DNA of 64,000 nt from the NCBI GenBank assembly GCA_963768855.1, contig CAVYJM010000006.1, positions 384,001-448,000 on the forward strand. Direction: 5' to 3'. The DNA comes from an uncultured Thermoplasmata archaeon (GTDB lineage: Archaea; Thermoplasmatota; Thermoplasmata; RBG-16-68-12). The position numbers and the translations under genes are program-made. The notes under the pieces are model-generated. The model saw only the letters and a program-made list of their open reading frames with translations. It did not search any database and was not told the DNA's origin. Below, one piece after another: positions 1 through 64,000 of the stretch (its first letter is position 1; every line of letters begins with the position of its first letter).

Positions 1-2
1 CA

Positions 3-587
3 GTCTGGAAGAAGTTCAACGTCCACGTGCCGCTCCACCCCTTCCTCGGTGTGGTCGGCACCGCGCCGTTCCTGACCGGTTCCTTCAACCCGCTGCCGCC
101 CCGCGAGTGCGGCGGAAACCTCGACTGCAAACACCTCACCGCGGGCGCGAAGCTCTACCTGCCCGTGCACACGAAGGGCGCGCTGCTCTTCCTCGGAGAC
201 CCGCATCTCGCCATGGGGGACGGCGAGGTGTACTCGAGCGCGATCGAGGCGCCCCTCAAGGTGAAGGTGCGCGTGAATGTGCGGAAGGATTTGAAGCACA
301 TCGACCCTCCTGCCTTCGTGGTCGAGAGGGCCCAGGTCCAGGACGTCTTCGACGGCGGCTACATCGGCTTCATGGGCGTCGCCCGGACCTTGGACGAGGC
401 CACGGAGATCGCCGCCCGCAAGGCGCTGGGCTACTTCTGCAAGAAGCTCGGGATGACGCCCGCGGAGGCCGCGATCCTCCTGGGCGTCACGCTCGACCTC
501 ACGATCAGTGAGATACCGGACCTGCCGATGAAGGTCGTCAGCGGCCTCGTGCCGTTCTCGTACTTCCCCGGCGTGTCCTTCCCGTGA
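3..587 (+). CDS. Acetamidase/formamidase family protein (5' truncated by window edge)
   Basis: Frame is open from the window edge. Motifs PRECGGNLD, GAKLYLPV and GDPHLAMGDGEV match the FmdA/AmdA family. Confidence 0.85.
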   Translation, partial: VWKKFNVHVPLHPFLGVVGTAPFLTGSFNPLPPRECGGNLDCKHLTAGAKLYLPVHTKGALLFLGDPHLAMGDGEVYSSAIEAPLKVKVRVNVRKDLKHIDPPAFVVERAQVQDVFDGGYIGFMGVARTLDEATEIAARKALGYFCKKLGMTPAEAAILLGVTLDLTISEIPDLPMKVVSGLVPFSYFPGVSFP

Positions 588-1807
588 AGGAGATGGAAAC
601 CATGGATGCGAAGTACTACATCGGACTGGACGAGACATACGGTGCGCACAACTACCACCCGCTCCCCGTCGTCATCTCGAAGGCGAAGGGCGTCTGGGTG
701 TGGGACGTCGAGGGAAAGAAGTACATCGACATGCTGAGCTCGTACTCGGCGATCAACCAGGGCCACCTGCACCCGCGGATCGTCAAGGCGGCGAAGGACC
801 AGATGGACCGCGTGACGCTGACGTCGCGGGCCTTCTGCAACGACCGGATGGGGCCGTTCCTGAAGAAGCTCTGCGAGGTCACCGGGATGGACGTCGCCCT
901 GCCGATGAACACCGGCGCGGAGGCCGTCGAGACCTCGATCAAGGTGGCCCGTCGCTGGGCGCATCAGACGAAGGGAATCCCGGAGGACGAGGGCGACATC
1001 ATCGTCATGGAGAACAACTTCCACGGCCGCACGACGACCATCATCAGCTTCTCGAGCGATCCCGACTCGAAGGCGGGGTTCGGCCCCTTCACGCCGGGCT
1101 TCGTCATGGTGCCGTACAACGACGTCCGCGCGGTCGAGAAGGCGATCACGCCGAAGACGGTCGGCATCCTGGTCGAGCCGATCCAGGGAGAGGCCGGGAT
1201 CAACATCCCGTCGCCGGGGTACCTCAAGGAGTTGCGCCGCCTCTGCGACGAGCACAAGATCCTCCTCATCCTGGATGAGATCCAGACGGGCTGGGCCCGC
1301 ACCGGGAAGATGTTCGCGTTCGAGCACGAGGGGATCAAGCCCGACGTGCTCTGCGTCGGCAAGGCGCTCGGCGGCGGTCTCTACCCGGTGTCCGCGTCGC
1401 TGGCCCGCAAGGACATCATGGCCGTGTTCACCCCCGGGAGTCACGGGAGCACGTTCGGCGGCAACCCCTTGGCCGCGGCGATCGGCGAGGCCGCGATCGA
1501 CGTCCTCGTCGAGGAGAAGCTCGCGGAGAACGCGGCGAAGATGGGGGCCTACTTCGCGAAGCGGCTCGGGGAGATCCGGAACCCGAAGATCAAGGAGATC
1601 CGCCAGAAGGGCCTCCTGATTGGCGTGGAGTTCCACCTCGGGAAGGACGAGACCGTGCGGCCGATCTGCGAGAAGCTCATGGCAAAGGGGGTCCTTGCGA
1701 AGGACACGCACGAGAAGACGGTACGCTTCGCTCCGCCGCTCGTCATCACGAAGGAGGACATCGACTGGGCCATCGAGCGGATCAAGCCCGTGTTCGAGAC
1801 CACCTAG
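584..1807 (+). CDS. rocD: Ornithine--oxo-acid transaminase
   Basis: YGAHNYHPLPVV N-terminus, MNTGAEAVET, EPIQGEAG, DEIQTG, GKALGGG (PLP lysine), HGSTFGGNPLA. Overlaps the upstream stop by 4 nt. Confidence 0.93.
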   Translation: MKEMETMDAKYYIGLDETYGAHNYHPLPVVISKAKGVWVWDVEGKKYIDMLSSYSAINQGHLHPRIVKAAKDQMDRVTLTSRAFCNDRMGPFLKKLCEVTGMDVALPMNTGAEAVETSIKVARRWAHQTKGIPEDEGDIIVMENNFHGRTTTIISFSSDPDSKAGFGPFTPGFVMVPYNDVRAVEKAITPKTVGILVEPIQGEAGINIPSPGYLKELRRLCDEHKILLILDEIQTGWARTGKMFAFEHEGIKPDVLCVGKALGGGLYPVSASLARKDIMAVFTPGSHGSTFGGNPLAAAIGEAAIDVLVEEKLAENAAKMGAYFAKRLGEIRNPKIKEIRQKGLLIGVEFHLGKDETVRPICEKLMAKGVLAKDTHEKTVRFAPPLVITKEDIDWAIERIKPVFETT

Positions 1808-1820
1808 GAGACCGGGCCCA

Positions 1821-2438
1821 TCAAGCCGGTCCGATGCGGAAGATCCGCCACGCGTTCCATGCGGCCCAGCCCAAACCCGCGAACACGGTGAAATGCTCGA
1901 GGGCGTTCGACACGGTCCCGCCCGCGATCGGCGCGTTCGCGACGCTCTCGAACAGGACGGTGACGATGAAGAGCAGGGCGAACCCGCTCGCCACGACGGA
2001 CAGGATGCCCGACACCTTCCCGTAGCGCGGGTCGCGCCACATCGCGACCGCGTAGTGGCTAATCGCCATCATGAAGAGGAGGAAGAACAGGGCGGAGAAG
2101 ATGAAGTGCAGGTTGTAGGGCGACTCCTCGTGGAACACGCCGAGGAGGATCAGGAAGACGGCCGCGAGGGAGAGCAGGTACGTCCCGACGCGGCGCATCC
2201 AGAGCCGCATCCCCGCCCCGAGGGCCCACGCGTACGGCAGGAAGAACAGGCCCGCGAGGATGCAGGCGGAGTTGAAGGCCCATGACGCCGGCGCGCTCGG
2301 GTTCCCGAGGTCGCTCAGGCGGTTCCCCGTGATCGTGTAGCCGGGCGTCGAGAGGGCGGCGACGAGGTACAGGGCGACCCAGGAGGCGACCGCGGCCCCG
2401 CCGAACAGGGCGCCCGTCCGCGTCTCGATCCGCACCAC
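1821..2438 (-). CDS. DUF998-like multi-pass membrane protein
   Basis: PGYTITGNRLSDLG motif followed by about 5 hydrophobic helices. Confidence 0.75.
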   Translation of the reverse strand: MVRIETRTGALFGGAAVASWVALYLVAALSTPGYTITGNRLSDLGNPSAPASWAFNSACILAGLFFLPYAWALGAGMRLWMRRVGTYLLSLAAVFLILLGVFHEESPYNLHFIFSALFFLLFMMAISHYAVAMWRDPRYGKVSGILSVVASGFALLFIVTVLFESVANAPIAGGTVSNALEHFTVFAGLGWAAWNAWRIFRIGPA

Positions 2439-2545
2439 GGGATTCGCGATGCGCCGTGCGCGGTTAATGCTTGCTCTCCGCCCCCCCGCCGCCGAAACGT
2501 TTATGGCCGTCGAACCGGTCAGGCGGGCCCACTGAGGTTTCCTTC

Positions 2546-3025
2546 ATGGCGGAGAAACTTGATGTCCTCGTCGACGGAGGCAAGGCCACGCCCGGCGCGC
2601 CCTTGGGCCCCGCCCTCGGCCCCCTCGGCGTGAACATCGTCGAGATCATCAAGGCGATCAACGAGAAGACGAAGGCCTTCGAGGGGATGAAGGTCCCCGT
2701 CACCCTCGTCGTCGACCCGAAGACGAAGGCCTACACGATCACGGTCGGCACGCCGCCGACCTCCGCGCTGATCACGAAGGAGCTCGGGATCGAGAAGGGC
2801 TCCGGCGACGCGGGCAAGACGCGCGTCGGCAACATGACCCTCGCCCAGGCGATCAAGGTCGCGAAGATGAAGGAGGGCGTCATGCAGGGGAAGACGCTCA
2901 AGTCCCGCGTCCTCGAGGTCGTCGGCACGGCCGTCTCGATGGGCGTGAGCGTCGAGGGCAAGCCCGCGAAGGAGACGGCCAAGGAGATCAAGGCGGGCAA
3001 GTTCGACGCGAAGCTCGCCGGATAG
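2546..3025 (+). CDS. rpl11: 50S ribosomal protein L11 (archaeal)
   Basis: GGKATPGAPLGPALGPLGVNI and VGTPPTSALI motifs. ATG at 2546 follows TGAGGT. Confidence 0.97.
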   Translation: MAEKLDVLVDGGKATPGAPLGPALGPLGVNIVEIIKAINEKTKAFEGMKVPVTLVVDPKTKAYTITVGTPPTSALITKELGIEKGSGDAGKTRVGNMTLAQAIKVAKMKEGVMQGKTLKSRVLEVVGTAVSMGVSVEGKPAKETAKEIKAGKFDAKLAG

Positions 3026-3055
3026 TCCTCCTGCGCCAGGCGGTCGTTCCATTCC

Positions 3056-4501
3056 CTAGAGCGGGGCTGGCTCCGTCTCCGCGTAGGGGCGGAGCAAGGC
3101 GTCGCCCTTCTCCCGGATGTCCCGGTCCAGCGGCTCGACCTGGTGTTCGCGGAGCGTCTTCCGCACGACCTCCCGCGCGTCCGCCACCATCCGATCCGAC
3201 ATCGTCGCCCCGTAGGTCTGGGCCTTCTTGTTCCGGAAGAAGAGCTGGCTTCGGAAGTTCTTCGTCGTGTGGGGATGGCTGAGGAACGAGCCCCCGGGGC
3301 CGACCTCGCGGATCACGTCCAGGGACGCGGTCGTCTCGTCCACGGAGAAGTGCCTCATGTACGCGCGGAAGTCCTCCCAGTTGACCGCATCGATGACCAT
3401 CTGCTCCAGGGAGCAGCCTGCGTCGAGGTTGAGCCCGCCGATCCCGGAGCACAGGTCCGTCCCCGACATGGTCGTGAGCATGAGGGCCGCGAGTTCGCCG
3501 AAGGGGATGTCCACGCCCGGGCGGGGTGCGTCGACCCCGATGATGCCCGTCATTCGCGGCAAGCCGTACCGCCGCGCCATCTGGGCCGCCGCCGCGAAGA
3601 TCATGGGCGCCTCCGGCCCGCGGTACCCAATGTAACCCGAAGCCATGTCCGCCATCGTGGCCTCGGAGCAGTAGATGTGCGGCGCCCCGGACGCGGCGGT
3701 CTGCGTGATCACGAGGCTCGCGAGGGCCTCGGCATTCAGGGTGACGATCGTCCCGGCGAGGGTGACAGGCGCGGTGATCCCGCCCATGGCCATGGACATG
3801 CCGATGACCGGGATGCCCGCCCGCGCGTACTCGATCTGCGCCTCGACCGCGCCGGTCTCGAAGGAGAGCGGTGCGATGGGACAGCTCAGGACGGAGAACA
3901 GCGGGTGCTTCTTCAGCGCCTCCCTTCCTCCCGCCACGAGGGCCCCGAGGGCGATCTGGATCTTCGCGTCGGGCACGCCCAGCGTCCCCGATCCCGCGGA
4001 GCCGAGGATGTGCTTCGTCGTGTTCTGGAGGCACACCCAGAGTTCGTTCGCGAACTGCGCATGGGCCGGCACGTCCGACGTCGTCACGAGCGGCCAGACC
4101 GCGTCGATCGGGTCGAGCGCATCCGCGAGGCGCGCGATGTCCGCGAGGTCCTTCGTGGTCGCGGGGCGCGGCTTCCCGGTCTCCAAATCGGTGATGGAGA
4201 GGGTCACGCCGCCCGTGGACACGTACGGCGGGCCGCTCACCGGGATTCGGAGGTCGCGGTGCGGGTCCCGGGCGCCGAGGACGAAGGACTTCGGTGCCGT
4301 GAGGATCGAACTGGCCACGAGGGCCTCCGGGAGTTTCACGAGCTCCGTGCTGCGGCCGATCTGGGCGCCCGCGTCCGCGAGCATCTTCCGGACGCTCGCG
4401 CTGTGGACGAGCACGCCCACCGACTCGAGGCACTCCACGCTCTGCGCGTGGATGAGATCCTCTTCCGCCTTGTCCAGGAACCGGAGACCTAAGACCGCCA
4501 T
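3056..4501 (-). CDS. Trimethylamine methyltransferase (MttB) superfamily protein, non-pyrrolysine
   Basis: LESVGVLV N-terminus, PVTLAGTIV, ARRYGLP, SLEQMVID and GPGGSFLSHPHT. No in-frame TAG. The ORF-track extension to 5194 is not supported. Confidence 0.88.
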   Translation of the reverse strand: MAVLGLRFLDKAEEDLIHAQSVECLESVGVLVHSASVRKMLADAGAQIGRSTELVKLPEALVASSILTAPKSFVLGARDPHRDLRIPVSGPPYVSTGGVTLSITDLETGKPRPATTKDLADIARLADALDPIDAVWPLVTTSDVPAHAQFANELWVCLQNTTKHILGSAGSGTLGVPDAKIQIALGALVAGGREALKKHPLFSVLSCPIAPLSFETGAVEAQIEYARAGIPVIGMSMAMGGITAPVTLAGTIVTLNAEALASLVITQTAASGAPHIYCSEATMADMASGYIGYRGPEAPMIFAAAAQMARRYGLPRMTGIIGVDAPRPGVDIPFGELAALMLTTMSGTDLCSGIGGLNLDAGCSLEQMVIDAVNWEDFRAYMRHFSVDETTASLDVIREVGPGGSFLSHPHTTKNFRSQLFFRNKKAQTYGATMSDRMVADAREVVRKTLREHQVEPLDRDIREKGDALLRPYAETEPAPL

Positions 4502-4654
4502 GGGATATCCCTGCGCTGCGCGGGGTAGCCGTCTGGGGGGCTTCATGGCTGAGTAAGGGGTGTAACGACTTTCACGCCCAGGGAAAGGGTACAGGGTGGG
4601 GTGATCCATGCGCTTGAGGCGAAGGGTCAAGCGCCGCTCTCTGTTCGTCACGAC

Positions 4655-5089
4655 ATGGCCCTCGAACTCAGCGCCGTGATCCCTGCGACCCCGGACCAGG
4701 TGTTCTCCATCCTCTCGGACCTGAACCAGGCCCGGGAATGGATGCCCGCGATCCAGAGGATCGAACGCTTGGACGACAAGCCGTTCGGCGTCGGGACGTC
4801 TTGGCGGGAGACGCGCCAGGCCGGCAAGCGGACGATGGAGTCGACGATCCACGTGGTCGCCTGCGAGCGCGGGTCGCGAATCGGGCTCCGCGTGGAGTCC
4901 TCCGCCATGGAAGGCGACATGGAGTTCCTCCTGAAGCCCACAGGGCCCGGGACAGAGGTGCAGTACCGCGCCCAAATGAAGGGCCGCGGGGTCATGCGGC
5001 TCATGGGCGGCACGATCAACAGGATGATGGCCGAGGAGGACGCGGACCTCCTCATGCGGCTCGAGAAGCAGGTCTCGAAGAACCGCTGA
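4655..5089 (+). CDS. SRPBCC/START-family (polyketide cyclase-like) protein
   Basis: IPATPDQVF...WMP...GVGTSWRETR pattern. Confidence 0.8.
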   Translation: MALELSAVIPATPDQVFSILSDLNQAREWMPAIQRIERLDDKPFGVGTSWRETRQAGKRTMESTIHVVACERGSRIGLRVESSAMEGDMEFLLKPTGPGTEVQYRAQMKGRGVMRLMGGTINRMMAEEDADLLMRLEKQVSKNR

Positions 5090-5118
5090 TGCGATCCCGC
5101 CTCCGGCCGCGGGACGGC

Positions 5119-5613
5119 TCAGTGGTCTTCCGTCGTGTCGTACTTCTCCGATTCCGACCTCAAGTCGTAGGGTCTCCACTCGTAGGGCCACCACATCACC
5201 GCCGCGATCGTCATCATAACGGCCCCAACCTGGAAGAGGACGAAGTTCATGAGCGACCCAGGTTTGGCCTGGAGGACGGCGCCCTCCATGGAGAATCCCA
5301 CGACGAAGACGATTAGGGCGATGGTCGCCACGACCTCATCCTCAAGGGGGTGCTTGGTGTGGGTGACCGGGTGGCGGTCTACCGGGCCGCCAACGGCTCG
5401 GTTGCTCGTGCGCGCACGCTTCCGCAGGGCCCGACGGCGACGCGCCTCCAGGTAGATGGCCGCGTCGACGAAGCCCACGACGACGAGGCCCGCCGGTCCG
5501 ATCCAATAGGGAATGGCGAATTGCAGGAGAAACAGGAGGAGGATTCCCAGGGTAATGCCGCCTACGACCCCGGCGGCGCGCAGCCGCCCCCAGAAGCTCC
5601 GCCTTCGCGCCAC
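5119..5613 (-). CDS. Hypothetical membrane protein (about 4 TM)
   Basis: Two pairs of hydrophobic segments. The start is uncertain (GTG 5613 or TTG 5628). Confidence 0.55.
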   Translation of the reverse strand: MARRRSFWGRLRAAGVVGGITLGILLLFLLQFAIPYWIGPAGLVVVGFVDAAIYLEARRRRALRKRARTSNRAVGGPVDRHPVTHTKHPLEDEVVATIALIVFVVGFSMEGAVLQAKPGSLMNFVLFQVGAVMMTIAAVMWWPYEWRPYDLRSESEKYDTTEDH

Positions 5614-5700
5614 AGGTGAGCCAAGCACGCTTAAGCGGATAGAGATTTCCGGGGAACTCCTCGCTGCGCGGGATCAAGACGGCGGCCTCGCTCACGCGGT

Positions 5701-5748
5701 AGGGAATGAAAAGGAAGGGTCGAAAGAAAAGGGAGAAGGGTTCAAAGG
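5701..5748 (-). terminator. Pyrimidine/T-rich putative archaeal terminator
   Basis: Minus strand reads CCTTTGAACCCTTCTCCCTTTTCTTTCGACCCTTCCTTTTCATTCCCT, about 40 nt after the stop of the 42-aa ORF. Confidence 0.5.
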
Positions 5749-5787
5749 ACGGCCGGTTCCGGTACTATGTGCTCGCGTCAGAGGACA

Positions 5788-5916
5788 TCACGACTCCTTG
5801 AGCGAGCGGCGCTCCAATCCGAACGCCCGCCGGTCCGAATCAAAGATCCGGTTCGGGTATTCGGATGGAAGCACCTGGTGGCGCCGGAACAGTTCAAGTT
5901 CGAGCACACCGGGCAA
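5788..5916 (-). CDS. Small 42-aa protein of unknown function
   Basis: TTG start preceded by a perfect GGAGGTGA ribosome-binding site (5921-5928) and followed by a T-rich terminator. Confidence 0.55.
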   Translation of the reverse strand: MPGVLELELFRRHQVLPSEYPNRIFDSDRRAFGLERRSLKES

Positions 5917-6161
5917 CTTCTCACCTCCCTTTTCCTGGTTCACACTAGTGCAGACCCCGACGTCGGGGCCGGATGAGATGGAGGACGCGTTCGAGATCAC
6001 GGAGGATTCCTTTCCCTGTTCGGCGACCCTTCCTTGGGAGCCGCCCCTATTTCAATCCTTGTCAGCGACTCTTCCGAATGGACAAAGCCGCCTCCCACAA
6101 CGGTATATGGATGCCCGTTTCCGGCCACCCATTCCCCGGTACAGCGTCGGCCGGGCAGGGG

Positions 6162-6983
6162 TCAGGGTTCGGGCGCGCGGGCGACCTTCATCTCGCGGCC
6201 GGCGTCCTCGCCGACGTGCTCGAGCATCGCCTCGAGCTGGATCCGGACGAAGTCCATGTCCCCGACCCACAGCCCCTGGATCTTGTCGCTCACGAGGACG
6301 CCATCGCGGTAGAAGGAGTTCACGATGAAGACCTCCTGGTCGCTCGGGAAGACGTAGCTGTGGGCGAGGCGGGTCTTCGGCAGGGGCCGGTCGGGGAAGC
6401 GGAACGAGACGCGGACGTTGCGGCCCAGGATGGCGCCGAGCTCGGGCAGGTCCTTCTTGTTCCCTTCGTTCAGGACGACGCGCACGACGCGCCGCGACCG
6501 GCTCAGGGCGTCGAACAGGAGTCGGAGGACCTCGGGGGCCACGGGGAACGGGCAGACGCAGAGGATCTGGTTCGTGCTCGACAGCACGATCTCCCGCATC
6601 TTTCGGCCGATGCCCTCCGCACCCTTGTAGATCCAGAGGTCCCCGTCCGTCTCCCGCGCGTGCGGGACGGCGGGCTCGCGGAGCGTGGCGACGAGCTCCG
6701 AGGCGGCGGACAAGTCGTCCGTCCGGACCTGGCGGGCCTCCTCCGCGACGATCCGCGGCGCCCGAGCTCGGTAGCGGTTGGGCCGCTCCTGCGAGACCTC
6801 GATCCACCCCTTCGTCTGGAGGGACTGAAGGATGCGGTAGACTGCGGGATACTGCACCTCCAGCAACGCGCTGACTTGCTGCGCCGTCGACACGCCGTTC
6901 CGCAGCAGGGCCAGATAGGCCCGGGCCTCTTTCCCGGTGAGGCCGAGGGCCTCGAAGGCCCTCGTCGCTTCCTCCTCTCGCAC
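6162..6983 (-). CDS. TrmB-family transcriptional regulator
   Basis: LGLTGKEARAYLALL...VYRILQSLQTKGWIEV...PNRYRA wHTH, followed by a C-terminal effector domain (IYKGAEGI...IVLSSTNQI). Confidence 0.88.
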   Translation of the reverse strand: MREEEATRAFEALGLTGKEARAYLALLRNGVSTAQQVSALLEVQYPAVYRILQSLQTKGWIEVSQERPNRYRARAPRIVAEEARQVRTDDLSAASELVATLREPAVPHARETDGDLWIYKGAEGIGRKMREIVLSSTNQILCVCPFPVAPEVLRLLFDALSRSRRVVRVVLNEGNKKDLPELGAILGRNVRVSFRFPDRPLPKTRLAHSYVFPSDQEVFIVNSFYRDGVLVSDKIQGLWVGDMDFVRIQLEAMLEHVGEDAGREMKVARAPEP

Positions 6984-7296
6984 GACGGACCATGGGGAGG
7001 CCCGATACAAAAGGCTTCGCGTTCTTATCATTGCCCGGCTGATAATGCGCGGCGTCCGCGTTGGCGGGGCGGTTCATCCGTCGCGAGAAGATGCAGCGAT
7101 AGGGACGAGGTCTCCTTTGACGAGGCGTTCAGTCCCTCCGCTTCCTTTCGGGCGTTCATGCAGGGGGCCAGCCGGGGGCGACTCGGAGCCCCTGCAGCAT
7201 GCAGGCTCCGACTGTTTCGGTCAACCTAAATCCTGAGAATTGTGTTCGCCACGTATATATCTCCGAGGGCGACATGGACCGACCGGCAACGAAGGG

Positions 7297-7734
7297 ATGC
7301 CTTTGGACCTGGTGATCCTTGGATTCGAGATCGCGTTCGAGGGCAGCCTGGTCGGCGTGGGCGTCCTCCTGCTCGCGACGTTCCTGGCCTTCGCTCGGAT
7401 GAACAAGGACGTCCGTCGTGCTCGCATGTTCATCATGGCGGACCGCGTGAAGCGGTTCCTCGGGGCGTTCACCCTTGGCTTCCTGGCCATCGCTGCGGAT
7501 TCGATCTTCTCGATCGCCGGCTTCCCCGCTCCGCCGGCGGTTTCCGTCAGCGTCATCTTCGTGTTCCTTGCGTCCATCGTCTTTGGGAGTCTCGAGCTGT
7601 TCCTGATCGTGCGGCCACCGCGCTCGCGGTTGCGCTCGCTGCGGCCGGCGATCGGCCGTCGGGGCGGATCGCGTGCTCGCGAGGCGGCGTCGTCCGAGGA
7701 CCCGCCCGAAGGAGAGACCCATGCCGCGCGGTGA
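7297..7734 (+). CDS. Hypothetical membrane protein (about 3 TM)
   Basis: Three hydrophobic segments and a basic C-terminal tail. Overlaps the start of the next gene by 14 nt. Confidence 0.65.
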   Translation: MPLDLVILGFEIAFEGSLVGVGVLLLATFLAFARMNKDVRRARMFIMADRVKRFLGAFTLGFLAIAADSIFSIAGFPAPPAVSVSVIFVFLASIVFGSLELFLIVRPPRSRLRSLRPAIGRRGGSRAREAASSEDPPEGETHAAR

Positions 7735-8549
7735 GGTCGAGGACGCGCACGAAACCGTCTCGACGGGAGAGGAGCCCGCGCTCGAGAACCAGCTCGAGCA
7801 GATTCTCCTCCAGCTCCGGCGACGGGCCCGCGGGGTGCGGGGCTCGGTCATCGCCGACGCGAACGGGCTCGCGGTGGCCGGGGACATCCGGGGCGGCATG
7901 AGCTCCGGCGTGCTCTCGGCGATGAGCACCCTCATCGCGCAGTCGGCGGGGGGCGTCTTCGAGAACCTGAGCATGCCGAACCCCGATTTCATCCTCATGG
8001 AGGCCCCTCTCGCCAACGTCGCGGTCATCACGATGTCCGGCGGGGAGCTCAGCCTCCTCGCGCTCGTGGACAAGGCGACGAACCTGGGGGTCCTGAAGAT
8101 CGAGATGAAGCGGGCCGCACGCGGGATCGCGGAAGCCCTCGGCCTCGCCTTCGGCGGCCGGGCGGACATCTCCGAGCTCTTCGTCCTCCACAAGAGCGGC
8201 CTCCTCCTCCGCCACTACTCCGATTCCCTGCAGGACCGACATCGACCGCGACATCCTCGGCGGGATGCTCGTCGGGGTGCAGGACTTCGTGAAGCAGACC
8301 CTCGCGACGAAGGAGGGCAGTCTGGACCAGATGCGGTACGGCGACTACACGATCTTCTTCGTGCGCGGCACGGACGTGATCGCGGCCGCGGTGGTCCGGG
8401 AGGGCGACGCCGAGAGCGTCCAGTATCAGGTCATGGACGCGCTCCAGGAGTTCGAGGAGCGCTACCGGACGACCCTGAAGTCGTGGACGGGGGACGCGAA
8501 CGCCTTCCCGGGCATCGACGCGTGCTTCGAGAAAGTCCTGCGGGCCTGA
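7721..8549 (+). CDS. Roadblock/LC7 (MglB-like) domain fused to a longin-like domain; +1 frameshift near 8231
   Basis: N-half GVRGSVIADANGLAVA...LSAMSTLI...NLGVLKIEMKRAA is roadblock-like. C-half ELFVLHKSGLLL...DILGGMLVGVQDFV...FEERY...WTG continues in the next frame after CTGCAGGACC. Confidence 0.8.
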
Positions 8550-8570
8550 AGGACGCCCTCGGCTCCGCGG

Positions 8571-9023
8571 CTACGGGGCTGGCGTGAGGCCTGCATCACA
8601 CGGCGGATTCGGACAAGCCATGATCTCCTGCTGGATGAGCCAGACCGTCACCCCGGTCTGGGGACACTGCGTCACTTGGATGGACTGCATCATCCCCGGC
8701 CCCCACGTGACGGCTACGTGCTTGGTGGTGTTGGAGTGGACGAGCTGGTTCGTGTCTCCCGTCCAATCGCCCGTGTAGGCCACGGACGCCACCACGTCGG
8801 TCCAGTACGTGCTCGTGAGGTTGAACTGGAGGACGCCCTGCAGGTAGGGCGGTTGTGACGACAGGCCGCACGAAAACCCGACGCCGGAAAGCTCCAAGTC
8901 TTGTGCGAATCGGTTGATCGTCGGCGGGCCTGCGGGCCTTTGCAGCGTATACCCGATGAGGAAACCTCCCAATCCCGACAGCACGAGGGCCCCAACGACG
9001 GCTAGAACGACGAGTCCCTTCAC
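8571..9023 (-). CDS. Small membrane-anchored or secreted hypothetical protein
   Basis: N-terminal hydrophobic anchor, beta-rich body and 4 Cys. Confidence 0.6.
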   Translation of the reverse strand: MKGLVVLAVVGALVLSGLGGFLIGYTLQRPAGPPTINRFAQDLELSGVGFSCGLSSQPPYLQGVLQFNLTSTYWTDVVASVAYTGDWTGDTNQLVHSNTTKHVAVTWGPGMMQSIQVTQCPQTGVTVWLIQQEIMACPNPPCDAGLTPAP

Positions 9024-9177
9024 GCAAGCATGCCTCCACCGCTGTATTGCCTGACCCGGCTTTAGGTCCGCGGGTCCGGCGGTCCGCTCCGCAAAACCTT
9101 AATAAGGGTCGGCTCTTTCGTCGGCTTCCCTCTGCAGGAGGCCGCGATGGCCGTCTGCACTGCAGGAGGCGACATCC

Positions 9178-9816
9178 TTGGCGGAAAAGCACTCCATCGA
9201 CACGGTGAAGAAGGCCCTCGAGGTGGCCAAGCCTCGGACCTTCAAGGAGACCGTCGAGGTCGCGCTGAACCTCCGCGAAGTGGACCTGTCCGTCCCGAAG
9301 AACCGGATCGACGAGGAGGTCGTCCTGCCCAAGGGACGCGGCAAGCAGGTCCGGATCTGCGTCTTCGCCTCCGGCGAGCTGGCCACGAAGGTGCGCCCGG
9401 TCGCCGACCTCGTCATCCAGCCTCAGGAGATCGAGGAGTATGCGGGCAACAAGCGCAAGGCGCACCTCCTCGCCCGCGATTTCGACTTCTTCGTCGCCGA
9501 GGCCCCGCTCATGCCCGTGATCGGCAGGCGGCTCGGCGTCGTCCTGGGCCCGCGGGGCAAGATGCCCCGGCCCGTGCCGCCCACCGCGGACCCGACGAAC
9601 CTGATCCGGAACATGCGGAACACGGTCCGCGTCCGGTCCAAGGACCGCCGGACGTTCCACGCCGCGATCGGGACGCGCGACATGCAGCCTGAAGACATCG
9701 CCGAGAACCTGGACGCGCTCGTGCGGCGCGTGATGGGTCGTCTCGAGCACGGACGCGACAACATCGCCTCGGCCTACGTCAAGACGACGATGGGCCCGGC
9801 CGTGAGGTTCCTGTAA
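9178..9816 (+). CDS. rpl1: 50S ribosomal protein L1
   Basis: RTFKETVEVALNL, LGPRGKMP and YVKTTMGP. TTG start with GGAGG 8 nt upstream. Confidence 0.97.
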   Translation: MAEKHSIDTVKKALEVAKPRTFKETVEVALNLREVDLSVPKNRIDEEVVLPKGRGKQVRICVFASGELATKVRPVADLVIQPQEIEEYAGNKRKAHLLARDFDFFVAEAPLMPVIGRRLGVVLGPRGKMPRPVPPTADPTNLIRNMRNTVRVRSKDRRTFHAAIGTRDMQPEDIAENLDALVRRVMGRLEHGRDNIASAYVKTTMGPAVRFL

Positions 9817-9820
9817 GGGG

Positions 9821-10709
9821 ATGACCATGGCCCACGTCGCTCCGTACAAGCAGGAAATCGTGAAGGACCTCGTCTCCCGCTTCGAGAAGTCCAAGGTCGT
9901 CGGCCTGGCGAACATCCACGGCATCCCGGCACCCCAGTTCCAGGGGATCCGCAAGAGAGCTCGCCGGACGCGTCGCGATCACGGTCGCGAAGAACAACCT
10001 GATCAAACTCGCTCTCAAGGAGGCCGGCGCGAAGCGCAAGGGCCTCGACGCGCTCGCCGCAGACATCGACGGCCAGACGGCCGTCATCACGGCGGACGTG
10101 AACCCGTTCAGGCTGTTCAAGGAGCTCGAGAAGACGAAGACGCCCTCTCCCGCACGGGGCGGCGAGCGAGCGCCCGAGGACATCTGGGTTCGCGAGGGCG
10201 ACACGCCGTTCAAGCCTGGGCCGATTGTCGGCGAGCTGCAGAAGGCCGGCCTGCCGGCGGCGATCGAGAAGGGCAAGGTCATCATCAAGAAGGACAAGCT
10301 CGTCGTCAAGGCGGGGGACAAGATCCCGCGCGAGGTCGCGCAGGTGCTCGCCCGCCTCGAGATCTTCCCGCTCATCGTCGGACTCGACCTGAAGGGCGCG
10401 TACGAGGACGGCATGGTCTACCACCGGGACGCCCTCGCGGTCGACGAGACCGTGATCCGCGGGCAGATCAGCACTGCGAGCCGCCAGGCTCTCGGGCTGG
10501 CGCTCGAGATCGGCTACGCGACGAAGGCGACGGTCCAGCCCCTGCTCGCAAAGGCGTTCCAGAACGCGCTCTCCCTCTCCGTCGAATCGGGATTCCCGAC
10601 GAAGGAGAGCCTCAAGCTCCTTCTCGCGAGGGCCCAGGCCCAGGCGCTCGCCCTGTCGAGCCACGTGCCGGCGGCTCCCGCGGAGGAAGCGAAGAAGGAT
10701 TCAGGCTGA
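9821..10709 (+). CDS. rplP0: 50S ribosomal protein P0 (L10); +1 frameshift near 9957
   Basis: MAHVAPYKQEIV...IPAPQFQ in one frame, then VAKNNLI...NPFRLF...TPFKPGPIVGEL in the next. Confidence 0.93.
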
Positions 10710-10737
10710 TCAAGAGAAAACCAGGAGGTGACACACC

Positions 10738-11046
10738 ATGGAATACGTATATGGGGCGCTGGTCCTGCACGCGGCCGGCCAGCCGGTGAACGAGGCGAAC
10801 CTGAAGAAGGTCCTGACCGCCGCCGGCGTGAAGGTGGACGAGACGCGCGTGAAGGCCCTGACCGCCGCACTCGAGGGCGTGAACATCGACGAGGCGCTGA
10901 AGGCCGCCGCCGCGATGCCCGCCGCTCCCGCGGCCGCACCCGCAGCCGAGAAGAAGGACGAGAAGAAGAAGGAAGAGAAGAAGGAAGAGGAGAAGGTCTC
11001 GGAGGAAGAGGCCGCTGCGGGCCTGGGTGCGCTCTTCGGCCTGTAG
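10738..11046 (+). CDS. rpl12: 50S ribosomal protein L12 (P1/P2)
   Basis: [12 protein letters not shown]-terminus, [14 protein letters not shown]-terminus and a GGAGGTGA SD. Confidence 0.97.
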
Positions 11047-11067
11047 GCCGGAGTCCGCACCTCACCT

Positions 11068-11085
11068 GCTTTTTCCATTTCCTTC
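11068..11085 (+). terminator. T-rich terminator of the rpl1-rplP0-rpl12 operon
   Basis: GCTTTTTCCATTTCCTTC about 20 nt after the rpl12 stop. Confidence 0.5.
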
Positions 11086-11305
11086 GAGGAGTAGCGGGAG
11101 CGCTGAGGCACCGTCAACGAGTCGTGACATTTTCCATGAGTCTGTGGTTTGACCGAGGCGACTCGCGTTCGACTCCTTTGGTGACTTTAATCGATGGGAC
11201 GTGCCTCGGGGTTGATGCGAAGTGGCCATCGTGCGGGCCCAACGCTCAGACCACTTCACCTCGGCGCGCTCTGTGCGAGAGCCCATGCATGTTGCTTGAG
11301 TTGCT

Positions 11306-12601
11306 TCACAGACGCTCGAGGGAATCACACCATTTCTTGAGTTGACTCGTAGGAACCCCTAGAGTCGCGGCAGATTTCCTCTCCCCATGCTGACGGTCCG
11401 ACTCAAGCGATCGAAGAGAAGCAGCCTTGGTCGAGCTCCCGTAGAGCTGCAGTTCCTGCGCCCTGATGCGCATGAAATGTCTGCCAGCCAGTGCCCGGTC
11501 GAGTAGATCGAATGCCTCGGCAATCTTGGCGGAAGCGCCCCTCGCAGTCGTAGTGTTCAGGAGGGAGCGGCAAACAGAGCACTTGCAGAATTCGCTCGGA
11601 TTCGCTGCATAGTAAGTGATTGCATTCGCTTTTACGACCTTCGTGTGTGCCCAAGGGACATAATAGCGAATGGGGGGGCCCCCGCCGCTTGCCTGGCGGG
11701 CAACGCCTTTCCATTCTGCGTAGCAGACGCCTGAAGACACTCCCTTCAACCCCGCGGCGGAAAGCATCAAGGCGTAGAACCCCCCATAGAGGGCCATCGG
11801 AGCGACCCCCCGCTCTGCGAGTTGCTGAACCAGACGTCCGTAGCCCATGAGCTGTGTTTCCGAGGAATGTGATTCGTCGAACTCGGAAATCCACAAAAGG
11901 ACACTTGGGAACTCGGCGTAGTCTGCGACAACTTGGTCGATGGAATCCTCGTCCAACAAGACGCGATCAGACAGGCAGATGACTGGGACAGTTAGTTCGG
12001 TTTTCCGCCGCGAGGCCGCACACTTTGCCATCTCGAGCGAAATAGAATACCATTCATCATCAATGGATGATGCATGGAAATAGGGTGCCACGAGGAACTC
12101 CGGTTCCAGTTGGGGGATCTCAGAACTCTCTCCAATCATTTGGAGATAGTCGGAAATCCTCCGCTGTGTCGATTCGCCTCGGGAGAGAGCAGTAAGTTCG
12201 AATGACAAGACTCTGTCAACCCATTCACGACCCGCAGCATTCAGCCTGCCGTTCTCGAAGAAATCGCGCGGCCTCAGCGGCCGCTTGCCAGCGATGGTGG
12301 GGAGTATGCCACCATATTCTTCGATTAGCTGGACATATGACTGTCGAAGGTCGTCCTCTTTCAGGACCATGCTCGGATCTTGAGCGAAGATGTAGGTCAT
12401 CGGGTCGATAAAGAATGGCTTCCGTGTCCTACCCAAAAGACCCGCGGCCCAGGATTGCCCCCACGCAGCAACGTTGGCGCCTATTACGATTCCATAGTAG
12501 CTGGGTGCTTCGGCCTCAAGGGGACCTGCGTCAGGCGCTATCCCCAATCGGTAGTAGATACGCAGGCTGCCGGACTTCCGAGGCAATTGGGCATCACCCA
12601 C
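11306..12601 (-). CDS. Hypothetical protein, probable TIM-barrel with a TGT-like zinc site
   Basis: 431-aa ORF with FFIDPMTY, YGGFYALML...GVSSG, and C-terminal CKCSVC followed by His 31 residues later. Confidence 0.65.
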   Translation of the reverse strand: MGDAQLPRKSGSLRIYYRLGIAPDAGPLEAEAPSYYGIVIGANVAAWGQSWAAGLLGRTRKPFFIDPMTYIFAQDPSMVLKEDDLRQSYVQLIEEYGGILPTIAGKRPLRPRDFFENGRLNAAGREWVDRVLSFELTALSRGESTQRRISDYLQMIGESSEIPQLEPEFLVAPYFHASSIDDEWYSISLEMAKCAASRRKTELTVPVICLSDRVLLDEDSIDQVVADYAEFPSVLLWISEFDESHSSETQLMGYGRLVQQLAERGVAPMALYGGFYALMLSAAGLKGVSSGVCYAEWKGVARQASGGGPPIRYYVPWAHTKVVKANAITYYAANPSEFCKCSVCRSLLNTTTARGASAKIAEAFDLLDRALAGRHFMRIRAQELQLYGSSTKAASLRSLESDRQHGERKSAATLGVPTSQLKKWCDSLERL

Positions 12602-13007
12602 GAGTCATTACCTGACTCCTCACCGCGGCAAGGAAGGCGGGGTACAGAACCTTGGATGTTTGAGCCCGCATCTCGACCTTAGCAATTCCATCGACTGCCA
12701 TGAGTCCGATTCCGTACTTCGCCAAAAGCTCTAGATCGACGCTCGGTACGTGCCGGGCCGAAACCGCGAGAAAGGCCTCGTGAGCGCAGAGCCTGTACGG
12801 GAGGACTTGTTGCAGACCCTGCCGCCAGTGGTCGACTTTTGCCTCGACGGCGACAACGTGCCCTGTGCGCGGAAGGACTCCGACTAAATCGATTCGCTTT
12901 GACAGAAAAGGAACCTCTGCCCGGACGCGATACCCAGCCTCGGCAAGGTAGCGTCGCACCCGCCATGTGACTTGCGTTTCCTTTTGCGGGTCATTTGTGG
13001 TCTTCAA
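12594..13007 (-). CDS. PD-(D/E)xK superfamily nuclease
   Basis: AEVPF...RIDLV...VAVEAK...GLQQVLPY: D, ExK and QxxxY-like motifs are intact. Confidence 0.8.
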   Translation of the reverse strand: MKTTNDPQKETQVTWRVRRYLAEAGYRVRAEVPFLSKRIDLVGVLPRTGHVVAVEAKVDHWRQGLQQVLPYRLCAHEAFLAVSARHVPSVDLELLAKYGIGLMAVDGIAKVEMRAQTSKVLYPAFLAAVRSQVMTRG

Positions 13008-13395
13008 TCACAAGCGTCTCCTTCCATTTCTTGAAGCCGTGGTCGCACGATAAAACCTTTCCTCCCCGCTCATGGCGGGCCAGCACAAGGAGGGTACAAT
13101 CGACCATACTAAGGCCCTTGGCTTTGGGATCAGCCAGCAGCCGGCCTATCTCGGCGACGATGGACTCGGGGATTTGAGTCTCGATGCGACTAAGGGTCCG
13201 AATGCGATCGGTGTCCTTTTCGTATCCCTCATGAGAGATGCCTGACTTGGCGTAGTGTTTCTTCAGCTCTACGAGGACGAGCGCATGGGTAACGTTGTAA
13301 TCGGCGCCGATGAGGTGGTCTCTAATCTTCTTCCCGCGGCCGGGCTCTCGGAAGAACGCTATCCATGCTGAGGTGTCCACAATCAACACACGCAA
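12991..13395 (-). CDS. PIN-domain (VapC-like) ribonuclease
   Basis: IVDTSAW, LVEL, SMVDCTLL and LSCD supply the four acidic PIN residues. Probable TTG start at 13395. Confidence 0.85.
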   Translation of the reverse strand: MRVLIVDTSAWIAFFREPGRGKKIRDHLIGADYNVTHALVLVELKKHYAKSGISHEGYEKDTDRIRTLSRIETQIPESIVAEIGRLLADPKAKGLSMVDCTLLVLARHERGGKVLSCDHGFKKWKETLVIEDHK

Positions 13396-13411
13396 GCATT
13401 GGACACTCCGG

Positions 13412-13981
13412 TCATGTCGCCCTCTCGAGATCAGGTCGGCTTCCGACGCCAAGCACATCGTCGAGGATTTTTGACTTTACCGTCATCCCTCTATAGTTGG
13501 CGTAAACATACTTCAACAACTCACTGAGCGGAACTCGGTTGAACCGTGTCTTGAGGCGTTCGAGAGCCCGCCTCTCTTCCGGCGTCAACTGGGCGAATAC
13601 CTTCTCTCCGACTTGGAGGCCGCGATCCGTCAGCCGATAAATCTCGACCTTCCCTGGTTCTCCCCCCGCATTCACCGATCCGGTCGCTGCTACCGCGTCA
13701 AGCATGTCGCGGTGGCTTTCAAACTTCTCCACATCAACCGCCAGTAGGTTTGCCTGCTTGAGCGCCTCGAGGTAATCGACGACCTCCTTAGAGTAGGGTC
13801 CGAGCTCGTAGGGCTTGTATGCGTATTCGGTCTTCGCCTCCTCAAAGCCTCCCTCCTCGAGAGCGAGGAAGACGAGCTTCTCAAGCCTTGTCACCCCTCG
13901 AATTGGCTCTCCCACGTGCTTGCTAGCCCCCTTGGCATAGAGAAGGCCCACTAGCAGGTCGAGTCCGAGGTTCCTTGCCAT
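13412..13981 (-). CDS. SocA/YwgA (DUF4065-like) winged-helix antitoxin-like protein
   Basis: RLEKLVFL...YKPYELGPYSKEV...YRLTDRG...LLKYVYANY. Upstream TTTAAG at 14014-14019 and a GTGAGGGG SD. Confidence 0.7.
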   Translation of the reverse strand: MARNLGLDLLVGLLYAKGASKHVGEPIRGVTRLEKLVFLALEEGGFEEAKTEYAYKPYELGPYSKEVVDYLEALKQANLLAVDVEKFESHRDMLDAVAATGSVNAGGEPGKVEIYRLTDRGLQVGEKVFAQLTPEERRALERLKTRFNRVPLSELLKYVYANYRGMTVKSKILDDVLGVGSRPDLERAT

Positions 13982-14155
13982 TTTCCCTCACGTTTCATAG
14001 ACCGCCGTGCTTGTCTTAAAGGTGCCTGAGGGGCCTGAGAATCGCATTGTCGCGACGCAATATTCCACGCCACTCTGACGGTTTCTGAGCCTCTCCTGAG
14101 GAACTTGACCCTACGTAACGTAGCCGGCGCTTATTGGGTCTGGGAATCCTCGGAA

Positions 14156-14431
14156 TTACAGTCCGTGTCCGCTCTCCGTCAGATTCCGCAGCCGCTGCAG
14201 GAACATCGCCACGGCCGCCCCGTCGACCACGTCGTGGTCGAACACGATCGTCATCCCGAGGAACTCGCAGGCCTCCACGCGGTCCTCCACCACCGCGGGC
14301 TTCTGCGCGATCGCCTCGAGCGCCACGCTCAGCGGGTGGGACTCGACCGGGATGCCCCTGCTGCTCCCGCCCGAGACCTTCCCGAACATCCCCACGGACG
14401 TCACGCGGACCGTCCCCATCGTCCGCTTCAT
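14156..14431 (-). pseudogene. C-terminal fragment of a 2-oxoacid dehydrogenase E2-like acyltransferase
   Basis: GTVRVTSVGMFG...KPAVVE...FDHDVVDGA. Only 91 aa; the N-terminal part of the catalytic domain is absent. Confidence 0.65.
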
Positions 14432-15186
14432 GCGGAACGGGCCGCGTCCGGTTGGGCCACGGCAGCGTGCCCCGCACGCCAGTACACGAGGCTCATCATT
14501 GTTCCGGAAGCGATGAGCACGATCCAGTTGATCGTAAGGATCGTGACCTCGAAGGCGACGATGTCTTGCGCCGCGACCGCCAGGGCGACGAAGGCGACGA
14601 CCGCCAAGACGAAGCCCGCGACGAAGAGCCAGCGGACGGCCCGCTCCGCGCGTCCTCCCTCGAACACCGGCGCGGTGAAGAGGAAGGCCACTGTCATGAG
14701 CAAGTAGCCGAGCGCCTCGAACACGATGAAGAACCCATGGGGATTGTACTGCGTGAACAGGGAGAGCCCGGCCGTCTCGCCGGCCTGGAGGCTTGGCACG
14801 ACGATTGCGAGCTGGATAGCGTAGTCCACTAGGATGACGGCGGCGTAGAGCAGGGCGAAGGACAGTCCGATGCGGCTGAAGACCTTCTTGCCCTCTGCGG
14901 CGTACGCATGGATGCAGGCCATGAGAACGACGAACGTGGGCGCCAACAGGATCCCTGGGACGAGCCAGACGTAGTCCTGGGGGATGAACGCGGCCACGTC
15001 CGTATAGGGGTACGGAACACAGGCGGTCCCGCAGAACGGGCCGCTCCTAGGGGGCGTCGAGATGCCCATGACCATGAACACCGCGGCCAGCACGGCCGTC
15101 AGGAAAGCCGACCAGAATCCCAGCCGGAATGCGTTAGTCGTGGCGAACGCCTCCGTCTCGGTATCAGGCGTAGCCGCCGTGGCCAT
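14428..15186 (-). CDS. Hypothetical multi-pass membrane protein
   Basis: About 6 hydrophobic helices and GC-typical codon use. Confidence 0.7.
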   Translation of the reverse strand: MATAATPDTETEAFATTNAFRLGFWSAFLTAVLAAVFMVMGISTPPRSGPFCGTACVPYPYTDVAAFIPQDYVWLVPGILLAPTFVVLMACIHAYAAEGKKVFSRIGLSFALLYAAVILVDYAIQLAIVVPSLQAGETAGLSLFTQYNPHGFFIVFEALGYLLMTVAFLFTAPVFEGGRAERAVRWLFVAGFVLAVVAFVALAVAAQDIVAFEVTILTINWIVLIASGTMMSLVYWRAGHAAVAQPDAARSA

Positions 15187-15381
15187 CTCTTCCTTCCCCC
15201 GAAACTCTCAGCGACGTTCGACCTCGCGAGCGCGCGGGAATCATGGGGTCCGCCGAAGTACCTTCTGTATGTATGCTAGGGAGGCAATCGCTCAAGCCAG
15301 ATGTCGGTCGCGGGTCACGGGCGCCAGTAGATCGTGTCCGGGGGGCGGCTCCCGCCTCGTCCGCGGAGGTCGCGCGCGAAC

Positions 15382-16344
15382 CTACGCGTCCACGAAGGGA
15401 CGATAGGAATCGAGGTGCGGCGTCGAGACGTTCAGCCGGTGTCCGGCCTCGATCACCTCGTCGTAGATCTGTCGGAACTCGGCCGCGTACTCCGGCTGGG
15501 TCTGGGACATGCGGCGGGTGACGGGCTGGGCAAGAGCGCGTCGCATGAGGGGCGCCGCGACGAGCGGCGCGGTCATGAACACTCGGGCGTCAGGAATCTT
15601 GCGGACGTCCACGCCCCGAGCCGCGCAGATGTCCATGGCCTCGCGGCCTGCGAGCAACGCCTCGTGGATCGCCTTCTTGTTCTCCGCGAAGGCGTCGTAC
15701 CCGCCCTCTTTCGCATTGGCGCCGGTGTACACCGCCGTGCTGGCGAAGTGGACCCAGTACCAGTGCACCATGTTCTCCGTGGTCTCGACCTCGAACCCCG
15801 CAGGGCGGAAGAGGCCCGAGACGAAGTCCAGGTTCTTGCGGGCTCCCCCTTCCACGACCGGCGGCGTCGGGCGGCCGCTCGTGCTCAGGCCGAGGTTCAC
15901 CTTGCCCTCGAACGCGCCGTCGAGGACGCCTTTCGACAGGACGCCTCCCGCCCGCGGCATCCCGAGGACGTACTGCTCCTTGGTCAGGGTGCGGTCGATC
16001 AGGTCGAGCCCGTGCCAGTTCTGATGGAAGAAGAGGACCACGGCGTTGCCCCGGTTCTTCGCGATCTCCGGGAGGACGGCCTCGGCCTGCGTGTAGCGCA
16101 CCGCATCGACGATCAGGTCGTACCCGTCTTCAGGGCCGAATGCGTTCACGACGTACGGGCGGTAGAGGACCTTGGTCTCCTCCGTGCGGCCCTCGCGGCC
16201 GTCCAGGATTCGGAGCGCGACTCCGTCCGCCCAGCGGCCCTCGTGACCCGGTCGCACCAGGAGGGACACGTTGTGGCCCGTTCGCTCGAACGCCCACGCA
16301 TGCATCGTCCCGATGACGCCGGCTCCGAACACGAGGATCTTCAC
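15382..16344 (-). CDS. Ketopantoate reductase (PanE/ApbA) family protein
   Basis: MKILVFGAGVIG Rossmann motif, YDLIVDAV and FFHQNW. Confidence 0.8.
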   Translation of the reverse strand: MKILVFGAGVIGTMHAWAFERTGHNVSLLVRPGHEGRWADGVALRILDGREGRTEETKVLYRPYVVNAFGPEDGYDLIVDAVRYTQAEAVLPEIAKNRGNAVVLFFHQNWHGLDLIDRTLTKEQYVLGMPRAGGVLSKGVLDGAFEGKVNLGLSTSGRPTPPVVEGGARKNLDFVSGLFRPAGFEVETTENMVHWYWVHFASTAVYTGANAKEGGYDAFAENKKAIHEALLAGREAMDICAARGVDVRKIPDARVFMTAPLVAAPLMRRALAQPVTRRMSQTQPEYAAEFRQIYDEVIEAGHRLNVSTPHLDSYRPFVDA

Positions 16345-16532
16345 GGTTTCCCTACTGCTTCGTGGCTCCCGGGGTCCGTGAATGCGATTGAGGCGTACTT
16401 ATGGTCGAGGGTCCCCCACGCCACGCGGTTCTGGGCCCCGGAACGCCGCCAAACGCGCGCAGCCCTCGGTATCAATCGCGTCTATTACCCAGGAAGGTTC
16501 TTTTGGCGTCGCTCCTCACGGGGACTCCCAGC

Positions 16533-17453
16533 ATGCTGCTCGTGGCCATCGTCGGGGATCGCGGGTCCGGGAAGACGACCTTCCTCGGTCTCCTCTACGC
16601 GGCGCTCGTGAGCTCCGGCTCGGACAAGGAGGACGACCTCCGCTTCCACGTGGCCTACGAATCCCTCGATGAGATCACGGCCCTCTACCAGCGGCTCATG
16701 TCCGGTGGCTTCCCCGATTCCGCGACGAAGGAGGGGATTCACGAGCTCCGCGTCGAGCTCGGGGCCGGCAGCTCCGGTCGCGGGTTCCTCTCGCGGCTCG
16801 GGTCCCGGAAGGGGGCCGCCGGCGCGTCCACGACGATCCGCTTCACCTTGCCGGGGAATCTCGACGAGGCGGCCCATGGGTTCGATCAAGGGAGCACGTT
16901 CGGCACGGGACCGTGGCGGGAGGCCCTCGATGCGGACGTCCTCCTCATCGTGGCAGACAGCACGAAGCTCACTCCCAAGGCCGAGGACCCCAAGCCGGGG
17001 CCCATGGCGACCTACGACGACCAGATTGACTCCCTGTTCACTGCGATTCGCCGATGGCGGGCGCGAGGGGGACGCGAGGTCGTGCACCCCGTCTTCGTCC
17101 TTTCCAAGTTCGATTCCGTGGCCCCCGCGGTGCTGACCGCTGCGGAGCTCGAGCCCACCCCGCCGGACGCCTCCAAGCCGGGCCCTCGAGCCGCGTACGC
17201 GAGGGCCCTCCTGGATCCCAACCTCCCGCGGACTCTCGCAACCCTCCGGGAGACGGGCAAGGCCCGGCCCCGGCTCGCCGAGGCGCGCTACTTCTTCAGC
17301 TCCGTGCATACGAAGGCAGGCGCCCCCGGGCAACTGCCGAAGATCAAGCTTCGGGGTGGCGGCCACGGCGGCTGGGAACCGGACTATTCGAAAGACGAAC
17401 ACCTTGCTCTCTTGGAGAGGCTCGCGGAGATCGCGGCGGAGACGAAAGCCTGA
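16533..17453 (+). CDS. TRAFAC-like GTPase (double-GTPase-like), degenerate G3
   Basis: G1 GDRGSGKTT, G2-like FPDSAT and G4 LSKFD. The G3 region reads FTLPGNLDE with no DxxG. Confidence 0.75.
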   Translation: MLLVAIVGDRGSGKTTFLGLLYAALVSSGSDKEDDLRFHVAYESLDEITALYQRLMSGGFPDSATKEGIHELRVELGAGSSGRGFLSRLGSRKGAAGASTTIRFTLPGNLDEAAHGFDQGSTFGTGPWREALDADVLLIVADSTKLTPKAEDPKPGPMATYDDQIDSLFTAIRRWRARGGREVVHPVFVLSKFDSVAPAVLTAAELEPTPPDASKPGPRAAYARALLDPNLPRTLATLRETGKARPRLAEARYFFSSVHTKAGAPGQLPKIKLRGGGHGGWEPDYSKDEHLALLERLAEIAAETKA

Positions 17454-17541
17454 GGCAGACGGCCCCTCCGGCGGCGCGTCCTTTGCAAGATTGATAATTC
17501 CCAAGCAGGGTTTAAGTACGCAAGCGCCGGGTGAGGCCCTC

Positions 17542-18549
17542 ATGCCCTGCGCTCTCTTGGGGGATCGAGCCTCCGGTAAAACGACCTTCTTGGGCCTCCT
17601 GTATTCCGCTCAGGTGAAGTACGGTACGGGCGTGCATGATGACTTCCGTTTCCATGCGCCCATGGCCTCCCTGAACGTCATGTCGGCCGTCTACGAAGGG
17701 ATGAAGGACGCTCGCTTCCCGAGCGCCACCCTGAAGGAAGAAATCACGGAGCTCAGCTTCATCTTCGGTTACCTGCGGAAGGTCCAAGGCAAGCTCCCGT
17801 ACTACATCCGCCAGCAGAACTGGGCGAAACCCTTCTCCACCCTGAGATTCTCCGCCTACGACGTGTCCGGCGAAGACATCGAGGAGTTCATCGAGAGCGG
17901 CATCGCGTCGCGTCCCCTCATCCAACAGCTTCTGAAGAGCGTGGTCGTGGTCGTGCTCGTGGACTGCAGCAAGATGACGACGGACATCGACACGCCTCCG
18001 TACAAGAAGATGCTGCGGTACGACAGCACGGTCGCCAAGCTGCTCGTGGCCTTCCAGACGTACAAGAAGCAGGAGTATGACCGGCTCAAGGACTCCGGTG
18101 TCAACCCGGAACCGCCGATGATCTACCCCGCCTTCGTCCTCTCCAAGTTCGACACCCTCCGCGACGACGTGCTCGCGCGGCTGGGCTTGCACCAGGGCTT
18201 CCCCGAGGACAAGCGCGCCCGGAAAGAATACGCCGAGGCCCTGCTCCGGGTCTTCGTCCCCCAGACCCTCTCTCAGATCCGCGGCGGAAAGGTCGCGGGC
18301 GTGAGCATGGACAAGGCCGCGTACTTCCTCAGCTGGGTCCGCACGGAGACCCAGGAGGGCATGGAGCCCGTCGGCCAGCCGCGGATCGTGCGGACCGGAT
18401 TCCGGCCCGAGGGCGGCGGGGAGCCCGACTTCTCGTACGACGAGTACGTGAACTTCATCGAGCACTTCCGCCACATCGCGAACAAGATCCCCGATGAGAT
18501 CCTCGAAGCGGAGAAGTTCCAGGCCCAGTCCCTCATCCGACCGAACTAG
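17542..18549 (+). CDS. TRAFAC-like GTPase (double-GTPase-like), intact G1-G4
   Basis: G1 GDRASGKTT, G2 FPSAT, G3 YDVSGE and G4 LSKFD. Paralogous to the upstream gene. GGTGAGG SD. Confidence 0.85.
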   Translation: MPCALLGDRASGKTTFLGLLYSAQVKYGTGVHDDFRFHAPMASLNVMSAVYEGMKDARFPSATLKEEITELSFIFGYLRKVQGKLPYYIRQQNWAKPFSTLRFSAYDVSGEDIEEFIESGIASRPLIQQLLKSVVVVVLVDCSKMTTDIDTPPYKKMLRYDSTVAKLLVAFQTYKKQEYDRLKDSGVNPEPPMIYPAFVLSKFDTLRDDVLARLGLHQGFPEDKRARKEYAEALLRVFVPQTLSQIRGGKVAGVSMDKAAYFLSWVRTETQEGMEPVGQPRIVRTGFRPEGGGEPDFSYDEYVNFIEHFRHIANKIPDEILEAEKFQAQSLIRPN

Positions 18550-18555
18550 GGGGCA

Positions 18556-19421
18556 GTGCCGCGGCGCCCACGAAGCCCTCCGCATCGTCCACTACCGGGG
18601 ACGTCGCCCAATTCGACCATTGGATCTATGCGGTCGTTCCGAACGTTGGCTACACCACGAAAGCCCTCTCCCGAGGGTTCGATGCCGGCCTGTTCGACCC
18701 TTACCTCCGCGGGCATTACACCCCGATCCGCGCGGCTGCCGCCCAGGACATCGACGGCGAGGTCGACCTGCGGATGATCCACCCCATCCGGACCGGGCGG
18801 GAGGTCCTCCTGTCGCGCATCACGCGAGGCATCCCGGACGAGGCAGGCCGGCCGACGTTCACGAACCACACGGTCGTCGCACGTGTGGATCTCCTTCGGT
18901 CCGGTCGGGTTACCCTGGAAAGGACCTTCCGGGCGATCTCCGAGTTCGACGCGAAATCCTCCGGCGCCCAGGGGGAAGTCGACCTGCTGAGGGTTCCCAT
19001 GCGGCCCGAAGACGAAGGTCCGCCGCGCTATGGGGAGGGGATCCACAAGCATCTCACCTTCGCGGCCCTCGAGACCCTCGCGACCCGAGTCATGAAGGAC
19101 GCGACGAGCCGGACCCTCCTCCTGTGCCGCAACTCCACGGCCGAGGCCCGGAACGCGACCCTCATCCTGATCGTCGAGCTCCTGGCATGGAAGTGTGGGC
19201 TCCCTCTCTTCACCGCGATCAGCGACCCGCCCAGGGCGTCCGCGCTGAACCACTTCAACCTCGTGATCGCGCAACGAGGCGTCCGCGCGGATTCCAGCTG
19301 GGCCATCCTTGAAAGCGCCCTCACGGAACACGTTCTCCCCCGCGTGCCGGACCGCGAGGAAGTCTACCGGGCGCTGAGCGCGGCCGTTCGTCAATCGGCC
19401 GACGGCGGGCGCGCCGAGTAG
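18556..19421 (+). CDS. GAP1-N2-like GTPase-associated protein; start uncertain
   Basis: The frame of the track ORF 18774-19421 is open from 18498 and reads FDHWIYAVVPNVGYTTKALSRG...HY.P...VLLSRITRGIPDEAGRPTFTNHTVV. The only SD-linked start (GTG 18556) is out of frame by one base. Confidence 0.6.
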
Positions 19422-20764
19422 ACGCGTACTGCGCCCGGCCGGATCTCTCGAGTCACCGTCCAACGGCGGCCGATCGTCCAGGTACCGTCGTGGGAGGCGC
19501 GGTCGGCATGATGGGGGTCGATGTGATCGAGTTCCGCCTCCAGGTAGTCGCTGTCCGTGTCCACCTCCGGGATCCAGGTGCCCTGAGACAGGACTTCGAC
19601 CAGTAGCGGCAAGCCGCTGGGTCTCCCCTTCCAACGGACGGCCAGGAAAGCCTTCCTTGCGGAGGCATCCGAGATCAGGAGATCCCTCAAGGCGAGATAG
19701 GATTCCCGCTCCCGGTGGTTCTCGGCCGGGGGCGCGTCGAGTCGTGCCTTGCGCTTCTCGAGGGCCTTGAGGAGCTTGAGCCACTCCTTGTCCGTCATCC
19801 CCTGTCGTTCCCAGGGCGAGGGGGGAGCCGCTTCGCTCGAGTCGTCGCGCGCGGCACTGGATTCCCGTGCCCGGCTGACGGCACTCTGAATCAGATCGTA
19901 CGTCGACGGCTCCTCGGTGTTCTTCGCAGGCACGACCCGGATGATCACGGCGTTCATCCCCGGATGGAACCGCGGATCAACGACGGTGAGGGTGCGGTTG
20001 TTCTCCGGGTGGAAGAGCTCCGCCAGGGTGTTGTTCACCTCCGCCGAACCGTTGCGCTTGGCGACGTCGCTCAGATGCTCGAGCGGCACAGACGTGTCGC
20101 CGTTGCGAGGGTTCGCCGCGAGGTCATCCAGATAGGCCTGGGCCACCTGCTGGGTCAGGCGGGGTCGTTTGGATCCCAGCGCGAATTGGACGACGCTCTT
20201 CACGTTCTTCGAGCCGCGGAACATGCCGCCGAAGCCCGCGCGGAGGACGGCGGTTGTGCCGCTCGCGTTCACGCACTCGTTGATCAGGTCCACCAACCGC
20301 GTGGACAGCCTCCGACGCAGCCGGCCTCCGGGCGCCCTCGACGCGTAGAAGATACCGCCCCAGCGGAGCGGTGTGTCCTCCGCCCAATCCGGGTCCGCGG
20401 CGCTCTTGCGATACCAGGCCAAGGTCTTGTCGGAAAGGATGGCCCCGACGAGCAGCGGGTCCTCCGTTTCGGCCCGGACGCGAGGCAGCAGCGCCTCGGC
20501 GGTTCGCACGGCCTCCCGTAGGAGTTGCTTGTCCTGGCGAGCCTCCTTCACCAGGGCGTGCGTATCGATCGAGTTGACGGCTTCGAGATCGAACCCTTCC
20601 TCGGGGGTCATCCGGAGGAAGGCCTTGAGTTCGCTGGTTCCCGTGACGGTGGCCCGTCGAACGATCTCGTTCCCTGTCAGGCCGCTAGCCTCCTGCTTGG
20701 CTGCCTCGTGCGGAGGTACCAAGGCGAGGAGGACCGCTGATGCCACCGGCGTGATGCCCCCCAT
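19391..20764 (-). CDS. Hypothetical protein (about 457 aa), no recognised domain
   Basis: Long ORF with non-shadow composition. ATG at 20764. Overlaps the end of the GAP1-like gene convergently by 31 nt. Confidence 0.65.
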   Translation of the reverse strand: MGGITPVASAVLLALVPPHEAAKQEASGLTGNEIVRRATVTGTSELKAFLRMTPEEGFDLEAVNSIDTHALVKEARQDKQLLREAVRTAEALLPRVRAETEDPLLVGAILSDKTLAWYRKSAADPDWAEDTPLRWGGIFYASRAPGGRLRRRLSTRLVDLINECVNASGTTAVLRAGFGGMFRGSKNVKSVVQFALGSKRPRLTQQVAQAYLDDLAANPRNGDTSVPLEHLSDVAKRNGSAEVNNTLAELFHPENNRTLTVVDPRFHPGMNAVIIRVVPAKNTEEPSTYDLIQSAVSRARESSAARDDSSEAAPPSPWERQGMTDKEWLKLLKALEKRKARLDAPPAENHRERESYLALRDLLISDASARKAFLAVRWKGRPSGLPLLVEVLSQGTWIPEVDTDSDYLEAELDHIDPHHADRASHDGTWTIGRRWTVTREIRPGAVRVYSARPPSAD

Positions 20765-21009
20765 TGCGGTGCGGCGGAGTGCAGTGGGCGTCAATAAGCC
20801 TGCGGCGCCCTTTATCGTTAGTGATAGGCGGCGCGCACCTCGTTCTTGAAGCTGTTGTGTTCCGGCCACTGAGATCGGGGACGATGGGCGGAACGGCTTC
20901 GGTCGGTCCGAACTCGGGATGTCTTCGCCCCGGGGATAGCAGTCTCCGAGCACCGGGCCTCGTGGTACTCTCTTGACGGAGTCGCATCGGGTGCAAGGGA
21001 GACCGGGGT

Positions 21010-21135
21010 CAGAGTCCGTACCCGCTCTCCATGAATTCCCGCAGCCAGGATCACCGTCACGACGTCGCTGGCAGCGAGCCTCCGGGACGTGGTGCGGCCC
21101 ATGTTGCCCGTGGCACCCAGGACGAGGGTCTTCGT
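21010..21135 (-). pseudogene. N-terminal Rossmann remnant (saccharopine dehydrogenase-like)
   Basis: KTLVLGATGNMGRTTSRRLAASDVVTVILAA, then it degenerates. The left boundary is approximate. Confidence 0.45.
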
Positions 21136-21230
21136 GAGCAGCCTTGCGGGGCTCCCCTCAACCCCACCCACGCTGCCCGCCTCAAACGCTATTACAAACC
21201 CCTGTGATTCTAAGCCGAAGGGGAGTCGCC

Positions 21231-21668
21231 ATGGTCCGATTCACGGCCGAGGTCGTCATCGCCCGCCCGGTTGAGGCTGTCTTCTCCTTCGTGGTCCGCG
21301 CGGAGAATGGATCGAAGTGGAATTCAGCCGTTCGCGAGGTGAGGAAAACGTCGGAAGGCCCGGTGGGGGTCGGAACGGAATACTCGATGTCCCGACACCT
21401 TCCACAGGGTCGTGTGGAGAACACCCTGCAAGTCGTGGAATTCGAGTCCAACGAGAGGTACGCGATTCGGGTCACCTCGGGGCCGACGCCGTTCTTCTAC
21501 CGATACACGTTCGAACCGCTCGGGGACCGGACGCGGATGTCCCTCTCTGCTGAAGGAGCATTGGGAGGCGCTGCAGATCTGCTTTCGCCGATTGCATCAA
21601 TCGCAGTCAAGAGAGGGGTTCAGGCCAATTTCCAGACGCTAAAGACCCTTCTGGAGTCGGGACTCTGA
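21231..21668 (+). CDS. SRPBCC family protein
   Basis: VVIARPVEAVFSFV...W...GPVGVGTEY. Confidence 0.85.
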   Translation: MVRFTAEVVIARPVEAVFSFVVRAENGSKWNSAVREVRKTSEGPVGVGTEYSMSRHLPQGRVENTLQVVEFESNERYAIRVTSGPTPFFYRYTFEPLGDRTRMSLSAEGALGGAADLLSPIASIAVKRGVQANFQTLKTLLESGL

Positions 21669-21727
21669 GGACATACTGGACCACCGCATGAGGCGTCGGC
21701 AGGGCGCGGCCAGCCGAGAGGCGCCGC

Positions 21728-22765
21728 TCAAGTCCCCTCGTCGCCGGTTTCGTTCACGAGGACGATACGGTACCGCGCCTGGTTCTCCTTCAGCCTCTGG
21801 ATGGCCTCGTTGACCTGGGCCATGGGCATCAATTCCACCCGGGGTTTGACGTGCTTGGTCTGCGCGACCGAGAGCATCTCCCGCATCGTCGCCCGGTTGC
21901 CCAGGAAGGAGCCCGTGATGGAATACTGGTGCACGACGAGCTCCTGCGCGTCGAACGTCACGTTGGCGGCAGGGAAACCGATCACGACGAGGCGGCCGTT
22001 GTTCCGGAGCGTGTAGAGCACGCGGGTCCAATCGGGAACGCCGTGGGAGGTGTACAGGATGAGATCGAGGCTGAGGACCATCTTCTTCAGCCCCGCCACG
22101 TCGCCTACCATGAGGAAGTGGTCCGCCCCGAAGGCGTGCGCCTGTTCCTCCTTGTCGGGCGAGGACGAGAGGACGGTGACCTCGCAGCCGAGGGCGTGGG
22201 CGAACTGGATCGCGAGATGGCCGAGACCGCCCACCCCCAGGACCCCGACCTTGGTGGAGGGTCCCGCCCGATATGCCCGTAGCGGCGAGTAGGTCGTGAG
22301 CCCGGCACACAGGAGTACCGCGGCGTCCTCGGAGGGCATCCCCTCGGGGAGCGGGAAGGCGAACCGCTCGTCGACCGCGACGGACGAGGCGAAGCCGCCG
22401 TAGGGAGTCCACATGCCGTTGTCCTCGACCTCCTTGCAGAGGTGGTCATCCCCGCGGAGGCAGTCCTCGCACCGACCGCAGGACCGGGCCTGCCATCCGA
22501 TGCCCACCCGGGCCCCTTCCCTGTGCTCGGTGACCCCGGGGCCGACCTCGGACACGAACCCCACGATCTCATGACCGGGGACGAAGGGATACTTCGTGAT
22601 CCCGTAGTCGTCGTCGATCGCCTGGAGGTCGCTGTAGCAGATGCCGCAATGCGTGACGGCAACGCGTACCTCACGGTCCTTCAGCTTCGGCGGTTCGTAT
22701 GCAAACCTCTCCAGCGTCCGCCCTTTCGCTGGCGCGGCATATCCCCTGATGGTCGACGAAGACAT
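21728..22765 (-). CDS. Zn-dependent NAD(P) alcohol dehydrogenase (cinnamyl-ADH family)
   Basis: CGICYSD, PGHEIVG, CGRCEDC...C, LLCAGLT and GVGGLGH. Confidence 0.92.
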   Translation of the reverse strand: MSSSTIRGYAAPAKGRTLERFAYEPPKLKDREVRVAVTHCGICYSDLQAIDDDYGITKYPFVPGHEIVGFVSEVGPGVTEHREGARVGIGWQARSCGRCEDCLRGDDHLCKEVEDNGMWTPYGGFASSVAVDERFAFPLPEGMPSEDAAVLLCAGLTTYSPLRAYRAGPSTKVGVLGVGGLGHLAIQFAHALGCEVTVLSSSPDKEEQAHAFGADHFLMVGDVAGLKKMVLSLDLILYTSHGVPDWTRVLYTLRNNGRLVVIGFPAANVTFDAQELVVHQYSITGSFLGNRATMREMLSVAQTKHVKPRVELMPMAQVNEAIQRLKENQARYRIVLVNETGDEGT

Positions 22766-22989
22766 TCGATGTCCCTCCCCCAGACGAGTCGCGACCGTTC
22801 AGCGGGGTACTAGAAGTCGTGAGCGTCAATCTGCCGAACATACCGGCCGCCGGGGTGCCGGAACGGGACGTCGGGCTCTCTCGCGGTGAAGTGTGGGGCC
22901 CAGGATCGCCGTAGCTCTTCCGGAGTCCTGCGCAGGGTGAAATACTACGTACCCACGTACTCGGGAGAACCCCACGAAGGCTCGAACCC

Positions 22990-24030
22990 ATGGCGACCCG
23001 GAAACCCGACAACATGGAGGATGCGCTCGCGGCGGCGCGGGAGATCCTCACCACGCAGGACCAGGACCTGCGTTCCATGCTCTACCGGGACATCCTCCTC
23101 AACGCGCTGAAGTGCAAGCGGGACGACCTCGACATCCTCGACCTCAAGGTGATCAACCGGGCCGTCGCGGAGTTCCGACACGCCGCGCGCGTCTTCAAGC
23201 CGTACCGGGGCGTCCGGAAGGTCTCCATCTTCGGGTCCGCCCGGGAGAAGAAGGGCAGCCCGAACTACGAGGAGGCCGTCCGGTTCGGCCGCTCCCTGGT
23301 CGAGCGAGGCTTCATGGTCATCACGGGCGCCGCGGAAGGCATCATGCGGGCCGGGGTGGAGGGGGCCGGAGCCGAGAACAGCTTCGGCGTGAACATCCTC
23401 CTGCCCTTCGAGAAGGGACCCAACCAAGTCCTCCACGACGATCCCAAGGTGGTCCGGTTCAAGTACTTCTTCGTGCGCAAGGTGTTCTTCGTCATGGAGG
23501 CGGACGCGGTCGCGCTGTTCCCCGGCGGATTCGGGACGCACGACGAGGGGTTCGAGGTGCTGACGCTCCTGCAGACGGGGAAGGCGCCGCCCATGCCCGT
23601 GGTCCTCATGGAGCTCCCCGGGCAGCGCTACTGGGAGAGCTGGGACCGATTCGTCCGGCAGGAGCTCCTGGCCCGCGGTTTCGTCAATCCGGAAGACCTC
23701 ACGTTATATCGGATCGTGCGTTCGTCGGAGGAAGCGACGGACTGGATCGCCTCCTACTACTCCACGTACCACTCCCAGCGCCAGGTCGGGAACCGCCTGG
23801 TCATCCGGCTGGAGAAGGAGCTCTCGGACGGTCAGGTCGCGACGCTGAATGCCACGTTCCGGGACCTCGTGGCCTCGGGCAAGATCTCCAAGACGGCACC
23901 CCTGCGCGAGGAGGCGGACGAACCCGAGCTTCGGTCCAAGCCGCGGATCATGTTCGCGTACGACCGGGGCCGCGCGGGGCGCCTGAACGAGCTGATCCTG
24001 GCGATCAACCGGATGGGCCGCACCATCTGA
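22990..24030 (+). CDS. LOG family (TIGR00730-like) nucleotide-binding protein with C-terminal extension
   Basis: KVSIFGSAR, ITGAAEGIM, FKYFFVRK and FPGGFGTHDE. Confidence 0.88.
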   Translation: MATRKPDNMEDALAAAREILTTQDQDLRSMLYRDILLNALKCKRDDLDILDLKVINRAVAEFRHAARVFKPYRGVRKVSIFGSAREKKGSPNYEEAVRFGRSLVERGFMVITGAAEGIMRAGVEGAGAENSFGVNILLPFEKGPNQVLHDDPKVVRFKYFFVRKVFFVMEADAVALFPGGFGTHDEGFEVLTLLQTGKAPPMPVVLMELPGQRYWESWDRFVRQELLARGFVNPEDLTLYRIVRSSEEATDWIASYYSTYHSQRQVGNRLVIRLEKELSDGQVATLNATFRDLVASGKISKTAPLREEADEPELRSKPRIMFAYDRGRAGRLNELILAINRMGRTI

Positions 24031-24265
24031 CCTTTCGCTGCTAAGTGTGATCGAACTGATCCCACCCAGGTTTCCACCGGCTTGACCGGACTCCGCCGAT
24101 CCGCGACGGCACCTGGATCCACCGACGGGGATTGATGGCTCTCGGTTCCGGGACCGGCGGAGGACAGTCCGGAGCCCAACCGAAGCGCGCATGAGGCCTT
24201 CGCGGGCTTCCGGCTGCGCCCGTCTGTCGAGGATATTCCCCCTGAGGCCCGATCCGGGTGCTGTC

Positions 24266-25591
24266 TCACCCAGGCGGAGGGGGCGTCGGGGGCCCGGGCG
24301 TCTGAGGCTCGGATTTCTTTCGCCCGCGCCGTCTCAGGAGAAGGATTGCCACCGTGACGCCGGCCGCGATCACCACCGCCGCGATTCCCGCGTAGGCCAC
24401 CGCTCCGAACGACTCCAGCGGGCTCGGGCTCGCCACGGTGATCGGGGCGAGCGTCGTCGTGTTTGTCGCTCCCGTCGCGTCCCGAACTGTCACCGTCGGG
24501 GTGTATGTTCCCGGGTTCTCGTACGCGTGCGCCACGGTCAGTCCCGCGCTCGTGCTTCCATCGCCGAAATCCCAGATGATCGTGTATGGTGCGCCGGCGC
24601 CTCCGGTCGCGGATGTCGTGAAGGTGACGTTGGTCCCCGGTCGGGCGGACGCCGCGGACTCCAGTGCGGTGACCACCAGGAGCGCGATAGTCACGGTCCG
24701 GTTCGCCGATCCGTGCCCCCCGACGGAATCGGTTACCGTGACCGTCGCAGTGAAGTTCCCTGGAGAGGAGTACGCGTGCGACGCCGTCACTCCGGAGGCC
24801 GACGCCCCGTCGCCGAACGTCCATGCGTACGTGTAGCCCCCGGAGCCCCCGGAGGCGGACGCGGAGAACGCCAGGGGCACCCCGGGTGCCGCGGCCGTAC
24901 GGTTCGCGGACGCCGTGACGGACGGCGGAGAGTTGACGGTGACGATCACGGAGTACGTGCCTTGCGAGCCGACTCCATCTGTCGCGGTGACCTCTGCCGG
25001 GTACGATCCCGCCTGGGTGTAGGTGTGTGTCACGGGCGTGCCCGATCCCGTGGCCCCGTCTCCGAACGTCCAGGCGTATGTGTAGGGAGAAGTCCCGCCG
25101 GAAGCCGCGGCGTTGAAGGTCACCGTCATTGGGGCGTCGCCCAAGGTCGCCGAAGCGACAGCAGTCACGGCGGGACCAGGCGTGACGGAGAACGGAGCGG
25201 GGCCAAAGAGGCATGTGTCTCCGACCGTGTCGCTGCTCGCTTTGCCGTACACGCTGATGTAGATTGAACCGCTCCCGGCGCCCGTCGGCAGGGTGACCGC
25301 CTGGGTGAAGTCCCAGGATCCGTAGCCCGGAATGACGGTGCCTCCGAGGTTTGTGCTGCCGGACGACCAGCTGTAGCTGACGTCGAACTCGTACAGGTCG
25401 AGCAGGTCGGAATTGTAGTTGTCGAATGTGTACGTCATCGTGATCTGGCTTCCCGCCTCCCCCCGGGTCGGGGAGTAGTAGATGATCGCGAGGGAACACC
25501 ACAGGCTCTGGGCGGCGACAGGCGGGGCTACGGCCAGGACCGGAAGAGTCAACGAAACGGCAAGCACTAGGGTGACAAGACGGAGCCTCAT
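24266..25591 (-). CDS. PKD-repeat cell-surface protein
   Basis: Signal peptide, three repeats of YAWTFGDG/IWDFGDG...HTY/HAY...G, C-terminal TM and a basic/Pro tail. Confidence 0.88.
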   Translation of the reverse strand: MRLRLVTLVLAVSLTLPVLAVAPPVAAQSLWCSLAIIYYSPTRGEAGSQITMTYTFDNYNSDLLDLYEFDVSYSWSSGSTNLGGTVIPGYGSWDFTQAVTLPTGAGSGSIYISVYGKASSDTVGDTCLFGPAPFSVTPGPAVTAVASATLGDAPMTVTFNAAASGGTSPYTYAWTFGDGATGSGTPVTHTYTQAGSYPAEVTATDGVGSQGTYSVIVTVNSPPSVTASANRTAAAPGVPLAFSASASGGSGGYTYAWTFGDGASASGVTASHAYSSPGNFTATVTVTDSVGGHGSANRTVTIALLVVTALESAASARPGTNVTFTTSATGGAGAPYTIIWDFGDGSTSAGLTVAHAYENPGTYTPTVTVRDATGATNTTTLAPITVASPSPLESFGAVAYAGIAAVVIAAGVTVAILLLRRRGRKKSEPQTPGPPTPPPPG

Positions 25592-25760
25592 CTCCTCCCT
25601 CCGGACTCGTGTACGCGCTTGGCGGGTACATATGCCTTCCCCAAGCCTGCTGTCCTGGAGAAGGCTCCGCGGACCCCGTTGGGCCAAGTCGCGATGTACA
25701 GAACCAGGGCCAAACCCTTAAGCGGGGTCGAAAGGGTCCATTCATCAAGAGGGCTTCCGC

Positions 25761-26699
25761 GTGGCACTGATCAAGTCGGCATCCGAACTGATGGACCAGG
25801 GCCACGACTACCTGCTCCGCGGCGACTTCGCCAGCGCCCTGAACAAGTACAACGACGCGGTGCGGAAGTTCCAGAAGGTCGGCGACATGAACGGCGCGAC
25901 GCAGGCCTTCGCCTACGCCTCGGTCATGAACCTCGCCCAGGCCCCTCGTGATCCCGCGGCTTATCACGCGGCCTCCCAGGCCCTCCGCGCCCTCGGCGAC
26001 ACGCCCATGAAGCTCGGCCTCCGCGAGTCCACGGGCAACGCGCTCGCCCGCGAGGCGGACATCCTCGCCAGCGAGGCGGAATGGATCGGCCTCCAGCCCA
26101 CCTCCGTGGACCAGTACAAGCAAAAGGCCCAGGCCCTCCGCCAGGTGGCCACCGCGATCCGCTCCGAGATCGGCAGCAACATCCTCGTCCTCCCCGAGCT
26201 CCTCAAGCAGGGGTCCATGACGGGCGAGTCCCACGCGCTCGCCCTCGCGGCCCAGTCCGAGGAGGCCATGGCGGAATCCCTGCTGTCGACGGACCCCAAG
26301 GCCGCCGCGGAGCACTACCAGACCGCGCGGCTGTGGTGGTCCCAGGCCGGGGACGCCGGCCAGGCGGACGCGGCCCTCGCCCGCGTGAACATGTACGGCA
26401 AGTCCGCCAAGTGCTGGTTCTGCGGCCGCGAAGTCGCCGGCGAGAACATCCACTTCGTCCCCATGACCAGCGACCTCACGGACCTCGTCAAGGCGGCGGA
26501 CAAGGACAGCCCGCTCCCCTCCTTCGACCCGGCGTCCGGCAACGTCTACGCGTGCAAGGGATGCCACGGGGCCGTCTACCATCTCGCCGACGATCTCGCG
26601 GTGAAGCGAACCGCCGAGCTCGATGCGAAGATCCAACCCCAGATCCAGGACCTGAAGAACCAGATCCAGGCGATCAAGAATCGCGTGAACATGATGTGA
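25761..26699 (+). CDS. TPR-like helical protein with a CxxC...CxxC zinc site and C-terminal coiled coil
   Basis: Helical repeats (GDFASALNKYNDAV, AAAEHYQTA), CWFC...CKGC and a heptad-like tail. Confidence 0.65.
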   Translation: MALIKSASELMDQGHDYLLRGDFASALNKYNDAVRKFQKVGDMNGATQAFAYASVMNLAQAPRDPAAYHAASQALRALGDTPMKLGLRESTGNALAREADILASEAEWIGLQPTSVDQYKQKAQALRQVATAIRSEIGSNILVLPELLKQGSMTGESHALALAAQSEEAMAESLLSTDPKAAAEHYQTARLWWSQAGDAGQADAALARVNMYGKSAKCWFCGREVAGENIHFVPMTSDLTDLVKAADKDSPLPSFDPASGNVYACKGCHGAVYHLADDLAVKRTAELDAKIQPQIQDLKNQIQAIKNRVNMM

Positions 26700-26710
26700 G
26701 GTCGAAGACC

Positions 26711-28324
26711 ATGGCCGCCGCCGCTACCGAATCCGCCTCGCCCCTGACCCTGATGGCCCTCCGCTGCCGCGCATGCACCGCGCCGCTCAACGTCACGAGC
26801 CCGGACGAGGTCGTCATCCGCTGCCCGAGTTGCGGCACGAGCCAGAAGGTCGTGGACGCGCGGGCGTTCCTGGACCAGATCATGCTCCAGGTGAACGCCT
26901 GGGTGCGGCAGGCCATCCCGATGGGCATGGAGACCTACGCGAACCAGACGGTCGATCCGATCGCGCGGCAGAGCGTCTTCATGAACTACGTCAAACCGCG
27001 CCTGACGACGGAGTACCAGGAGTACCGCTTCAACTTCCTCAACCTCCTCTCCCATCCCCTCGGCGTCCTGCCCTTCATGGTGGAGCGCGGCCTGCCCGCG
27101 TCGAACACCCCCGCGAACGTCTTCCTCTTCCAGGCGAAGGTCCAGTCGATCGCTCCGCTCGCCATGGACCAGGAAGGCAAGCTGGGGGTCGCGGAGACCG
27201 CGGGAGCCGCGACCGCGTACGCGTACCTCCTGAACAACGCCGCCCTGGCCGCGGACACGAAGCCCGAGCGGTACTACCTGATGAGCAAGAACTTCGCCGC
27301 CGCGGCGGAGTCCCTCAAGAACGTGCCCCGGTACGCCGCCCTGACGGACCGCTTCCAGGCCCTCGCCGACTTGAACACGGGCCTGGACCAGGCGATGAAC
27401 CTGAAGTTCTTCGATGCGCCCGGTCCGCTCGACACGGCAAAGGCCGGACTCGAGGCGGCTCGGGCGAAGGTCGCCCAGGACTTTGACCTCGCGATTATGA
27501 GCCAGGCGATCGACAAGGAGCTCTCCCTCGTCCGCGCGACCGGTTCGATCGTCCGCAGCGCCTCGATGGACCCGACCGGGAACGCCGCCACGTCCATGTC
27601 GTCGATGGGTAGGCTCCTCGCCCTCCTCGGCGCCCTCCGAGACGCCCCGTACCCGCAATGGCGCCCGAGGTTCGCGGACGTCTCCCACTCCGAGGAAATC
27701 CTGCGGTACGTGGAGGACATCCGGAACGCGCAGCGGGGATCCCCTACGCTGAAGGTGATGCCCGGGCAAGGTACCGTGCTCCTCCCGTTCTGGGCCGTCG
27801 ATATCCCGTATACCTTCCAGACGGGCGCCCTCTGGCGGACGCAGGGCGTCGAGGTGACAGAGGCCATGCTCGTCGCCGCGACCTTCCCTCTCGATGGGAA
27901 CGCCTTCTCGGGGACGGACGTTTCGACTGTCCTCACGGACGTCTTCACGGCCCGCGAGCGCACGGGGTTCTTCAACGACGCGATGAAGCGCGCCTCCGGG
28001 AAGGAGACGAGCATCAGCGGCGGGGGTCCTGTGCGGGACGCGATCGCGCGGGCTGCGATGGCCCCTGCGGGCGCGGTCAAGGTCGTCCCGCCCATCACGA
28101 CGGGACCGGATGCCGCGACCCTCGTCCAGAACTACCTGTTGCGGGTGCGCCAGGTGGACCGGACGATCGACAAGCAGCTGCGGCTCAGCTCGCCTCGCGT
28201 CTCCGGGCTCCTGTACGCCTTCGGCGCTCCGACCGGAATGCAGGCGAACGTCATGCCGTGGCTCGGCGGCCTCGCGCCGCGGTCCGTGGGCGACCTGAAC
28301 GCCATCGCCGCCATCGCTCTCTAG
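26711..28324 (+). CDS. Zn-ribbon-containing hypothetical protein
   Basis: CRAC...CPSC at the N-terminus and a long helical body. ATG 11 nt after the upstream stop. Confidence 0.7.
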   Translation: MAAAATESASPLTLMALRCRACTAPLNVTSPDEVVIRCPSCGTSQKVVDARAFLDQIMLQVNAWVRQAIPMGMETYANQTVDPIARQSVFMNYVKPRLTTEYQEYRFNFLNLLSHPLGVLPFMVERGLPASNTPANVFLFQAKVQSIAPLAMDQEGKLGVAETAGAATAYAYLLNNAALAADTKPERYYLMSKNFAAAAESLKNVPRYAALTDRFQALADLNTGLDQAMNLKFFDAPGPLDTAKAGLEAARAKVAQDFDLAIMSQAIDKELSLVRATGSIVRSASMDPTGNAATSMSSMGRLLALLGALRDAPYPQWRPRFADVSHSEEILRYVEDIRNAQRGSPTLKVMPGQGTVLLPFWAVDIPYTFQTGALWRTQGVEVTEAMLVAATFPLDGNAFSGTDVSTVLTDVFTARERTGFFNDAMKRASGKETSISGGGPVRDAIARAAMAPAGAVKVVPPITTGPDAATLVQNYLLRVRQVDRTIDKQLRLSSPRVSGLLYAFGAPTGMQANVMPWLGGLAPRSVGDLNAIAAIAL

Positions 28325-28407
28325 CGAGGCACGTCCGACCGGCCGCGTTTTGGAGTGCGTTCAAATACGGCGTCCGGGTAGGCGTTGTCCTAGGGAGGCT
28401 GTGCCTC

Positions 28408-28842
28408 ATGGTGCACGTTCGAGACGAAGGCGCGACGTTCGACGCTCCGGTCGATGTGGTCTGGAAGTATCTGAACTCGGGTCCGACCCACGCGGAAGCC
28501 CACCGCTCGATTCGCAACCGCACGACACAGCCCGCAGGCGAGAACGCGATGATCGCGACGATGGAGAGGAACTGGAACGGCGAGTGGGTCAAGGTCGTGA
28601 GCCGCATGACGCGCCTCCTGCCCCTTGGCATGGTCCAGGAATTCCTCGAGGGCCCGTTCGCCGGCTCCAAAGCGGTCCTCGTGTACTCACCGCAGGGCAC
28701 GAAGACCCGAGTGGACGTCTACGGAGAGTTCACCTCCCCGACGATTCCAGAGGATCAGATCGAGAAGGCCGCGCTCAAGTGGCTCGCGCAGTCGTACGAC
28801 GAGGACGCGCCTGCGGTCAAGGCCTTCGGGGCGAAAAAGTAG
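28408..28842 (+). CDS. SRPBCC-like protein
   Basis: FDAPVDVVWKYL pattern and a GGGAGG SD. Confidence 0.7.
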   Translation: MVHVRDEGATFDAPVDVVWKYLNSGPTHAEAHRSIRNRTTQPAGENAMIATMERNWNGEWVKVVSRMTRLLPLGMVQEFLEGPFAGSKAVLVYSPQGTKTRVDVYGEFTSPTIPEDQIEKAALKWLAQSYDEDAPAVKAFGAKK

Positions 28843-28909
28843 GTCCGTGGCAGGCTCCTGAGCTACCTGCCCATGGAGGCCCGATTCGCGTTCCTTTCGA
28901 GTCGCAGGC

Positions 28910-29440
28910 CTACGCTGCGGTCACGGAGAGGATGGACAGGTGGTAGGTCGAGCCGCTCGGGGGACAGCTCGACAGGGATGCGGTGACCGAATAGGGCGTC
29001 GAGCTCCCCACGGCCGCGTAGTAGCTGCCGCTCGTGACTTGGATATCGTTCAGGTAGAACCCGATCTCGGCGTTGGCGTTCAAGGATCCGGTGTTGACCA
29101 CGGTGAACAGGAAGGTCTCCGTCGGCGCTCCCGAAGTCGGACACCGGTGGCTCGCGGAGGTGTTCGTGACGTCAATGCTCGGCTGATTCCCGGACGGACC
29201 TGGGTTCGTCAGGAAGTCGAGCGCGCCCGAGAAGATCAGGATCGCCACGACGAACACGATCACGAAGACCGCGACGGCGGCCTTCGGAGGCCCCTTCCGG
29301 GGCTGAGGTTGCGATGAGGGCGGGGCGCCGGCGGGCGATGGCGTGAACGTCAGCCCTGTCTGGGCGCTGTAGGTTTGCTGATACGGCGAGGGCGGCAATG
29401 GGGACGCTGGCAGGGGCGACGGTCCACCGGAAGGCTGCAT
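28910..29440 (-). CDS. Membrane-anchored hypothetical protein (Pro-rich N-terminus, TM, Ig-like C-terminus)
   Basis: Pro/Ser-rich leader, AAVAVFVIVFVVAILIF helix and FTVVNTG beta-sandwich-like segment. Confidence 0.65.
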   Translation of the reverse strand: MQPSGGPSPLPASPLPPSPYQQTYSAQTGLTFTPSPAGAPPSSQPQPRKGPPKAAVAVFVIVFVVAILIFSGALDFLTNPGPSGNQPSIDVTNTSASHRCPTSGAPTETFLFTVVNTGSLNANAEIGFYLNDIQVTSGSYYAAVGSSTPYSVTASLSSCPPSGSTYHLSILSVTAA

Positions 29441-29675
29441 GATCTCCCTCAGACTCGTGATCTGGGTGTCTGGGATAGTCTGCTTCGTGCATGTCCTTCA
29501 ATGTATCTCCACGAGTTCACCGTTTGAGAGATTCGACTGTCATTGCGAGTCACGGGGTTCGACGCGCGTCGTCCACCATTCTATGCGTTGAACGCGGTGC
29601 CGGCGATATCGCATTCTCGTCTGCGACCCGCCCTTTCCGCATAGACTTATCCGCCGCAGGCCTTACTCCCGGTTC

Positions 29676-30861
29676 GTGAGTTCCAAGACCAAGGTCGTCA
29701 TCGCCGGCGCGGCCCGCACGCCGATCGGCAAATTCAGGGGTGCCTTCTCCGAGGTGCCCGCCCCGCGCCTCGGTGCCGTCGCGGTGAAGGAGGCCATTCG
29801 AAGGGCGAGGATCGAGCCGAAGGACGTCAGCGAGTTGTTCTTTGGGTGCGTGATTCAGGCGGGACTGTATCAGAACTGCGCGCGGCAGGTCGTCATCTTC
29901 TCGGGGATCCCGGAGAGCGTGAGCGGGACGACCCTCAACATGGTCTGCGGGAGCGGGATGCAGGCCATCGCCCAGGGCGTCCGTGCGATCCAAGATGACC
30001 CTGAGGCGATCGTGGTGGCCGGAGGAACGGAGAACATGACCCGGGCCCCCTACCTGCTGCCTCGCGGACGCCAGGGATTCAACCTCGGGCACGCGGAGGT
30101 CCTCGACTCAATGATCACGGACGGCCTCTGGGACGTCTACAACGACTTCCACATGGCCATGGGCGGGGAGATCATGGCCGAGCGGCTGAAGCTGAGTCGG
30201 GAGATGTGCGACGAGTACGCCCTGCGCTCCCAGACTTTCGCGCTCAAGGCCACGGAGTCCGGTCGGTTCGCGAAGGAGATTGTGCCCGTGGGGGTGGAGA
30301 TCCGCGGGAAGAAGGTCCTCGTTGAGCGCGACGAGGGGATTCGACCGGACACGACGCTCGCGGCCCTTGCGCGGCTCCCGCCCGTGTTCAAGGAGAACGG
30401 CGTGCTCACCGCGGGCAACTGCTCCCAGATTTCCGACGGCGCGAGCGCAACAGTCTTGATGAGCGAGCAGAAGGCGCGGGACCTCGGCGTCGAACCCCTC
30501 GGGACGATCGGGGACTTCTGCTCCCAGGCCGTGAAGCCGGAGGACGTAATGTTCGCGCCAATCCCCTGCGTGCGGAAGCTGATGAAGCGGACGGGTCTCC
30601 GGATCGGCGACTTCGACCTGGTCGAGCACAACGAGGCGTTCTCCTCGGCGAGCGTCGGGGTGAGGAAGGAGCTCGACATCCCGTGGGACGTGTTCAACCT
30701 CTGCGGGGGCGCGGTCGCCCTCGGGCACCCCATCGGATGCTCGGGCAACCGCATCGTGGTCACGCTCCTGTCACTCGATGAAGGAGAAGGACGCCCACCG
30801 CGGGCTCGCGACCCTCTGCATCGGAGGCGGGGACGCGATGGCGATGGTGCTCGAGCGCTAG
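29676..30861 (+). CDS. Acetyl-CoA C-acyltransferase (thiolase); +1 frameshift near 30777
   Basis: AARTPIGKF, NMVCGSG, NEAF and GHPIGCSG. The C-terminal LATLCIGGGDAMAMVLER lies in the next frame. Confidence 0.92.
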
Positions 30862-31097
30862 GGACCCGTGGGGCCGCGCGCGAGGACGAATCCAAGGAGC
30901 GGCTCCTAGACCAAGATGCGGCGCGTGACGCGGAACCGCGAGGGCCCCGTTGCCACATCCACGGAGCCGCTCGGGCGTCCGTCAATCTTCGCGTCTGCGA
31001 TGTACCAGCCGGATAGCACGGCCGGCCGCGTGCCGGGTCGAGGTCGTGATAGGACTCATCGAGGTCCTCTCTCTCGGTCATCACGGCCGTTTCAGCG

Positions 31098-31443
31098 TTA
31101 TCTCGGCACTCGCTTGCGGGTCAGGCGGTGCTGCCGTGCGAGCGTCTTCGTGTTGATCTTCCGGAAGATGTCGATCACGTCGTAGATCTCGGGCTGGGCG
31201 ACACGGTAGTAGACCGTGGTCCCTGCCTGTCGGCGTTCAAGCACGCCGGTCTCCCAGAGGAACTTCAGATGGATGGAAAGGTTCGGCTGGCTCACGTGGG
31301 TCAGGGAGACCAGCTCCTTCACGGATCTTCTCGCCTTTCCGCAGCAGGTCCAGGACTCTCAGGCGGACGGGACTCGAAAGGGACTTGCACACCTGTGCGT
31401 GAAGCTCGTAGGCTGCGTCGTTCACGGCTCGGGAATCGTTCAT
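31098..31443 (-). CDS. ArsR/SmtB family regulator; +1 frameshift near 31327
   Basis: KSLSSPVRLRVLDLL in one frame and SQPNLSIHLKFL...GTTVYYRV in the next. Confidence 0.85.
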
Positions 31444-31477
31444 TTGATCAATTTAAATATTTGGATGAGACCAAAGA

Positions 31478-31507
31478 ACATTCGGAATATGCTTCGCAGT
31501 CGAATGT
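31478..31507. promoter_or_regulatory. Inverted repeat ACATTCG-N16-CGAATGT in the divergent arsR/dsrE promoter
   Basis: Perfect 7-bp inverted repeat in an AT-rich intergenic region that also contains ATTTAAAT. Confidence 0.5.
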
Positions 31508-31556
31508 ATAGACGACCCTTATCACCCACCTGGTTCGTGCATTCCACGGTGAGATC

Positions 31557-31974
31557 GTGGCTCGAAAGCTGTCGATCGTCGTGTACTCCGGAACTGTGGA
31601 CAAACTGATGCCTGTGGCGATCATGACCGCAGGTGCCGTCGCGATGGACATGGAAGTGAACCTCTTCGTGACGTTCTACGGAATATATTCCTTCCGGAAG
31701 GACCAAGTCCAGAAGAACATGCGATTCAGCAAGGACTTCGAGGACATGGCGCCCTCGATGATGAAGACCATGGAGGAGATGCACGTCCCCTCCTGGTACG
31801 ACATGCTCAAGGAAGCCAAGGCCTCGGGCAAGGTTCGGATTGTGGCCTGTTCGACGAGCGGGCGGGGTCATGCACGTCAAGAAAGAGGACCTGGTCGGCA
31901 TCGTCGACGAGGTCGTCGGCGTCGGCACCTACCTCGATGCTGCGGCGGGATCCGACATCACCCTCTTCATCTGA
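31557..31974 (+). CDS. DsrE/DsrF-like sulfur carrier; +1 frameshift near 31863
   Basis: KLSIVVYSGTVDK, VNLFVTFYG and IVACSTS, then VGVGTYL...DITLFI in the next frame. Confidence 0.85.
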
Positions 31975-31988
31975 GGGAGGCGGAAGAC

Positions 31989-32237
31989 ATGGCGCAACTC
32001 GAGACGGTCAAGGCCGACAAGGTCGTGGACGCGAGGGGGACCTCGTGTCCCGGCCCGATCCTGGAACTGAAGAAGGGCATCACGACGGTTCCGGTGGACG
32101 GGATCCTGGAACTCCTGTCCTCCGACGAAGGGACGAAGGCCGATGCCCCGGTCTGGTGCTCCAAGGTGGGGCACGAGTTCCTCGGCGTGATCATGGAATC
32201 CGGGTACTACCGCATCCTCATCCGGAGGAAAAAGTGA
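31989..32237 (+). CDS. tusA: TusA-family sulfurtransferase
   Basis: VDARGTSCPGP motif and D...W...GHEFL. Confidence 0.9.
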   Translation: MAQLETVKADKVVDARGTSCPGPILELKKGITTVPVDGILELLSSDEGTKADAPVWCSKVGHEFLGVIMESGYYRILIRRKK

Positions 32238-32268
32238 GCCGAGCCCGACTCCCCAGCAGGCATCTGGT

Positions 32269-32724
32269 ATGTTGGCGGCGCAGCGGCCGGTGGACGGCGG
32301 CCCGAGCGGTCCTTTCCGGCCCAAGATCCTGATCCTATCGACGTCCCTCATCTCGGATCCTGGGATCGACTTCACGGGGCTCAACCATCTGCACTATCCT
32401 GCCACCACGGCCGTCCTCCGCTTCCCCTGCTCCTCGATGATCCGCCCCGAGTTCATCCTCGAGGCGTTCGAGGAGGGCTTCGACGGGGTGTTCGTGGCCG
32501 CGGACGGGACGGACTGCCCCTACCTTCCGGACTGCGTCAGCCGCACCGCGCAACGGGTGCAGGAGGCGTACGCGCTCCTGCAGGCGCACGGCATCGAGCG
32601 CGAGCGCCTCACGATGTCCGGGATCTGCTCCGTCTGCGGCGAGGCGTTCGTCCGCGGCGTCAAGCACCTCGGCGAGGTCGTCCAGGAGCTCGGCCCCGCT
32701 CCCCGGAGGCAGGAACATGGATGA
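32269..32724 (+). CDS. MvhD/FlpD-like iron-sulfur subunit
   Basis: FPCSSMIRPEFILEAFEEGFDGV...DCPY...GIERERL...CSVC. The N-terminal Cys cluster is missing. Start uncertain. Confidence 0.8.
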   Translation: MLAAQRPVDGGPSGPFRPKILILSTSLISDPGIDFTGLNHLHYPATTAVLRFPCSSMIRPEFILEAFEEGFDGVFVAADGTDCPYLPDCVSRTAQRVQEAYALLQAHGIERERLTMSGICSVCGEAFVRGVKHLGEVVQELGPAPRRQEHG

Positions 32725-34087
32725 GCCCAAGGTCCTGCCGCCCGCGGAGGACCTTCCCCCGGAGACGCACGACGTCCTCGTCGTCGGCGGTGGGATCGCG
32801 GGAATCGAGGCGTCCCTCGAGCTCGCGGACATGGGGTTCCACGTGCTCCTCGTGGAGAAGGAGCCGAGCATCGGCGGCAAGATGTTCCTCCTGAGCAAGG
32901 TCTTCCCCACGCTGGACTGCGCGAGCTGCATCTCGACGCCGAAGATGGCCGCGGCCGCCCACCATCCCAACATCACCCTCCTGACCTACGCGGAGGTCCA
33001 AGGGGTCGCCAAGCGCGGCGAGGGGGACTTCGAGGCCACGATCGTCGAGACGCCCTGCTACGTCGACGCGTCCCTGTGCACGAGCTGCGGGCAGTGCGCG
33101 GACGCCTGCCCCGTCCTCGTACCGAAGGAGTTCGACTATGACCTGATCGGGCGGAAGGCCGCATACATCCCGTTCGACACGGCCGTTCCGAAGACCGCGG
33201 TGATCGACCTGGAGCACTGCATCCTCTGCGGCCAGTGCGAGCGGGCCTGCCCGGCCCATGCGATCAACTTCCTCCAGGTGCCGCGGGTGCATCACGTGCG
33301 GGCCTCGGGCGTCGTCCTGGCCACGGGCTTCCGGCTCTTCCCCGCGGAGCGGAAGAAGGAGTACCGCTTCGGGGAGAACCCCAACGTGGTCACCGCGATG
33401 CAGATGGAGCGGCTCCTCGGGCCGACGCGGCCGTACCACTCCGTCGTCCGTCCCTCGGACGGCAAGGAGCCCGGGAACATCGCGTACGTCCTGTGTACGG
33501 GCTCGAGGGACCATACGGTCGGCAACCCGCAGTGCTCCCGGGTATGCTGCATGTTCTCCATCAAGCAGGCCCAGCTGATCCTGGGCGCCCTGCCCATGGC
33601 GGACGTCACGATCTACTACATGGACATCCGCGCGTACGGCAAGGGCTTCGAGGAGTTCTACCAGCAGGCCCGAAGCATAGGCGTGAAGTTCGTCCGCGGG
33701 AAGGTCGCCAAAATCACGCCTGGAGAGAACGGTGACGTTACCCTCACCTACGAGTCCACGGACGCGGGCGGGGGCGTTCGCACTACGACCCACGACCTCG
33801 CGGTCCTCGCGGTCGGTCTCCTACCGAACCCCGAGGCGGGGCACATCCTGACGGGCGAGGAGCTGAAGCTCGGCGTGGGCGGCTGGGTCCAGTCCGCGGA
33901 CGAGAACCGCCACCCGACGCGCACGAGCGTCGGGGGTGTGTTCGTCGCGGGAACGGCCTCGGGCCCGAAGGACATCCCCGACTCGATCGTCGACGCCGCG
34001 GCCGCGGCCTCCGAATGCGCCGCCTATCTGATCCAGACGCGCCGGGAGAAGGCGCGCCCCGGGAGCGTGCTGACATGCCCCGCGTAG
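32717..34087 (+). CDS. hdrA: Heterodisulfide reductase subunit A-like flavoprotein (QmoA-like, with ferredoxin insert)
   Basis: VLVVGGGIAG, KVFPTLDCASC, two CxxCxxCxxxCP motifs and CSRVCC. Confidence 0.88.
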   Translation: MDEPKVLPPAEDLPPETHDVLVVGGGIAGIEASLELADMGFHVLLVEKEPSIGGKMFLLSKVFPTLDCASCISTPKMAAAAHHPNITLLTYAEVQGVAKRGEGDFEATIVETPCYVDASLCTSCGQCADACPVLVPKEFDYDLIGRKAAYIPFDTAVPKTAVIDLEHCILCGQCERACPAHAINFLQVPRVHHVRASGVVLATGFRLFPAERKKEYRFGENPNVVTAMQMERLLGPTRPYHSVVRPSDGKEPGNIAYVLCTGSRDHTVGNPQCSRVCCMFSIKQAQLILGALPMADVTIYYMDIRAYGKGFEEFYQQARSIGVKFVRGKVAKITPGENGDVTLTYESTDAGGGVRTTTHDLAVLAVGLLPNPEAGHILTGEELKLGVGGWVQSADENRHPTRTSVGGVFVAGTASGPKDIPDSIVDAAAAASECAAYLIQTRREKARPGSVLTCPA

Positions 34088-35826
34088 GCGTCTACGTCTG
34101 CCACTGCGGCGGCAACATCTCCGACACCGTGGACGTCCAGAAGGTCGTCGACGCGGTGAAAGCGGAGCCCGACGTCGTCTGGGCGCGGGACGTGACCTTC
34201 GCGTGCGCGGACTCCTCGCAGAAGGAGATGATCGAGGACGTGAAGGCCCAGAAGCTCGACCGCATCGTCGTCGCCTCCTGTTCCCCGAAACTCCACGAGC
34301 TCACCTTCCGCGGCGTCGTCCAGCGGGCCGGCCTGAACCCCTATCAGTACTACCACGCGAACATCCGTGAGCAGGCCTCCTGGGCCCACTCGGACGACCA
34401 CGAGGGCGCCACGGCGAAGGCCATCCGCCACGTTCGCGCGGCCGTGGCCTACGCCCGTCTGGCGGAGCCCCTGGCCCGCACGAAGGCCGAGTTCGTCCCC
34501 AAGGTCCTCGTCATCGGAGGCGGGGTCGCAGGGCTGAAAGCCGCCATCGACCTCTCCTCCATGGGAGTCGGCGTCGTCCTGCTCGACAAGTCGCCTGCAC
34601 TCGGCGGGAGGACCGCGGACCTGCCGGAGGTCTACCCCTATGGGCGCTCCGGCGGAGAGGTGGTCCAAGGCCTCCTGGGCGAGCTCCGCCGGAACGACGG
34701 GGTCACGACGTTCACGAACGCGACCCTCGAACGGGTCACGGGCCACGTGGGCAACTTCGAGGCCACGTTCGTCGTGAACCCGGCCGACCCGGCCTCACAC
34801 GATGCGCGCCCCGCCCAGATCACGGTGACCGTCGGGGCCATCCTCGTCGCCACCGGCGCGGACACCTACGTCCCGAAGGCGGGCGAGTACGGCTACGGCC
34901 GACTCCCGAACGTCGTCACGCTTCCCGAGTTCCTCCGGCTCAAGGTACGGAGCGGACCGGGAGCCCTCATGATCCACGGGAAGCCGGTCCGGCGCCTCGC
35001 GTTCATCTACTGCGTGGGGAGCCGCCAGGTCCCGGCCGACGGCGGGCCGGTGAACGAGTACTGCTCCCGCTACTGCTGCAACGCGACGGTCTCCTCGACC
35101 CTCGCCCTGCTCCAGGACCATCCGGACCTCGCGGTCTACCACCTGTACCGGGACATGAGGACGTACGGCAAGAACGAGCTCATGTACGAGGACGCGAGCC
35201 GCAAGGGCGTCGTGTTCATCCGGTTCGACGGGGAGGAGCCCCCGAGCGTCGCCGAGGGGGGCGGGGGCCTCGTGGTCTCCGTGAAGGACCAACTCATCGA
35301 CGGCGAGCTCGTCGAGATCCCCGTGGACCTGGTCGTGCTCGTCACGAGCCTCGTGCCGCGAGCGAACAAGGACCTCGAGGGGATCCTCAAACTGCCCCTG
35401 GGCAAGGACGGCTTCTACCAGGAAGTCCACCCCAAGCTCCGTCCGGTCGAGACGAACATCTCCGGTCTCTACATCGGCGGCACGGCCCAGGGACCTAAGG
35501 ACCTCGGGGAGGCCGTCGAGTCCGGCTCCGCGATGGCGGCGAAGGCCGCGGCGTTCGCCCTCCGGGGCGGGCTGGAGCTCGAGCCCTTTGTTGCGACCGT
35601 GGACGCGGGCCGATGCACCGTCTCGCAGACGTGCGTTTCCGCCTGTCCCTACGGGGCCATCGAGGTCCGCGAGACGGATGGCGTGCGCCGCACCTCCGTC
35701 GACGCGACCCGGTGCAAGGGCTGCGGGGCCTGCGTCGCGGTCTGTCCGACGGAGGCCATCCAGCTCAAGGGATTCTTGAACGACCAGATCCGATCCATGA
35801 TCGCCGCTCTCGGGAGGGGAACATGA
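34075..35826 (+). CDS. hdrA: Second HdrA-like flavoprotein (QmoB-like, no fused MvhD)
   Basis: RVGVYVCHCGGNI, VLVIGGGVAG, CSRYCC, EVHPKLRPV and a C-terminal ferredoxin domain. Confidence 0.88.
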   Translation: MPRVGVYVCHCGGNISDTVDVQKVVDAVKAEPDVVWARDVTFACADSSQKEMIEDVKAQKLDRIVVASCSPKLHELTFRGVVQRAGLNPYQYYHANIREQASWAHSDDHEGATAKAIRHVRAAVAYARLAEPLARTKAEFVPKVLVIGGGVAGLKAAIDLSSMGVGVVLLDKSPALGGRTADLPEVYPYGRSGGEVVQGLLGELRRNDGVTTFTNATLERVTGHVGNFEATFVVNPADPASHDARPAQITVTVGAILVATGADTYVPKAGEYGYGRLPNVVTLPEFLRLKVRSGPGALMIHGKPVRRLAFIYCVGSRQVPADGGPVNEYCSRYCCNATVSSTLALLQDHPDLAVYHLYRDMRTYGKNELMYEDASRKGVVFIRFDGEEPPSVAEGGGGLVVSVKDQLIDGELVEIPVDLVVLVTSLVPRANKDLEGILKLPLGKDGFYQEVHPKLRPVETNISGLYIGGTAQGPKDLGEAVESGSAMAAKAAAFALRGGLELEPFVATVDAGRCTVSQTCVSACPYGAIEVRETDGVRRTSVDATRCKGCGACVAVCPTEAIQLKGFLNDQIRSMIAALGRGT

Positions 35827-36116
35827 GCGCGCCTGCCGGTAACACGATGAAGGTCTACCGGGACCGGACCGGCGCGAAGCCCTCCGAGGCGCTCCGGGAG
35901 CTGCGGAAGCGCCAAGCGGTGGAGACCGGTAAGATCCTGGGTGTGCTGAAGGCGGGTCCACGGACCATTCCCGAGATCGCGAAGGAGACGGGCCTTCCGT
36001 CCCGCCTCGTCGTCTGGTACGTCATGACGTTCTGCCGGGACAAGACCCTCGGCGTCGTGGAGAAGACCGGGGACGGGTTCTACCGGTACGCGCTCGCGCC
36101 GAAGGGAGGTCGGTGA
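35823..36116 (+). CDS. Small winged-helix protein
   Basis: ILGVLKAGPRTIPEIAKETGLPSRLVVWYV pattern; coupled to both neighbours by 4-nt overlaps. Confidence 0.65.
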   Translation: MSAPAGNTMKVYRDRTGAKPSEALRELRKRQAVETGKILGVLKAGPRTIPEIAKETGLPSRLVVWYVMTFCRDKTLGVVEKTGDGFYRYALAPKGGR

Positions 36117-37264
36117 CGATGACGGCCACCGCCAATCCGGATCTCATGGCCACGATCCGCCGCTACGGGGCCTTCGACGTCTCGGCCTGTTTCAGCTGCG
36201 GCGTCTGCACCGCCAGCTGTCCGCTCTCAACGCCCTCCGCGAGCTTCCCGCGCAAGCTCATCCACTACGCCCAGCTCGGGCTGAAGGACAAGCTCGTCGG
36301 CCGACCGGATGTCTGGCTCTGCGAGTCCTGCGGCGAGTGCTCGGACACCTGCCCGCGGGACGCGAAACCCTCCGAGTTCATGATCGCCCTGCGGAAGTAC
36401 GAGATCTCGGAGCTCGGGGTCCCGGCGCTCTCCCGCCCGCTGCTGACCTCGCCCACCGTCGCCGGGTCGTTCCTGGTCGCGCTCTCCTTCGTCTTCCTCG
36501 GGATCCTGGCGTTCATCGAGCGCCCGCCGGACCTCACCTCCGTGGAGTTGTTCGGGTTCCTCCCGGAAGCGGGCGTCGAGATCATCGGCATCGCCGTCGG
36601 CGTGGTCGCCCTCGGGACAGCTTTCGTCGGGGTCCTGCGCCTGTGGCGCCGGATGGCCCGGGGCGCCCCACGTCCGAATCCGGGAACGGATACGGGGGCG
36701 GCTACGGACCCCGTTCCCTGGACGGGGACGATTGCTCCCACCTTGCGCGAGGTCCTCCTCCAGCGCCGGACGCAGAGCTGTGCCTCCGAGAAGGAACCGA
36801 CGACGTGGTGGACGAGCCGCTGGTTCGTCCACCTGGCGGTCTTCTGGGGATTCCTGGGTCTCCTCCTCGCGACGATCCTGCGGTTCGTCGCGGTGCCGAT
36901 TCACGGAGGTCTGGTCCCTCCCTGGGAGCCCGTGCGCCTCCTCGGGATCGTGAGCGGAGCGGCCCTCCTCTACGGCACCTCCCTCATGATCCTCCGCCGC
37001 ATCCGGAAGGCGGACCGGTACACGTCCCGGTCCACGTTCATGGACTGGGCGTTCGTCCTCCTGCTCTTCCTCGGCGGCCTCGGTGGCTTCCTCGTGGACA
37101 TAGCGCAGTACGCAGGCCTCCCGTTCTGGGCCTACGCCTTCATGCTGTTCCACCTGGTCGTCGTCTTCGATCTCCTGACCTTGATCCCGTTCACGAAGTT
37201 CGCCCATATCGTGTACCGGCCCCTGGCCCTCTGGTTGAGCCGAGTCTACGGATACACATCCTGA
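36113..37264 (+). CDS. QmoC-like protein: HdrC-type 2x[4Fe-4S] domain plus cytochrome b-like membrane domain
   Basis: CFSCGVCTASCP and CESCGECSDTCP, then TM helices with HLAVFWGF, FHL and TKFAH histidines. Confidence 0.85.
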   Translation: MTMTATANPDLMATIRRYGAFDVSACFSCGVCTASCPLSTPSASFPRKLIHYAQLGLKDKLVGRPDVWLCESCGECSDTCPRDAKPSEFMIALRKYEISELGVPALSRPLLTSPTVAGSFLVALSFVFLGILAFIERPPDLTSVELFGFLPEAGVEIIGIAVGVVALGTAFVGVLRLWRRMARGAPRPNPGTDTGAATDPVPWTGTIAPTLREVLLQRRTQSCASEKEPTTWWTSRWFVHLAVFWGFLGLLLATILRFVAVPIHGGLVPPWEPVRLLGIVSGAALLYGTSLMILRRIRKADRYTSRSTFMDWAFVLLLFLGGLGGFLVDIAQYAGLPFWAYAFMLFHLVVVFDLLTLIPFTKFAHIVYRPLALWLSRVYGYTS

Positions 37265-37503
37265 TGTGCGAGGTAGGGACAGGCGGGGGACGGTGAGGAC
37301 CTTCAGTCGCGAATCGCCCGACAGGCTAGGGTCCAGAACTCGCGAGCCGCTGGGCCCTCCAACGGCTCACCGCCGACAGATCCCGGTTCGTTTTTTGTCC
37401 CGGGAGCTGCTCCGCCTTCGCGTGCCGTGAATCCATCCATCTGCGGGGAAACCTCCCGGTCGTCTTGCCCACGGGAGCTGGATGCTCAACCGAAGATCGA
37501 CGT

Positions 37504-37812
37504 CTACGGAATCGGCGCCTGGGGCTGGCGCACCGGCATGCGGAAGCTGTCCGAGTCAAACTTCGTCATCGGCCGGACGTGGTCCAACGGGAAGGCTGGA
37601 ACCTCGGCGAAGACCTTCCGGACGGCCTCCTCGCTCTTGGCGTTCCACTCGCAGAAGATTCGGAGCGCCTTTCCCTCTTCGTTCGTCTCGGCCCATGCCC
37701 CTACCCAGTACGCGTCCAACGCCTCGTGCCGGAGCAACTCCTCGACGAGGGGCGTGATTTCCTCGGGAGTCGTCGGCTGCGGAAGCGTGTGGACGGCGAT
37801 GTATTTCGCCAG
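37504..37812 (-). CDS. DUF4242-like small protein, apparent CTG start
   Basis: (L)AKYIAVHTLP...IFCEWNAKSEEAVRKVF. GGGGAGAG upstream of the CTG. Confidence 0.55.
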   Translation of the reverse strand: MAKYIAVHTLPQPTTPEEITPLVEELLRHEALDAYWVGAWAETNEEGKALRIFCEWNAKSEEAVRKVFAEVPAFPLDHVRPMTKFDSDSFRMPVRQPQAPIP

Positions 37813-37938
37813 AACTCTCCCCCCTCGCCCCCCGCATCTCTCGCGGTTGGCATAATGATTCTCAGCGCTCGCTCATGAGCCCGCGACGACCGTTCCGCGC
37901 CCGTGGGCCGAATCGGGAACGAAATGGTGAGGGGCCGC

Positions 37939-38105
37939 TCAGTCCTCGATGGCGCGATAGGCCGACGCCCAGAACTCGCGGCACACGTCCGGTGGGCTCG
38001 GTGAGTTCCACATGCGCGAGGTCATCAGGATGGCGACCAGTCCCCCGTCCGGATCGTTGAACCAGGAGGTGCCCATGCCGCCCTCCCAGCCGCACCGGCC
38101 CGGTG
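37939..38105 (-). pseudogene. C-terminal remnant of a serine hydrolase (beta-lactamase class C-like)
   Basis: GRCGWEGGMGTSWFNDPDGGLVAILMT...AYRAIED with no corresponding N-terminus; cydB lies directly upstream. Confidence 0.6.
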
Positions 38106-38174
38106 TCGCGGCTCCTCGATGCCGGTCTTCCGCCGGAGGCTGCCCTCGCCGCGGCCAGGTCCGCCCCCCGTCCT

Positions 38175-39167
38175 TCAATACGTCTTCTCGGACCGGTACA
38201 GGTAGTTCAGGTAGAGCAGGGAGGGGACCACGATCGCCAGGCCGATCGCAAGAGTGACCGTCAGGACGTCCAGCATGGCGGGGCTCGCGAGTGCGTCGGT
38301 CGCGGTCACGTCTGGATAGATCAGGTAGGGATAGTGCGCCGCGGCGAAGGTCATCAGCGCCAGCGCGTCCACCCCCATGAGGATGAGGAAGGCGTAGGGC
38401 GCCTCCGTCCTCTTCCCGCGCCAGATGAGGAACCCACCCAAGGTGAACAGCAGACCCGTCCCGACCATGACGGGCGCGAGACCGACCATGTTGGTGTAGG
38501 CGTATCCCGCGTTGGACCGAAGCAGGGAGAGCTCCACGAGGCCGAGGGCCGCCACCGCCGCCACGGAGATGAGCACGGGCATGCGGTACAGTTCCGCGTC
38601 CTCCGGGTGCTCGTCGTAGAAGCGGCCGAGGGCGCCGCTCAGGAGAATCTGGCCGAAGAACGCGAGAAGGGCCGTCACGTACGTCACGGGACTGGATAGC
38701 GGCGAGAACACATCGAACGTGGGCACCCCGCCCGTGAGGACCACGGGGTTCGACACGATGAGCGTCAACACGACGGACAGCATCGGGAGGATGAGCAGGC
38801 CCGCGACGGCGTAGACGAGCCCGAAGAGGCGGTTCTCCCCCGCGAAGTAGTCGAACACGAGGAACGCGGCCCGGACGACGAACAGGACGACCACGAGCAT
38901 CACGGGGATCAGGAGGACCGTGCCGAGCACCGCGACGAGTCCCGGGAAGAAGGCCGCCGCCCCGACGACGATCATGATCAGGAAGACGTTCGTCACCTCC
39001 CAGCGCGGACCGATGTACGAACGTAGGGAGCGCCGCGCGTCCTCGCCGCGGGGTTGAGGCAGGGAGAGGAGGTGGTAGAACCCGCTTCCGAAATCGATCG
39101 AGGCGAGCAGGAAATACGCTAGGATGGCGGCCCACAGGACCATGTATGGGAAGAACGCGTCAGCCAT
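38175..39167 (-). CDS. cydB: Cytochrome bd oxidase subunit II
   Basis: SIDFGSG, GPRWEVTNVF and YPYLIYP. Confidence 0.9.
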   Translation of the reverse strand: MADAFFPYMVLWAAILAYFLLASIDFGSGFYHLLSLPQPRGEDARRSLRSYIGPRWEVTNVFLIMIVVGAAAFFPGLVAVLGTVLLIPVMLVVVLFVVRAAFLVFDYFAGENRLFGLVYAVAGLLILPMLSVVLTLIVSNPVVLTGGVPTFDVFSPLSSPVTYVTALLAFFGQILLSGALGRFYDEHPEDAELYRMPVLISVAAVAALGLVELSLLRSNAGYAYTNMVGLAPVMVGTGLLFTLGGFLIWRGKRTEAPYAFLILMGVDALALMTFAAAHYPYLIYPDVTATDALASPAMLDVLTVTLAIGLAIVVPSLLYLNYLYRSEKTY

Positions 39168-40464
39168 GGGCCACCCCCGGGACGGTCGTCGGCTCGGGTG
39201 GGCGGGAGCCGTAGATTCGGCGCAGGACCACGACGGTCAGGGCGAGGAGCGCCGAATAGAAGATCACGAAGAAGTAGAACAGGGCGGGCACCGCATCCCC
39301 GGCCTTCGTGAAGCCTTGCTCTACGGTCATCACATGGTAGACGAGCCACGGCTGGCGGCCGACCTCCGTGACGATCCAACCGAGCATGAAGTTCGCGTAG
39401 GCGATCGGACCGGCGGCGACTAGCGCGTAGGTGGCCAATCGCTTGAGCCGCGCCGCTCCACGGATGCGGGACAGGAGAACCGTCCCGACGGAGACGATGA
39501 CCAGATAGATCCCGAACGTCACGAGGAGGTTGAACGCGGTGTGGACGATTCCGACATCCGGCCAGTCCGAGGCGGTGAAGGCGTTCAACCCCGTGACCGT
39601 CCCGCTGAACGAACCGGTGGTGAGGAAGCTCAAGAGCCCCGGGATCGGGATCGTGATGCCGAAGAAGACCTCGGGCGCGCCCGCCTGGGTGCGGTACAGG
39701 GCCTCCATGGCCGCGAACTTCTCCGGCTGGCTCGTCGCGACGAAGGTGGCGGAGAGGCTCCCGCTGATCGCCGCGAGGATTGCGACGACGGTGGCGACGT
39801 CGAGGGCGAGGTTGAACGCCCGCTTCGCGTAGTCGCTCGAATCCCCCTTGAGCCGTTTGTATGCGTAGATGCTCGCGAGCGCGAACGCCGTGCCAACGTA
39901 GCAGGCGATCAGGACGTGGCTCGTCTCGTAGGCCGTCGCAGGATTCAGCATGGCCGCGACCGGGTCGACCGCGACGATTTGTCCTCCGGACAGCGTGACG
40001 CCCGCGGGCGCGTTCATGAAGGCATTGACCGACGTGATCAGGAACCCGGACAGGGCGGAGCCGACGACGATCGGCAGGGAGGCGATCCAGTGCCGCCAGG
40101 GGTTCTTGAACCGGTCCCAGGAGTACATGTAGATCCCGAGGAAGATCGCCTCGACGAAGAACGCGAAGACCTCGATGAACATGGGGAGGATGATGATCTG
40201 GCTCGCGACCGCCATGAAGCTCGGCCACAGCAGGTAGAGCTCGACGGCCAGGGTCACGCCGGTGGCCGCCCCGACGGCGAACAGGAGGACGAACCCGCGG
40301 GACCAGGAGCGCGCCATCCGCAGATAGTCCTCATTGTGCTTCCGGAGCCCAAGGAACTCCGCCGCCGAGATGAACAGGGCGAGCCCGATGCCCACGATCA
40401 GGAAGAGCGAGTGGACGGTCAGGGTGAAGGCCATCAGGAGCCGCCCGTAGTCGAGGGGCGTCAT
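39160..40464 (-). CDS. cydA: Cytochrome bd oxidase subunit I (short Q-loop)
   Basis: TVHSLF (His19), FAVGAATG, AFFVEAIF, SHV (His186), QPEKFAAME and GWIVTEVGRQPW. Confidence 0.93.
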   Translation of the reverse strand: MTPLDYGRLLMAFTLTVHSLFLIVGIGLALFISAAEFLGLRKHNEDYLRMARSWSRGFVLLFAVGAATGVTLAVELYLLWPSFMAVASQIIILPMFIEVFAFFVEAIFLGIYMYSWDRFKNPWRHWIASLPIVVGSALSGFLITSVNAFMNAPAGVTLSGGQIVAVDPVAAMLNPATAYETSHVLIACYVGTAFALASIYAYKRLKGDSSDYAKRAFNLALDVATVVAILAAISGSLSATFVATSQPEKFAAMEALYRTQAGAPEVFFGITIPIPGLLSFLTTGSFSGTVTGLNAFTASDWPDVGIVHTAFNLLVTFGIYLVIVSVGTVLLSRIRGAARLKRLATYALVAAGPIAYANFMLGWIVTEVGRQPWLVYHVMTVEQGFTKAGDAVPALFYFFVIFYSALLALTVVVLRRIYGSRPPEPTTVPGVAHG

Positions 40465-40711
40465 GGACCGGACGACCGACCTCATCCGTCATGCCGTTTG
40501 TTCAAAGACTGTATGTACGCGCGGCCGCTCTCGACGGGAAGCGACGAAAGCCGTAGGCGTTCCTGCGGGGAGGATGGGCACCCCCACGGACCCCGCCGCC
40601 AGCCCAGAGAATTTCGGACGTCCAAAACGGTGCGCCCAGGGTTTATCTACCCCTTTCACCGCCGTCCAAGAAAGGTCAACCCCGCCCCGCGCCTCGAACG
40701 CCCGGGATCCT

Positions 40712-41338
40712 ATGAAATCCACCGCCTTCGCGGTGTCGGTCTTGGCGATCTTGGTCGCCGTGGCCGGCGTCGCCGGATACATGGTCGTGGCCCATGGGAG
40801 CCTGCCCTTCGCCCCCGCGCCCTCGGGCGCGGGCGGCGTGGGCACGTTGAACGTGTACGTGATGGACACGCCTCCGGCCAACGCCACCATGGGGAACGGG
40901 ACCTCGGGGAACCAAGCCTCGGGGAACGTGTCCGTGGGGAACGTGACCTGGAGCCACATCTACGTCACGTTCACGGTGCTCCAAGCCCACGAAGCGAACG
41001 CAACGAACGAGAGCGGCTGGCACAACATCTCCGTGAGCCAAACGGTCGACCTGATGTCGCTCAAGACCGTGTCGGCCCTCCTGGGGTCGGCGAGCCTGCC
41101 CGCGGGGGAATACACCCAGCCGCGCATCGTCGTCGAGAAGGCCTGGGGCGTGACGTCGACCGGGAAGACGTACGACTTCACGGTCCCCTCGGGGGACCTG
41201 AGGACGGACGACCCGTTCAACGTCACGACGGGCCAGACGGCCAGCCTCACGCTGGACGTCAACCTGAGCCACTCGGTCGTGTGGACCGCCAACGGGTATC
41301 TCTTCACGCCCGTGATCGGTTCCATCCAGTCGAGCTGA
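40712..41338 (+). CDS. DUF4382-like secreted or surface protein
   Basis: N-terminal anchor, GTLNVYVMDTP, VDLMSL, LPAGEYTQ.R and LTLDVNL. Confidence 0.75.
   Translation: MKSTAFAVSVLAILVAVAGVAGYMVVAHGSLPFAPAPSGAGGVGTLNVYVMDTPPANATMGNGTSGNQASGNVSVGNVTWSHIYVTFTVLQAHEANATNESGWHNISVSQTVDLMSLKTVSALLGSASLPAGEYTQPRIVVEKAWGVTSTGKTYDFTVPSGDLRTDDPFNVTTGQTASLTLDVNLSHSVVWTANGYLFTPVIGSIQSS
40891..40950 (+). repeat. 4 x 15-bp coding tandem repeat (GGGGAAC...)
   Basis: GGGGAACGGGACCTC / GGGGAACCAAGCCTC / GGGGAACGTGTCCGT / GGGGAACGTGACCTG encode GNGTS-GNQAS-GNVSV-GNVTW. Confidence 0.75.
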
Positions 41339-41392
41339 GCTCCCTCGCCCGCTCGTTCCGAGCGGGCCCTTTCCTCTTTTGCCGGCCCCGGT

Positions 41393-42616
41393 TCACAGGG
41401 TCGCGGCGCGAGGATCGGGTCGCCACGCCACCTTCCAAACCCTCCATAGTGCGGTGGGATCGTTCAGCGGGTCGCCGTGCACCAGGAAGAAGTCCGCGGG
41501 ACCGCCTTCGTGGATCCGCCCCGCCTCCGGTTCTCCGAGCAGTTCTCCTCCTCGGACCGTCGCCGAGGCGAGCGCCTCCCACGGCTTGAGCCCCGCCTCG
41601 ACGAGCGACTCGACTTCCCAGGCGAGATGATTCGCGCGGAGCGATCCGCCGCCGAAGTCGGTCCCGGTTGCGATTCGCACGCCCGCGTGGTGCGCCAGGC
41701 CGACGCTCTCGATGGCTCGCTCCCGTCGGCGCGCGACACGCTCGCGGCCCTCCTCCCCCACGAACCGGGGCAGGGTCGTGGTCTGGGCGAAGGATGCCCA
41801 CGACCGGAAGAGGGCCAGCGTGCTCACGAGGAACGTTCCCTGGCGCGCCATCTGGGCGGCCGCATCCGAATCCAACTCGAAGCCGTGTTCGAGGGAGTCG
41901 ATCCCCGCCTCGATTCCCACCCGCGCTCCGACGAGCGTGCCGGAGTGGGCGGTCACCTGCGCACCGCGAACGTGCGCGAGCTCGGCCACGGCCCGCACGT
42001 CCTCCGTCGACCAAGGCGCCTCCTCCTTCTTCGGCCCGTCCAGGTACAGTTTGAGGAAATCCGCGCCGTCCTCGAGCTGCTTCGTGGCGGCCGCGAGCAG
42101 CTGCGGGCCCTCGTCCGCTTCGACGGTCAGGCCTGCGGGCAGGACTCCGCTGTGGGCCAGCCACGTCCCGGCGACCCGCATCCGCGGCCGCGTGGGGTCC
42201 TTCTGCCATCGATCGCGCACCCGGAGCGCGAGGGCGCGTCGCTGGCCGTCCGCGGCATCGACCGCGGCGGGGGATCCGACATCCCGCGCCCACCTTACGC
42301 CGGCCTGACCGAGGAGGTCCCCATTGTGCTCGGCCACATCCAGCAGCTCCTCGGGGGCATCGAAGCCGCGGTCGATCCAGTGCGAGCCTCCCGGGAGCGT
42401 GACGTGGCTGTGCGCGTCGACCATGCCGGGGACGATCGTCGATCCGCCTGCATCGATCACCCGGACCCCTGAGGGAACGGGCCCCTCCTCCGCCGTCGGG
42501 CGGATCCAGACCACACGGCCGTTCTCGACGAGCACGCTCACGCCCTTCCGGAGGGTCGGACCGCTTCCGTCGGCGAGGGCGGCATCACGATACAGAACCG
42601 AGGGGGAAGGCGCCAT
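41393..42616 (-). CDS. Amidohydrolase family protein
   Basis: PGMVDAHSH, GADFLKLY, VTAHS, SLEHG, IATGTD and GGPADF. Confidence 0.9.
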   Translation of the reverse strand: MAPSPSVLYRDAALADGSGPTLRKGVSVLVENGRVVWIRPTAEEGPVPSGVRVIDAGGSTIVPGMVDAHSHVTLPGGSHWIDRGFDAPEELLDVAEHNGDLLGQAGVRWARDVGSPAAVDAADGQRRALALRVRDRWQKDPTRPRMRVAGTWLAHSGVLPAGLTVEADEGPQLLAAATKQLEDGADFLKLYLDGPKKEEAPWSTEDVRAVAELAHVRGAQVTAHSGTLVGARVGIEAGIDSLEHGFELDSDAAAQMARQGTFLVSTLALFRSWASFAQTTTLPRFVGEEGRERVARRRERAIESVGLAHHAGVRIATGTDFGGGSLRANHLAWEVESLVEAGLKPWEALASATVRGGELLGEPEAGRIHEGGPADFFLVHGDPLNDPTALWRVWKVAWRPDPRAATL

Positions 42617-42640
42617 CGTCCACCCGGATGCCTCACGCCC

Positions 42641-42646
42641 CTTAAG
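42641..42646 (-). promoter_or_regulatory. CTTAAG TATA-like box 25 nt upstream of the start codon
   Basis: The same spacing is seen at 51889 and 57671. Confidence 0.55.
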
Positions 42647-42672
42647 GGATGTGCCGATTCGCCGGGTGCCGG

Positions 42673-43122
42673 TCACGCCGAGTAAGAGGCCGACTCGAGC
42701 GTCCTACGGAGTCGTCGTGCGAGCTCGGCGACGGCCTCCGCGTTCCCGCGAGGCGCCTCGGGCCAGTCGCCTAGGTTCAAGCGCCAGTACTCCTCCGGCA
42801 CGCCACGGTACCGCGCGACGACGAGACAGTGGAAGTGGGGCACCTTCTCGCCGAAGACGTACGTGTACACCTTCTCCGCCCCGACGACCGCCTTCAGCGC
42901 GCGGGCGAGGCGGGTGGCCGTGAGGCCGACCGCTTGCGCCTCCTCGTCCGTCAGCTCGGCGACGCCTGCGGCATGGCGTTTCGTCTGGATGAAGAGATAC
43001 CCCAGGTACTCGGTCTCTTCGTCCATGTAGTGGCTCGCGTGGACGAGGTCGTCCTCGTAAATCGCGCCGCCGGGGATCGCGAGGGGATTCTGGAGCCGAT
43101 CGCAGAAGGGGCAGGAGGCCAT
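42673..43122 (-). CDS. HIT family protein
   Basis: CPFC N-terminus and VPHFHCLV (HxHxx variant). Confidence 0.8.
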   Translation of the reverse strand: MASCPFCDRLQNPLAIPGGAIYEDDLVHASHYMDEETEYLGYLFIQTKRHAAGVAELTDEEAQAVGLTATRLARALKAVVGAEKVYTYVFGEKVPHFHCLVVARYRGVPEEYWRLNLGDWPEAPRGNAEAVAELARRLRRTLESASYSA

Positions 43123-43305
43123 GGGACGGTGGAAGCGGCCCGAGTCATAAACCTGCTCCCGCCCCAGGGGGGGGCCGGCACGACGGCGACGATCCGCATC
43201 GGGCGCGCAACCTTCTTAGTCGTCGCTCGATTTCAGGTCGGCGCACGGAGTGCCTCGGCCGAGCCGTTCGCGAAGGCCCTAGGCCCCCGCGCTGAGGTTG
43301 CGGAC

Positions 43306-43893
43306 GTGCCGGAAGACTTGCATCTGGATCCCAAGCGACTTGCCCTCGTGGTGATTGACCTGCAGAAGGGGATTGTGAGTGTGCCCGGGGCGCCCCACGG
43401 CACCGCGAGCGTCGTGGCGAACGCCGCCCGGCTCGCGGACGCCTGCCGCTCTCGCGGCGCGTACGTGGTCCTCGTCCACGTGGGACCTTCCCCCGACGGG
43501 AAGGATGCGTTGCACCCCGTCACGGATCCGCAGCCCGCGCGGCCGCCCCCGGCTCCCGGGTGGGACGAGATCGTCCCCGAGCTCGGTCCCAAGCCCGGGG
43601 ACCACGTCGTCCGCAAGAGGCAGTGGGGCGCCTTCTATGGCACAGACCTCGACCTCCAGCTCCGGCGGCGAGGGGTCGACACGATCGTCCTCTGCGGCAT
43701 CGCGACGAACTACGGGGTGGAGAGCACCGCCCGCGACGCCTACGAGCGCGGCTTCCACCAGATCTTCGTAGAGGACGCCTGCACGTCCCGAGCGGCCGAG
43801 GACCACGCGTTCACGTTCCGGGCCATCCTCCCGCGGATCGGCCGCGTCCGGAGCACGGAGGACGTGCTCAAGGCGCTCCGCCCGGCCGCCTGA
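43306..43893 (+). CDS. Isochorismatase/cysteine hydrolase family protein
   Basis: LVVIDLQ, KRQWGAFYGTDL and GIATNYGVESTARDA. Confidence 0.9.
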   Translation: MPEDLHLDPKRLALVVIDLQKGIVSVPGAPHGTASVVANAARLADACRSRGAYVVLVHVGPSPDGKDALHPVTDPQPARPPPAPGWDEIVPELGPKPGDHVVRKRQWGAFYGTDLDLQLRRRGVDTIVLCGIATNYGVESTARDAYERGFHQIFVEDACTSRAAEDHAFTFRAILPRIGRVRSTEDVLKALRPAA

Positions 43894-43905
43894 GTGTCGA
43901 CTCCT

Positions 43906-46557
43906 CTACGATTCATCCGGCACGGCGAGCTCACGTCTGGAGTTCGACGGGCAGGGGGCGGCCGCGGGGCCGGTGCGCCCCCTTCTCGAAGGGCGTGCGC
44001 CCGTAGAACCAGTGCTTCATGAGCTCAACGAGGACCAGATAGACGGCCACCATCGCGACGAGGAGTAGGAGGAACTCGGCAGGCAGCGGGATGAAGCCGA
44101 AGAGGGCGCCGAGCGGGCGTGAAGGGGATAACCCAGGCGAACGCCACGACGCCGATGCTCCCGGCCGCGAGGATGCGGCTCGGGCGGCTCTTGAAGAACG
44201 GAATCTTCCTCGTCCGAATCACGAAGATGACGAAGGTCTGCGTCGACAGGGACTCCACGAACCACGCGGTCTGGAAAAGGGCCGCCTTGTCCGGCGTTCC
44301 CGCGGAGAACAGGAAGATCATGATGCCGAAGGTCAGGAAGTCGAAGATCGAGCTGATGGGTCCGAAGGCGAGCATGAAGTTCCGGATGAAGTGGATGTCC
44401 CACTTCCGCGGCTGCTCCACGTACTCCGCGTCGACGTGGTCCGTCGGGATGCCTAGCTCCGAGGTGTCGTAGAGGAGGTTGTTCAGGAGGATCTGGGTCG
44501 GGAGCATCGGCAGGAACGGGAGGAAGACGGCCGCGCCGGCGGCACTGAACATGTTGCCGAAGTTCGAGCTCGTCCCCATCATGATGTACTTCATCGTGTT
44601 CCCGAACGTCCGGCGGCCCTCGAGCACGCCCTCGCCGAGCACCGTCAGGTCCTTCTTGAGGAGGATGATGTCCGCGGACTCCTTCGCGACGTCCACGGCG
44701 GTGTCCACGGAGATGCCGACGTCCGCCTCCTTGAGCGACGGCGCGTCGTTGATTCCGTCGCCGAGGAAGCCGACGGTGTGGCCGTTCTCCTTCAGGATCG
44801 TGATGATCCGATCCTTCTGGTCCGGCGTCACGCGGGTGAAGACGTTGGCCTCCTCGACGAGGAGGGAGAGCTTCTCGTCGGTCATGCCCGACGATCTCGT
44901 TCCCCGTGACGATGCTCTTGATCTGGAAGCCGAGCTGTGGGCACACGCTCTCCGTGACGAGCTCGTTGTCCCCGGTCAGGATCTTCAGTTCGATCCGCGC
45001 GCGCTTCAGGAGCGCGAGGGCCTCCTTCGCCGACACCTTGGGCGGGTCGAGGAAGGCCACGAATCCCAGGAAGACCATGTCGTGCTCGTCGTCGATCGTG
45101 TAGCTGGTCTCTTCGGCGGTCAGCGGTTTGTAGGCGATTCCGAGGACGCGGAAGCCCTGGAGACTCAGGTCGTAGTAGATCTCCTCGACCCGTCTGCGGA
45201 GGTCGGATTTCAGCACCACGATCTGGCCGCGCAGTTCCGCCTGTGTGCACACTCGGAAGATCTCCTCCGGGGCGCCCTTCGTCGCGAAGAACCGTTCGCC
45301 GTCGTGCTGGACGACGACGGAGACGCGCTTCCGGATGAAGTCGAACGGGATCTCGTCGATCTTGACGTACGCGGACACGTCCGGCACCTCATGGGCCAAG
45401 ACGGCTTCGTCGAGCGGGCTCTTGAGCCCCGTCTGATGGCGGCTGTTCAGGAAGGCGTAGCGGAAGACACGCTCGCTTTCGTTCCCCTCGACGTCCGGGT
45501 GGCGGATGAGCTTGATTTTGTTCTCCGTCAGCGTCCCGGTCTTGTCCGTGCACAGGACGTCCATGCTGCCGAAGTCCTGGATCGAGGCGAGTCGCTTCAC
45601 GATCACGTCCTTGTGGGACATGTTCACCGCGCCCTTCGAGAGGTTCACGGTGAGGATCATCGGCAGGAGCTCCGGCGTCAGTCCGACGGCCAAGGCGACC
45701 GCGAACAGGAGGGACTCCAGGACATCCTTCCGAAGGAGGGCGAGGATGAAGAAGACGAAGAGCACGAGGGCCATCGTGACCTCCATGATCAGGATGCCGA
45801 ACTGCCGCAGGCCGCGGGCGGACTCCGCCTCGCGATCGCGGGGCACGAGCTTCTGAGCGATCTGTCCGTACTCCGTGGCGCCCCCGGTCTTCACGACGAC
45901 CGCCGTGGCGGTTCCGCTCACGACGGAGGTCCCGAGGAAGGCCTCGTCATGCCACTCCGATAACCCGACCGAGGCGGAGGCAACCGGGGTCGCGGTCTTC
46001 TCGGCAGGGAAGGACTCCCCCGTGAGCGTGGATTCGTCAACGAAGAAGTCCCTCGCCGCGATGATGCGAACATCCGCGGGAATGAGGTCTCCCGCGGAGA
46101 GATACACGATATCGCCGGGGACGATTTCGGGGAGCGAGATCTCCTTCTTCGCGCCGTCCCGGAAGACGCTTGCCGTCGTGGTGATCCGCGCGGACAGGCT
46201 CTCCGCGGCCTTCTCCGCCTTCCGCTCCTGGTAGAAGTTCAGGCAAACGCTGACCAGCACCATGATGAAGATGATGATCGCGTTGATCTGCTCCCCGAGG
46301 AAGCCCGAGACCAGGCCCGCGGCCATGAGGATGATCACGAGCGGGTTGCGGAACAAGAGGGCGAAGGCCATCACGGCCGTGCGCTTCTTCCGGCGCGCTA
46401 GGGCGTTCGGCCCGTAGGTCTCGAGGCGCTTCCCCGCCTCCTCCGTGCTCAAGCCGCGCTCGGAGGTCGCGAGTCGCCGGTACAGCTCGTCGGTCGGCAG
46501 GCTGAGGAATTCCCTCGCATCAGGCGCTGGCTGGATCGCGCTGGTCGCCCGTCTCGT
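43906..46557 (-). CDS. mgtA: Mg2+-translocating P-type ATPase; +1 frameshifts near 44888 and 44116
   Basis: GLSTEEA..RL..YGPN, LTGESFP, TPELLP, DKTGTLT, KGAPEE, TGDN, GDGIND and MGTSSNFGNMFS. The start is inferred (ACG). Confidence 0.88.
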
Positions 46558-46713
46558 GCCCTCTCACCTACGTGTGTCGCCCCCGGACGGCTTAGAGGCC
46601 ATGCAGGTAAGGGGCGGTTTCAAGGCTTGGCTCTTACTGAAAGGGCTCGGGGGTCGTTGTAACGCGTGGATCGAAGCGTCAGGGTTTTGACGTCGTTCGG
46701 GGTTGACCCTGTC

Positions 46714-47181
46714 GTGCCCGAACCTGAAGTGCCGCCCGCGGGGAATCCGGCGCCCTCGGCCAAGACTGCTGTCCCGCGTGCCGCCGTGCTCGGAGACGCG
46801 AAGATCACGATCGATGCCCCGGCGTTCAAGGTGTTCGCGGCCCTCACGGAACCGGACCAGCTCGCCGCATGGTGGGGCCAGGATGCGCTCGTCGAGGCGG
46901 ACGAGGGTGGCCGCTATGAAACGACCCTCCCCGTCGGCCGCGTCGAGGGAACAATCATCGCGATCGACGGGCCCGGGACGCTGACGTTCACCTGGCCCCT
47001 CATGGCCGAGGGCATCTCCGTTGCCACGAGCGTCCATTACGCCCTGTCGCCAATGGGCCCGCAGACCGCGGTGCACGTCGCCCACCGCGCCCCGCGGGAG
47101 GTCCCCGGGGAGTGGACCGCGCTGTGGCAGTCCGTCCTCGAGTCGCTCAAGGCCTACGTCGAAGGAGTCTCAACCGGATAG
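46714..47181 (+). CDS. SRPBCC/AHA1-like domain protein
   Basis: ITIDAPAFKVFAALTEPDQLAAWW...W...LESLKAYVE. Start uncertain. Confidence 0.75.
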   Translation: MPEPEVPPAGNPAPSAKTAVPRAAVLGDAKITIDAPAFKVFAALTEPDQLAAWWGQDALVEADEGGRYETTLPVGRVEGTIIAIDGPGTLTFTWPLMAEGISVATSVHYALSPMGPQTAVHVAHRAPREVPGEWTALWQSVLESLKAYVEGVSTG

Positions 47182-47271
47182 ACGCCTTGCGGTCCCCGCA
47201 AGGGCAACCTCTTAAGGGCAACCGAAGACTCCCGAATCGATGGGCCGGGCCTCGGTCGTTCACGGGAGACG

Positions 47272-47790
47272 TTGGGCATGGAGAAGCATCGGTTGACGGA
47301 CGGACTCAATCGGATGGACGTGGCGGAGCTACGGGAGGAAGTGGACCAGTTCAAGGAGAACCCGGAGAAGTGCAACATCGTGCGCACGATGACCGCCGAG
47401 TGGCTCGGCGGGACCCGCGCCCGCATCGCAGGCAAGAACAAGGTGCTCCATGTCGGAGGGCCGGAGGATTTCGGCGCGATGAGCGTCGCCCTCGCGAGCT
47501 TCCTCGCCTGCGAGCTCGATGTGATCGCGACCCACGCGACCCTTCGCGGTATTGAGCTGGAGAAGCTCGCCGTGGAAGGGACGGGACGGTTCAACAACGC
47601 TCGCTATATGGGAATGGCCGCTGGGCCGCGTCCCGGGTACGAGAGTGTCGACTACACCGTGCGAATCAAGGCGAAGAACGCGACCCCGGAGCAACTGCGG
47701 GATCTTGTGAGCCTGTGCGAGACCGCCTCGCCGGTCGGGGACACGCTCGTCCGTCCAGTGAAAGTCAGCCTGCACACGGTCATCGAGTAG
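47272..47790 (+). CDS. OsmC family protein
   Basis: ALASFLAC and SPVGDTL..PV.V. Confidence 0.8.
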   Translation: MGMEKHRLTDGLNRMDVAELREEVDQFKENPEKCNIVRTMTAEWLGGTRARIAGKNKVLHVGGPEDFGAMSVALASFLACELDVIATHATLRGIELEKLAVEGTGRFNNARYMGMAAGPRPGYESVDYTVRIKAKNATPEQLRDLVSLCETASPVGDTLVRPVKVSLHTVIE

Positions 47791-47899
47791 GCGCGTCGCG
47801 ATCCCCGTTCTCGCGGGCGCTCCTCCGGAGGATGCGGCAAGGTGTCGCCTTTCTCCAGGGTCAGGTAACCCTAAATAACGGTAGCCCATACGGTCCACC

Positions 47900-48166
47900 A
47901 TGATCTTCGTCACCCTGGTGAAGTTCCGGAGGAAACCAACAAAGGCGGATCAGGCGGAAACGGCCAAGATGTTCGCGCAACAGGAGAAGCTGGGGGTCAA
48001 GAACCTGAGCATCTACTGGACGTTCGGCCGGTACGATGCGATTCGCATCTTCGAAGCCCCTGACGAGAAGGTTGCGATGAAGGCCCTCACGAAAGCGCCC
48101 GACTATGTCGTCACGGAGACGATGGTCGCCCTGCGCCGAGAGGACGCGGAGAAGCTGCTGGACTAG
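47900..48166 (+). CDS. GYD domain protein
   Basis: YWTFGRYDAI.I.EAPD...TETMVA. Confidence 0.85.
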   Translation: MIFVTLVKFRRKPTKADQAETAKMFAQQEKLGVKNLSIYWTFGRYDAIRIFEAPDEKVAMKALTKAPDYVVTETMVALRREDAEKLLD

Positions 48167-48252
48167 TGTAGAAGCCCCGTAGGCGTCGCGCCAGGCGACC
48201 CCTAGCGAGGTCAGCCTGCCCTCCCATCCCGGCTCGACGCGTGATCCTCGCT

Positions 48253-48882
48253 TCACGCGGTCGGGATCAGGTGGGTGCAAATGGAGTCTCCGTCGACGAT
48301 CCACTTCCCGCGGCGGACCTCCGGGGCGCCCGTCGCTGAACGAAGAATCTCTGAGTGGAGGGCTTGGCACACCAGCTCCCGATGCGCCTTGGCGGTGCGC
48401 AGGATCGGGCAGTTGTGGCTCGTGATGGTGCACGTGTTCCCGTGCTCGGACAAGGTCGGCTCGAAACCCAAGCCCTCCAGGCCCGCGACGAGCCTCCGCA
48501 GGTGCGCGCGGTCGGTGCCGGGCTCCGGGACTGCAGATCGGGCGAACCCCTGGGCTACGCGGTGGAGTGTCCGACGCGCGTGGGCTTCTCCCCCGCCTCG
48601 GACGATCTCCGCCACGAGGGCGTTGAGGACCGCGTCGTAGTGCCGCGGGAAAAGCTCCTGGCCCTCGTCCGTGAGGGCGTAGAACTTCTTCGGTCGCCCG
48701 GGTCCGGCCCGCTCGAACCGCTCGCTTACAACCCCCATCGCCTTCAGGCGTTCGAGGTGTTTGCGCGTCGCGCTGACCTGAATTCCCTCGAGAGAGGCAA
48801 GCTGGACCGCTGTCTGCGGTCCCTTGAGTAGATGTTTGACGATGTGTGTCCTCGTGGTTCCGAGGAGGGGGATCTTGTCCAT
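48253..48882 (-). CDS. SufR-like HTH regulator with a Cys motif
   Basis: RKHLERL...GRPKKFYALT...ELFPRHY, followed by NCP...C...C. Confidence 0.8.
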   Translation of the reverse strand: MDKIPLLGTTRTHIVKHLLKGPQTAVQLASLEGIQVSATRKHLERLKAMGVVSERFERAGPGRPKKFYALTDEGQELFPRHYDAVLNALVAEIVRGGGEAHARRTLHRVAQGFARSAVPEPGTDRAHLRRLVAGLEGLGFEPTLSEHGNTCTITSHNCPILRTAKAHRELVCQALHSEILRSATGAPEVRRGKWIVDGDSICTHLIPTA

Positions 48883-48910
48883 GGTGGGCTCTCGGCGCAC
48901 TCAGGTGGTT

Positions 48911-48970
48911 TAGACACTGCAAGGTATTTAAACTTCGCATGCCATCTGCTTAGGCACCAAAAGGTGTCTA
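48911..48970. promoter_or_regulatory. Two copies of the palindrome TAGACACC-N4-GGTGTCTA flanking or overlapping the TATA box
   Basis: TAGGCACC-AAAA-GGTGTCTA at 48951-48970 (1 mismatch) and TAGACACT-GCAA-GGTATTTA at 48911-48930 (3 mismatches). Confidence 0.55.
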
Positions 48971-48971
48971 T

Positions 48972-49649
48972 ATGGTACGGGAAGGAAGAGAACGAAAGGG
49001 TTGGAGCGGGAGGCGCAAGGCCCTCGTCACCGCCGTGGCTGCTCTCCTTGCAGTCACCGCGATTGCGACGGCGGCCTACGCGAGCGGACCGAAGATGTCG
49101 ACGCTGGCCTTCCACGACGCGATGCGGAAGCTATGGGAAGACCACGTGACCTGGACGCGCCTGGCGATCGTAGACGTCGCCGCGGGCGCACCGGACACGC
49201 AACAGACCGTGGCACGGCTGCTGCAGAACCAGGTCGACATCGGGAATGCCGTGAAGCCGTTCTACGGCGACGCGGCGGGGAGCCAGCTCACGTCGCTGCT
49301 GACGACGCACATCGTGTTGGCGGCGAACATCCTCGTGGACGCGAAAGCGGGCGACACGACGGGCGTGAACGAGAACGTCACCGCGTGGTACGCGAACGCG
49401 AATGATATCGCAGCGTTTCTGAGCGGCGCGAACCCGAAGAACTGGCCCCTGGACGCGATGCAGTCCATGATGAAGACGCACCTGGACCTCACCCTGAAGG
49501 AGGGCGTCGCCCAGCTGACCGGGGACTATGCGACGAGCATCTCGACGTATGATCAGGTGCACTTGGAGATTCTCCAGATGGCGGACATGCTCAGTGCCGG
49601 GATCGTCGCCCAGTTCCCGAGCATGTTCAACGGTCCTCTCCCGATGTAG
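48972..49649 (+). CDS. Secreted helical His-rich protein (possibly ferritin-like)
   Basis: Signal-like N-terminus and LWEDHVTWTR...HIVL...HLDLT...HLEILQMAD. Confidence 0.7.
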   Translation: MVREGRERKGWSGRRKALVTAVAALLAVTAIATAAYASGPKMSTLAFHDAMRKLWEDHVTWTRLAIVDVAAGAPDTQQTVARLLQNQVDIGNAVKPFYGDAAGSQLTSLLTTHIVLAANILVDAKAGDTTGVNENVTAWYANANDIAAFLSGANPKNWPLDAMQSMMKTHLDLTLKEGVAQLTGDYATSISTYDQVHLEILQMADMLSAGIVAQFPSMFNGPLPM

Positions 49650-49771
49650 GGAGCGGACCGACTCATCTTTTTTCGGCTCTCTCTTTCATCCGGTTCGCCC
49701 GGCACCCATCCGTGTCAGCTGGCAAAGAGTCAAGTCTGACGAAGCTCTCGCAGGGCTCGAGCCGAGATACC

Positions 49772-50614
49772 ATGGCGACGAGCCTTGAAGGTCGCGTGTG
49801 CGTGGTGACGGGTCCGACCTCGGGGATCGGGAAGGAGACCGCGCACGGGCTCGCACGGCTCGGGGCCCAGCTGGTCCTCGCCTGCCGAGATGTGGCGAAG
49901 GGCGACGCGGTGCGTCAGGAGATCAACGCCGAGTCGGGAAACTCGCGCGTGGAGGTCCGGAAGATCGACCTCGCGGATCCTGTATCCATTCGCGCCTTTG
50001 CCGAGGATTTCCAGGCGACCCATACGCGACTCGATGTCCTCGTCAACAATGCAGGCGTCCTGTCGTTCGGTCGGCGGCTGACCCCGGCGGGTGTCGAGAG
50101 CCATTTTTCGGTCAACGTCCTGGCCCCGTTCCTGCTCACCAACCTCCTGCTCCCCGTCCTGAAGGCGAGCGCACCCTCCCGCGTCATCAACGTCGGCTCG
50201 GCGACCCATTTCAACGGTCACGTGGACTTCACCAATCTCCAGGGAGAACGAGACTTCCACTTCCTCCGCGCCTACAGCAGCTCCAAGCTCGAGATTCTCC
50301 TCCTCACGTACGAGTTGGCACGGAGGCTCCAAGCGACTGGAGTGACCGTGAACTGCGTCCATCCGGGCACGATCCGCACGGATCTCTACAACGGCCTTCC
50401 CGTGGCGTTCCGGTTTGTCAAGTTCTTTCTGCGGAGCCCGGCCATCGGGGCCGCGCCGATTGTTTGGCTCGCCTCGGCCCCGGAGGTCCGGGACGTCAGC
50501 GGCCGCTACTTCGATCGGCTCAAGGAGGCCCGTTCCGCCGAGGAATCCTACGACGTCGACCTCGCGAGGAAGCTCTGGTCCGTGTGCGAAGGTCTCGTCG
50601 GCGCGGTCGGCTGA
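49772..50614 (+). CDS. Short-chain dehydrogenase/reductase
   Basis: TGPTSGIG, LVNNAG, YSSSK and VHPG. Confidence 0.92.
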   Translation: MATSLEGRVCVVTGPTSGIGKETAHGLARLGAQLVLACRDVAKGDAVRQEINAESGNSRVEVRKIDLADPVSIRAFAEDFQATHTRLDVLVNNAGVLSFGRRLTPAGVESHFSVNVLAPFLLTNLLLPVLKASAPSRVINVGSATHFNGHVDFTNLQGERDFHFLRAYSSSKLEILLLTYELARRLQATGVTVNCVHPGTIRTDLYNGLPVAFRFVKFFLRSPAIGAAPIVWLASAPEVRDVSGRYFDRLKEARSAEESYDVDLARKLWSVCEGLVGAVG

Positions 50615-50635
50615 CCGTCGGTTCGCACGGGGTGC

Positions 50636-51865
50636 TCAGCGGAACCGCCGATGGCCGCGCTGGTCGCGTCTCCCCTGCCCCGGCGGGCGTCGCCCGCCCT
50701 CACGGCCGTGCACCTTCGGCGGAGGCGGTGCGCGGTAATCGAAGTCCGGGAGCGTCACGCGCGGAATGGTCTTCCCGAGGGCCTTCTCGATCCCGCGCAG
50801 ATCGCCCTCGTCCTCCGGGGTGACGAAGGTGATCGCCTCGCCTTCCGCCTCGACCCGGCCTGTCCTCCCGACGCGGTGGATGTAGTCCGTGGGGACCATC
50901 GGCACGTCGTAGTTGATCACATGGGTGATCCCTTCGACGTCCAGGCCTCGTGCCGCGACGTCCGTTGCGACCAGGATCTGGTGACGCCCACTCCGGAACC
51001 CCTCGAGGGCTGAGTCCCGCTGGCTCTGGCTGCGGTCCCCGTGGATCCGCGCAACGGGAAAGCCGGACGCCCCGAGCTGGCGAGCGACGCGGTCCGCGCG
51101 CCGCTTCGTGCGGACGAACACGAGCACGGACAGCATGTCCTCCCGGCCTAGGAGCTCCGCGAGCAGCGCGGTCTTCAGGTGCTGGGGCACCGGGTACACC
51201 TCATGCCGGATCTTCGGCGGCGGACGGTGCGGCGGCGACACGGCGATCCGCGCCGGGTCCTTCATGATACTGCGCGACAGGGACTCGATCTCTTGCTCCA
51301 TCGTCGCCGAGAACAGGAGGGTCTGCCGCTCCCGGGGCAGCGCGGAGATGATCCGGCGCACATCCGGCAGGAAGCCCATGTCGAGCATCCGGTCCGCCTC
51401 ATCGAGGACGAGCACCTGGAGCCCGCGGAAGTCCACGTTGCGGCGGTTCATGTGGTCCAGGAGGCGGCCGGGCGTGGCGATGACCACGTCGACGCCGCTG
51501 CGGAGGGCGTGCTCCTGGGGTGCCATCCCGACGCCGCCGTACACGGACTGCCCTCGGATCCGCGTCCCCTTCCCGAGCTGACGGAACGCCGCCTCGGTCT
51601 GGGCCGCGAGCTCGCGGGTCGGAGAGAGGATGAGCGCGCGGGTCTTGCCCGAGGGCTGCTTCATCAATCGCTGGAGGATCGGAAGGACGAACGCGGCGGT
51701 CTTGCCCGAGCCCGTCTGGGCCGTTCCGATGACGTCCCGACCCTTGAGGATCGCGGGAATGGCCTCCCGCTGGATCGGCGTCGGGGCCTCGTAGCCCATC
51801 GCGTACACGGCCTTGAGGAGGACGGACTCGAGGCCGAGGTGGTCGAACGCTGCCTTATCTTGCAT
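50636..51865 (-). CDS. DEAD-box RNA helicase (RhlE-like)
   Basis: Q motif, AQTGSGKT, PTRELA, DEAD, SAT and HRVGRTGR. Confidence 0.95.
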   Translation of the reverse strand: MQDKAAFDHLGLESVLLKAVYAMGYEAPTPIQREAIPAILKGRDVIGTAQTGSGKTAAFVLPILQRLMKQPSGKTRALILSPTRELAAQTEAAFRQLGKGTRIRGQSVYGGVGMAPQEHALRSGVDVVIATPGRLLDHMNRRNVDFRGLQVLVLDEADRMLDMGFLPDVRRIISALPRERQTLLFSATMEQEIESLSRSIMKDPARIAVSPPHRPPPKIRHEVYPVPQHLKTALLAELLGREDMLSVLVFVRTKRRADRVARQLGASGFPVARIHGDRSQSQRDSALEGFRSGRHQILVATDVAARGLDVEGITHVINYDVPMVPTDYIHRVGRTGRVEAEGEAITFVTPEDEGDLRGIEKALGKTIPRVTLPDFDYRAPPPPKVHGREGGRRPPGQGRRDQRGHRRFR

Positions 51866-51953
51866 CGGCTGCGGTAGGTCGTCCCTCTCTTAAGGGTATG
51901 TCTGGGATGTCGCCGCCGGGTCCTCGCGAGGCAGCGGACTTCGTGGAGCCCGC

Positions 51954-52415
51954 TCAAAGGGGATACTTCAGCTTGGGCCCCGTGAACGTGAACCCTTGCT
52001 TTTCATAGAACTGGCGGGACCGGGCCCACCGCGGATCTTCCGGCGCCGTGACGTCAATCCGGGTCCACCCCCTCTCCCGGCCGTACTCCTTGACGGCGTC
52101 CACGAGGCGGGCTCCGATGCCCTCCGACCGCGACGCGGGCGCGACGTACATCTCGTCGATGACCCCGTAGTTGCCGTTCGCGTAGATGGCGAACGTCTCC
52201 GTCAATGTGAGGACGCCCACGATGGAGCCGCGTTCATCCGTCGCGACGAAGGCCTGGAATCGATCCCCCATTTCCCTCCACGCCTGGAGGACCTTCGTCT
52301 CGTCGAGGCGACCGAGGTCCTCCGCCTCGTCGCCCAACTCCACGAGGAGCCGCGTGACCCAGTCAAACACGATGGGTGCCTGCTCGATTGTGTATCGCTC
52401 GATGTGGATGGCCAA
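51954..52415 (-). CDS. GNAT-family N-acetyltransferase
   Basis: MYVAPASRSEGIGARL...FYEKQGF. Confidence 0.85.
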   Translation of the reverse strand: MAIHIERYTIEQAPIVFDWVTRLLVELGDEAEDLGRLDETKVLQAWREMGDRFQAFVATDERGSIVGVLTLTETFAIYANGNYGVIDEMYVAPASRSEGIGARLVDAVKEYGRERGWTRIDVTAPEDPRWARSRQFYEKQGFTFTGPKLKYPL

Positions 52416-52565
52416 GTCCGCAGGTCTCTCTCGCCGGAACGGGGTTCGCTGCCTTAAAGCTGCAAGGGGGATTCCGACCGGAGGCAAGGCCCGACCGATA
52501 GGGGCCCCGCCATCGGGAAAAGGGTTATCCACGGCGCGTCCGTCGCCCTCGCTGGACGGAGGGCG

Positions 52566-52880
52566 ATGCCCGCGAAGAAGTCGGTAAGTCCCAAGATCGT
52601 CGTCGAGAACGTGAACGTCCCAGGCTACACGGTCTCGGTGGACGCGGCTCATTATGAGTCGATGAAGAAGGTCCTCCTCCGGATCCTCCCGAAGGAAGGC
52701 CCCGGGCTTACACAGGCTGAGATGTTCGCCAAGGCGGCCGCCGCCGCGGATCCGGAGTTGTTCCCGGCTCCAGGCAAGGTGGGGTGGTGGGTGAAGTGCG
52801 TCCACCTGGACCTCGAGGCGAAGGGCTTGGTTGCGCGGGACAAGAGCGCAAAGCCGCTGCGCTGGCGACGGCTCAGGTAG
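52566..52880 (+). CDS. Small conserved hypothetical protein (DUF6958-like)
   Basis: GWWVKCVHLDLEAKG motif. Confidence 0.7.
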   Translation: MPAKKSVSPKIVVENVNVPGYTVSVDAAHYESMKKVLLRILPKEGPGLTQAEMFAKAAAAADPELFPAPGKVGWWVKCVHLDLEAKGLVARDKSAKPLRWRRLR

Positions 52881-52892
52881 CGATGCGCGCAC

Positions 52893-53087
52893 CTATTCCG
52901 GCCTAGGCGCGACCTTCTTCTCGTGAAGCTTGAGGCGGCCCGGGGCGGAGGACGTCTCGGACGTGTCGACGACGATCTGCTCGAGGTGATCTTTGAGGTA
53001 CTTCGCGCTCGAGGTCTCCGATTCGCCGCTCATCCCGTCATTTGTATCCGCGGCCCCGTATAAAGGCTTGTCCACCGGATCAGCCAC
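52893..53087 (-). CDS. Possible 64-aa hypothetical protein
   Basis: The GTG start overlaps the stop of the upstream gene. No recognisable motif. Confidence 0.3.
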   Translation of the reverse strand: MADPVDKPLYGAADTNDGMSGESETSSAKYLKDHLEQIVVDTSETSSAPGRLKLHEKKVAPRPE

Positions 53088-53988
53088 CGAGGACGAACCA
53101 CCGGAGCCACGCGATCGCCGCGACGGCGAAGACGGGCAGGAGGAGCTTCAGGTACCGGGAAGCCCAGGCGTTGCGTAACCCGAGGAGGAGGCCTGCCGAG
53201 GTCGCGGACAACCCGCCCGCGATTGCGAGCATCTCCTTCACCGTCGTGGCCCACGCACCGGCCGCGAAGGAGGTCGCGAAGACCCAGACGCCTCCAATCG
53301 CCGCGAGGAACAGCCAGCTGGTCAGGATGAGCTCCTCCATGGGGGTCGGGCCCATGTGATAGTTCGCCCGCCACACGTAGGGCTCGTCCCCGGGCGGAGG
53401 CAGGTACGCGTTGAAGTGGTAGTCGATGTCCTGCGGGGGCGTCGCATGGTAGTGCTCCCGGCTCCGCACGGTCTCGTCGTCCAGCTCGACCTCGAGCTGC
53501 GTGTCCGGAGGCGCATTCACGGCGACGTGGATCCCGTACGGCTGGCCGACATGCCGCACGTGGGCGATGTGATACGACGGGAGGGTCAGGGCCCGCAGGA
53601 GGAGGTACCGCGGCTTCTCGCCGTCCGTGTGGACGAGCCGCAGGGTCCGCATCTCCCCGGGGCCGAGGGGCGCGTCCTTCGGGAGGACGATGCTGATCCG
53701 GTACTGCGGGTGCGGAGTCGACGCCACCGCACGCTCGTACGCTGCGGGGCTCTCCTTCTTCACCTCCTGGAGCGCCTGTTCGACCTCGCGATTCGGGAGG
53801 TAGTTGAGTTCCCTCCCGTTCTCGTCGAGGACCTGCAGGTTCGCGAGGAAGGCGTTCAGCGGGAGGAAGATCTGGAAGAGCTCGTCGGGCCCACTGTTCC
53901 GGACCGTGTACTCGAGTGTGATGGAGCGGACGTCCGGGGCGACGTGGTCGAAGATCCAGCGCTCGCGGACGAGGTCGACCTGGCTCAT
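53080..53988 (-). CDS. Hypothetical protein with a beta-rich N-domain and two C-terminal TM helices
   Basis: 302-aa ORF with host-like codon use. Confidence 0.7.
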   Translation of the reverse strand: MSQVDLVRERWIFDHVAPDVRSITLEYTVRNSGPDELFQIFLPLNAFLANLQVLDENGRELNYLPNREVEQALQEVKKESPAAYERAVASTPHPQYRISIVLPKDAPLGPGEMRTLRLVHTDGEKPRYLLLRALTLPSYHIAHVRHVGQPYGIHVAVNAPPDTQLEVELDDETVRSREHYHATPPQDIDYHFNAYLPPPGDEPYVWRANYHMGPTPMEELILTSWLFLAAIGGVWVFATSFAAGAWATTVKEMLAIAGGLSATSAGLLLGLRNAWASRYLKLLLPVFAVAAIAWLRWFVLGG

Positions 53989-54137
53989 TGGCGGGTACGA
54001 GGTCCAGTCGCTGGCATATTCCTTTCGGAGGGGGGTCGGCGAATGGCGGTGTGAGGGCGGCCGAAACCGTCGCCTGCGTGGCGTCCCAAAAGACTATGCT
54101 TGAACTCGGCTCCTTCGGGCCGCGGAAGAGGGCGGCC

Positions 54138-54830
54138 GTGGTCGTGTCTAAGGGGACGTCGCATGCGGATCGCGCGCCGGTCCCGCGCCGTCGCGTCTCC
54201 GCCATCGTATTGGCGGCGGGGACCTCGTCGCGGATGCGGGAGTCCAAGCCGCTAGTGAGACAGGCAGGTCGCCCGCTCCTGGTGCACGTCCTCGAAGGTC
54301 TCCGGAAGAGTTCCGTGCGCGAGATTGTCGTCGTCCTCGGAGCCGAGGCCGACCGTGTCCGTCGCGAGATCCCATTGGACGCGATGCGCGTGGTCGAAAA
54401 TCCGGACTACGCACAGGGGATGAGCACCTCGATCCGTGCTGGGCTGCGCGCAGCCGACCCGGCCGCGGAGGGGTTCCTGATCGTCCTCGGGGATCAGCCC
54501 TTCGTGGCGGCGTCCACAATCGACGCGCTCCTTGGGGGCCCGGCCGAGCGCGAGGCGAGAATCTGGATTCCGACCTATCACGGGGTCCGCGGGAACCCGG
54601 TCCTCTTCGACCGCTCCCTTTCGAGGGAGATGGAGTCGGTTCGTGGCGACACCGGATGCCGCGGCATCATCGAAGTCCATCCCCGCGAGGTCGTCGAGGT
54701 CTCCGTCGGGGACCCGGGCATCTTGATCGATGTCGACACCCCGGAGGACCTTCGGCGGATCGAGGCGGCTCTGGACCACGGTGGCTCCCTCGAGGCCTTG
54801 GCGGAGGAGCGTGTGCGAGCGACACGTTGA
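54138..54830 (+). CDS. MocA/MobA-like nucleotidyltransferase
   Basis: IVLAAGTSSRM, GMSTSI, LGDQP, GNPVLF and DVDTPEDL. Start uncertain. Confidence 0.88.
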   Translation: MVVSKGTSHADRAPVPRRRVSAIVLAAGTSSRMRESKPLVRQAGRPLLVHVLEGLRKSSVREIVVVLGAEADRVRREIPLDAMRVVENPDYAQGMSTSIRAGLRAADPAAEGFLIVLGDQPFVAASTIDALLGGPAEREARIWIPTYHGVRGNPVLFDRSLSREMESVRGDTGCRGIIEVHPREVVEVSVGDPGILIDVDTPEDLRRIEAALDHGGSLEALAEERVRATR

Positions 54831-54873
54831 CGGCTCGCAGACGGCGGTCGGCCCTCCCGACCCGTGCCGCGGC

Positions 54874-55314
54874 TCACACCTGCTCGAGCCTCTTGCGCGC
54901 GTTCTCGAAGAAGGCGTTCGTCTTCTTGTCGATCGTTCCCTGGAGCAGGCGCGCCCCCATGCTCGCGATCGTCCCGCTCATCAGGACGTTCGCCTTCCAG
55001 CGCACGGTGCTGACCCCTTCGTCCTCAGATACCTCGAGGGTCGCATCGATGTCGAACCCGCTACCCATCCCCGAACCGTGCACGCGGAGTCGGGCGCGCC
55101 CCGGCGGTGATCGTTCCGCGACCGTCGCGGACCAGTTGAAGGTTCCCTTGATGAGCCCGATACCTGCGCGGATCGTCCCCTTGAAGTGGTCCTCGTCCTC
55201 GACCTCGATCGTGTGCGGGTCGTCGACGCACGCGGAGAGGTCCTTGGGGTTCAGGAAGAAGGCGAACGCGCGGTCCCGCGGGCCCTTCACGCTGAACGTC
55301 CCCTCGTACTGCGT
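54874..55314 (-). CDS. CoxG-like SRPBCC protein, apparent ACG start
   Basis: (T)QYEGTFSV...P..LSACV...IASMGARLL...FF.N. Confidence 0.8.
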   Translation of the reverse strand, partial: TQYEGTFSVKGPRDRAFAFFLNPKDLSACVDDPHTIEVEDEDHFKGTIRAGIGLIKGTFNWSATVAERSPPGRARLRVHGSGMGSGFDIDATLEVSEDEGVSTVRWKANVLMSGTIASMGARLLQGTIDKKTNAFFENARKRLEQV

Positions 55315-55584
55315 GGTCCTCCCTCGTCGGCCCGAGCCAGGACCGGGCTATGACCGGTTCGGCTAAAACGCTTTCCAGACATAGGATCCATCGAGGGATG
55401 CTGTTGCGGGAGAGGCTCGGCTGCCGTCTCGACTTCGCCGCGTCCCGGGCTCTCGGGCCCACTCCGTCTCCTGCGGAGCACGACCGCCGTTCACATTGCC
55501 ACCGCCTCTGGAGCTCCACCGCCAACCGGATGAGCGGCTCGGGCACCTGCGCCGGGCGAATCAGGCCGCGCGTCTCTCCGATTG

Positions 55585-55905
55585 CTACGCGGCACCCTTC
55601 TTCGCGGCTTCCTGCGCCTTCTTCCCCCGCTCCTTCGCGGTGTAGCCGGTCGCGGCCTCGAGGAATCGGTTGTTCCGGGAGATCGTCTCGGTGGCCTGCG
55701 CATCCGGGACGCCCGTCTTCATGACGAAGTCGACAAAGAGCTGCTTGCCGTCCGTCCACGCGGTGAGCCTCTCGATCGCCCCGAACGACGAAACGACCTT
55801 CCCATCCTCCACGGTCGCCGAGCCGAAGGCCGTTTCGGCCAGAACGCGGAGCTTGTCGCCCTCGAGGTTCTTCCCATGGCCGCGTCGCAACTCGTAGGCC
55901 CGCAT
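55585..55905 (-). CDS. Small archaeal conserved protein (DUF5611-like)
   Basis: Y.LRRG...SFGAI...NRFLEAATGYTAKER. Confidence 0.7.
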   Translation of the reverse strand: MRAYELRRGHGKNLEGDKLRVLAETAFGSATVEDGKVVSSFGAIERLTAWTDGKQLFVDFVMKTGVPDAQATETISRNNRFLEAATGYTAKERGKKAQEAAKKGAA

Positions 55906-55962
55906 CGGACGGCGGGGAGCGGGAGGCGGCCTATGAATCTTGCGCCGTGGTTCTCCGCCCGC

Positions 55963-56703
55963 TCACTTCTCCCGCCATTGCGCCTTGAACATCGCGAGGA
56001 GCATGAACGCGGCCGTGAAGGCGACGAGGACGGCCGCGCTCCCGAGCCAGTTCACGTCGTTCGTGATCCCGAGGGCGCCCTGGATCAGCTGAGAAGCGTC
56101 TGCGGTCGGGGCCAGGTAGCCGAGCCACCGGAGGTTCTCTGGAATCAAGTTGATGGGGTAGTAGACCGGCGGCAGGACGGAGAGGACGAGGGAGAGGAGC
56201 GGGGCGATTGCGAACGTCTCGCGGATGTCCCGGAGGTACGTCGCCAGAAAGAAGCCAAGGGAGCAGCCCAGGGCCCAGATGAGGAGGAGAGTCGCCAGGA
56301 TGATCGGCAGTCCGAGGATTCCGGGGGCCTGCGTCGCGTATCCGACGAAGAGGAAAGCGACGATCCCCGGGGTCGCGAAGGCGAGTTCGGAGAGCGCCAT
56401 TCCGAGCACATACGTGGACGCGCGCATCGGCGAGGCGACGACCATGTCCTGGAGTTTCAGGTCCACGCGGAAGTGGGTCATGTCCGCTTGAAGACTCGTG
56501 CCGATGGAGAAGGTCGTGAGCACCAAGCCACCTGCCACCCCGAGGCCCACGAACCTGCCCTGGCTCACGATGTAGATGAAGAAGAGGAAAGAGAACGGCG
56601 CGCCCAGCGTGTTCACGAGGTAGAGGGGCATCCGTTTCACGGGGATGATCCCGTTGAGCACGATCAGGCCCCACGACGCACGGAGCTGCGTCCGCAGGCT
56701 CAC
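55963..56703 (-). CDS. ABC-2 type transporter permease
   Basis: About 6 TM helices with PPVYYP and YLAPT. Confidence 0.85.
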   Translation of the reverse strand: MSLRTQLRASWGLIVLNGIIPVKRMPLYLVNTLGAPFSFLFFIYIVSQGRFVGLGVAGGLVLTTFSIGTSLQADMTHFRVDLKLQDMVVASPMRASTYVLGMALSELAFATPGIVAFLFVGYATQAPGILGLPIILATLLLIWALGCSLGFFLATYLRDIRETFAIAPLLSLVLSVLPPVYYPINLIPENLRWLGYLAPTADASQLIQGALGITNDVNWLGSAAVLVAFTAAFMLLAMFKAQWREK

Positions 56704-57647
56704 GCTTCCACCTCCTCGTCCTCATCCACGGGCTCCTCGTCGACCGTACCGCCGACGAGCTGCACGAAGAGGTCTTCCAGGGTCACAGGACCGGCGACCG
56801 CCCGGACACTCTTCGCCAGGGCGAGGCGCGTGAGGTCCTCCGCGCCGCGGCGGTCCGTGAAGACGATCTGCGAGTCTCCGATCGCCGCAGCGTCCCCGTA
56901 CGACTCGAGCTCTCCCGTCACGAAGCCGCGCCCCGTGAGGGCGACTCGGTACGGCCAGCGCACTCGCGCGACGAGCTCGTCCAGGGTGCCAAGTGCGAGC
57001 ACCTTCCCCTCGTTGAGGATTGCGATGCGCTTGCTCAGGAGCTCCGCCTCCTCGAGGTAATGCGTCGTCAGCAGGACCGTGCGTCCCTCCTTCGCGGCCT
57101 CCTGGACCGCGGCCCACACCTCCCGACGGGCAAGCGGGTCGAGCCCGGTCGTGGGCTCGTCGAGGAAGAGAAGCTCGGCGCCCGAGGCGAGGGCCATGGC
57201 GACGAGCACGCGCCGGCGCAGCCCGCCGGACTGCTTCCAGAGGACCGTGTCCTTTCCCTTGGCCAGCCCGAGCCGTTCGAGTGTCTCGAGCGCTCGTCTG
57301 CGCGCCTCAGAGGATGGAAGGCCCCGCAGGGTCAGATAATAGTAGACGTGCTCGTACGGGGTTGCATAGAAGAAGGGCCGCGCCTCCTGCGGGATCACGG
57401 CGACGAGATCGCGGACCGCGTTGGGCTGCGCGACCGCGTCATGGCCGAGCACCTCGATGCGCCCTGACGTCGGGAGGAGCTGGGTGCCCGCGATCCGGAG
57501 GAAGGTCGTCTTCCCCGCCCCGTTGCGGCCGATGAGCCCGAAGATCTCCCCCTTCCCGACCTCGAGGGTCACCCGGTCGAGGGCCCGCTTTCCCTTGCTG
57601 CCCTTGTACTCCTTCGTGAGGTCACGCGCGGCGATCGCGGCGGGCAC
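56700..57647 (-). CDS. ABC transporter ATP-binding protein
   Basis: GRNGAGKTT, SGGLRRR, LDEPTTGLD and TTHY. Confidence 0.93.
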   Translation of the reverse strand: MPAAIAARDLTKEYKGSKGKRALDRVTLEVGKGEIFGLIGRNGAGKTTFLRIAGTQLLPTSGRIEVLGHDAVAQPNAVRDLVAVIPQEARPFFYATPYEHVYYYLTLRGLPSSEARRRALETLERLGLAKGKDTVLWKQSGGLRRRVLVAMALASGAELLFLDEPTTGLDPLARREVWAAVQEAAKEGRTVLLTTHYLEEAELLSKRIAILNEGKVLALGTLDELVARVRWPYRVALTGRGFVTGELESYGDAAAIGDSQIVFTDRRGAEDLTRLALAKSVRAVAGPVTLEDLFVQLVGGTVDEEPVDEDEEVEA

Positions 57648-57721
57648 GGCGCGGGTGAAGCCACGCGCCGCTTAAGGCCGTTTGGGCGGGGACGCCGTGC
57701 CGGTTGCCTCCGTCCTCGGTC

Positions 57722-58699
57722 TCAGGCTGAGGACTCGAGCCTTGCGAGGACCCGCATGGCCCGTCACGTGATCATCTTGCTCGGCTCCCCCACCTTGTCG
57801 AGGGCGAACGGGGTGGGCGCGTCCTTCGGATGCTTGCGGTACCATTCGGCCGGGGCTCCCTCCAGGTCGGGGTGGACCGCGTCGAGGTTCCAGCGGCCAT
57901 CGGACCGCCGTTTCTTCTTGAGGACGCCGACGGCGTGCTTCAGCCTCGGATCGTCCGTGTAGCCGAGGGCGGTCATGAAGTCTAGGCCCACGAGGAGATC
58001 GTAGTAGTAGTGGACCGGATAGTGGAAGCGGTACCAGGGTTCGTAGTGGTCCCCCTGGATGTGGAGCTCCCGCTGGAGGAAGAACTCGGCAGCTTGGTCG
58101 ACCGTGCGCTGCATCGCGGCGGTCCACTTCGGGCGCGGATAGACGGCGAAGGCGCTCATCGGCTCCCAGGAATCGAGGTTCCGCCCGCCGCCGAAGCAAC
58201 TCCATCCCCCAAGGTGGCTCGCGTTCTTCACCATCCACTCGAACGCGCTCTGCACTTTGGGGTGGTCCGCATAACCGAAGAGCACGAGCGCGCGGGCCGT
58301 GTTGCCAACGACGCACAGATGGCTCCGGGTGGATCCGTCCATGCCGAATCCGCCGTCCTCCTTGGCGAAGCGGTCGATCCACAGCCGGCACGCCTTCGCG
58401 ATCCGCGGGTCCTCCTTGGTCGTCCCGAGGTCGGCCAGGATGAGCAGCATCCAGTTCGCCGAGAGATACTTCGGCCGGTAGAGGCTCTTCTCGCCGACCC
58501 ACCACCCTTTCGGATCCTGCTTCGCGAGGATTTCCGCGGCCCAGCCCTCCTCCGGGATCCGCGCCTTGGCGGACTGGACGTCGGCGTCCCCTTCCGGCCG
58601 CTCGAGCAGCTGGGTCAGGGTCAGGTATCGGATGGAGGGCTGGCTTTCCTCCAGCAACCAATCGCGGGCCTTCTTGTCTTTCGCCGCCTCGGTTGCCAT
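57722..58699 (-). CDS. Prenyltransferase/squalene cyclase-like alpha-barrel protein; in-frame TGA at 57764-57766
   Basis: WLLEESQPSIRY, QDPKGWW, EDGGF and YYYDLL. The terminal helix RAMRVL continues in frame after the TGA. Confidence 0.75.
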
Positions 58700-58800
58700 G
58701 GTTCTCCCGCCGGTCCCAACCCCGCATCGTTCCTAAACTTGTGGGAGGGGTCCCGAAATGCGGCCGATCAAATGGCCGCGCGAGCCCGGTCCGGATGCGG

Positions 58801-59473
58801 TCACTTCGACACGATCGCGAACACGCTTGATTCGTCGACCTCGCGGATCGTCGGCCGCAGGCCGAATTGGGCGAAGAGCCGCGTGAACTCCTCGCCACCC
58901 ACGGTCGTGGCTTGGAACCCGTCCGTGCAAACGATCGTGCCGTCCCCGGTCCTCTCCTCGTCGATGTCCCCGATGAGACCTTCTCGGGCCTGTGCGCGGA
59001 ACCAGTCGAGCCGGTCTTCCCAGATGCGCGGCGAGTAGCTCGAGAACAGGATCGACCCGCCGCTCCGCGTGACGCGAACCGCCTCCCCCACGAGTCTCCC
59101 GCGGTCGACCGCGAACGCGGAGATGCCGTTCTGGACGCAGAGCACGGCGTCGAAGGCGCCCGCGCGGAAGGCCATCCGTGATGCATCGACCCGGACGAGG
59201 CTGGACGTTGCGACGAGGCTCCAGGTAGGACTTCGCGAGTTCGAGACTCTTCCGGGACGTGTCGCACCCCACGATCCACCGCACGGACGGCGAGATCCTC
59301 TTCATGACGCGTCCGTAGCCGCATCCCAGTTCCAGCACGGACCCCGATCCGCGCACACCCTCGGTTGCGAACCGCACCTCCGCATCCAGGTATCGGCGGA
59401 TTCGGGGAGGAGCGATCTCGTAGCATGTCTGCAACGCTGCTCCCGAGAGCCTGCCGTCGTAGTAGTCCTTCAT
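58801..59473 (-). CDS. Class I SAM-dependent methyltransferase; +1 frameshift near 59204
   Basis: VLELGCGYGR, then AFDAVLCVQNGISAF in the next frame. Confidence 0.85.
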
Positions 59474-59529
59474 CGATACGAACCGGGAACGAGGGAGTCG
59501 CCGCTTCAAGGTAGCGGCACGGTCCGAGG

Positions 59530-60546
59530 CTACGCGTCCAAGACCGCGAGCGGATCGGCGGGCGTCAGCATGAACTCCTGGAGGTCCAGATACTCCTGCC
59601 AGACCGACTTGCACCCGCACGTCAAGTCGTCGAAGTCCTTCCGCAGACCGAGGGAAAACTCCTCGATCGCGTCGATGACCTTGCGGTCGCACGCCCCGCA
59701 GTTGTGCGCCCCGCGGACCATGCCGCCCCCCGTGGGATGGGACTTCACATTTGCTTTCAGATCCCGCGTGCGCTCGAGGACCTCGACCACGGACCACAGC
59801 CACGGCGGTCGATACTCACCGCGGCGAAAGAGGCGGTCCACGAGCGTGCGGCCCTGGACGTTGACCGGGTTGAAGGAGATCGTGTCGCTGTACGGGTCGG
59901 CCTCGTGTCCAGACCGCACGGCGTCCTCGATCGCCTCGCGCTCCGTGAGGAAGGGCGGCTTGATTAGGAGGTACGTCTTGACCGTCGCGCCCGCGTCGTG
60001 GCAAAGGCCTGCGGCCTTCGCGTGTTCCTCAAGCCCCCACATCTTGTTCACGCTGTCCCGGAGCACCCGAGGGCTCGTCGACTCCAGGCCAAAGGCCACC
60101 TCGAGTTCGCCGACGTGCTGGGTCGCATGTTCGAGCTGATCGCGGCGCAGGAGGTGCGAGAGGGTCTCGACGATGACCTTGTCGCAGCGGTCCCCCAGTT
60201 CCTTGAGGATCGCCTCGCGCATCTCCGGCGCGACCTCGTGGTCGTCGAAGAAGTTGCCCGAGGTGTAGACCTTCACCATCGGCTGCCCGACATGCTTCGC
60301 GAGGACCGTCTCGAGCTGGTGGGTGAGGTCCGCGACGGAGACCTCGCGGGCCACGTCGTTCACGTAGCCGCACATGGAACATCCGGAGGCCTGCGCCCAG
60401 TAGCAGCCGCGCGTCCGGAAGATGATGACCCAGGCGTCCACGACCTTCCCGTGCAGGAGGTCCTTCTCGGTCCACGTGGAGATGTACTCGCGGGGATCGT
60501 AGTCGTGCGGGTGGCGTTCGTCCTTCACGATCTGCTGGAGGCGCAT
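59530..60546 (-). CDS. Archaeal radical SAM protein, RaSEA (archaeosine synthesis)-like
   Basis: FRTRGCYWAQASGCSMCGY (CX6CX2C), YTSGNFFD, YLLIKPPFL, YRPPWLWS and RGAHNC. Confidence 0.85.
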   Translation of the reverse strand: MRLQQIVKDERHPHDYDPREYISTWTEKDLLHGKVVDAWVIIFRTRGCYWAQASGCSMCGYVNDVAREVSVADLTHQLETVLAKHVGQPMVKVYTSGNFFDDHEVAPEMREAILKELGDRCDKVIVETLSHLLRRDQLEHATQHVGELEVAFGLESTSPRVLRDSVNKMWGLEEHAKAAGLCHDAGATVKTYLLIKPPFLTEREAIEDAVRSGHEADPYSDTISFNPVNVQGRTLVDRLFRRGEYRPPWLWSVVEVLERTRDLKANVKSHPTGGGMVRGAHNCGACDRKVIDAIEEFSLGLRKDFDDLTCGCKSVWQEYLDLQEFMLTPADPLAVLDA

Positions 60547-60954
60547 GGGCGGCTGCTCGAAGGGTGCGGAGGGGAAAAAGCTTTGGAGGCGCGCCTCAAG
60601 AGGTTTTATGCGGGGGAGGCCAGTGTAGTCCTCCGAGGGATGTTGATGGTGGCGCCGCGGATTCCTATTCCCATGGAGCCGTTGATGGCGCAAGCCCTGC
60701 GGACCGACTTCCCTGCGTCTATGGAGCGGGAGATCGTGGACGGCGCGGTCCGCGAGCGACATCAAGAGTCCGCCCGTCTTCCTGGAATGGCTGGCCTGTT
60801 CTTCGTCCTGCTCTTGGGGTTGCTGGCCGCGTGCCTCGTCGTGAAGTGGCTGGTCTTCGGGTTCCCGTAGGTCTCGGGGAAGGAGGCCCCGCAGCGCTTC
60901 TCGGACGAGCATCGCCAAAAGCACTTGAGCGATTGCGGGGTTCAGAGCCATCTC

Positions 60955-61824
60955 ATGCCCACAGCAGCGGAGCTCGTCTCCCTGGTCAACGGATACACGA
61001 TTCGCGAGGGTTCCCCTAAGGCAATCGTTGTCCCCAACGCCTCGCACCTTGCCGGCCTGCAGGACACGACCGTGAGCGGGGCCCTTCTGAAGAAGCAGGT
61101 CATCGTCATCAACGCGAAGACGGGGGAGCGCACCGTGTCACGGGGGGCGAACGAAGGGGCCTATGGCATCGAGGTGGACGGGGACCTTCACTTCTGCCTG
61201 GGGGTCAAGCCGCTCCAGCCGCACATCACCTGCGAGGTCCAGCACGCCACACCGTGGCTGTCGGCGTTCCAGGCGTCCGTGGGCCGGCCGATTACAGCAA
61301 GCGGCTACTTCCGCTGCCTCTTCGAGCATCCGGGCTTCCAGGCAAACGACGACGCGCACATCTTCGAGATCCATCCCGTGAGCGCGGTCACGCTCGCGGG
61401 GCAGTCGATATCCTTCGACGTCGGGCTGCCCGACCCCGGATCGATCCACACATGGCTCGCTCCCCATCCGCTCAACGTCCAGGATGGGAAGATCCGCGTG
61501 GCGTACGACCGGGGCACGGACACGCTCACGTTCACGAACATGGACGGGCAGGATGAGAACTATGTGCGGGTCCCGGGCATCGTCGGCAACATCCACCTCG
61601 GCACGGGTGCGAGCAGCCCATCCACGTTCACCCTCGCGAGCTCCGATATCGGTCACCCCATCCAGGTCGTCGCCCTCGCGCGGACCAAAGCCGCCCGCCA
61701 GCTGGGCGTCCTAACCACGAACCGCATCACGCTCGTGGCCCTCCGTTTCATCGACCTCCCGAGCGCGTTGAAGAGCGAGTACGTCATCAGCCTCCTGGCG
61801 ATCGACCTCCAACCGGGACCGTGA
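60955..61824 (+). CDS. Hypothetical protein with a DGDLH...EH...EIHPV motif (possible OB-fold)
   Basis: Clean ORF containing DGDLHF, CEVQ, GYFRCLFEH and HIFEIHPV. Confidence 0.65.
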   Translation: MPTAAELVSLVNGYTIREGSPKAIVVPNASHLAGLQDTTVSGALLKKQVIVINAKTGERTVSRGANEGAYGIEVDGDLHFCLGVKPLQPHITCEVQHATPWLSAFQASVGRPITASGYFRCLFEHPGFQANDDAHIFEIHPVSAVTLAGQSISFDVGLPDPGSIHTWLAPHPLNVQDGKIRVAYDRGTDTLTFTNMDGQDENYVRVPGIVGNIHLGTGASSPSTFTLASSDIGHPIQVVALARTKAARQLGVLTTNRITLVALRFIDLPSALKSEYVISLLAIDLQPGP

Positions 61825-61828
61825 CCCC

Positions 61829-62761
61829 ATGAGCCATCTCTGCGTGACTCGAGCCCTGAAGAACGCCCGGCACCTGCAACGAACCGCACCCCACATCCTG
61901 CCTCGGGAGGAACCTCCCGCCGGATTCGGCAGCCGGGTGCCCGACGACCTGCTCGCCCGCCTGCACATGCATGTCCCGCCGACGGACCTCGACCGCGTTC
62001 CCGGACTCTCTGCCGCTTTGGCGCGCTCTCCCGTCCCCGTCCGCCGTGCGACGACCTCGGAGCCGCTGTTCACGGGCGCGCTCGTCTTCGCGCAAATCAC
62101 CTTCCGGACCCCGAACGGATCCCTCTCCGTAAGCAACGCCGATTTCGCGACCGCGATGGCCTTCTCCCGCCTCGCCGTGGCGCCCATCTCGGCCTACGCG
62201 GCCCAGTACGGACCGAACGGGTTGACGGTGGCGCCCGGCCCGGTGGCCTTTACCGCCGACGCACCCCGAGGTCGGTATAATGACCAGACGCTCCAGGGAT
62301 GGGTCAACGCGATCGTGAGCCAGAACGGCCTCCCCGCCGACACCTGCGTCGTGGTGTTGAACCCGCCCGGCGTCGTGAACACGGACGCGGACGCGAGCAA
62401 GGGCGTGGGCGGCTACCACAACCTTGCCAATGTCCCCTACGCGTTCGTGAATGTCATGGGGTCGAAGCTCACCATTAAGGATGAAGCGAACCTCTACGCA
62501 CTTGCCCTGAGCCACGAGATTGCGGAGATGACCGTGGACCCGCGCGCGGACCTCGTGAACCCTGAGATCGCGGATCCTTGCGGCCCGAATTGCCAGGCCG
62601 TGTGGATTGATTACTTCGACGCGTCGGGCACCTACCTCCGGACCGTCCAGTCGTTCCCGCCGCCCTTCGCCTACGGCTTCTTCATCAACGCGATCGTGCG
62701 CCCGAACGCTGCGACGCAGTGCCCCGCGCCGGGAAGCGCCTGCAACTACGCGCCGCCCTGA
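61829..62761 (+). CDS. Hypothetical protein with a GGYH...SHEIAEMTVDP metallo-hydrolase-like motif
   Basis: Starts 4 nt after the upstream stop. Contains GGYH, SHE..E...DP and EIADPC. Confidence 0.7.
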   Translation: MSHLCVTRALKNARHLQRTAPHILPREEPPAGFGSRVPDDLLARLHMHVPPTDLDRVPGLSAALARSPVPVRRATTSEPLFTGALVFAQITFRTPNGSLSVSNADFATAMAFSRLAVAPISAYAAQYGPNGLTVAPGPVAFTADAPRGRYNDQTLQGWVNAIVSQNGLPADTCVVVLNPPGVVNTDADASKGVGGYHNLANVPYAFVNVMGSKLTIKDEANLYALALSHEIAEMTVDPRADLVNPEIADPCGPNCQAVWIDYFDASGTYLRTVQSFPPPFAYGFFINAIVRPNAATQCPAPGSACNYAPP

Positions 62762-62782
62762 ACCGTTCGGCGGGTGGCGGGC

Positions 62783-64000
62783 TCAGATCCGGTCGCGGAG
62801 GCTCGAGAGGCCCACCATGACGCCCGCGGCGAGCAGCAGGTACGAGACGAAGATCATGAATGCGCCGAGCGTCGGGTCGAACGGGTTGTTGATCCCCAGG
62901 TTGAGGATCGGGTTGAGCACCGCGAAGAACTCGTAGAGGACCCAGAGCGCGAGGCCTGCGCCGACGAGTCCGATGCCGAGAGCCGGACTTGCGTGGTGGT
63001 GGATGAGGATCGCGCGACGCGGCGCGGCCGAGGGAGCTGCCGCAGCGACCGGACGCGCTGCGGTGCCGTTCGCGGGCTTCGGCAGATCGGCCGGGGCATA
63101 TTTCTGGCAGGAGTCGCACCACCACCGCTCGTGCTGGTCGATCCAGCGCATCGTCGCGCCGCACGTCGGGCACGCGCCCTTTGCCCTTACCGACGGGGCG
63201 TACCGCTGGCAGGAGTAGCAGTAGTAGCGATCGTACTGGGAGATATACGTCAGTTCGCGAGCGCAGGTGGGGCAGGGATGCTCGGCCTTCGCAGGCTGTC
63301 GCGGGACCTCTGCGACCGCGGCCGCGGGCTCGGCAGCCGGTTCGGCCGCCTCGGGTTCCCCCGTCTCCACGGTAGAGGGTTCGACGGGGACGACGATGGC
63401 CGTGGCGGTCGGCTTTGCCGACGTCGCGACGGGCTCTGCGGGCGCTTCGAAGGTGGCCACCCCGACCCCAACAGGCTCGGGACTTGCCGCACCGGGTGCA
63501 GCCTCGGTCTCTTCGGGAGGTTCGGCCTCGGGTTGTTCCTCCGCCTCGAGGTCATGCAGGTAGCTGAGCAGGCGTTCCTGGACCTGCTCCTTCGTGCCGG
63601 AGGGGTCGAGGTTGTACGTTTTGCAGAGGTCGATTAGCTCGGACTTCTTGAGCGCGAAAATCTTCACACGGACGATGGCGGGCTTCGATGCCGCGAGCGC
63701 CTGGATCTCCTTCGAGGGCTCCGCGGGCTCTGCCTCGGCGGGTTTCGGAGGCGAGACCGGCTCGCTCGTGACCGCGGCCGGAGTCGGCACATCAGCGGGT
63801 TTCCCCTCGGGTCCTGCCAGCGGCTGGACGGCAGGCTCCGGGACCGGTTGCGCGACCAGCGCGGTGGATGCGGGCGTTGCAGCGGCGACCAAGGTCGCCT
63901 CCGCTGGAATCGGAGCGGGTTTCGGCTCGGGTTCCGCCGGCGTCCTCGGGATCGAGGCCGCAGGCGTCGGAGGGAGCGTCGCCGCGGGTCCTTCGACCTT
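62783..64000 (-). CDS. Pro/Ala-rich protein with SAP-like motif, tandem Zn ribbons and two C-terminal TM helices (5' truncated by window edge)
   Basis: The frame is open to 64000. Contains LKKSELIDLCKTYNLDPSGTKEQVQERL, CPTC...YCYSC and CPTC...WCDSC. Confidence 0.8.
   Translation of the reverse strand, partial: KVEGPAATLPPTPAASIPRTPAEPEPKPAPIPAEATLVAAATPASTALVAQPVPEPAVQPLAGPEGKPADVPTPAAVTSEPVSPPKPAEAEPAEPSKEIQALAASKPAIVRVKIFALKKSELIDLCKTYNLDPSGTKEQVQERLLSYLHDLEAEEQPEAEPPEETEAAPGAASPEPVGVGVATFEAPAEPVATSAKPTATAIVVPVEPSTVETGEPEAAEPAAEPAAAVAEVPRQPAKAEHPCPTCARELTYISQYDRYYCYSCQRYAPSVRAKGACPTCGATMRWIDQHERWWCDSCQKYAPADLPKPANGTAARPVAAAAPSAAPRRAILIHHHASPALGIGLVGAGLALWVLYEFFAVLNPILNLGINNPFDPTLGAFMIFVSYLLLAAGVMVGLSSLRDRI

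Follow-up and report, generated by a model that had tools for sequence, protein, structure and literature searches.

Four minus-strand open reading frames were found at 11306–13981 of the window (the whole 64-kb stretch of DNA that was analysed), the positions at which a first-pass annotation had described a four-gene operon (Table 1). The longest open reading frame of the PIN gene spans 12991–13458 and starts at ATG 13458. A start at TTG 13395 was picked by comparison with the orthologue of locus L001, and gives a protein that matches this orthologue in its length of 134 residues and its N-terminus, MRVLIVD. If the PIN protein begins there, a gap of 16 nt separates its start from the stop of gene A (13412), and overlaps of 17 nt (PIN/C) and 8 nt (C/D) follow, which reproduces the tight spacing reported earlier. 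The TTTAAG hexamer noticed in the first reading is present, separated by 33 nt from the ATG that starts gene A, and could serve as the promoter. At the other end the cassette is convergent with rpl12, whose stop lies at 11046 and is followed by a T5 run at 11070–11074, in agreement with the initial placement of the operon behind the rpl12 terminator.

Table 1. Position of the cassette genes and their flanking features in the window
Feature	Position	Strand	Description
Gene A	13412–13981	−	189 aa, Panacea/SocA (PanA)-like, winged-helix core; putative neutraliser/regulator of the effector
PIN-domain RNase (VapC-like)	12991–13395	−	134 aa from TTG 13395; predicted effector/toxin of this copy, in the variable slot
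Gene C	12594–13007	−	137 aa, small PD-(D/E)xK nuclease, Hjc/MmcB-like (predicted)
Gene D	11306–12601	−	431 aa, divergent member of the TGT structural superfamily (by model), TIM barrel and C-terminal zinc subdomain
TTTAAG hexamer	14015–14020	−	TATA-box-like, read from sequence; candidate archaeal operon promoter
Spacer between rpl12 and the end of gene D	11047–11305		259 nt; one border of the low-GC islet

The base composition of the operon differs markedly from that of its surroundings. Its GC content is 56.7%, against 66.4 ± 1.3% in non-overlapping windows of the same size (z = −7.3), and no other stretch across the whole 64 kb is lower; GC3 is 62–67% in the operon genes and 86–94% in the flanking ones. 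The AT-richness relative to the flanks that had been suspected is borne out by these values. Neither an Rfam RNA or tRNA gene nor flanking direct repeats (att sites) were found at the borders of the islet. A search of same-genus genomes for the empty insertion site gave no clean before/after pair; synteny stops after rpl12 in three of these genomes, and in the closest relative the contig ends about 280 nt past rpl12.

Domain assignments of the four proteins

Protein A of the window had no Pfam match at E ≤ 1, so it falls below the threshold of SocA_Panacea (PF13274), a model that its orthologue at locus L006 matches with 29.0 bits (cut-off 25.7). An A-family HMM links these two proteins at E 1e-75. 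The orthologue encoded on plasmid pNG400 of Haloarcula marismortui is annotated by NCBI as a SocA-domain antitoxin and is listed as PanA by Kurata et al. (WP_049938427.1; PMC8832971). The AF2 model of A (pLDDT 86) has its best PDB match in the C-terminal domain of DarG (7yk3_D), with a Z of 10.1 and 154 of the 189 residues aligned, and Foldseek puts the same chain at rank 1–2; sequence identity between the two is about 12–14%. A comparison of the A profile with PDB sequences yielded only chance TRPV matches, with DarG at E 1.3. The model and the Pfam match of the L006 orthologue point to a Panacea/DarG-CTD fold for A, which lies within the Panacea family or next to it, in line with the SocA-like call of the first reading. 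Partial matches to PADLOC models were also seen, one to PDC-M19A, itself a candidate model (1.6e-11), and another to the C-terminal part of a type I S-subunit model.

The PIN protein matches Pfam PIN (PF01850) at 1.5e-11 and 45.4 bits, well over the cut-off of 23.6, and the acidic tetrad D...E...D...D is invariant across 11 orthologues in the family alignment; both the PIN call and the earlier impression of intact catalytic residues hold. Because it scores 22 bits with the NCBIfam VapC equivalog (cut-off 80), it is not a canonical VapC. In protein C, residues E10, D40, E55, K57, Q67 and G101 are invariant in 45 sequences with a mean identity of 19%. Judged by the catalytic motif E10-D40-E55-x-K57, C is a predicted member of the PD-(D/E)xK superfamily, as first proposed. 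Its match to Pfam REase_MTES_1575 is weak (6e-4, below the cut-off), and the family profile retrieves 3dnx (SPO1766) from the PDB at E 0.003 and Hjc (1gef) at E 0.33. Fusions between A and C were sought as Rosetta-stone evidence and none was found; the long ORFs of the A type proved to be N-terminal extensions or ORF-calling artefacts.

Protein D has no match in Pfam, NCBIfam or PADLOC, and PHROGs yielded only families without known function; PDB sequences gave no match to the single sequence or to the profile. PF01702 does not match D at E ≤ 1, and a genome-wide search with this model led to three other loci, the genome encoding its own ArcTGT elsewhere. The AF2 model (pLDDT 93) is a TIM barrel that VIA-align superposes on ArcTGT (1iq8, Z 21.7), TGT (3unt, 20.6), QTRT2 (16.9), DpdA (7ui4, 16.4) and Cap10 (9ntn, 15.4), with other TIM barrels at 12.9 at most. 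Since the five best structural matches all belong to the TGT superfamily and stand above the other barrels, the model places D in this structural superfamily. Foldseek gives TGT matches at a TM of about 0.5. An hhalign comparison with the ArcTGT alignment reached E 8.6e-5 with the zinc motif aligned, the zinc region alone being reliable in this local mode and the barrel part unreliable.

This zinc motif, C339-x-C341-xx-C344...H375, corresponds to the CxCxxC...H site of ArcTGT at the C-terminal end of D; the three cysteines are kept by 213 of the 224 family members and the histidine by every one of them. The initial description of D as a TGT-like zinc protein is upheld, with a predicted TGT-superfamily fold and a retained zinc site. 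The Asp motifs of TGT (DSGG, DEC, GxDxFD) are not recognisable in the consensus of the D family, so D may not be catalytic at all. In the TGT of Z. mobilis, D280 is the nucleophile, D102 the general acid and D156 serves base recognition. The family has a conserved set of its own (D66, P67, T69, P173, Y174, W237, Y272, Y314, E383 and W424) and a helical insert of about 100 residues after the second barrel strand. A housekeeping role in tRNA modification was rejected by the patchy spread of the genes, their foreign composition, the plasmid copies and the toxin genes beside the core, and also because the genome has a separate ArcTGT.

Conservation of the core and exchange of the effector

About 50 loci were compared, from archaea, from bacteria and from two plasmids, and practically all of them have genes A, C and D in one and the same order, even where the identity of D has fallen to 23–30%. 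A is the first gene of the cassette in every locus, and one locus (L049) is without C. The pairing of the nuclease with the 431-residue protein, remarked on in the first reading, recurs in essentially every locus and always in the company of A.

The slot between A and C is occupied by a PIN protein of the PF01850 or PIN_3 type or, alternatively, by a 3–4-TM protein of 160–280 aa, with one TM segment at the N-terminus and two to three at the C-terminus. In a further variant without PIN, A directly abuts C, and a SIR2-like protein of about 400 aa carrying GAG.S, LNWD and LHGS motifs is encoded after D; these proteins match the PADLOC Aga_SIR2 and SIR2 models at 1e-8 to 1e-5. At least one locus, that of pNG400, shows no obvious effector in either slot. 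In a quick tree of D, whose clades mix phyla and domains of life, the SIR2 clade is nested within TM-bearing lineages, the PIN clade sits among TM-bearing archaeal ones, and the effector labels require at least 11 changes. The PIN gene occupies a swappable effector slot, and therefore the conserved unit consists of A, C and D plus an effector. From the four-gene module originally proposed, the core of A, C and D stands as fixed, but the PIN protein does not stand as a fixed member.

The D family comprises 1215 cluster representatives (50% identity), which come from over 15 phyla of bacteria and several archaeal lineages, with Asgard and DPANN/CPR-type organisms among them. The cassette is found in 4 of 301 genomes of the class and in one of 12 other same-genus genomes, there as a partial copy. 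Two cultured strains carry it on plasmids, pSI-1 of Arthrobacter sp. AK-1, where it adjoins a relaxase, and pNG400 of H. marismortui, where it adjoins ParA. Serine recombinases, integrases, IS110, type I/III/IIG restriction-modification genes, mad5 and Fic are found among its neighbours, which by inspection show a modest enrichment in defence genes. A search of 50,697 phage records for the cassette gave no match.

Comparison with known systems

The toxins with which PanA proteins pair are many and unrelated, and for the RNases and membrane toxins among them neutralisation by PanA has been established by experiment (PMC8832971; NetFlax, PMC10440598). The cassette resembles the PanA-PanT systems in that a Panacea-type gene lies directly upstream of a toxin-type gene (PIN here, membrane proteins elsewhere). 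However, PanA-PanT pairs lack C and D, whereas the A of the cassette is locked to both, in three-gene A-C-D or four-gene units, and the SIR2 variant has its toxin away from A. Kurata et al. (2022) treated PanA loci as units of two to three genes and excluded neighbourhoods of more than three (PMC8832971). In DarTG, the C-terminal domain of DarG, which resembles A over nearly its whole length, neutralises the toxin by direct binding; this system has a macrodomain and the ADP-ribosyltransferase DarT, whereas A is without a macrodomain and the cassette without a DarT-like enzyme.

Among TGT-fold proteins, DpdA and Cap10 are at work in immunity, the latter as a protein modifier that is devoid of the zinc site. 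D shares the TIM-barrel architecture of the superfamily (Z 15–22) but has no sequence-level match to it, no recognisable Asp motifs for catalysis or base recognition and an insert and conserved set of its own, and it is not accompanied by QueC, DpdB/C or CD-NTase partners. A constant core that works with one of several effector types (SIR2, membrane or nuclease) recalls short pAgo systems (SPARSA/SPARTA/SiAgo), Thoeris and CBASS. The sensors of these systems (Argonaute/APAZ, TIR and CD-NTase) are nevertheless absent from the cassette, whose core is built from Panacea, PD-(D/E)xK and TGT folds. Searches against PADLOC-DB v2.0 (2023) gave no match to C or D at E ≤ 1 for the window and E ≤ 0.1 for the other variants; as A matches PDC-M19A only in part, the cassette is not recognised as a named system, in keeping with the first-pass annotation. 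A search of the accessible literature found nothing that describes the cassette or links its parts.

Proposed function and alternative explanations

The operon probably reached this genome by horizontal transfer, as one copy of a modular conflict system without a name, in which an A-C-D core is combined with an exchangeable toxic effector. The analysis shows which domains the proteins carry, that the catalytic motifs are intact, that the order A-C-D is fixed, that effectors are exchanged and that the distribution is patchy and mobile. The pairing of a constant core with an interchangeable killer gene makes a new antiviral or toxin-antitoxin system likely, and defence, abortive infection or addiction may be its function. 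Points that speak against this reading are the modest enrichment of defence genes nearby, the unrecognisable TGT motifs of D, the loci without an obvious effector (pNG400) or without C (L049), and the failure of the A of the window to match the Pfam Panacea model. The undescribed defence module put forward by the first reading as a candidate is supported by the domains, the synteny, the PADLOC searches and the GC content; its role in defence we infer.

By analogy with known systems, A would act as the neutraliser and C-D as the sensor. A may silence the effector by binding, much as toxins are silenced by PanA antitoxins and by the C-terminal domain of DarG, and might additionally repress the operon via its winged helix. 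The translationally coupled C and D would act on nucleic acid, D by engaging a DNA or tRNA base or flipping it out, and C by cutting. When C-D perceive a cue from an invader, or are themselves inhibited by the invader, the PIN RNase would be set free; its degradation of RNA would arrest the growth of the infected cell (abortive infection). A more specific version, offered tentatively and rather unlikely to hold in full, is that D has taken the TGT fold to a new function, as a base-flipping sensor or glycosylase which, together with C, engages foreign nucleic acid and thereby makes A release the PIN, membrane or SIR2 killer. Its targets could be, for example, (hyper)modified viral bases such as 7-deazaguanines, or a specific tRNA. 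If this sensor exists, it would represent a previously unknown way of perceiving infection, common to archaea and bacteria.

Archaeal defence systems are poorly charted. If the conflict system is validated, a widespread immune or toxin-antitoxin system would join those already catalogued, the TGT fold would have been recruited into biological conflict by a third route after DpdA and Cap10, and the Panacea "universal antitoxin" idea would come to cover a multi-protein system as well as two-gene pairs. The cultured carriers of pSI-1 and pNG400 make the cassette amenable to testing.

The plasmid copies beside a relaxase and ParA, the recombinases and transposases among the neighbours and the PanA fold of A would also suit an addiction (post-segregational killing) or selfish toxin-antitoxin cassette of mobile elements without an immune role, in which A is paired with the effector as PanA is with PanT and C-D serve the element, e.g. 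in DNA processing or maintenance. The absence of a match in the phage records and the modest links to defence islands are in accord with this explanation, which is nonetheless considered unlikely: most copies are chromosomal islets, some of them beside restriction-modification genes, the swapping of PIN, TM and SIR2 effectors on a constant multi-protein core is typical of immune systems, and a simple addiction module needs neither a conserved nuclease nor an enzyme-like protein of 430 aa.

A modification-restriction system of the Dpd type, with D inserting 7-deazaguanine or another self mark, C restricting unmarked DNA, A as controller and the PIN, TM or SIR2 protein as backup, is improbable. 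The fold of D matches DpdA (Z 16.4) and TGT/ArcTGT (Z 20–22) with the zinc site retained, unlike Cap10, the nuclease motif of C is intact, and preQ0 is available in the host, since its genome has ArcTGT and three QueC-like genes. However, the TGT/DpdA Asp motifs are not recognisable in D, which PF01702 misses, and no DpdB/DpdC-like or preQ0 genes accompany the cassette. Three Patescibacteria carriers have a normal TGT and no full-length QueC, a weak piece of evidence because these genomes are MAGs and salvage is possible. The constant presence of A and the exchange of toxic effectors would also be left unexplained.

A chance juxtaposition of a PanA-PIN toxin-antitoxin pair with a separate C-D pair is scarcely credible: although A-PIN resembles a complete type II pair and PanA loci have been treated as the short units mentioned above, the synteny contradicts it, as A accompanies C-D in nearly every locus, the PIN-less ones included, with cassette genes that overlap or are nearly contiguous.

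Organization and composition of the operon

The four genes A, PIN, C and D occupy 11306-13981 co-directionally on the minus strand, as ORF calling showed in agreement with the first-pass annotation, whose spacing was reproduced exactly (a 16-nt gap, then overlaps of 17 nt and 8 nt) with PIN started at its TTG. The operon is convergent with rpl12, whose stop codon at 11046 is followed by a T5 run (11070-11074). Its lower GC content, proposed from the sequence, became evident on calculation: at 56.7% against 66.4±1.3% in equal-sized windows of the 64 kb (z = -7.3), the operon is the minimum-GC stretch of the window, with GC3 values of 62-67% in its genes and 86-94% in neighbouring ones. This composition is foreign. 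The borders of the islet showed neither a tRNA nor an Rfam RNA nor a flanking repeat. The public gene call for D (P0001, 354 aa, 82% coverage) is N-terminally truncated; GTG 12601 is the real start, because orthologues run 420-431 aa.

Features of the A-PIN-C-D cassette in the window
Feature	Position	Strand	Remarks
A	13412-13981	minus	ORF, 189 aa
PIN	12991-13395	minus	134 aa with TTG 13395 start, as in orthologues; longest ORF from ATG 13458
C	12594-13007	minus	ORF, 137 aa
D	11306-12601	minus	ORF, 431 aa
TTTAAG hexamer	33 nt 5' of the ATG of A		read from sequence

Predicted folds and conserved residues

Pfam gave no match for the window's own A. Its orthologue at L006, a cassette locus elsewhere (41% identical to A), lies above the SocA_Panacea threshold, the orthologue in H. 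marismortui is annotated as a SocA-domain antitoxin, and PADLOC (v2), with no models for C or D, partially matched A to the candidate model PDC-M19A. The AF2 model of A (pLDDT 86) is closest to the C-terminal domain with which DarG binds its toxin (7yk3_D, Z 10.1, 154 of 189 residues aligned), ranked 1-2 by Foldseek as well, with plain winged-helix regulators below it (Z ≤ 8.2). On these several lines A can be placed with the Panacea proteins, in keeping with the SocA-like identity first suggested. The PIN protein scores 45.4 bits against PF01850 (cut-off 23.6) and its four acidic residues, already read as intact, are invariant among 11 aligned orthologues. Family matches of C are weak (REase_MTES_1575, 6e-4; PDB SPO1766, E 0.003; Hjc, E 0.33); its E10, D40, E55-x-K57 and Q67 are invariant in 45 sequences of 19% mean identity, so that the PD-(D/E)xK residues noticed earlier are indeed preserved and C looks like an active nuclease of this type.

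Sequence searches with D were negative in Pfam, NCBIfam, PADLOC, PHROGs and PDB. Its structure was modelled with very high confidence (pLDDT 93, pTM 0.91), and in an exhaustive structural comparison the five best matches belonged to the tRNA-guanine transglycosylase (TGT) superfamily: ArcTGT (Z 21.7), bacterial TGT (20.6), QTRT2 (16.9), DpdA (16.4) and Cap10 (15.4). Other TIM barrels remained at Z ≤ 12.9, with a concordant ranking by Foldseek. Profile-profile alignment with ArcTGT (E 8.6e-5) matched C339-x-C341-xx-C344...H375 to the TGT zinc site, which upholds the earlier reading of a TGT-like zinc protein. A profile search gave 1215 cluster representatives, with E ≤ 1e-30 for 660. The canonical TGT Asp motifs are not recognisable in D or in its family (224 distinct members), which conserves a residue set of its own (D66, P67, T69, P173, Y174, W237, Y272, Y314, E383 and W424); D therefore represents, as modelled, a new lineage within the TGT fold that has diverged from the others. 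The Cys triad is present in 213 of the 224 members and H375 in all. As the triad is absent in 11, including the protein of plasmid pSI-1 (where the C-terminal-region His, Glu and Trp are retained), the zinc site appears dispensable in some members. Cap10 has lost this site, which stabilises nucleic-acid binding, whereas D retains it, consistent with a predicted nucleic-acid substrate.

A constant core with an exchangeable putative effector

About 50 loci were examined (metagenome contigs, 41 from species-representative genomes, class relatives and two plasmids), their ORFs being classified by HMMs from seven seed cassettes. A, C and D lie together, tightly packed and in constant order, in essentially every locus; the nuclease and 431-aa protein singled out at first sight are thus found as a pair, together with A. 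The exceptions are one contig cut at its edge and L049 (6175-8311, an Elusimicrobia MAG), where a 249-aa ECF-sigma-like gene precedes a 270-aa A with an N-terminal extension, followed directly by D, with neither C nor effector.

The fourth gene, the putative effector, takes four forms. Between A and C stands a PF01850-type PIN (mostly archaeal, plus one Dehalococcoidia locus), a PIN_3-type PIN (L017, L020 and L021) or a protein of 160-280 aa whose membrane (TM) segments number one at the N terminus and two or three at the C terminus; in the fourth form this slot is empty and a SIR2-like protein of ~400 aa lies 3' of D. In a quick maximum-likelihood tree of D, with uncertain long branches, the SIR2 clade falls within TM-bearing lineages and the PIN clade within TM-bearing archaeal ones; effector labels change at least 11 times, and single clades combine members of different phyla, in places of different domains.

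On plasmid pSI-1 of Arthrobacter sp. AK-1 (2360-5188), A-TM-C-D directly follows a relaxase gene. Haloarcula marismortui ATCC 43049 plasmid pNG400 (2373-5035) carries A-C-D alone, both effector slots being empty, with ParA and an HNH endonuclease 5' of it; convergent directly 3' is the gene of a 137-aa protein. This protein has a Cys-rich zinc-ribbon-like motif at its N terminus and a TM helix at its C terminus, and it might represent an effector that has been displaced.

Within the host's class the cassette was present in 4 of the 301 genomes sampled and, partially, in 1 of 12 other genomes of the host's genus; in three same-genus genomes synteny breaks off immediately beyond rpl12. No additional partner is conserved among the 149 nearest neighbour ORFs of the cassette loci. 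Found among these ORFs are four serine recombinases, three integrases and two IS110 transposases and, besides mad5 and Fic, type I S subunits and restriction genes of types IIG and III. No relative was found in the phage records searched. At individual loci, a toxin-antitoxin/defence-type run (DUF2283, a minimal nucleotidyltransferase and two Fic-domain proteins) lies 3' of the cassette at L006 (7329-9937), a type III restriction-modification pair immediately 5' at L008, and an integrase with a MazE-like gene 5' at L005.

Proposed function and alternative readings

A constant core with alternative PIN, membrane or SIR2 modules, foreign composition and a patchy, plasmid-linked spread are together the hallmark of a conflict system, and a housekeeping role was rejected on these grounds. 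The cassette, with a new TGT-fold family at its centre and a candidate function, represents a multi-gene form of Panacea-type toxin-antitoxin/defence modules that has so far gone undescribed; the undescribed defence module suspected in the first-pass annotation gains support from the fixed core, the swapped effectors and the foreign GC. Among what is known, it most resembles PanA-PanT pairs, DarG, the TGT superfamily (to which the immune proteins DpdA and Cap10 belong) and those abortive-infection systems that exchange their effectors. A literature search found no single system combining Panacea/DUF4065 with a transglycosylase or SIR2. The Kurata survey, in which the PanA of the pNG400 cassette is named, left out neighbourhoods of more than three genes (PMC8832971), which may be why the cassette was not described until now.

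Taken jointly, the roles that we consider probable are that A would keep the effector in check, the translationally coupled C-D pair would act on nucleic acid and provide the trigger, and the PIN RNase, once released, would halt the cell. The C-terminal domain of DarG restrains DarT. PanA antitoxins have been shown to neutralise RNase and membrane toxins (PMC8832971, PMC10440598). The genes could instead form a selfish cassette through which mobile elements exert addiction, which seems unlikely to us. A modification-restriction pair resembling Dpd and backed up by a toxin is harder still to sustain, since the TGT motifs are not recognisable in D, the cassette has no deazaguanine genes and, more weakly, three cassette-bearing Patescibacteria genomes have TGT and no full QueC. 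Chance adjacency of a PanA-PIN pair and an unrelated C-D pair is very improbable in view of the constant A-C-D core with its alternative modules.

A paired-GTPase cassette (16401-19421) starts ~2.4 kb beyond the A-PIN-C-D cassette, with two ordinary-looking high-GC genes in between (14428-15186, a membrane protein, and 15382-16344); the 11-19.5 kb region may be a small conflict-gene island broken by these two genes. Elsewhere in the same genome (G000:C12:110441-112238), a TGT-like ORF of 353 aa that matches PF01702 weakly (E 8.8e-6) is followed ~800 nt downstream by a QueC-like gene (E 4.8e-35), which could represent a DpdA/QueC- or Cap10/Cap9-type pair, and a second weak TGT-like ORF was seen (612 aa, C12:10105-10476).
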